From positions 1-29,560 of the forward strand of contig CAYLZE010000065.1 in assembly GCA_964388035.1 (NCBI GenBank): 29,560 nucleotides of DNA, given 5' to 3'. This document shows positions 1 to 29,560 of this stretch, in pieces. The stretch's first letter is position 1. The number at the start of each line of letters is the position of its first letter. This DNA comes from an uncultured archaeon (GTDB taxonomy: Archaea > Asgardarchaeota > Lokiarchaeia > Sigyniarchaeales > SOKP01). The position numbers and the translations under genes were made by a program. A model generated the notes under the pieces. The model was not told the DNA's origin and did no database searches. It saw nothing but the letters and a program-made list of their open reading frames with translations.

Positions 1-2
1 AA

Positions 3-80
3 AGATTCCAAAAGTAAAGTAAACCAATTGGGTTAATTGGTGAAATTATAGGGTTGATTACAATTTTTTCTAATTTGGAA
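3..80 (+). pseudogene. Possible further remnant (TM1) of the same membrane protein family
   Basis: Translates RFQK*SKPIGLIGEIIGLITIFS, similar to REFQSKKLPALIGGIVGLIIVLF of the 264..946 pseudogene. The match is short. Confidence 0.35.
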
Positions 81-263
81 CACCTTTTACCTAATTTTTG
101 TTCATTAGGTTTAGTAACAAATATAAATTAAGAAAAAATATTGTGAAAATCTTTATATTTGGCTATAAAAAATTATTTAAATTTATTATATGTTAAGAGT
201 TTAGAATTTAGGTTAAGAGGTATATCCGCTTTTTTAAATATTAAAATATAAAAAAGGAAAGAA

Positions 264-946
264 TTAATGTCTTTTATTCAACAATAATGCACCAATTAAT
301 CCAGTAATTGCACAAGTAATTCCTATAAAGAAGCCATTTCCTAAGCGTCAAGTCAAAGATTTGTAAGTACCAAAAAAGACGTTATATTGATTTTCGGATA
401 AAAATTCCATTCTAGGGATGAATTTATAGAAACCCAAATTTGTGTATAATTCATAGTAAGAGAACATAACACCAATAATCATTAGGATCGCAGCTATTAT
501 TGCTAATGATTTTAAATTTAAAGCCGTAGTGATTATTAGCACTAAGTTTCCTATTAAATATACCAAACCAGCTTATAAAAAAAGATAACTGATTAATTAG
601 GCATTACTATTATATGAATTGGCATAATAACCAAAAAAACTTATATATTCATAATGACGATAACTCCATACAGTATACTCCACTTGCCACCATCCTAGAG
701 CGGGTTCTATAATAGTGAAAAGAACAATGATTAATCCTACAATACCTCCAATTAAAGCGGGCAATTTTTTAGATTGAAATTCTCGATTTTAGGTTATTCT
801 TAAATAAAGATATATCCAAGCTGGTAGTAATACAATAAAAGCACCTACAATAATTGCTAATATAAATCCTATTACGCTAGGTATCAACCCAAATACAGCT
901 ATACCTGTAACTATACCAATGCAAAATAAACACTTTCCCGATTCAT
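264..946 (-). pseudogene. Decayed paralog of the 4-TM membrane protein at 1213..1731, with an extra N-terminal hydrophobic segment
   Basis: One minus-strand frame reads ...RIT*NREFQSKKLPALIGGIVGLIIVLFTIIEPALGWWQV...FFGYYANSYNSNA*LISYLFL*AGLVYLIGNL...FFGTYKSLT*RLGNGFFIGITCAITGLIGALLLNKRH*, colinear with 1213..1731. In-frame stops lie at 789-791, 597-599, 573-575 and 348-350 (TGA where the paralog has TGG). The 5' end is uncertain because the ATG at 946 is out of frame. ORF-track 348..566 is a fragment of this. Confidence 0.85.
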
Positions 947-957
947 TTGCCTTTTAT

Positions 958-1065
958 TTTGACCCTTCTATGGGATGGTGGCAATTACCCTATAAATCCT
1001 CTTTTAATAATAAATAAGTATGTATTAATATCTTTGGCTATAATTCTAATAATTTGATCAATTAA
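958..1065 (+). pseudogene. Short remnant of the same 4-TM membrane protein family
   Basis: Translates FDPSMGWWQLPYKSSFNNK*VCINIFGYNSNNLIN*, matching VEPSLGWWQV...LYINAFGYSSNTFNN of 1213..1731. It has no start codon and an internal stop. Confidence 0.7.
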
Positions 1066-1212
1066 ATTTGAATAAAACTCTACTTCTTCATAGATATTTA
1101 AAAAAATAATATATGAACTTAATAAGTAAGAAAAATTCCTTTGATAAATCCAACATTGTTTGTTTCGATTTAAAAAATACTAAATAAAAAATAAAAGAGG
1201 TAAAATATAGAA

Positions 1213-1731
1213 ATGGGAAATAAATTACCCGCGTTCATTGGAGCAATAATTGGACTGGCTGGAGTCCTCTTAGGCCTCGTAGAACCCTCTTTAGGATGGT
1301 GGCAAGTAAATTTCGTATTGGGGCCCATTAATGAGTATCTTTATATCAATGCTTTTGGTTATTCTTCAAATACATTCAATAATAGCACTGAATTAGTTAG
1401 CAATCTCCTTCTAATAGGGGGTTTACTTTATTTAGCCGGAACTTTATTGTTATTAATCACTACTGCTGCAAACAAGAAATCGGGGGCAATATTATTCGCA
1501 ATTCTTATGATAATAGGATTAATAATATATTGCTATGGATTATATGCTAATGAAGATTATGGAAATATCTTATCAGGATTGGAATTTCTAAGTGGTAATA
1601 AGTATAACATCTTTTTTGGGGAATATCATTTTTTTGGTACTTGGACATGGCGCTTAGGTAACGGCTTTTTTATTTCAATAGCTGGCGCAGTTATAGGATT
1701 AATAGGCGCTGCGATGATAGATAAGAGATAA
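1213..1731 (+). CDS. Hypothetical 4-TM membrane protein
   Basis: 172 aa ORF with four hydrophobic segments. AAGAGGT lies upstream and a poly-T run downstream. Confidence 0.85.
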   Translation: MGNKLPAFIGAIIGLAGVLLGLVEPSLGWWQVNFVLGPINEYLYINAFGYSSNTFNNSTELVSNLLLIGGLLYLAGTLLLLITTAANKKSGAILFAILMIIGLIIYCYGLYANEDYGNILSGLEFLSGNKYNIFFGEYHFFGTWTWRLGNGFFISIAGAVIGLIGAAMIDKR

Positions 1732-1746
1732 GATATAAAGTAATCC

Positions 1747-1766
1747 CTTTTTTTTTTAATTTTTTT
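1747..1766 (+). terminator. Poly-T archaeal-type terminator candidate
   Basis: Long T tracts directly after the 1731 stop codon. Confidence 0.4.
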
Positions 1767-2016
1767 GTAACCTCAATCATTTTTATCTGGATAATACTTT
1801 TTGGATTATAATTTCTCTATTTGGATTATATTATATTGTTGTAATACATATCATTCATGATAATATCTTTTTCTGTAACTATTTCACATGCAACCATTTA
1901 ATTAATTAAGCTAAGCCCTATTCCCGTCCTAATTTTAAAAGAAAAATATTAATAATTATTAATATCATAAAATTATATAATAAGAACAAAAATTCCAAAC
2001 GACGGAGATTTTTTAA

Positions 2017-2589
2017 ATGAATAAAACAAAATTAGCTCAACTTATTGCAGGAATAATCGGATTAGCGTCCGTTATTCTTAGTCTATTTGGACCCTACTTC
2101 AGCTGGTGGCAAATATATTTTGAAATTTCATCATATTCTTTCCTCGAGATAAATACTTATTTTGAAGGATATTCAAGCTTACTTTATTATAATGCTTTGG
2201 GAATTTCCACTGACATTACAAACATGAAAATTACCCGCATACATGTTCATCCCATATTATTGAGCGGTGGAATAACATATCTAATTGGTACCATATTACT
2301 CCTTGTTGATTTTAAAATAGATAATAAACGAATCGCCTTGATTTCACGGTTATTAATGGTGCTAGGCGTCCTAATTTATCTCCTAGGATTATTTCTAACA
2401 TATTCAATATTACCCTTCCTTTATGGCGGTTCTATCTTCTATGGTTATTGTGCAGTTGGAATTACACTTACGACTTGGGGATGTGGAGTCGGATTTTACA
2501 TGGCAAGTGGGGGAATTATCCTTGCATTGTTGAGTCACGTAAAAATGCCTAAAAAAGAAATCAAAAAGCCTAAAATAGTTATTCCATAA
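2017..2589 (+). CDS. Hypothetical 4-TM membrane protein, divergent paralog of 1213..1731
   Basis: 190 aa. Shares IAGIIGLA, SWWQI, GGITYLIGTILLL and TWGCGVGFY motifs with 1213..1731 and has a basic C-terminal tail. Confidence 0.85.
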   Translation: MNKTKLAQLIAGIIGLASVILSLFGPYFSWWQIYFEISSYSFLEINTYFEGYSSLLYYNALGISTDITNMKITRIHVHPILLSGGITYLIGTILLLVDFKIDNKRIALISRLLMVLGVLIYLLGLFLTYSILPFLYGGSIFYGYCAVGITLTTWGCGVGFYMASGGIILALLSHVKMPKKEIKKPKIVIP

Positions 2590-2627
2590 AATTAAAAAAA
2601 TTGAAAAAAAAAAAAATGAAATAGGTA

Positions 2628-4022
2628 TTATAATCCAAGTTCTTTAATTTTTTGTTGATTTGCTTTCACTACATCTGGCGTTAATTTATACCCTCGCCAT
2701 AAGAGAAGCACCGATACAACCATAAAGAGAGCGGGTATGAGCCCAAAATGGAGGGAAATACCAATGTTTGCTTCGGCTGATTGAGTTGCTGCTCCTTGTT
2801 GAAATCCTGTTAGTGTATGGACAATTGCGAATGTTAAAGCTTGTAATATAATAGCGGCCCTTCCAAAAAATGACTGGAAACCCATATAAATTCCCTCTTC
2901 ACGTTTATGTGTGATGACAATTGATTCATCAATAACGTCTGCAAGAACTGGAGCTAAAATTGCCCAGAAACCCCCGAACCCTAATCCCCATAAAACCATT
3001 TCAATAAAAAGAACGATATAATTACGGATAAATGTTAAAGGAATAGTGAAAACAATTAGTACAATACCTGCATATATAATGACTCTCCGATTATCATTTA
3101 CTTTGTGAGCATATTTTATCCAAAGAGGTGAAGAAATTAATGCCCCAATTAAAAATCCTGCAGAAATAAGTGTTTGTACACTAGCTGGCTCTCCTAAAAC
3201 ATAATTTATCTCATAAGGAAGAGAAGCTTGCATCGTGACGGTTAGAGTTTGATAAAAAGTATATGCGAGAATGAATACTACGAAACTTTTTTGCTTGAGA
3301 GCTATTTTTAATGTCTCTATGAAAGATTCCCTCTTAGCATGGCTATCATAGGTGGCTATATATCTTTCTACAGTTAGTTGATCATCTCGACTGCCAGGCA
3401 TTGACGCTGCAAATATGAGAAAGCCAACCATGATCATGACACCCGCTTGTATTACATATGATTGAAGATCTCCGAAATGAATTATTAATGGAGGTAAAAG
3501 CGCACCAAGGGTAATTCCAATAATGCCCATGGGCGTTGCAATCGCTTGCACGGTTCTTCGTTCATTTACGCTTCGAAACTTATCCGGAAATAATGCTGAG
3601 AAGCCAATCCACCAAATGGAATTAAATGTATCATAAAGACAAGTCGCCATTATCAGCCATAAGAAGAGCCATATTGCTTGGGTTTGAGGATTCAAGGAAG
3701 GTGGAAGAAAAATAAGGGCATAACTCAACATCCAAGGAATGCCCCCCATGAGGATCCAAGGAAATCGCCTACCCCATTTCTTAGTAAATTTAAAGGGCCT
3801 GTTTGTAAGATAGCCAACTAAAGGGTCATTAAAGGCATTCCATATTGCAAATATAATATAGCCTAAACTGGTTAACCAGACGTTTAGTCCGATCTCTGTT
3901 TCATAAAAATAGAATCCAAAAGCTGCAAAAGCCATCGAGAATAGCTCATTTAAGCCTTTAGCCGCTCCGTATGACATCATATTCCATTTCGAGTGAATTA
4001 TTTCAATTTCTTGCTTAGCCAT
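2628..4022 (-). CDS. MFS transporter, glycoside-pentoside-hexuronide (MelB/GPH-like) family
   Basis: 464 aa, about 12 TM. Contains WNAFNDPLVG, WGRRFPW and LADVIDE...KREEGIY motifs typical of GPH symporters. Confidence 0.9.
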   Translation of the reverse strand: MAKQEIEIIHSKWNMMSYGAAKGLNELFSMAFAAFGFYFYETEIGLNVWLTSLGYIIFAIWNAFNDPLVGYLTNRPFKFTKKWGRRFPWILMGGIPWMLSYALIFLPPSLNPQTQAIWLFLWLIMATCLYDTFNSIWWIGFSALFPDKFRSVNERRTVQAIATPMGIIGITLGALLPPLIIHFGDLQSYVIQAGVMIMVGFLIFAASMPGSRDDQLTVERYIATYDSHAKRESFIETLKIALKQKSFVVFILAYTFYQTLTVTMQASLPYEINYVLGEPASVQTLISAGFLIGALISSPLWIKYAHKVNDNRRVIIYAGIVLIVFTIPLTFIRNYIVLFIEMVLWGLGFGGFWAILAPVLADVIDESIVITHKREEGIYMGFQSFFGRAAIILQALTFAIVHTLTGFQQGAATQSAEANIGISLHFGLIPALFMVVSVLLLWRGYKLTPDVVKANQQKIKELGL

Positions 4023-4263
4023 ATGTTATTTCACTTATTGGTTTATTTTTTTCCAATTCAATTAGGAATTATTCTTAAGATAATTTGATCCCATCTCTTA
4101 ATAAAGGTATTCTTTTTATGTTAGATACTTGGAAAAAAGTCCATTGATTTAGAAATTTCAAATAAATTGTGAAGTAGAAGTTGCTATGATTTAATGATTA
4201 AATTTTTACTTTTAAAAGAAGAATTATCTATCAAATCATTAAATCAAGAGAATTTTTACACGT

Positions 4264-5367
4264 TTATAAATCAATAGGATATTTACCATATTCCTTAACT
4301 GTATCTATCATTAATTTCACGTTTTCATATCTGCACGTTTCTAAAACGTCCGATCCGGCAGCTAAAATATATCCTCCCCCAGGGGCTGCGTCTAAAATTT
4401 GTTGTTTGGTGCTGTTGATGATTTCTTCTTTGCTTCCATAAGTTAATAAATGAGTGGCGGAGATATTTCCTATTAAAGAGATTTTATCTCCATAATATTC
4501 CTTTAGTAATTTTAATTCTATTCCAGATTCGGGCTCTAAGGGTTCAATAGCATCCGCTCCCGAATCAATTAAATAAGGCAGAGTCTCGGTAATATTTCCG
4601 TCCGAATGGACTAAAAATTTTGCATCGTATTTGTGAGCATTTTCAGCAAGTTCTTTATAGACGGGAGTAATAATCTCATTCCAATGGATGGGATTATATA
4701 AGCATTTTTCTTTCATTGCCCAATCATCGCATATAAACACCATATCAATTCCTTGTTCAAAAAAGGAAGAATGGAGATCTTTCGTAATTCGACCAAGAGC
4801 GTTTGCTAATTTTTTTATTAAGGTGAGATGTTTTCGGATCATGTATGCAAACTTATCCATTCCGACCATTGACCAAATGGCATAGGCAACCGCACCCGAT
4901 GTGGGAATGCATACTAAGTTTTTTTCCAAGTACTGGTCCCTTATTTTTTTGAAGCGCTTGTAATGAACATCTCCTGCAGATTCCCATGTCTTCATGTACG
5001 AAATCCATTCTTCAATCAATTCTGGAGTTTTCAGTACCCCATCCTTATACCACTCATTTTCATAACACCGACCCCAATCATCGCAAGAATCAACGCCATG
5101 AGCCTTTTTGATCTCTTCCGGAATCTCAGGTTTATTCTTTCTATTAATCTTGATTTTTTCATAATGATACCAAATTGCATCATACCCCAGATGTATTGCC
5201 GCATTCAACATGGGCTCTTTCATCTTTATTAAATCTTGACCATTCGGGGTTCCAATGGTGTTATAGACTTTTTGGATGAATCCATATTCCAAGATTTGAG
5301 CCATGGTAGGTACGCGGTCAGGTTCCTCATGATTAAGAGTTTTTAGTAAGCGTTCATGAACGTTCAT
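4264..5367 (-). CDS. Uroporphyrinogen decarboxylase (URO-D)/MtaA-like family protein
   Basis: 367 aa. N-terminal ERLLKTLNHEEPDRVP, plus FICDDW, VHSDGN, LIGNI and GGGYIL motifs. Confidence 0.85.
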   Translation of the reverse strand: MNVHERLLKTLNHEEPDRVPTMAQILEYGFIQKVYNTIGTPNGQDLIKMKEPMLNAAIHLGYDAIWYHYEKIKINRKNKPEIPEEIKKAHGVDSCDDWGRCYENEWYKDGVLKTPELIEEWISYMKTWESAGDVHYKRFKKIRDQYLEKNLVCIPTSGAVAYAIWSMVGMDKFAYMIRKHLTLIKKLANALGRITKDLHSSFFEQGIDMVFICDDWAMKEKCLYNPIHWNEIITPVYKELAENAHKYDAKFLVHSDGNITETLPYLIDSGADAIEPLEPESGIELKLLKEYYGDKISLIGNISATHLLTYGSKEEIINSTKQQILDAAPGGGYILAAGSDVLETCRYENVKLMIDTVKEYGKYPIDL

Positions 5368-5418
5368 TTTAATTAATAAATATTCTAATTTATAGAATTA
5401 TTGGTATAATTCTGCATA

Positions 5419-6684
5419 TTACTTATATAATTTCTTAATGGTTAGAATGAATTGAATGCCAGCCACAAGATCATAGAATAATAAGAAATAAATTCCTAAA
5501 TTAAGAGAAATCGTAGCCATTAAACCATATAACAATGATCCCGCCATTCTCCCACTAGACATCATGGTTTGAAAGAAGCTAAAAGCTCTGGCACTTTCTT
5601 GTTTTTTAGCCTTGTAGGAAATTATTTTCATGGTACTTGTATAAATGATCCCTTGACCAATCCCCGTGATTATAAAAAGCAGAATAATCCATGAAAGAGT
5701 ATCGCTTAAAATTAAGAATAACCAAGCAAATAAAATAAGGAATATAGAGACTAGTAGATTTTTCACTATCAATCCTTCTTTGGTGAGAGAAGAAAGAGTT
5801 GTTGAGAACATTTGAGAAATTAATTTCACCAGATTGATCAAAAAAACCCAATAAAGACCTTGATGAATCATGTCCATTTTTAAAGGTAAAAAGATAGAAA
5901 TTACGCCATCTGTCATGGAATGAATCAATAATATGGCTAGCATGGAATAAAGAGGTAACTTTTGTAATTTTAAAGCTATCTCTCGTTGGGGATCCAAAAG
6001 ATTGTCAAAAGTTGAATCACATTTAGAAATATCATCAAGGGATTCTACTCTCTCAGAGGTAGGTTCAAGAAAATCACTCACATTTTTTACAAATCCCAAT
6101 ACGATAAATGCCCCAAAAATCACGCCGAAAAGATTTAAAAAAAATGCGAAATAATTTGAATTAAAGAGGAATACAACTACAGCCCCACTTATCATTCCAA
6201 GAATATACCCGAAATTCCAACTGAAATTGTATCCACTCATGTATTTATGTTTCAATTTCAAGCCCCCATGCTTTTCCGCTAGTACGCTAATCTGTTGGAT
6301 TGTTGGCCAAAATAAGCCTCCTACGGCACCGTCCAAGAAGAAAATCCCTCCAAAAAGTATTAAATTAAAGAAGGACTCAATTGGAATCAAATAAAACCCA
6401 CTAAAAATCAATCTAAATAGTATTATGTAGCGCAAAACTTTTTTTTGTCCAAGTTTATCAGAAACATGCCCCCAAAAAAATGCAAAAAACATGAATCCCA
6501 GAGACGTCAAGCCCACTATAAATCCTCCAATCCAAGGAGCATAATGCAATTCAGAAATTAAATAATTAGCTGTAGCAATGCTTAAAATACCCCCTGTAAA
6601 TGTCATTACTATTGCTAACAGATAAAAGGGGATAAATTTGTTAGTTACATTACGAGAGTAATGGAAAGATTCAGCATCCGTCAT
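5419..6684 (-). CDS. MFS transporter
   Basis: About 12 hydrophobic segments and MFS motif A (WGHVSDKLGQK). The ATG at 6684 is preferred over the TTG at 6702. Confidence 0.85.
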   Translation of the reverse strand: MTDAESFHYSRNVTNKFIPFYLLAIVMTFTGGILSIATANYLISELHYAPWIGGFIVGLTSLGFMFFAFFWGHVSDKLGQKKVLRYIILFRLIFSGFYLIPIESFFNLILFGGIFFLDGAVGGLFWPTIQQISVLAEKHGGLKLKHKYMSGYNFSWNFGYILGMISGAVVVFLFNSNYFAFFLNLFGVIFGAFIVLGFVKNVSDFLEPTSERVESLDDISKCDSTFDNLLDPQREIALKLQKLPLYSMLAILLIHSMTDGVISIFLPLKMDMIHQGLYWVFLINLVKLISQMFSTTLSSLTKEGLIVKNLLVSIFLILFAWLFLILSDTLSWIILLFIITGIGQGIIYTSTMKIISYKAKKQESARAFSFFQTMMSSGRMAGSLLYGLMATISLNLGIYFLLFYDLVAGIQFILTIKKLYK

Positions 6685-7079
6685 TTTGATTCGGGAACGC
6701 AAAAATAATATTCTTAAACGATGAAATTAAAACCAATAATACCTCATTTCAAATAAATTTTAGATTTATTGTTCAGTAACTTATCATTTAAGATAATTCT
6801 ACATGTACTAATTAACAACGTCGCAAAAATGAAGAAACTCTTACAGCGTTCTTTTTTCACATTATTTTATCATAAATTCTCCTATTTTAATCATTCGTGT
6901 AAAATGGTTATTAGAGGAGTTAGTAAATTAATTTTAATTTTCTGTTTTCTATTTAAATCTGTTGTTTTTCGATTCTTCTTTGAATCATTAGAACTTGCTC
7001 AATGACTTTATTTTATATAATTTAAATAAGATTATCTCCCCCTTACTTATTGAAAAGGAAAAAAAAAGAAGGAAGAAAA

Positions 7080-7919
7080 TCAACAGATTAGAGATTTATT
7101 CCCAATTAAATCCAATATATTTTTTGCAGTAAAACCATAGGTTAAATATTGAATTAAAAGACCTAATAAACCCACTCCTATAGCAATAAAAATCATGTAA
7201 AAACTCCAACGGGGCCAAGGATTATTTTTAAAATTATACCCCATTTTAAATTGTTCAAATAAAGCAACTATCCCCCAAGCAATCATGGCAATATCAAAAG
7301 TCCAGGTAGAAATTTCTTGCAATTCCGGAGTATAATTCTTTAACCATCCCGCATTTGGACCAAGACGCAATAAATCAATTTCAGTAGGAGCGCGAACCAC
7401 CAAAAATACAATTCCGATGTGTATTATAGCAAGCCACGCAAATATAAGCATGTGCATGTTTAGCCATTCCCATGTTCTTTTTTGAAGACGGTCTTGTAAA
7501 AAAAGCTTCCCTCGCCTTCTTTCAATGATGACCAAAATACCAAAGACAGCTAATAAAATAAAGATTAAAAGCACCATAATATAGGGATTTACTGAACCTG
7601 ATGATAAAATTGGTAAAAGACCCGCTTGAATTAAAGCAATGGTGCGAGGGATAACGCTTTTTTGATACCATGCTAGTCCCGTCGTAAGGAAGATTATACT
7701 ATAGCCCCAATTATGTATAGCTAATGGGAATTCTGCCAGATAAGTAAACGAAAAGGGCATAATATACCAAATAAAATATACTGCCCCCAAAATCACTAAT
7801 CCAAGACCTGGTCCAATAAATCTGTTATATTTCATTTCCTCACTTTTACCGGATTCTTTCTTTTTATCATTTTTTGCTTCAATATTCTCACTACTCACTT
7901 TCTTAACCTCACCATACAT
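7080..7919 (-). CDS. Hypothetical polytopic membrane protein
   Basis: 279 aa with a charged N-terminus followed by about 7-8 hydrophobic segments. No family recognised. Confidence 0.8.
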   Translation of the reverse strand: MYGEVKKVSSENIEAKNDKKKESGKSEEMKYNRFIGPGLGLVILGAVYFIWYIMPFSFTYLAEFPLAIHNWGYSIIFLTTGLAWYQKSVIPRTIALIQAGLLPILSSGSVNPYIMVLLIFILLAVFGILVIIERRRGKLFLQDRLQKRTWEWLNMHMLIFAWLAIIHIGIVFLVVRAPTEIDLLRLGPNAGWLKNYTPELQEISTWTFDIAMIAWGIVALFEQFKMGYNFKNNPWPRWSFYMIFIAIGVGLLGLLIQYLTYGFTAKNILDLIGNKSLIC

Positions 7920-8038
7920 TCTTACTTAATTTAATGATTATATATGATTTGTTCCTATTCTGCTATTTATAGTTTATTCCTTAAAAATCTAGAACTTCCT
8001 TTTTTAATTTTTTTTAATAAGATGCCGCATTCTTGAAC

Positions 8039-8641
8039 TCAATTGAATTTTTCATAAAGTTTAGAATTTTGATAATCTTGTAAATCATCTATATCCGAAA
8101 GTATGGGAAGAAGAAACAATCTCAATCCAAGTCCCTTAACATCTTTAATGGTATCTTTTAAAACACTAGAAGTGCTCCATTTTTTATTATTGAACAATTC
8201 GGGGTAAATTTTTTTGAGCCCCATCAAATAATATCCTCCATCTTTGGCGGGACCAAGGACTATATCATATTCCGATAATTTCTCAAAAGCATTCCTAATG
8301 ATATCCCCAGTCAATTCTTCACAATCGCTGCCGATGATTACTGCTTTATCGTGATTTGCTAATACCAATTGGAAAGCTTTATGCATTCTATTTCCAAACC
8401 CATCTCCTTCTTGTAAAACCTTCTTAAACATGGTATTGTCCCAAGAATCCTCTTGGTCAATAAAATTCGAGTAAAAAAGAAAATGAGAAGCATCGATTTC
8501 AGCCACAATTGAGCGCGTGTATTCAAGCAACGCATTATAGACATCTAATGCTTTCTTTTCACCGATTTGTGAAGCTAATCTTGTTTTAACACATCCTAAT
8601 TGAGGATTTCTCATCAATATAATTAAAGCATTTTTACTCAT
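8039..8641 (-). CDS. TIGR04282/DUF2064-family GT-A-fold glycosyltransferase (rSAM-associated, arsenosugar-cluster type)
   Basis: Contains VKTRLA, QEGDGFGNRM, IIGSDC, VLGPAKDGGYYLMG and LSDIDDLQD motifs. Confidence 0.9.
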   Translation of the reverse strand: MSKNALIILMRNPQLGCVKTRLASQIGEKKALDVYNALLEYTRSIVAEIDASHFLFYSNFIDQEDSWDNTMFKKVLQEGDGFGNRMHKAFQLVLANHDKAVIIGSDCEELTGDIIRNAFEKLSEYDIVLGPAKDGGYYLMGLKKIYPELFNNKKWSTSSVLKDTIKDVKGLGLRLFLLPILSDIDDLQDYQNSKLYEKFN

Positions 8642-8654
8642 TTGCTATCCCCTT

Positions 8655-9665
8655 CTACTGTACTATTGTGGTACAATTATTATTTATTCTAACCAAATTA
8701 GTTGAAGGACCCTGTTGCCATTTGAGGTCTACATGGTCTCCTCTACACCAAGGACAGTATTCATCATGTGAATTCAAATTCCCATTTATTAGTCTTCGAC
8801 TTGCACAACCTCCTTGACAAGGACAATCTGCAGCTACGGAGGGAATTTGCCGAGCCAGCCTGAAATAATCAGAATCAAACACTTTCATTTTAAGTGAGGT
8901 TAAATCCTCAATTTTAGGAACATGATCCGATACGATATTATTAATCCAATAAACACAAGGAATTACTTGTCCGCGAGGATTAATTCGAATACTTTTATAC
9001 CCGCACGGAGAATATGCCTCTCCTAAATTTAAAGCTGCTCGGACCACCGGTTCCGAAGTTGATATTAATTTGCTTGCCCCGAGCAATAAGCGAAAACCTT
9101 CCCAAAATTCTCGATAAGTCAAATGAAATTTATCCGTATGCACGGATTGATAGACAGAAACGCGCAGATTCACATCAAATGCTCGCGCGAGATCCACCAT
9201 CTGATCCATTTTATCATAATTTACCCCCATCATTGTTGTTAAAATCGTTAATGGTATGTGCTCGCTTTTACAACGCTTAATGGCTTTACATACTAAATCC
9301 CAATTACCCTTACCTCGAAATTCATCTTGATTCCCTTTTTTAGGAAAATCAATGGATACTTCCACGTCGTTAAAATACTTCAAATATTTTTCCTGAATTG
9401 TAGTTAGGGTGAGGCCATTGGAAGCAATGCTTATTTTAATATCTTGGGCATGTAGATAATCCAGAATCTGATAAAATTGCGGATTTAAAATATTTTCACC
9501 CGTTCCAAATCCCATAGTTTTTATTGGAAGGGCGTCACATAAAGTCTGGATTTGTTCCAACGTAATATTTGAGATTTGAGTAGTATCTCTATAGCAATGG
9601 CTACAATTTAAATTACAATTATTCGTTAACCCTATTCCCACTGAATATTTCATGTTATTTTTCAA
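8655..9665 (-). CDS. Radical SAM protein with SPASM/twitch-like C-terminal domain
   Basis: CNLNCSHC (CxxxCxxC) motif, plus PCG...GQVIPC and CPCQGGC...C Cys clusters. Confidence 0.9.
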   Translation of the reverse strand: MKNNMKYSVGIGLTNNCNLNCSHCYRDTTQISNITLEQIQTLCDALPIKTMGFGTGENILNPQFYQILDYLHAQDIKISIASNGLTLTTIQEKYLKYFNDVEVSIDFPKKGNQDEFRGKGNWDLVCKAIKRCKSEHIPLTILTTMMGVNYDKMDQMVDLARAFDVNLRVSVYQSVHTDKFHLTYREFWEGFRLLLGASKLISTSEPVVRAALNLGEAYSPCGYKSIRINPRGQVIPCVYWINNIVSDHVPKIEDLTSLKMKVFDSDYFRLARQIPSVAADCPCQGGCASRRLINGNLNSHDEYCPWCRGDHVDLKWQQGPSTNLVRINNNCTTIVQ

Positions 9666-9698
9666 CTAATGAATTATTTATAATTTATTAAAGGAGGT

Positions 9699-10517
9699 TC
9701 ATGGTAGTTCTCCACGAACGATAAAATACACAATACTTGCAAAATAGCGATTATTCTTAATATTAGATTTAATTTCTGCAACCCAGGATTCATATTCTTG
9801 TTTTGTGATAATTTTTTGTTCTAAGGCGCTTACCGCAGCGTGCCAGAGCGTTTGCGTTATAGAGCTATTCTCATCAGTGGTGATGCTGATAATAGGAAAT
9901 ATGGATACCCTATCTAATCCTCTGGATCTCAATAGACGATAGAGTTGTCGCCCGCTCCAATTATTTCCATCTTTATGATCAGTTCTCCAATGAAATATCC
10001 GCCGCGTTAATTCTCGATTTGAATGATCCACCACGAGAGTTTCAAAATCCCAATCCATTAATACAATTCTTCCCCCTGTTTTTGTCACCCGAATTAATTC
10101 TGTTATTATCTGGGAAGGCTTGTTGATATACAATAATAACCGAGCAGCAAAAGATCCGTCAAAAAGTCCATCAGGATAAGGTAATTTGCTTGCATCTCCT
10201 ATCTCAAATGAGAGAGATTTATCTAAACCTACTTTCTCTGCATAATCTTTCGATAATTTTACCATTTCAGGTGAAATTTCGACGCCAGTGACATGACCTT
10301 GGGGGCTCATGCTCTGTGCCATTAAACGACATAACACTCCGCTTCCACTCCCTACTTCTAAGATGTGTTCATTATTTCGAGGGTTGAGGACGTCTCTTAG
10401 AGTATAGTTCACTTGAACTTGATCTGGATATTTCGCTCTTTCTTCAAGAAATTCGACGATATTTTTAGCCTTTTGAGGATCCTCTGAACCATTTAACCAA
10501 ATATTCGTGGAATTCAT
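9699..10517 (-). CDS. Class I SAM-dependent methyltransferase (UbiE-like)
   Basis: Contains ILEVGSGSG, GDASKLPYPDGLFD and ELIRVTKTGGRIV motifs. Confidence 0.9.
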   Translation of the reverse strand: MNSTNIWLNGSEDPQKAKNIVEFLEERAKYPDQVQVNYTLRDVLNPRNNEHILEVGSGSGVLCRLMAQSMSPQGHVTGVEISPEMVKLSKDYAEKVGLDKSLSFEIGDASKLPYPDGLFDGSFAARLLLYINKPSQIITELIRVTKTGGRIVLMDWDFETLVVDHSNRELTRRIFHWRTDHKDGNNWSGRQLYRLLRSRGLDRVSIFPIISITTDENSSITQTLWHAAVSALEQKIITKQEYESWVAEIKSNIKNNRYFASIVYFIVRGELP

Positions 10518-10847
10518 TCTAAATTGTGAATTAAAGCCTTGTCTTCGTTAATAGTATTTGCTAATCATGTATATAATCTATTTTCACTTGTTTTATATAT
10601 AAATTTATCTAATTAAAATTTAATATCGTGAGATTAGCAAGAAAATCTTTAAATCAATGCTCCCTCTTTATAAAAAAATGAGGTGAGCCCTTTAATCTTG
10701 AAAAATATCATATAAGAATATTCACTTGGAAAGTTTTAAAATATTATATATAATAGGAGCTTGTTACACAAATTTATTAAAATACATACAACAAATAATA
10801 TATTAATACTTTTTATTGAATATAATCACATAAAAAAAATATAAAAA

Positions 10848-12161
10848 ATGGCTGAAAAAATAGAATTTAAGAATTATTACATGGCGATCTTCTCATCTAA
10901 TTACCTGTTCCAGGGTATCGACCAATCTCTCTTCGCTGTGATTATCCCCATTTATCTTATCCAGTTTATTGGTGTCCTGGATGCAGCCGCTCTTGCTTTT
11001 TTGGGGAGCATTATAGGATTGCCTTGGATTTTAAAAATATTCTTCGGGATTATTGGAGACAAGGTTGGCTCAAGGAGATTCGGCAGGCGGAGGCCATGGA
11101 TAATCGCAATGATGACTTTAGCTGGGCTCATGTGGATTTTACTCGGAACCCCTAATTTATTCACCAAAGAGAATGCCATGAGCGTTTTTACTATCATGGG
11201 AATACTAATTTTTACGGGCGTAGCGTGGAGTGATACAATCATCGATGGATTGCTCCTAGATATTTGTCCTAAAGAAAAATTAGGACGCGCCTCTGGTTTT
11301 AACTGGGGTCTTCGGTCGGTCGGAGCTATTGCGGGAGGACCGATTCTGGCACTTTTGGTCGTATATGGTGGATTGGGAGTTCCCGTTCTTTTTATATTAG
11401 TGGGAATTTTCATGATATTAGCCTCTCTATTGACCATTATCATCAAAGAACCAAAAGAATATCCTGAAGTCATGGTCTTCACGCATTTAAAGGCCATGGT
11501 GAACAATAAACGGGATATAAAGACGTACGCCTTCTCTCTTTTCGCGGCAATTATCGATTCTGTCGTCATTCTTTTCGTTACTTTGTTCTTATTAATTCAA
11601 ATGGGGTTACTATCTTCGATAGGCACGAGTTTGTCCCTTACTTCTACCGATCCAATAATATATCTATATCAAGGATATTTGACCATGATCATTTCCGTCG
11701 GGATCGTAATAGGTTCTATTGTAGGCGGACAAATAGCGGATAAAAAAAGTAGAAAATTAAGTGTTTACTTGGCATATATAATAACGACTGGATCATTGTT
11801 ATTAATGTTGATTCCTTCCGTTTGGGGCGTTCTGTTATTTTTCTCAACGATTATTGGTTTAGCCATCGGTTGGCGTCATTCAAGCTATGCCTCCGTGGTA
11901 ACGGGAATATCAAAGAACCATCCTGAAATGGTTTCTACTTATTACAGCATTACTAATGCATTCGCAAATCTCGGTGGGATTTTGGGCTTGTCTTTAACGG
12001 GTGTCATTTTAGCACAAACGGCTTCCTATCTCATGGTATTCCTTTTCATGGCGATCATCAGTAATTTAGGTTTAGTCGGTTTTGCGCTGCTAAGTCCAAA
12101 GGATTATGAATTAGAAATTCCCGCTCCTGAAGAAATGATGGAAGAAGGCATAAAACCATAA
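10848..12161 (+). CDS. MFS transporter (AmpG/BT1-like)
   Basis: 437 aa, about 12 TM. Contains LPWILKIFFG, GRRRPW, SDTIIDG and GGQIADKKSRK motifs. Confidence 0.88.
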   Translation: MAEKIEFKNYYMAIFSSNYLFQGIDQSLFAVIIPIYLIQFIGVLDAAALAFLGSIIGLPWILKIFFGIIGDKVGSRRFGRRRPWIIAMMTLAGLMWILLGTPNLFTKENAMSVFTIMGILIFTGVAWSDTIIDGLLLDICPKEKLGRASGFNWGLRSVGAIAGGPILALLVVYGGLGVPVLFILVGIFMILASLLTIIIKEPKEYPEVMVFTHLKAMVNNKRDIKTYAFSLFAAIIDSVVILFVTLFLLIQMGLLSSIGTSLSLTSTDPIIYLYQGYLTMIISVGIVIGSIVGGQIADKKSRKLSVYLAYIITTGSLLLMLIPSVWGVLLFFSTIIGLAIGWRHSSYASVVTGISKNHPEMVSTYYSITNAFANLGGILGLSLTGVILAQTASYLMVFLFMAIISNLGLVGFALLSPKDYELEIPAPEEMMEEGIKP

Positions 12162-12269
12162 CCTATTCTTTAATTTTTAATTTTTTTTTTTAATTAATTT
12201 TATTAAAATAAATCTATCTATGACTTCTGATTTCTATAACAATATAGAAGCATGAATAATTAATAGGCA

Positions 12270-13220
12270 ATGAAAATGAAAATAGCTATTTCAGGAGTAT
12301 CTGGATATCTTGCATCTTCAATTATCCCCTTAATGGAAAAAGATACTGATATAGATTCCATAATAGGCATGGATATAATAAAGCCGAAAGAAAGTTACAC
12401 AAAATTAAATTTCATTAAAAGAGATGTGAGAGATGGCCGAATTCAAGAGGATCTAAAAGGATGTGATGCACTTGTACACTTAGCATTCATCGTGAGTCCC
12501 TTGAAGTCAATACAGGAAATGTATTCGATTAACGTGGAAGGAAGTAAAAACATTTTTGATTGCGCGGTGAAAGCGGGAGTTAAGCAAATTATTCATGCCA
12601 GTTCCGTCGCAGCTTACGGTTCCTTTCCCGATAATCCCGTTCCCATCACGGAAAACCATCCCATACGATTGATGAAAAAAAAATACTATTATCATGAAAC
12701 GAAATACATTATCGAGAAATACTTAGATGAGCTTGAAGTGAAAAATCCCGATCTCATGATTACACGCTTGCGCCCTCACATATTCTTGGGTCCTCAAATA
12801 AATAACTCCTTTAGAGACTTGTTAACGGCGGAAAAACTCACGTCATTTTTCCCCGATAATCTAGAGCAATACGTTTGGGTGGATGATGTGGCCCACGCTT
12901 TTTACTTGTCTCTTAAAAAGAGAGTTCATGGTGCATACAACATCGCAGCCGATAATCCTTTAACCTCAAGAGAAATAGCCAGAGCATTGAATAAAGAAAT
13001 TAAAAAACCCCCTTATAAATTAATGCTGGCACTCTTTTCTTTGACCTACAAATTCCATGTTCAAAGAACCATGCCCCCTGGATGGTTACGCATGACTCGG
13101 TACCCCATTATTGTTGATTGTAGTAAAGCAAAAAAAGAATTGGGATGGTCGCCAAAATATGATACCCTACAAACGTTAGTGGCGTTTGAAAATTCTTTAA
13201 AGGAAATTGAAAGGACATGA
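12270..13220 (+). CDS. NAD-dependent epimerase/dehydratase (extended SDR)
   Basis: Rossmann-type SGVSGYLAS motif, plus VHLAF, INVEGSKN, SSVAAYG and YHETK (YxxxK). Confidence 0.9.
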   Translation: MKMKIAISGVSGYLASSIIPLMEKDTDIDSIIGMDIIKPKESYTKLNFIKRDVRDGRIQEDLKGCDALVHLAFIVSPLKSIQEMYSINVEGSKNIFDCAVKAGVKQIIHASSVAAYGSFPDNPVPITENHPIRLMKKKYYYHETKYIIEKYLDELEVKNPDLMITRLRPHIFLGPQINNSFRDLLTAEKLTSFFPDNLEQYVWVDDVAHAFYLSLKKRVHGAYNIAADNPLTSREIARALNKEIKKPPYKLMLALFSLTYKFHVQRTMPPGWLRMTRYPIIVDCSKAKKELGWSPKYDTLQTLVAFENSLKEIERT

Positions 13221-13360
13221 GCTGATCATTTTTAGTAACCTGGATATTATGAAATTGAAGATCTTCGGCAGAAAATTATTAAATTATAATCAATATTCTT
13301 ATTATAAGTATCATTTTTGAATAAGTATTAAAAAAGAATATTTTCGAGCAACAGGTCATC

Positions 13361-13780
13361 ATGGGAAGAAGAACGAGAGGGCGATGGGTTAAAAGAACGC
13401 CGAGCAATTTTTATTTTAATGAAGCCCCTTCTTCGCTCGATACTGCCGTCATTCTAGGAATTGCAGAATTTGAAGCCATGCGATTGAAACATTATTTAGA
13501 CCTAAATCAAAAAGAAGCAGCGGACATGATGGGGGTATCCCAACCTACCTTCTCGAGGATCTTGGAAGAAGCCCATAAAAAAACCACGCAAGCGTTGATT
13601 GAAGGAAAAGCAATAAGAGTATCCGGAGGAAATATTAATTATAAAAAGGGATTTATTGGATATGGATGCTTGGAATGTGGTGCGGAATGGGAAGATGAAA
13701 CCGCGTCCAAGGAAAAGCGCGTGGAGTGTCCTAAATGTAGTTCTAAAAGTGTTTATTATTTGGTCAAAGAGCCTATATGA
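13361..13780 (+). CDS. DUF134 (UPF0251) HTH protein with C-terminal zinc ribbon
   Basis: EFEAMRLKHYLDLNQKEAADMMGVSQPTFSRIL, followed by CxxC...CxxC. Confidence 0.9.
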   Translation: MGRRTRGRWVKRTPSNFYFNEAPSSLDTAVILGIAEFEAMRLKHYLDLNQKEAADMMGVSQPTFSRILEEAHKKTTQALIEGKAIRVSGGNINYKKGFIGYGCLECGAEWEDETASKEKRVECPKCSSKSVYYLVKEPI

Positions 13781-13890
13781 TTAAATATTAAAAGACTCGT
13801 GACTAACTTTTAGTTTATGTCTATTTTTAATGGTATGAATAAAATGCATGTTTGCATGTAATTATAAAATAAAAACATAAAATTGATAGC

Positions 13891-14970
13891 ATGAATAATC
13901 CGGAATCTGATTTAACTATATATAGAAAACTGCAAGAACATCTTAACAATTTACCGGTTGGTTTTCCTGCCACGGAATCTGGAGTGGAAATTAGAATCCT
14001 TGAGCATTTATTTGCTCCTGAAGAGGCAAGAATTGCAATCCATTTAAGTTATCTCCCTGAACCCATTGATAAAATTTATAGGAAGGTAAAACGTGAAAAT
14101 CTAACTAAAGAACAGCTACGAGAATTATTAAATAAGATGATTCAAAAGGGATCCATTAATTACGGAGAATTAAAGGGTGAAAAAGTATATGGAAACTCCT
14201 TTCTCGCAATAGGCATGTATGAATATCAATTAGATCGATTAACCCCTGATTTTGTTAAGGATTTTCATCAATACGTGGATGAAGCTTATTTGGAAGAGTT
14301 TCATCGTAAAACCTCCCAAATTAGAGTGATTCCCGTTGAGAAAAGCCTCTCACCAGATTTGGGGGTTGCCACCTATGAAAATGCCCGGAAAATAATTGAA
14401 AATTCTGGAGGTCCCATTGCGGTGGCAGAATGCATCTGTAAAAAAGGTCAAGACTTGATTGGAGAACCTTGTAAAAGAACCACCCTGCGAGAGATTTGCT
14501 TCTCTTTTAGAGGAGCTGCAAGTTTTTATATTGATAAAGGATTTGCCAGAGAAATTGATAAAGAAGAAGCATTAACCATTTTAACAAAAGCTGAGCAAGA
14601 TGGATTAATCCTCCAAACGGGAAACTCTCAAAAACCAAGCTTTTTATGTTGTTGCTGCACGTGTTGTTGCGGCTTGCTGCGAAGTGAAAAGAAGCTTGAT
14701 AATCCCTCAGATTACGTGTTGAATAACTATCGTGCTCAAATCGATACTGATCTCTGCAATGGATGTAATGCTTGTCTCGATACATGTCAAATGGAAGCAA
14801 TCAAGACCGAGAATGATTTTGTAACCATAAATAAAGCACTCTGTATTGGATGCGGAAATTGCATCATTACATGCCCACAATCCGCCATAAGTCTCATTAA
14901 AAAAGAAATTATTCATGTCCCTCCCAAAAATACCTATGAGCTGTACTTGAATTTAATGAAAAACAATTAA
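13891..14970 (+). CDS. 4Fe-4S binding protein (N-terminal wHTH-like region, Cys-rich core, C-terminal 2x[4Fe-4S] ferredoxin)
   Basis: Contains CICK, CCCCTCCCG, CNGCNACLDTC and CIGCGNCIITCP motifs. Confidence 0.88.
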   Translation: MNNPESDLTIYRKLQEHLNNLPVGFPATESGVEIRILEHLFAPEEARIAIHLSYLPEPIDKIYRKVKRENLTKEQLRELLNKMIQKGSINYGELKGEKVYGNSFLAIGMYEYQLDRLTPDFVKDFHQYVDEAYLEEFHRKTSQIRVIPVEKSLSPDLGVATYENARKIIENSGGPIAVAECICKKGQDLIGEPCKRTTLREICFSFRGAASFYIDKGFAREIDKEEALTILTKAEQDGLILQTGNSQKPSFLCCCCTCCCGLLRSEKKLDNPSDYVLNNYRAQIDTDLCNGCNACLDTCQMEAIKTENDFVTINKALCIGCGNCIITCPQSAISLIKKEIIHVPPKNTYELYLNLMKNN

Positions 14971-15216
14971 AACTAATTAATGGATTTAGTTCTTTTAGTC
15001 GTATCATGTTCTACCCTAATATTATAAATATAACTTTTAGGGAAACAAAAAAAATACTTGCCTTTTAACTTAACAAAAATTTAAAGAAAATAAGCGATCC
15101 TCCGTCAAAGACGGTCATCTTCATAAGCTTTTTTTATTCCCACTATTTCATTTTCAAACAAAAAAAAAGATATAAAAAAAAAGGACTTCTTAAAAAAATA
15201 GAATTTATTAGATTAA

Positions 15217-16938
15217 TTACTTGCGTAAAACCTTCTTATCGATCTTTCCAACCGCCGTTAAAGGAAGTTCATTGACTATATGTAATACTTTAGGGACCTC
15301 ATAAGGAGCGCATTTTTCTTGGGCAAATTTCAAGATATCTTCTTTAAGTGCCGCCTCGTTACCATCATAATTAAAGTCGGGATCGAGTTGGATATACGCA
15401 TTCACGATTTCAGAGCCAGGACGGTCGGGATTCGGTACTCCAATCAATGCGATTTGACCCACGGCGGGATGTTCAGAAAGCTCATCTTCCACTTTCGTGG
15501 AAAATACTTTATAACCCCCGACAATGATCATGTCTTTCGTACGATCAACAATTCGAATGTATCCCTCCTTGTCCATTACTCCTACATCTCCCGTGTGCAT
15601 ATAGCCATCTTTATCTATTGCCTTTTTAGTTTCCTCGGGTTTATTGTAATACCCCTTCATTACTAGAGGACCCTTCACGCAGATCTCTCCCGGTTCTCCA
15701 ATTGGGACTTCCTTTCCCGAATCTGGATCTACAATTTTTAAATCGACATTTAAAAAGGGCATTCCAATGGTTCCCAGTTTTTTCGTTCCCAAAGAAGGAT
15801 TCATGGTCGATACGGGAGAGGTCTCGGTCATGCCATAGAGTTCTAGCAATTTTCCTTTTCCGATGATGCTTTCCAGCTCTTCTTGAGACTCTTTTGGAAA
15901 CGGTGATGCGGCAGAAACGCACGTACCCAGTTTTGAATGATCCAGCTCTTTAAAATTAGGATTTTTAATTAAGAGTTGATAAAGGGAAGGGACATTCACG
16001 AGATTTGTGACCTGATACTTTTGCATTGCATTGACAATATGGTCGGTATCCCGTGGATTAGGAACGAGGATTTGACTCCAACCCGAATAAAGTGCTGCCT
16101 CCGCAACTGTCAATCCCGCAATATGAAACATGGGAAAGCCCGAACACATGACTCCCATTCCTCTCTCCCATTGCAACCATTCAATTATGCTCTTGATATT
16201 GGACACGCAATTTCTATGTGTGAGCATGGCTCCTTTTGGTAATCCTGTAGTTCCTCCGGTATATTGTATCCAGCCCACATCATTCGGAGAGATGCTCACA
16301 TTGACGGGATCGGTGGGATAAGCTTTTATGACACCTTTCACGAAATTTATTACTTTTATGTTTTCAAGGGGAGTTACCTTCCCTTTTGGAACTTTATTTA
16401 ATGCCTTACCTAATACCTGCTTTATTTTAGGTAGAAAATCTGCAATATTCGTGGCAATAATAAGCTTGGTATCTTTTAATTTATCAGCTATTTTGGTGAT
16501 ATGACCGGCAAAAATGGCATCCAGCGTGATCAAGCCCACTTGTTTTTCTCCATTTCCTCCTAAATCATTCAATTGATATTCTATCTCCGGCGCGGAAAGA
16601 AGAGGGGATACCCCAGAAACGACGCATCCCGCCCTCAAAGTGCCTAATAATGCGATAATATATTGAGGCGAGTTTGCCACATTGATTCCTACCACGTCTC
16701 CTTTTTTAAATCCATTATCAATCAACATGTTAGCAAATTGATTCGCGTATTCATCAATTTGCTTAAAAGTAATTTCAACCCCCAGAAATTCCACGCACAT
16801 CTTTTCTGCGAAATCTTCAAATGTGGCCTTGCACATCTCAACATAGGTTGTTTCAAACTCCTTAGGATTCAGATCTTTAAGACCCTTATCCCAGTTCTTC
16901 TTCCAAAATTTGCTTGCGTAACTTAATTGTTCATTCAT
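15217..16938 (-). CDS. Long-chain fatty acid--CoA ligase (AMP-binding)
   Basis: Contains QYTGGTTGLPKG, YGMTE, MHTGDVG, VDRTKDMI and LPLTAVGKIDK motifs. Confidence 0.93.
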   Translation of the reverse strand: MNEQLSYASKFWKKNWDKGLKDLNPKEFETTYVEMCKATFEDFAEKMCVEFLGVEITFKQIDEYANQFANMLIDNGFKKGDVVGINVANSPQYIIALLGTLRAGCVVSGVSPLLSAPEIEYQLNDLGGNGEKQVGLITLDAIFAGHITKIADKLKDTKLIIATNIADFLPKIKQVLGKALNKVPKGKVTPLENIKVINFVKGVIKAYPTDPVNVSISPNDVGWIQYTGGTTGLPKGAMLTHRNCVSNIKSIIEWLQWERGMGVMCSGFPMFHIAGLTVAEAALYSGWSQILVPNPRDTDHIVNAMQKYQVTNLVNVPSLYQLLIKNPNFKELDHSKLGTCVSAASPFPKESQEELESIIGKGKLLELYGMTETSPVSTMNPSLGTKKLGTIGMPFLNVDLKIVDPDSGKEVPIGEPGEICVKGPLVMKGYYNKPEETKKAIDKDGYMHTGDVGVMDKEGYIRIVDRTKDMIIVGGYKVFSTKVEDELSEHPAVGQIALIGVPNPDRPGSEIVNAYIQLDPDFNYDGNEAALKEDILKFAQEKCAPYEVPKVLHIVNELPLTAVGKIDKKVLRK

Positions 16939-17208
16939 TTTTTTTCAATTCCATTAGATTTGTGATAAAATGTTATTAATAATATTATTGGATAATTTCT
17001 TTAATAAACTTTATAAATTTTTCATTATTCAATTGGAAAATTTTGTTTTTCTCGAATACTTCAATACGAAATAAATGACTAATTTGCTAAAATTTAATAG
17101 AAAAAATTAGAATTTCCTAAATAGCTTCGACTAAATATCATTGATAATTTTGGAGAATCAATTTTGCGTAATTAAAAAGTAAAGAATAGATATTAGAAAA
17201 AAAGAAAA

Positions 17209-18411
17209 TTAGAAATCGATATCTTTTCCTTCATAAGCATATCGATATAGTTTTTTGAAATCTTCTCCTGACGCCGAACGAGGAGCCATGACCCCGCTAC
17301 TGTCTTGATAAACGAGACTTACTAAATCATCGAGATTTTTTTCCATCTCTTCCTCGGGAATGCCCAATTCCTTGAAGCTAAGAGGCAATTTAACCTGTTT
17401 TTGAAGTGCTACTATTTTTTCTATTAGCTTGTTAGCTGCAGATTTATCACTATCTTCCCATTTTGCCCATCCTAATTGTTTAGCGAATCTGGCATTGATC
17501 TCAATGCTTTTTTTACCCACTTCACTTGGATCATTCATGCAAAATTGCGTTACATATTTTAGGAGAATTCCGACGCATACTCCATGAGGTGTATGAAAAA
17601 TAGCACCCCAACTATGACCCATGGCATGCCCAATGTGGACTTGTCCATTTCCAAAAGCGAGCCCTGCCATTGTTGCGGCTTGATGTAATTTATCTCTTGC
17701 CTCTAAATTTTTTCCATCCTTATAAGCAATGGGTAAATAATTGAAAATGAGTTCAATGGCTTTAAGGGCCAGAGCATCACTAAAATCATTCCTCCAGCTA
17801 GAAATGATACCTTCAATAGAGTGTGCTATTGCATCAAAACCAGTACTGGCAGTCAGTTCTTTAGGCATCCCAGTGGGAAAAATGGGGTCAACAATCGCAT
17901 ACGTGGGGATTAACCCCCGATGCACATACATGTATTTCTTCCAAATATTATCTTGGAAACGCGAGATAACTGCAGCATAAGTTGTTTCAGCGCCTGTCCC
18001 GGAAGTGGTGGGAATGGCAATCAATTTTGCTTTCTTCCCCATGTCATACATGTCAGATCGGAACGCATGGATATCATCTAACTGGAAATCCTGAAATTCA
18101 TATAATGCCCACACTGTTTTTGCCGTGTCCATCACGGAGCCACCCCCTAGTGCTATAATCAAATCCGGAGCATAGTTAATACATTGTTCTCTGGCTTTTA
18201 AAACCCCTTCTTCATGCGGATCGGGAACGACATCATTGAATATTTTGTACTCTTTCCCATAGCTATCGAGCTTATCGGTTAAAATTTTTAAATAGCCGAT
18301 TTTTTCAATCATCTTATCCGTTATAATAAAGCATTTTGCACCCGTAATATTTTCCAAAAAGCTTAGAGCATCTTCACCATAAATTATATTTGGAGAGAAA
18401 AAATACCACAT
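17209..18411 (-). CDS. Iron-containing alcohol dehydrogenase
   Basis: Contains GGGSVMD, IPTTSGTGAE, GFDAIAHSIE and GHAMGH...HG motifs. The start is placed at ATG 18411 (GAGGT upstream) rather than 18486. Confidence 0.92.
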   Translation of the reverse strand: MWYFFSPNIIYGEDALSFLENITGAKCFIITDKMIEKIGYLKILTDKLDSYGKEYKIFNDVVPDPHEEGVLKAREQCINYAPDLIIALGGGSVMDTAKTVWALYEFQDFQLDDIHAFRSDMYDMGKKAKLIAIPTTSGTGAETTYAAVISRFQDNIWKKYMYVHRGLIPTYAIVDPIFPTGMPKELTASTGFDAIAHSIEGIISSWRNDFSDALALKAIELIFNYLPIAYKDGKNLEARDKLHQAATMAGLAFGNGQVHIGHAMGHSWGAIFHTPHGVCVGILLKYVTQFCMNDPSEVGKKSIEINARFAKQLGWAKWEDSDKSAANKLIEKIVALQKQVKLPLSFKELGIPEEEMEKNLDDLVSLVYQDSSGVMAPRSASGEDFKKLYRYAYEGKDIDF

Positions 18412-18609
18412 TTTATTAGACCTCGCAACATTCTTAATTAAATTGTTTACTATTAATTTTGAATTGTTATTAATGTTAAATATCACGAATATCTAATTAA
18501 ATATTTCATTGAAATTTTAAAAAAAAGTTAAAGATAAAGATAAACTAAGATTACTCCCAGAATTTAGCTCTTCTCAGAAGTGAGTATTATTTTGCTTAGG
18601 ATTTTTTAA

Positions 18610-20070
18610 TTAACTTGGATTTTTTGCTTTTTCTGTCTCTAATTCTTTTTTTCTTTTTAATTCGTGTTCTTTCTTACTAAGCACTATTTTTCTCAATTCC
18701 TCAGAAGAATAATTCTTCAACGAATGGATGATCCTTATGATTGCTCTTGTTAGTGGTTCGAAACTTTCTTGGTGTACTTTATCTAAAGTATCTGCGGGAT
18801 CAAATAAATAAGGAGGTGCCGTTAAAAACGAAATGATGGGGACTCCCTTCGGATGATAAAAGCATCCGTCTGTAGGTGGTTTATCATTTCCAGGAGGAAA
18901 TCCATCAGGAGGAAGAAATATTGAACGCTTCAAATTTTCTTGAATAATTGCCTCTTCCACGATCTGTTCTAATGGTAGTATTCGACTGACAAACCACCAG
19001 CGTACTGTGGGGGAATCTAAAGGGATTAAATTGCCATTTTCTGATGTAATATCACGAGCAAGGTGTTCTAAATGGATAGCTACGACGGTTTTCTTTAAAA
19101 TATCTTCATGGGATTTCACAAAAGATTGGGCCCCTTGAGCACCTGCCATGTGAGCTCCACTCATTAAGAATATCAAATTAAAAGGACGCTGTTCCCTCGG
19201 GATTTGAGACCAATAATTTGCTTGTGCGAGGACTAATGCCATCCCAGTAGCATCTTCAACCGCAGAATTCCAAGGTCCATCATGATGGGTTCCAATGATT
19301 ATCCAATCCTCTGAATTTCCTTTTAACGTTCCCACTATATTATGAGAAAGAGAATCAGAGATCTTAGCTTCATAAGATAACTTACATCGAACAGTATCTT
19401 GTTCCATGAGTTCCAAGATTTGTTTAGAATTTTTTGGACTAATCCAAACCGCGGGAATGTTCCTTTCTTCAGCATCATAAGGCACGTAATATTTGTCTGT
19501 TTCCCAAGGAAAATTAGTAAGAAGACCAATGAAAGCACGAGCCCCTTTTTTAATGGAATTATCCAATTCATTGCGGAATGTAAGACTCGTGGGTAATAAT
19601 TGAGTTAAATTTTTAAATTCATTATCGGGATCATAATATCTATCCACCATCGCCATCTTTTTTAATACCAATAATGGTAATGTGAACATGTCCACTTTTG
19701 AAACTACGATCTTTCCTGTTAAAGGTACATTATTGGAATACATTACTAATTCTCCTTCTACATTGTCTTTTGGTGTAGTATAGGGAAGAGGAAAATTCGA
19801 TATTTCAAAAGGAAGAGAATGGTTATCTTTTGTCCATGCTATTAAGGTACCCTCTTCTGCATCCCATTTCTTTATCGAGATTGGTTCTAATTCGATGTTC
19901 TCTAACCCACATTCTTCAAATTGAGTCTTTACCCATTTTTCTATTTGAATATCTGCCGGGTAGCCCGGACGACGAATGCCGTGATTATATATGATAGATG
20001 TCCATTCCATCATTTGCTTCATGGAAGGCACGAGTTCAAATTTAAGAACTGAAGGGTCGTTTATACTCAT
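18610..20070 (-). CDS. M28-family metallopeptidase-like protein with PA-like insert
   Basis: Contains HNIVGTL, IIGTHHDG, SAVEDATG and TDG...DTLDKV motifs. The catalytic motif is atypical. Confidence 0.8.
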   Translation of the reverse strand: MSINDPSVLKFELVPSMKQMMEWTSIIYNHGIRRPGYPADIQIEKWVKTQFEECGLENIELEPISIKKWDAEEGTLIAWTKDNHSLPFEISNFPLPYTTPKDNVEGELVMYSNNVPLTGKIVVSKVDMFTLPLLVLKKMAMVDRYYDPDNEFKNLTQLLPTSLTFRNELDNSIKKGARAFIGLLTNFPWETDKYYVPYDAEERNIPAVWISPKNSKQILELMEQDTVRCKLSYEAKISDSLSHNIVGTLKGNSEDWIIIGTHHDGPWNSAVEDATGMALVLAQANYWSQIPREQRPFNLIFLMSGAHMAGAQGAQSFVKSHEDILKKTVVAIHLEHLARDITSENGNLIPLDSPTVRWWFVSRILPLEQIVEEAIIQENLKRSIFLPPDGFPPGNDKPPTDGCFYHPKGVPIISFLTAPPYLFDPADTLDKVHQESFEPLTRAIIRIIHSLKNYSSEELRKIVLSKKEHELKRKKELETEKAKNPS

Positions 20071-20213
20071 TTCAATTACTTAATTTTTATTATTGATACC
20101 AATAATCATGGAATGAATGTCAATTTAACTTTAAAGAAAAAAAGACCTTCTAAAAGTGTAATTTTTTGAATTGGATATAAATTTTTATATTTGATCCTCA
20201 CGAATAGATCATT

Positions 20214-21767
20214 ATGATTAATCATAATGATAACACAAGCGAAATTTCTTCATATCCCGTAATTGTCATTGGTGCTGGTCTCGGTGGCATAGGGGCAGCA
20301 TGTCAACTCGCGTTATCGGGCGAGAAGGTTTTATTGCTTGAAAAGCATAATGTCCCGGGAGGTTTTGCTACTTCTTTTGTAAGGGGAAGATTTGAGTTTG
20401 AAGGCGCTTTACATGAACTAAGTGATATTGGAAGAAATGAAGGAAATAAAGGGACACTAAGAAGGTTCTTGGAAAGAATTGGTGTTTTTCCAAATAAAAT
20501 CGAATTTAAGCAAGTTCCGGAATTCTATAGAAGTATATTTAGTGATGGATTTGATGTAACAATGCCGATTACCTTCGATGGGTATCAAGACAAGCTAATA
20601 GAACTATTTCCTCACGAGGAAAAGGGAATTGAGGGATTCATGGAAATGCTAAAAGCTGTTTTGGCAGGGATCGAATTTGTTGCTTCCCAGGGGGGAAAAT
20701 TCAATCCCATGGAAGTGTTAAAAAAACATCCCTGGCTTCCCAGAGTATCCGGGCTCACGCTATCAGAAGTATATGAGAAATTTTTCACCGATCCTAAATT
20801 AATAGCTTTAATTTCCCAACTATGGGGGTATATTGGACTACCTCCTGACAGGGTAAATGCCTATGCATATCTCGCCATGTTAGTATTTTACTTAAATTGG
20901 GGGGCAGCTTATCCTATTGGACGCTCTCATGCATTCACAAGTGCGATGATTGATGCTTTTAAAGAGCTTGGTGGCGAAGTTAGGTTTAATGCCTTGGTAG
21001 ATCAGATACTCGTTGAAGATGGTAAAGTTGCCGGGGTAGAGCTTCTTAACGGCGATATTTATAAATCAAAAGCAGTCATTTCTAATGTAAATCCTATTTG
21101 TACCGCCATGAAAATGTTTCCGGAAAAGGTAATTTCTGATGATTATAAAAAATCAATTTATGCCCCGGAGATAGGTCCATCAGGGCTTTCTGTCTATTTA
21201 GGATTAAATGCCTCTCATCAAGAATTAGGCTTTACCGTCCATGAAACCTTTATCAATGATACATACGACATGAACCTTGGATTTAAGGGATTCACTAATT
21301 TAGAACCTCCAAAATACATGGTTGCTGCTTGTTATAATCATATCTATGATGAGATTACTCCTCCCGGTACCACCCAAATCGTTCTTACCTCCCTTCAATT
21401 CGGGAAATTGTGGCAAAATGTAGCACCCGATCAATATTTTCATTTAAAAGATTATTTAGGTGATAAGATGGTAGAGCTGGCGGAAAGAACCATATGTCCC
21501 AATATTCGAGATTATATTGAAGTCGCTGAAGTTGCCACCCCCCTCACTTATTATCGGTACTCTAAAAATATCGAAGGTGCTATTTACGGATACACCCAAG
21601 ACATATTAAACGGTCCCTTGCTTCGCTTAAAAAGCAGGGGTGCGATACCGGGGCATTATCAAGTAGGGGCTTGGACAAACGTGGGCGGAGGATTCTCAAC
21701 CAGTATTTTAGGCGGAAGAATCGCCGCGGGCATGTATTTAAAAGATAAAAAAACGGGGAGGGTATAA
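20214..21767 (+). CDS. Phytoene dehydrogenase-like FAD oxidoreductase (COG1233; CrtI/retinol saturase-like)
   Basis: Contains VIVIGAGLGG, LEKHNVPGG, FEFEGALH, ATPLTYYRY...GAIYG and GGGF motifs. Confidence 0.9.
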   Translation: MINHNDNTSEISSYPVIVIGAGLGGIGAACQLALSGEKVLLLEKHNVPGGFATSFVRGRFEFEGALHELSDIGRNEGNKGTLRRFLERIGVFPNKIEFKQVPEFYRSIFSDGFDVTMPITFDGYQDKLIELFPHEEKGIEGFMEMLKAVLAGIEFVASQGGKFNPMEVLKKHPWLPRVSGLTLSEVYEKFFTDPKLIALISQLWGYIGLPPDRVNAYAYLAMLVFYLNWGAAYPIGRSHAFTSAMIDAFKELGGEVRFNALVDQILVEDGKVAGVELLNGDIYKSKAVISNVNPICTAMKMFPEKVISDDYKKSIYAPEIGPSGLSVYLGLNASHQELGFTVHETFINDTYDMNLGFKGFTNLEPPKYMVAACYNHIYDEITPPGTTQIVLTSLQFGKLWQNVAPDQYFHLKDYLGDKMVELAERTICPNIRDYIEVAEVATPLTYYRYSKNIEGAIYGYTQDILNGPLLRLKSRGAIPGHYQVGAWTNVGGGFSTSILGGRIAAGMYLKDKKTGRV

Positions 21768-22966
21768 TGATGGATGATATAATGAAAGATGTTAAGAAAT
21801 ACCAACAAGCAGAAAAGTTGAAGAAATGGAGGGATGAAGTGCAGTCAATTCCCTGGTATTATGACGGTTTAGAAAGTTTAGCCAGCCGGATACATCCTGT
21901 AAAACAATATTTAAGAGTAACGGATATTTATAAATTGTCTCACGATACCAAACTCTATCGATTTGTTTCCGCGAAGGCGGACCAACCGTTATCCCCTTTT
22001 AGAGCGGGTCAATATATTGGAGTTACCGTGGAAATTAAAGGTGTTCGCACCTCTCGTCCATATTCTCTGGTGTCTTCTCCTAATCAGTTAGCATATTATG
22101 AATTGGGTATTCGAAAGAAAGAGGGGGGATTTGTTAGCCCATATATTTATCAAAACCTTAAAATTGGAGATATCCTAGAAGCAACAGAACCCTTAGGCAA
22201 TCTATATCATAATCCTATCTTTCATGGAAATAACCTTGTATTTATTGCGGGAGGATGTGGCATTACTCCCTTCATATCATTAATGCGAAATATCACAGAG
22301 AAAACCTTGCCATTAAATGTATCCTTGATTTTTGGATGTGTAAGAGAATCTGATATCCTTTTCAGAGAAGAATTGATGGATATGGCTTCCAGAAGAGAAA
22401 ATATTAATGTCAATTTTGTTTTGTCTGAACCTGATGCGGATTGGAAGGGAGATTGCGGATTTATCACCAAAGACATCATTCTAAAAACAATCGGATCAAT
22501 TGAAAAAAAATACTTTTTCGTTGTAGGAAATCGAGCAATGTATGAATTCATTAAACAAGAATTAGCAAATCTAAAGGTTCCAAAGCATCGTGTTAAATTT
22601 GAGGCTTATGGCGTTCCTGATGATATAACTAAAGTACTAGGCTGGCCTCCACATTTAAACTCCGCTCATAAGGTGAAAATAAAAGTCGATTATTTTAAAT
22701 CTGGAAGCAAAACAGAGAAAATTTTCGATGCTCCCTGCACAGAGCCCCTCCTAAATAGCATTGAAAGAGAATTAGGATTGGAATTACGACTTAAAAGTGC
22801 TTGTAGAAGTGGAGAATGTGCATTTTGCAGGACAAAACTGGTATCAGGAAAGGTATTTTTGCCTCCTGACGTTGTTATAAGAGAAAGTGATCAAAAATAT
22901 GGATTCATCCATCCCTGCGTTTCTTATCCCATTTCTGATATACGCGTTGATCTTACTACCATTTAA
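21767..22966 (+). CDS. FAD/NAD(P)-binding oxidoreductase with C-terminal [2Fe-2S] domain (PaaE/KshB-like)
   Basis: Contains FRAGQY, RPYSLVS, GFVS, IAGGCGITP and CRSGECAFC...C motifs. Its start overlaps the upstream stop (TAATG), with GGGAGGG upstream. Confidence 0.9.
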   Translation: MMDDIMKDVKKYQQAEKLKKWRDEVQSIPWYYDGLESLASRIHPVKQYLRVTDIYKLSHDTKLYRFVSAKADQPLSPFRAGQYIGVTVEIKGVRTSRPYSLVSSPNQLAYYELGIRKKEGGFVSPYIYQNLKIGDILEATEPLGNLYHNPIFHGNNLVFIAGGCGITPFISLMRNITEKTLPLNVSLIFGCVRESDILFREELMDMASRRENINVNFVLSEPDADWKGDCGFITKDIILKTIGSIEKKYFFVVGNRAMYEFIKQELANLKVPKHRVKFEAYGVPDDITKVLGWPPHLNSAHKVKIKVDYFKSGSKTEKIFDAPCTEPLLNSIERELGLELRLKSACRSGECAFCRTKLVSGKVFLPPDVVIRESDQKYGFIHPCVSYPISDIRVDLTTI

Positions 22967-22982
22967 TTTTTTTTATTTCATT

Positions 22983-23798
22983 TCATTTTCCTTTAAAATT
23001 AGGATCTCTCTTTTCTTTTAAAGCTTTCATGGATTCTCGAAAATCATAGGTTGCAAAACATTTGCGTAAAGCTTTATTTTCTAAATCCAAGGTTTTTATT
23101 AGAATATCTCGAAAATAAGAATGCATGGTTTTTTTCATTAATTTAATGGAAAGAGAAGGCCCCTTCGGTGGCATTAGTCTTTGTGCCTGTTCTCGAGCAA
23201 AGGGAAGTAACTCTTCTGCGGGTAATACTTTATTTACAAGACCTAACTTCAAGGCCTCCTGTGCCGTGATTTTATCCCCATAAAAAATGATTTCTTTTGC
23301 TTTTTGAAATCCTAAATAAAAAGGAAGAATAAAGGAATTTGCAAATTCCGGAATGATCCCTCTATTTATGAAATAAAATCCCAACCAAGCATCTTCTGCC
23401 ATGTATATTAAATCAGCCCCAACCAAGGGCATGGTAATCGCTCCACCGATTGCCATTCCATTTATTGCCACGATAATGGGTTTAGGAAAATCCCATAACT
23501 TCAAGCAGAGTTTTTTCTGGGCGATATCCATTAAATCGATCTCAGGGTATTGTTGCAGCTTGTTGAACATGGCTTTCGTGAAGTATCCTCCCGATGAGAA
23601 AGCATTCCCTTTGGGATCTCCTGTAATGATAAGGACATGGGCGTGCTTATCTTTTTCCATGTCTTCCAAGACATGATGCATTTCCAAAAAAGTCACGTAG
23701 GTTACCGCATTTCTGCGCTCTGGACGACTGATTGTAATAGTGCATAACCCATTACCCTCTTTTTCATATTTAATATCTTCAAAATCTTCAATCTTCAT
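22983..23798 (-). CDS. Enoyl-CoA hydratase/isomerase (crotonase) family protein
   Basis: Contains RPERRNA, PKPIIVAINGMAIGG, ITAQEALKLGLVNKV and EKRDPNFKG motifs. Confidence 0.92.
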   Translation of the reverse strand: MKIEDFEDIKYEKEGNGLCTITISRPERRNAVTYVTFLEMHHVLEDMEKDKHAHVLIITGDPKGNAFSSGGYFTKAMFNKLQQYPEIDLMDIAQKKLCLKLWDFPKPIIVAINGMAIGGAITMPLVGADLIYMAEDAWLGFYFINRGIIPEFANSFILPFYLGFQKAKEIIFYGDKITAQEALKLGLVNKVLPAEELLPFAREQAQRLMPPKGPSLSIKLMKKTMHSYFRDILIKTLDLENKALRKCFATYDFRESMKALKEKRDPNFKGK

Positions 23799-24139
23799 TT
23801 TAGTTCAATCGTGATTTGACAAATATCTATAGATTGTATTTAATGCTTTTTATTATTAATACTTTTAAATTTTTTAATTTTGCATGGCAAGTGAACATGC
23901 AGCAAATCTGATAATGGCATGGTATTAAAAATCTTACTTATTCTTTAAAAGTAATATATATCACTTTTATTTTATAAAAAAGTCATTCATTATTTCCTTT
24001 TAATTTTAGATAATTGATCCATGAAATTATTTCATGAGAGAAGGATATTATAAGATAATTGAAACTCTTAACAGTTCATAAATTAAAGTTTCTATTTTAA
24101 ATCAGTTTAGATTGTTATTTAGAAAATAAGAGAAGAAAA

Positions 24140-24715
24140 ATGCCTTTTGTCCCAATACAATTTAGGGATCTAATTTTTGATCCGAAAGTTCAAGAAATGT
24201 GCGTATCTTCGAGTTTTAAATGTCCTTATTATAATCATTCTTGGAGTTGTCCACCCAGAGCGCCATATCTTGAAAAAGCCGTTTCTACATGTAATGATTT
24301 TTATTCAATCTATTCCCTTTTCGATTTAGAGTCTTATATTAAAAAGCAAAAAGAAATAAATCCGGATAGATCCGAATTTTATATAAAAAGCATGTTTTTA
24401 TTAACGAAATCTTTTGAATTGAATAATTTGGAGGGAGAATTTGAAAAATTCTTATCTCAGCATGCTAAAGAATATAAAAAAAGATTGCTCTTATATGATG
24501 GAACGTGTCGGTATTGTGCCCTCCAAGGAGCAGGTAAATGCACCTTTGATGATAATTTACCCTGCCGATTTCCCAAAGATAGAAGATATTCGATGGAAGC
24601 AGTGGGAATAGAAGTTATTTCCTCCGTTATGAATTTAGTGAAAAAATCAAAATTAGAGATTGAGTATCCTTCCAAAAAATATTCTTATAGATTTGGATTA
24701 GCTTGTTTTAAATAG
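24140..24715 (+). CDS. DUF2284-family predicted metal-binding protein
   Basis: Contains C...CPYYNHSWSCPP, GTCRYC, CRFP and YSMEAVGI motifs. Confidence 0.85.
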   Translation: MPFVPIQFRDLIFDPKVQEMCVSSSFKCPYYNHSWSCPPRAPYLEKAVSTCNDFYSIYSLFDLESYIKKQKEINPDRSEFYIKSMFLLTKSFELNNLEGEFEKFLSQHAKEYKKRLLLYDGTCRYCALQGAGKCTFDDNLPCRFPKDRRYSMEAVGIEVISSVMNLVKKSKLEIEYPSKKYSYRFGLACFK

Positions 24716-24906
24716 CACTAATTTTCAAAATCTGAAGAATATCGCAAAAGAGTTCAAAATTATTAACTAATAGTAGTTAATCTATCTGACAATTTTCTCA
24801 GATCTATTATGTCTCATTAAATACATTGAGTTAAAAAAAATCATAATCGGATCCCTCATTTGCATCGAGTTTTTCTTTAACTAGGTTTTCAACTTTTTCT
24901 TATTCT

Positions 24907-24919
24907 AAAAGTATAAATA
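24907..24919 (+). promoter_or_regulatory. Candidate BRE/TATA promoter of the thiolase-DUF35 operon
   Basis: AAAAGTATAAATA about 70 nt upstream of the ATG at 24990. The AT-rich context limits confidence. Confidence 0.35.
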
Positions 24920-24989
24920 TATCCTAAAGTCAATTTTAACATATTAATTTATATCGATAATAAAATTAAATGAGATCTAAAATTGTGAT

Positions 24990-26147
24990 ATGAAGTCAAA
25001 TTTAGGTAAGGTAGCGATTGTTGGCGTTGCACAGACAAAATACGAGGAGAACAAAATTGATCAAACCATGATGGAAATGGTATTCGAAGCGGTTAAGAAA
25101 CTATTCGATGGTTTAGGGATTTCGAATGATGACGTGGGAAGCGTGATCACCAGCTCAAATGACTTTAATGACGGAAGAACCATCGCAAACATGGCAATTC
25201 AAGATGCTGTTGGCTCGGTAAGAAAATCCGAATCAAGAGTTTCTGGAGATGGCGCCTTTGCTTATGTTTATGCTGCAATGAGGGTATTATCAGAAGAGTA
25301 TGATACCGTGATGGTGGTATCCCATGATAAATGCTCTGAAGGAGATCAGTATCTCATCAATAACTCGATTTTCGACCCTTACTTTCAAAGACATCTCGGG
25401 TTAGACCAAATATCCTCTGCGGGATTAATGGCTAACATGTACATGAAGAAATATGGAACCAGCATTGAACAAGCAGCGAAAGTTGTCGTGAAAAATCGGA
25501 AAAATGCGTTAAATAATCCAAATGCGCATTTACAAAAACAAGTTTCGCTAGACGAGGTATTGAATTCTCCGATGCTTGCTTACCCCTTAAAAAAATTAGA
25601 TTTTCCCCCATTTTCTGATGGAGCAGTAGTAATGCTATTAGCGAACGAGAAGAAAGCAAAAGAGCTAACGGATACGCCTGTATGGCTCAAAGGATATGCA
25701 AGTTGTACCGATGCTTATTATCTTGGGCATAGAACGATGACTGATTTGATTGGATTAGAGTTAGCTGCCAAGGAAGCTTATAAAATGGCAGGGATTACAG
25801 ATCCAGTAAAAGAAATCGATGTCGCAGAAGTCTATGACGCATTTTCTGTTCATGAATTAATGAGTTATGAGGCACTAGGGTTTTGCAATAAAGGAGAGGG
25901 AGGAAAATTCATGGATAGCGGAGCGACTCAAATGAATGGTGCGATTCCCGTGAATCCTTCTGGAGGTGTCTTATCCAGCAATCCCACCATGGCAAATGGA
26001 TTAATAAGGGTTGCAGAAATTGCATTGCAATTAATGGAAAAAGCAGGCAAGCGCCAAATTCCTGATGCAAAAATAGGCTTAGCCAATGGAATGAATGGAA
26101 TTTGTTCACAAGGAAATTGTGTATTGATCTTTGGAGGTGAAAATTAA
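24990..26147 (+). CDS. Thiolase-fold (SCP-x/Ltp4-like) protein, subunit 1
   Basis: Contains VAIVGVAQT, NRKNALNNPNA, SDGAVVMLL, IDVAEVYDAF and VNPSGG motifs. It lacks the canonical nucleophile Cys. Confidence 0.9.
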   Translation: MKSNLGKVAIVGVAQTKYEENKIDQTMMEMVFEAVKKLFDGLGISNDDVGSVITSSNDFNDGRTIANMAIQDAVGSVRKSESRVSGDGAFAYVYAAMRVLSEEYDTVMVVSHDKCSEGDQYLINNSIFDPYFQRHLGLDQISSAGLMANMYMKKYGTSIEQAAKVVVKNRKNALNNPNAHLQKQVSLDEVLNSPMLAYPLKKLDFPPFSDGAVVMLLANEKKAKELTDTPVWLKGYASCTDAYYLGHRTMTDLIGLELAAKEAYKMAGITDPVKEIDVAEVYDAFSVHELMSYEALGFCNKGEGGKFMDSGATQMNGAIPVNPSGGVLSSNPTMANGLIRVAEIALQLMEKAGKRQIPDAKIGLANGMNGICSQGNCVLIFGGEN

Positions 26148-26148
26148 A

Positions 26149-27351
26149 ATGCCGAAAAATGATGTGGCCGTAGTTGGAATCGGTCAGACAAAATTTAGAA
26201 GCAAGCGAAGAGATGTTAACATTCCTGAAATGATCTATGAAGCCGTTAAAATGGCTTTGGATGACGCTCAAATGGAACCAAAGGATATTGACGCCATCCT
26301 AATTGGCAATATATAATGTCATATCGATATTAAATGCTAAATGGATCATTTTGAAGGAATCAACTTTTCTGAGATGTGGTGTGGCATTGATGCAGCTCCT
26401 GGTTATTTAAAACCGGTAGTAAAAATTGCAACGGGAGGTACCACGGGCTCTTCCTTAGCTATATCCGGATATTTCAATGTAGCTTCAGGAATTTATAAAA
26501 ACGTCTTAGTCGTAGGATGGGAAAAACTAAATGAAGGAGGAGCCACTACGGGAATCATTACAGCATTTGATCCCGTATGGGAAAGACCTTCTCTAGCTGG
26601 GGCGCTCGGACCCTTGGCTTTAATGGCAAATATCTATGCCGATAAATACGGCATTACCTCTGAACAAGCGGCCAAAGTCACGGTGAAGAACCGGAGCAAT
26701 GCTGCGAATAACCCTTTTGCACATTTACAAATGCCCAATATCACCTTAGATTACGTGTTGAGCTCTCAAATGATTTCTTACCCCTTGCGCATTCACGACT
26801 GTTGTCCTCAAAGTGAAGGTGCTTGCGCGCTCATTTATGCCAATCAAGATGAGGCGAAAAAAATCACGGATAATCCCGCGTGGTTCAAGTCTGTAGCAAC
26901 GGCTCATTACTACACCTTTGGTACAGACGATATCATGTACGATTTGCCCACGGCTACCATTGCTTCCAAGAAAGCTTACAAAAAAGCGGGTATTCACGAT
27001 CCTGTTAAGGATTTAGATGTCGCAGAAATTTACGAACCAACTTCTTGGGCAGAACTGAGCTGGACGGAGGCTTTGGGATTTGCTAAACCGGGCGGTGGAG
27101 GTAAATTGTTAGATGAGGGAATCACGCAGATGAGCGGTGAATTACCAGTTAATCCTTCGGGGGGGGTATTGAGCACCAATCCCATCGGGGCAACCGCACT
27201 TGTTCGCGTGGCAGAAGCCGCCATCCAAGTTATGGGGCGAGGAGGGAAAAGACAAGTCCCGGATGTTGAAACCGCTCTGGCAATGGGATTTGGAGGCAGT
27301 CTTTGGACTGAATTAATGATCTTAGGTAAAGATCCAAAACCAGTGAGGTGA
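26149..27351 (+). CDS. Thiolase-fold (SCP-x/Ltp3-like) protein, subunit 2; join(26149..26310,26341..27351), 390 aa, interrupted by a 30-nt insert
   Basis: SD GGAGGTGA at 26133-26140 precedes the ATG at 26149. The N-part (VAVVGIGQTKF...DIDAILIGN) and C-part (MDHFEGIN...LDVAEIYE...VNPSGG) are in the same frame and separated by 30 nt with two TAA stops. The joined length is close to the 385-aa neighbour. Confidence 0.85.
26311..26340 (+). other. Candidate archaeal bulge-helix-bulge/loop mRNA intron (30 nt)
   Basis: Insert ATATAATGTCATATCGATATTAAATGCTAA. The central 4-bp helix is GGCA(26305-08)/TGCT(26335-38), with a 3-nt bulge AT^A, an internal hairpin TAATGTC/GATATTA, a 3' site AA^A and an outer helix ATCC/GGAT. 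Cutting after the second bulge nt at both sites removes exactly these 30 nt. Confidence 0.7.
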
Positions 27352-27356
27352 TTTTA

Positions 27357-27842
27357 ATGGGTAAAAAGAAAAATGAGGAAAAAGTTTTTGAAATTAAATG
27401 GAAAACCGATTTACCATACAAATGGGCAAAGGGCAAGTTAACCGTCAAGTTTTTTGAAGAATTGAAGAAAAACAAGAAAATTTTGGGAAGCAAGTGTCCA
27501 AAATGTGGAAAAGTTCACATGCCTCCGAGAGGGGTGTGTGCGGAGTGCTTGGTACAAATGACGGTCGACGACATGGTAGAATTACCTCCAAAAGGAACGT
27601 TAGAAGGTTTTACGGTTGTCAATTATCCGTTCACGGATCCAAATACTGGGGGAATGCGTCCCTTTCCCTACGGGTATGCCATATTCAAATTAGACGGGGC
27701 GAATACTTACATGATGCATTTTGTCAATGAAACCGATCCTAGTAAGTATAAAATAGGACAGCGCGTGGAAGCCGTTTTTAAAGAAAAACGGGAAGGGAAT
27801 CTAGGTGATATTCCTTATTTTAAATTAATCGAGGAGAAATGA
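27357..27842 (+). CDS. DUF35 Zn-ribbon/OB-fold protein (ChsH2-like, thiolase-associated)
   Basis: Contains ILGSKCPKCGKVHMPPRGVCAEC and IGQRVEAVF motifs. SD GAGGTGA precedes the ATG at 27357. Confidence 0.9.
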   Translation: MGKKKNEEKVFEIKWKTDLPYKWAKGKLTVKFFEELKKNKKILGSKCPKCGKVHMPPRGVCAECLVQMTVDDMVELPPKGTLEGFTVVNYPFTDPNTGGMRPFPYGYAIFKLDGANTYMMHFVNETDPSKYKIGQRVEAVFKEKREGNLGDIPYFKLIEEK

Positions 27843-28306
27843 ATGAGGTGGAAAAAATGAGCCAAGACATGGAAAAGAAAATTTTTAGAGGAAGGATTAA
27901 AGTCCCTTATAAACACACAGCGGGAGCTTACGTGGAAAAATTCATAACAGAGATTGCCAAAAATAACAAAATTTGGGGAGTAAAATGTCCAAAATGCCAA
28001 AAAGTCTACGTTCCTCCCAAAATGATATGTTTCAAATGCTTTGAAAAAATGGAGGAATGGGTTGAAATTGGAAATCAAGGAACCGTGGAAGGATTTACCG
28101 TGGTAACCCATTCCACTCCCGTGATGCCTTTAGAACCCCCATTTGCTTATGGAATCATAAAGCTTGATGGTGCGGACACCAATTTCGTTCACGTGATCAA
28201 AGAGGGAGATCCCAGCAAAATTGAAGTAGGCATGAGAGTTGAAGCGGTATTTAAAGAACAACCAAGGAAAAGAATCTTGGATATTGAATATTTCAAACCT
28301 ATTTAA
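27839..28306 (+). CDS. DUF35 Zn-ribbon/OB-fold protein (second copy)
   Basis: Contains IWGVKCPKCQKVYVPPKMICFKC and VGMRVEAVF motifs. ATGA overlap with the upstream gene. Confidence 0.9.
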   Translation: MNEVEKMSQDMEKKIFRGRIKVPYKHTAGAYVEKFITEIAKNNKIWGVKCPKCQKVYVPPKMICFKCFEKMEEWVEIGNQGTVEGFTVVTHSTPVMPLEPPFAYGIIKLDGADTNFVHVIKEGDPSKIEVGMRVEAVFKEQPRKRILDIEYFKPI

Positions 28307-28309
28307 ATC

Positions 28310-28331
28310 TTATTTCTTTTTTTTTTCTTTT
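28310..28331 (+). terminator. Poly-T terminator candidate for the thiolase-DUF35 operon
   Basis: Long T tract immediately after the 28306 stop codon. Confidence 0.4.
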
Positions 28332-28595
28332 GTAATATTTTCATGATATAGGACAGATCTACTCTAACTCATGTGCGTCCTTTAGAATAATGAAATTAGT
28401 TCCAATAATTTATTTATAATGTAATAGCTAGAGAACGGAAAGGTCAATTTTGATTAAAGATTAATACATTCGGTTTTTAATTTATTCTTTTAATGTGTTT
28501 AATATTAATTTCTTGGAAAAAAAAAGAACTAAAAAAATAAAAAATAAAAGAAAAAATACTATAATTTTTTCAAAACATTCATGTTTATGGTTTAT

Positions 28596-29051
28596 TTATC
28601 GGATAACTAAAACATCACAAGGAGCTGCATCTAATACGTGTTCTGGTACGGTACCTAAAATTCTCCTTTCTATAATATTATGTTTTCCCCCACTTCCTAA
28701 AATTACCAGATCGAATCCCTCTTCCTTGACTGCCTTCTTAACGTAATCTTCGGGTGGAATGTCAAATATAATTTTCGTTTCCAATTCTTGATTTTCTTTT
28801 TTAAACGTGTTCTTTGCCGTTTCCAAGATACTTTTACCCTCATCGATATAGTCTTGATGAAGAGAAAAAGTCGCCGCAGGATTTCCAACTGAAGAAGGAG
28901 TAAAACCCATATTTAGCTCTGCTAAATGATGGAGCACGGAGTGAAAGGCCACAATCTTGGCACCATCTTTCTTTGCATATTCTAATGCAGCTTGTATCAC
29001 TCGCATGGAATGTGTAGAACCATCAATACCAATTAAAATTTTCTTATACAT
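28596..29051 (-). CDS. Universal stress protein (UspA family)
   Basis: MYKKILIGIDGS...DLVILGS...LGTVPEHVLDAAPCDVLVIR. GGTGA SD upstream. Confidence 0.93.
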   Translation of the reverse strand: MYKKILIGIDGSTHSMRVIQAALEYAKKDGAKIVAFHSVLHHLAELNMGFTPSSVGNPAATFSLHQDYIDEGKSILETAKNTFKKENQELETKIIFDIPPEDYVKKAVKEEGFDLVILGSGGKHNIIERRILGTVPEHVLDAAPCDVLVIR

Positions 29052-29391
29052 TATTTCACCATTTTACAATTTCTCATAATGGAGATTAAAAGCTTAGATA
29101 TAATTTTTGTCCCTAGAAATTATTAAATTTTTTTCACTTTTATTTAGATGAAAAAAAAATATTTAAAATTTTATAAATAAAATTAATATTAATAAATAGA
29201 AAAGAGAAGAAAATCTCCTTCACAATCATTATATCAAATATATTTCTAAAACTACTATCAGATGGATATGTCCCGCTACCTCTGAACAGATATTTTCTCT
29301 GATACATTTGAAAGTTGGGGCAATAATCTAAAAAAAATAAAAAAAAAGTCCTGCTTTTTTTGTTAGTAATCATTTCTGTTAATGACACGAT

Positions 29392-29560
29392 TTATCGAAT
29401 AATTAAAACATCACAGGGCGCATCATTCAATACGTGCTCAGGTACCGTACCCAAAATCCTCCTTTCTATGATAGAATGATGCCCGCCACAACCCAGGATG
29501 ACCAAATCGAATCCCTCTTCCTTGACTGCCTTCTTAACGTAATCTTCGGGTGGAATGTCA
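29392..29560 (-). CDS. Universal stress protein (UspA family), 3' part; truncated by the window end
   Basis: Translates DIPPEDYVKKAVKEEGFDLVILGCGGHHSIIERRILGTVPEHVLNDAPCDVLIIR*, a close paralog of 28596..29051. It is not in the ORF track. Confidence 0.9.
   Translation of the reverse strand, partial: DIPPEDYVKKAVKEEGFDLVILGCGGHHSIIERRILGTVPEHVLNDAPCDVLIIR
29506..29560. repeat. 55-nt exact direct repeat of 28710..28764 (between the uspA paralogs)
   Basis: ATCGAATCCCTCTTCCTTGACTGCCTTCTTAACGTAATCTTCGGGTGGAATGTCA is present at both loci. Confidence 0.9.

What the first reader, a model, noticed from the sequence alone, without database searches (positions are those of the whole stretch)
26296..26346. 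Candidate tRNA-endonuclease-type (BHB/BHL) intron inside a protein-coding metabolic gene
Seen in the sequence: the thiolase-fold gene starting at 26149 is broken by exactly 30 nt (26311-26340) containing two in-frame TAA stops, with otherwise intact flanks in the same frame. The RNA can fold with a central 4-bp helix GGCA/UGCU, a 3-nt bulge A26309-U26310^A26311, an intron helix (U-A pair, A.A mismatch, then UAAUGUC/GAUAUUA with a 5-nt loop), a 3' site A26339-A26340^A26341 in an internal loop, and an outer exon helix AUCC/GGAU. Established knowledge: archaeal splicing endonuclease (EndA) cuts after the second nt of each bulge flanking a 4-bp helix, and some EndA types accept relaxed bulge-helix-loop motifs. 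Archaeal mRNA introns are rare, the best-known case being cbf5 in Crenarchaeota. Applying the rule gives ...GGC AAT|ATG GAT... (IGN-MDHFEG) and a 390-aa protein. Inference: mRNA splicing of a lipid-metabolism gene in a probable Asgard archaeon. Caveat: the outer side is non-canonical, and an alternative 6-bp UUGGCA/UGCUAA pairing competes.
Basis: partly seen in the sequence, partly recalled or inferred. Interest (0 to 1): 0.92.

Follow-up and report, generated by a model that had tools for sequence, protein, structure and literature searches.

The report
tRNA-type mini-intron in Asgard thiolase gene
A 30-base hairpin with stop codons that splits a thiolase-fold gene of a Lokiarchaeia-type (Asgard) archaeon is very probably a true intron cut out of the messenger RNA by the tRNA-splicing enzymes, a kind of splicing that the papers I could search document inside an archaeal coding sequence only for cbf5.

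Summary
Observation confirmed. The thiolase-fold gene at 26149-27351 (+) is interrupted by exactly 30 nt (26311-26340) carrying two in-frame TAA codons.

Of 54 orthologues in the same family of Promethearchaeota genomes, those with an uninterrupted frame that I read (31) have ...IGN|MDHFEG... contiguous. Ten carry a 30-nt insert at the identical site, and eight more such copies turned up in unrelated metagenome assemblies.

Evidence that the insert is a constrained RNA element in a working gene:
- The insert is 80% conserved, while synonymous sites are randomised (34%).
- Its variation is not codon-like.
- The host gene is under strong purifying selection (dN/dS about 0.02-0.1).
- The 4-bp central helix and the 9-bp inner hairpin are 97-99% paired, with four compensatory pairs.
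- Cutting after the second nucleotide of each bulge restores the frame exactly.

The genome encodes a two-subunit EndA with the crenarchaeal broad-specificity loop (K-P-R) and RtcB ligase.

Two caveats remain. The 3' cut site lies in a relaxed loop (HBh' type), and the outer exon helix is not supported. No RNA data could be obtained, so splicing itself is inferred.

This scan has already reported the same kind of mini-intron on other DNA, in this genome and in other Asgard genomes. Confidence is about 0.85. It is a new member of a known kind, the cbf5-type mRNA intron.

The parts
26149..26310 (+). 5' exon (54 codons, MPKND...AILIGN) of the thiolase-fold gene
   Evidence: Pfam Thiolase_N profile positions 1-52 match weakly (E 2e-4, below cut-off). 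Collinear with the N-termini of intact orthologues.
26311..26340 (+). 30-nt intervening sequence (candidate EndA-type mini-intron) with in-frame TAA at 26314-16 and 26338-40
   Evidence: Same length and site in 18 copies. Identity is 80% against 34% at four-fold sites. Single copy in the genome at up to 3 mismatches.
26341..27351 (+). 3' exon (336 codons plus stop, MDHFEG...), Thiolase_C_1 domain
   Evidence: Pfam PF22691 E 8e-30. Its residue 30 aligns to residue about 74-77 of solved 373-392-aa thiolase-fold proteins.
26305..26308 (+). Central helix H, exon strand (GGCA; covers the Gly codon GGC)
   Evidence: Pairs with 26335-38. 97.2% of cells paired in 18 copies. The third pair covaries as C-G, U-A and U.G. 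The Gly third base is a pyrimidine in 18/18 copies with the insert against 12/31 copies without it.
26309..26311 (+). 5' three-nucleotide bulge A-U|A; predicted cut after 26310
Evidence: RNAalifold leaves exactly these three columns unpaired.
26312..26334 (+). Inner intron helix h' (26312-20 with 26326-34; A26313.A26333 mismatch in this copy only) and 5-nt loop 26321-25
   Evidence: 98.8% of cells paired in 18 copies. Three pairs have changes on both sides: U-A to C-G, A-U to G-C or U.G, C-G to U-A.
26335..26338 (+). Central helix H, intron strand (UGCU)
26339..26342 (+). 3' cut site region A-A|A-U; predicted cut after 26340; lies in a 5x4 internal loop (relaxed side)
   Evidence: RNAalifold consensus. 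A strict 3-nt bulge closed by A-U plus U.G is possible in 9 of 18 copies, but not in this one, which has U.U.
26296..26299 (+). Proposed outer exon helix strand AUCC (partner GGAU 26343-46): present here, not conserved
   Evidence: the three-pair version is 79.6% paired, has no covariation, and the pair at column 13/57 forms in only 8 of 18 copies.
24990..26147 (+). Upstream thiolase-fold paralogue, uninterrupted
   Evidence: 49% identical to the 3' exon product.
27357..28306 (+). Two ChsH2/DUF35-type zinc-ribbon OB-fold genes (27357-27842 and 27839-28306), partners of the thiolase-fold genes
   Evidence: Pfam PF01796 and PF12172.

Best explanation
The 30 nt at 26311-26340 are an archaeal endonuclease-type (bulge-helix-bulge family, relaxed HBh' form) intron in the pre-mRNA of a thiolase-fold gene of a Promethearchaeia (Lokiarchaeia, Asgard) archaeon.

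In the transcript, the last exon bases GGCA pair with UGCU near the 3' end of the insert to form the 4-bp central helix. A 9-bp hairpin inside the insert stacks on this helix and leaves the three-base bulge A-U-A. The 3' junction A-A|A sits in a loop on the other side of the helix.

The two-subunit splicing endonuclease (EndA alpha-beta, with the crenarchaeal-type K-P-R loop that permits relaxed motifs) would cut after the second base on each side, that is after 26310 and after 26340. RtcB would then join the exons. The result is ...GGC AAT|ATG GAT... and a 390-residue protein collinear with orthologues that lack the insert.

Shown here: the insert, its conservation, the covarying helices, the exact collinearity, selection on the host gene, and the presence of the enzyme genes. 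Inferred: cleavage and ligation in the cell.

The intron is probably old in this orthologue group and has been lost precisely many times, or it has spread by recombination. Its presence is scattered over the gene tree.
For: 1. Of 54 orthologues in 135 genomes of the family, 10 carry a 30-nt insert at the identical codon boundary. The 31 copies read that lack it have IGN|MDHFEG contiguous.
2. Eight further copies lie in unrelated metagenome contigs, and seven genome records titled Promethearchaeota/Promethearchaeia hold it.
3. All 10 genome copies have an otherwise intact frame of 388-392 codons. dN/dS is about 0.02-0.1 with synonymous sites saturated.
4. The insert is 80% identical between copies, against 34% at four-fold degenerate sites (random expectation 30%).
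5. Variation in the insert is not codon-like: 8/6/4 variable columns by phase, against 4/0/15 in the flanking exons.
6. The stops are TAA, TGA or TAG, and one copy has only one stop.
7. The structure is supported. H is 97.2% paired and h' 98.8% paired. Four pairs have changes on both sides, 0 of 500 shuffles reach the covariation score, and slid controls pair at 36-43%. RNAalifold recovers the same H, 3-nt bulge and h'.
8. The exon Gly codon ends in a pyrimidine in 18/18 copies with the insert against 12/31 without it (relatedness inflates the P value).
9. The machinery is encoded. The EndA alpha subunit has Tyr/His/Lys and K-P-R aligned to A. pernix K44/R46 (PMC3241643). A second paralogue lacks the catalytic His. 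RtcB is present. Asgard EndA is reported as the (alpha-beta)2 type with the L1 loop (PMC5829648).
10. My own scan of this genome found further inserts of 29-31 nt with the same geometry that restore conserved motifs: MoCF GGL|GPTFDD, zinc-ADH G|ICGSDVH, and a Cys-rich CCL|CTFGKC.
Against: On this copy alone the fold is not better than shuffled sequence (z -1.08), and the MFE prefers a 6-bp UUGGCA/UGCUAA helix that buries the 3' bulge.

The 3' site is not a canonical 3-nt bulge closed by an exon helix in this copy. The outer helices show no covariation.

A crude genome-wide test (BHB geometry plus restoration of an open frame) gave no excess over frame-shifted decoys at lax thresholds.
Confidence: 0.85

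Rival explanations
1. Translational bypassing. The ribosome takes off near the Asn/Ile codon just before the first stop, skips the hairpin and lands at ATG 26341. This would resemble phage T4 gene 60 or the 'byp' inserts of Magnusiomyces mitochondria (both from my own knowledge).
For: A stop codon lies immediately after the last sense codons, and a stable hairpin starts there. The insert is short and conserved, and the host gene is under selection.
Against: There is no matching take-off and landing codon: AAT or ATA/ATT/TTT before the insert against ATG after it. The helix that covaries joins exon bases GGYA to the 3' end of the insert. This is the geometry of an endonuclease site and has no role in known bypass signals. 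Other inserts in the genome share the same geometry and the AA| ending.
Confidence: 0.05
2. The gene is split or dead. Either the insert is a tolerated lesion and the cell makes a 55-residue and a 336-residue piece starting from ATG 26341, or it makes nothing useful.
For: ATG 26341 could serve as a start codon, and gene callers would report a 336-aa product.
Against: That Met is conserved inside the intact orthologues too. The break lies at profile position about 52 of the 260-position Thiolase_N domain. Eighteen lineages keep both halves intact with dN/dS of 0.02-0.1. The insert is far more conserved than neutral sites and covaries as RNA. For contrast, a true nonsense lesion was seen in a paralogue of G012, where CAA became TAA with no insert.
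Confidence: 0.05
3. Some other RNA-level element. For example, a hairpin that is cut but not religated, a regulatory or attenuator hairpin, or a small mobile insertion removed by a different enzyme.
For: Only the structure, not the chemistry, is established. The insert's presence is scattered on the gene tree, needing 9 changes, as expected for a mobile or easily lost element.
Against: The geometry fits the endonuclease rule on both sides and restores the frame to the base. The insert is single copy in the genome. No other known archaeal system removes 30 nt precisely from an RNA.
Confidence: 0.04
4. Stop-codon read-through, recoding, or an assembly artefact.
For: The insert is in frame (30 nt).
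Against: Three different stop codons occur at the two positions. The insert shows no codon-like substitution pattern. Orthologues without the insert lack the 10 residues. TAA ends the neighbouring genes. The insert is present in 18 independent assemblies.
Confidence: 0.01

Closest known systems
BHB intron in the cbf5 (pseudouridine synthase) pre-mRNA of Crenarchaeota (Watanabe 2002; Yoshinari 2006; Yokobori 2009, PMC2738675)
   Same: Both are short introns inside an archaeal protein-coding sequence. Both frequently use a relaxed cleavage motif. Both occur in hosts with a hetero-oligomeric EndA of broad specificity. Both are present in some lineages and precisely absent in close relatives (PMC2738675).
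   Different: The host is an Asgard (Promethearchaeia) archaeon and the gene is a CoA-ester metabolism enzyme, not cbf5. Splicing of cbf5 was shown by experiment, whereas here it is inferred. This insert appears to be one of several in the same genome.
Non-canonical (HBh'/BHL) tRNA introns of Crenarchaeota and Asgard archaea, cut by (alpha-beta)2 EndA with the CSL/L1 loop (PMC3241643, PMC5829648; bioRxiv 10.64898/2026.10.13.758758)
   Same: A 4-bp central helix, one canonical 3-nt bulge next to an intron helix, and a second site in a loop. The size lies within the tRNA-intron range. The same enzymes are presumed to act.
   Different: [quoted passage not shown]
BHB site in the Haloferax volcanii HVO_1309 mRNA (PMC7714728)
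   Same: A messenger RNA processed by the splicing endonuclease.
   Different: The passages I read describe it only as one additional mRNA substrate that the endonuclease cleaves in vivo and in vitro. I did not see it described as an intron that restores a reading frame.
Translational bypass elements (T4 gene 60; mitochondrial 'byps'), from my own knowledge
   Same: A short insert containing a stop and a hairpin inside a working gene.
   Different: There are no matched take-off and landing codons, and the covarying exon-insert helix fits endonuclease geometry.

Membership tests
Archaeal endonuclease-type (BHB) intron | Four-base-pair central helix between the two cut sites | tested here: met
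   GGCA 26305-08 pairs with UGCU 26335-38. 97.2% of cells are paired in 18 copies, with C-G/U-A/U.G covariation at the third pair. RNAalifold predicts it independently.
Archaeal endonuclease-type (BHB) intron | Three-nucleotide bulge at the 5' site, flanked by H and an intron helix h' | tested here: met
   Bulge 26309-11. The 9-bp h' is 98.8% paired, with three pairs changed on both sides.
Archaeal endonuclease-type (BHB) intron | Three-nucleotide bulge at the 3' site closed by an exon helix h (strict hBHBh') | tested here: not met
   In this copy the closing pair is U.U, and the consensus shows a 5x4 internal loop. Nine of 18 copies can form A-U plus U.G. The outer helices show no covariation. 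The motif therefore fits the relaxed HBh' class, not the strict one.
Archaeal endonuclease-type (BHB) intron | Cuts after the second bulge nucleotide on both sides give a functional product | tested here: met
   Removing 26311-26340 gives IGN|MDHFEG and 390 codons, identical in register to the 31 orthologues read that lack the insert.
Archaeal endonuclease-type (BHB) intron | Host encodes a splicing endonuclease able to cut relaxed motifs, and an RNA ligase | tested here: met
   There are two PF01974 genes. The alpha subunit has the catalytic residues and K-P-R aligned to A. pernix K44/R46 (PMC3241643). The beta subunit lacks the catalytic His. RtcB matches at E 9e-166.
Archaeal endonuclease-type (BHB) intron | Spliced RNA (exon-exon junction, excised or circular intron) observed | not testable with these tools
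An exact-junction search of metagenome contigs found nothing.
cbf5 intron family of Crenarchaeota | Located in the cbf5 gene of Crenarchaeota | tested here: not met
   The host gene is thiolase-fold (PF22691) and the host organism is Promethearchaeota. The mechanism class is the same, but this is not the same intron family.
Translational bypass element | Matching take-off and landing codons flanking the skipped stretch | tested here: not met
   The last sense codons are AAT plus ATA/ATT/TTT, and the landing codon is ATG in all 18 copies.
Thiolase-fold (SCP2/Ltp-type) protein with DUF35 partner | Thiolase N- and C-terminal domains, with an adjacent ChsH2-type OB-fold gene | tested here: met
   Thiolase_C_1 matches at E 8e-30. 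The 5' exon matches Thiolase_N positions 1-52 weakly. Two PF01796/PF12172 genes lie downstream. The closest solved relatives are acyl-CoA acyltransferase 4yzo and SCP2-type thiolases.

The most novel reading that the evidence does not exclude
Promethearchaeia (Lokiarchaeia) routinely splice ordinary protein-coding messages with the tRNA endonuclease and ligase. Mini-introns of about 30 nt sit in many metabolic and housekeeping genes. They are old, under selection for their RNA shape, and repeatedly lost or gained. On this reading the closest archaeal relatives of eukaryotes already have interrupted protein genes and enzyme-catalysed mRNA splicing, and standard gene callers systematically truncate these genes.
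Probability: 0.7. Interest if true: 0.92.

Novelty: new member of a known kind. Interest (0 to 1): 0.8.

Why it matters
If the inference holds, mRNA splicing by the tRNA-splicing machinery is not a curiosity of one crenarchaeal gene. It would be a working part of gene expression in Asgard archaea, the lineage closest to eukaryotes. That bears on how interrupted genes and mRNA splicing could arise before the spliceosome.

There is also a practical side. Genes such as this one are annotated as truncated or as pseudogenes, which distorts metabolic reconstructions of Asgard genomes.

This instance is a good test substrate. It has 18 natural variants with compensatory changes, natural alleles that lack the insert as controls, and a relaxed 3' site that probes the specificity of Asgard EndA.

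Tried and rejected
2. An exact search of metagenome contigs for this genome's own junction, with 0-30 nt between the exons, found nothing. It therefore showed neither a spliced cDNA nor a close strain without the insert.
3. Single-sequence folding gave z = -1.08, not significant, and the MFE chose the competing 6-bp helix.
4. The insert is not a repeated element. It occurs once in the genome at up to 3 mismatches.
5. I scanned the genome for H plus h' geometry and found 370,440 sites. I then tested whether removal restores an open frame. The result was 1,511 true-register hits against 1,599 and 1,630 frame-shifted decoys. A modest excess appeared only at the strictest settings, for example 10 against 3 and 3. 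The statistic is swamped by adjacent genes and AT-rich hairpins, so it cannot count introns. Only the individual top hits were informative.
6. They are rejected as supported features.
7. The '1 TAA' flag in the upstream paralogue of G012 turned out to be a plain CAA-to-TAA change, not an insert.
8. Recoding and read-through were rejected because three different stop codons are used and the variation is not codon-like.

Full report
**What is in the sequence**

The gene that starts at ATG 26149 reads 54 codons ending ...AILIGN. Thirty bases follow: ATA TAA TGT CAT ATC GAT ATT AAA TGC TAA (26311-26340). The frame then continues as ATG GAT CAT... (MDHFEG...) for 336 codons to the stop at 27349-27351.

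On this sequence alone the fold is unremarkable. The MFE is -12 kcal/mol, z = -1.08, and the MFE uses the competing 6-bp helix UUGGCA/UGCUAA. The 30-mer occurs once in the 5.47-Mb genome.

**Gene and neighbourhood**

The 3' part carries Thiolase_C_1 (E 8e-30). The 54-residue 5' part matches positions 1-52 of Thiolase_N weakly. An uninterrupted paralogue lies just upstream, and two ChsH2/DUF35-type OB-fold genes lie just downstream. An enoyl-CoA hydratase gene is nearby.

Residue 30 of the 3' part aligns to residue about 74-77 of solved thiolase-fold proteins of 373-392 residues. This leaves room for the 54-residue exon and no room for ten more residues. The break therefore lies inside a domain.

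**Comparison with relatives**

In 135 genomes of the same family, 54 hold an orthologue at 82-91% identity. I read the junction in 41 of them:
- 31 read ...IGN|MDHFEG... with nothing between.
- 10 (G000, G013, G003, G012, G122, G145, G061, G110, G148, G051; seven genera) have a 30-nt insert at exactly this codon boundary.

A pattern search then found 8 more copies in unrelated metagenome contigs. It also found 7 GenBank MAG records titled Promethearchaeota or Promethearchaeia archaeon. The insert is therefore real DNA, not an assembly error, and the host is an Asgard archaeon of the Lokiarchaeia type.

**The host gene is alive**

In all 10 genome copies, removing the insert leaves 388-392 codons with no other stop. 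Between copies that carry the insert, dN is 0.03-0.18 while synonymous sites are saturated. This gives dN/dS of about 0.02-0.1.

For contrast, a genuine nonsense lesion was seen in a paralogue of G012. There CAA had become TAA with no inserted bases.

**The insert is a constrained RNA, not codons**

- Insert identity between copies averages 80%. Four-fold degenerate third positions of the same genes are 34% identical, and the random expectation is 30%.
- Variable columns in the insert fall 8/6/4 over the three codon phases. In the flanking exons they fall 4/0/15.
- The stops are TAA, TGA or TAG, and one copy has CAA in place of the second stop.

**Structure**

RNAalifold on 10 copies found, without guidance:
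- a 4-bp helix between exon GGYA and insert URCU;
- three unpaired bases after it;
- a 9-bp hairpin with a 5-nt loop;
- a 5x4 internal loop holding the 3' junction.

Counted on 18 copies, the central helix is 97.2% paired and the hairpin 98.8% paired. Four pairs keep pairing through changes on both sides:
- central helix: C-G / U-A / U.G;
- hairpin: U-A / C-G;
- hairpin: A-U / G-C / U.G / G.U;
- hairpin: C-G / U-A.

None of 500 shuffles reach the covariation score, and partners slid by 1-3 columns pair at only 36-43%.

The A.A mismatch in this copy is a U-A pair in 16 of the 18 copies and U.G in one. The exon's Gly codon ends in a pyrimidine in 18/18 copies with the insert, which lets it pair with the purine opposite. 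It does so in only 12/31 copies without the insert. These sequences are related, so the P value of 9e-6 overstates the case.

A strict 3-nt 3' bulge closed by A-U plus U.G is possible in 9 of 18 copies, but not in this one.

The motif is thus the relaxed HBh' form. The central helix, one canonical bulge and the intron helix are intact, and the second site lies in a loop.

**Cut rule**

Cutting after the second base following the central helix on each side means cutting after 26310 and after 26340. This removes exactly the 30 nt and yields the junction that all orthologues read without the insert show.

**Machinery**

The genome has two tRNA-intron endonuclease genes.
- One aligns over its full length to the catalytic subunit of Aeropyrum pernix EndA (3p1z_B, E 1e-35). 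It keeps the Tyr/His/Lys positions and has K-P-R aligned to K44-P45-R46 of the crenarchaeal loop. Mutagenesis showed that this loop confers cleavage of relaxed BHL substrates (PMC3241643).
- The other lacks the catalytic His, as expected for a structural beta subunit.

RtcB ligase is present. Published work already places Asgard EndA in the (alpha-beta)2 class with this loop (PMC5829648). A recent preprint finds two EndA paralogues in 44 of 60 Asgard genomes and very intron-rich tRNA genes (bioRxiv 10.64898/2026.10.13.758758).

**History**

On a protein tree of 39 orthologues, presence of the insert is scattered. It needs 9 changes (at least 4 forced by well-supported branches) and is no more clustered than shuffled labels. 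Both forms occur within single genera.

All inserts are homologous in site, length and sequence. The simplest reading is therefore an old intron with repeated precise loss, or exchange between alleles with and without it. The same pattern was described for cbf5 (PMC2738675).

**Context in the genome**

My structure-plus-ORF scan could not count introns statistically. Its best hits, however, are convincing further cases with the same architecture: the exon 4-mer pairs with the insert's 3' end, and the insert ends in AA.
- C47:27882-27911 (-), 30 nt. It splits ITSGGL|GPTFDD, and its 5' exon matches MoCF_biosynth positions 2-66 of 144.
- C50:19070-19098 (+), 29 nt. It splits the zinc-ADH motif G|ICGSDVH.
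- C199:1791-1821 (+), 31 nt. It splits a Cys-rich motif.

Earlier notes of this scan list the same kind of insert in other genes of this genome and in thiolase, lsrF and histone genes of other Asgard genomes. I treat those as leads, not support.

**Literature**

In the library I could search, a BHB intron inside an archaeal coding sequence is documented only for cbf5 (Watanabe 2002, as cited in PMC7714728 and PMC12397907; PMC2738675). There is also one endonuclease-processed Haloferax mRNA (PMC7714728). I found nothing on mRNA introns in Asgard archaea.

**Verdict**

The remaining gap is direct RNA or enzymatic evidence, which I could not obtain. I put the intron reading at about 0.85. The main rivals are translational bypass, a split gene, and some other RNA element, at about 0.05 each or less.

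Noticed in passing
G000 contig C47:27882-27911 (- strand); locus L069:683-712: A 30-nt insert with canonical BHB geometry (6-bp outer helix, 4-bp H, 8-bp inner helix) splits a CinA/MoCF-type gene at ITSGGL|GPTFDD. The 5' exon matches PF00994 positions 2-66 of 144, and the spliced frame is open for about 290 codons.
   Followed up: partly
G000 contig C50:19070-19098 (+ strand): A 29-nt insert with the same geometry splits the zinc-alcohol-dehydrogenase motif ...VKRCG|ICGSDVH.... My scan found it independently.
   Followed up: partly
G000 contig C199:1791-1821 (+ strand); locus L070: A 31-nt insert with the same geometry splits a Cys-rich motif ...PICDMCCL|CTFGKCNL.... About 500 open codons follow it. 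The gene was not identified.
   Followed up: no
L011 about 200-1400 (G012 contig C101, upstream paralogue): The paralogue upstream of the intron-bearing gene has a single in-frame TAA where this genome has CAA (…AHLHK*VSLDEV…), with no inserted bases. It is a plain nonsense change or a sequencing error.
   Followed up: yes
L049 (G061, genus g11) and L050 (G110, genus g2): The 30-nt inserts of these two genomes from different genera are identical, although their exons differ at synonymous sites (dS 0.62). Metagenome locus L054 has the same insert. This hints at exchange of the insert region or very strong constraint.
   Followed up: no
window 26149-27351 and 24990-26147: Both thiolase-fold proteins have Gly/Thr-rich stretches (IATGGTTG; RVSGDGA) where thiolases carry the nucleophilic Cys. 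I only confirmed the domains and the sequence stretches.
   Followed up: partly
window 20214-22966: An FAD amine-oxidase/CrtI-like gene is followed directly by an FNR-type reductase with a 2Fe-2S domain (Pfam). It lies upstream of the enoyl-CoA hydratase and the thiolase-fold operon.
   Followed up: no
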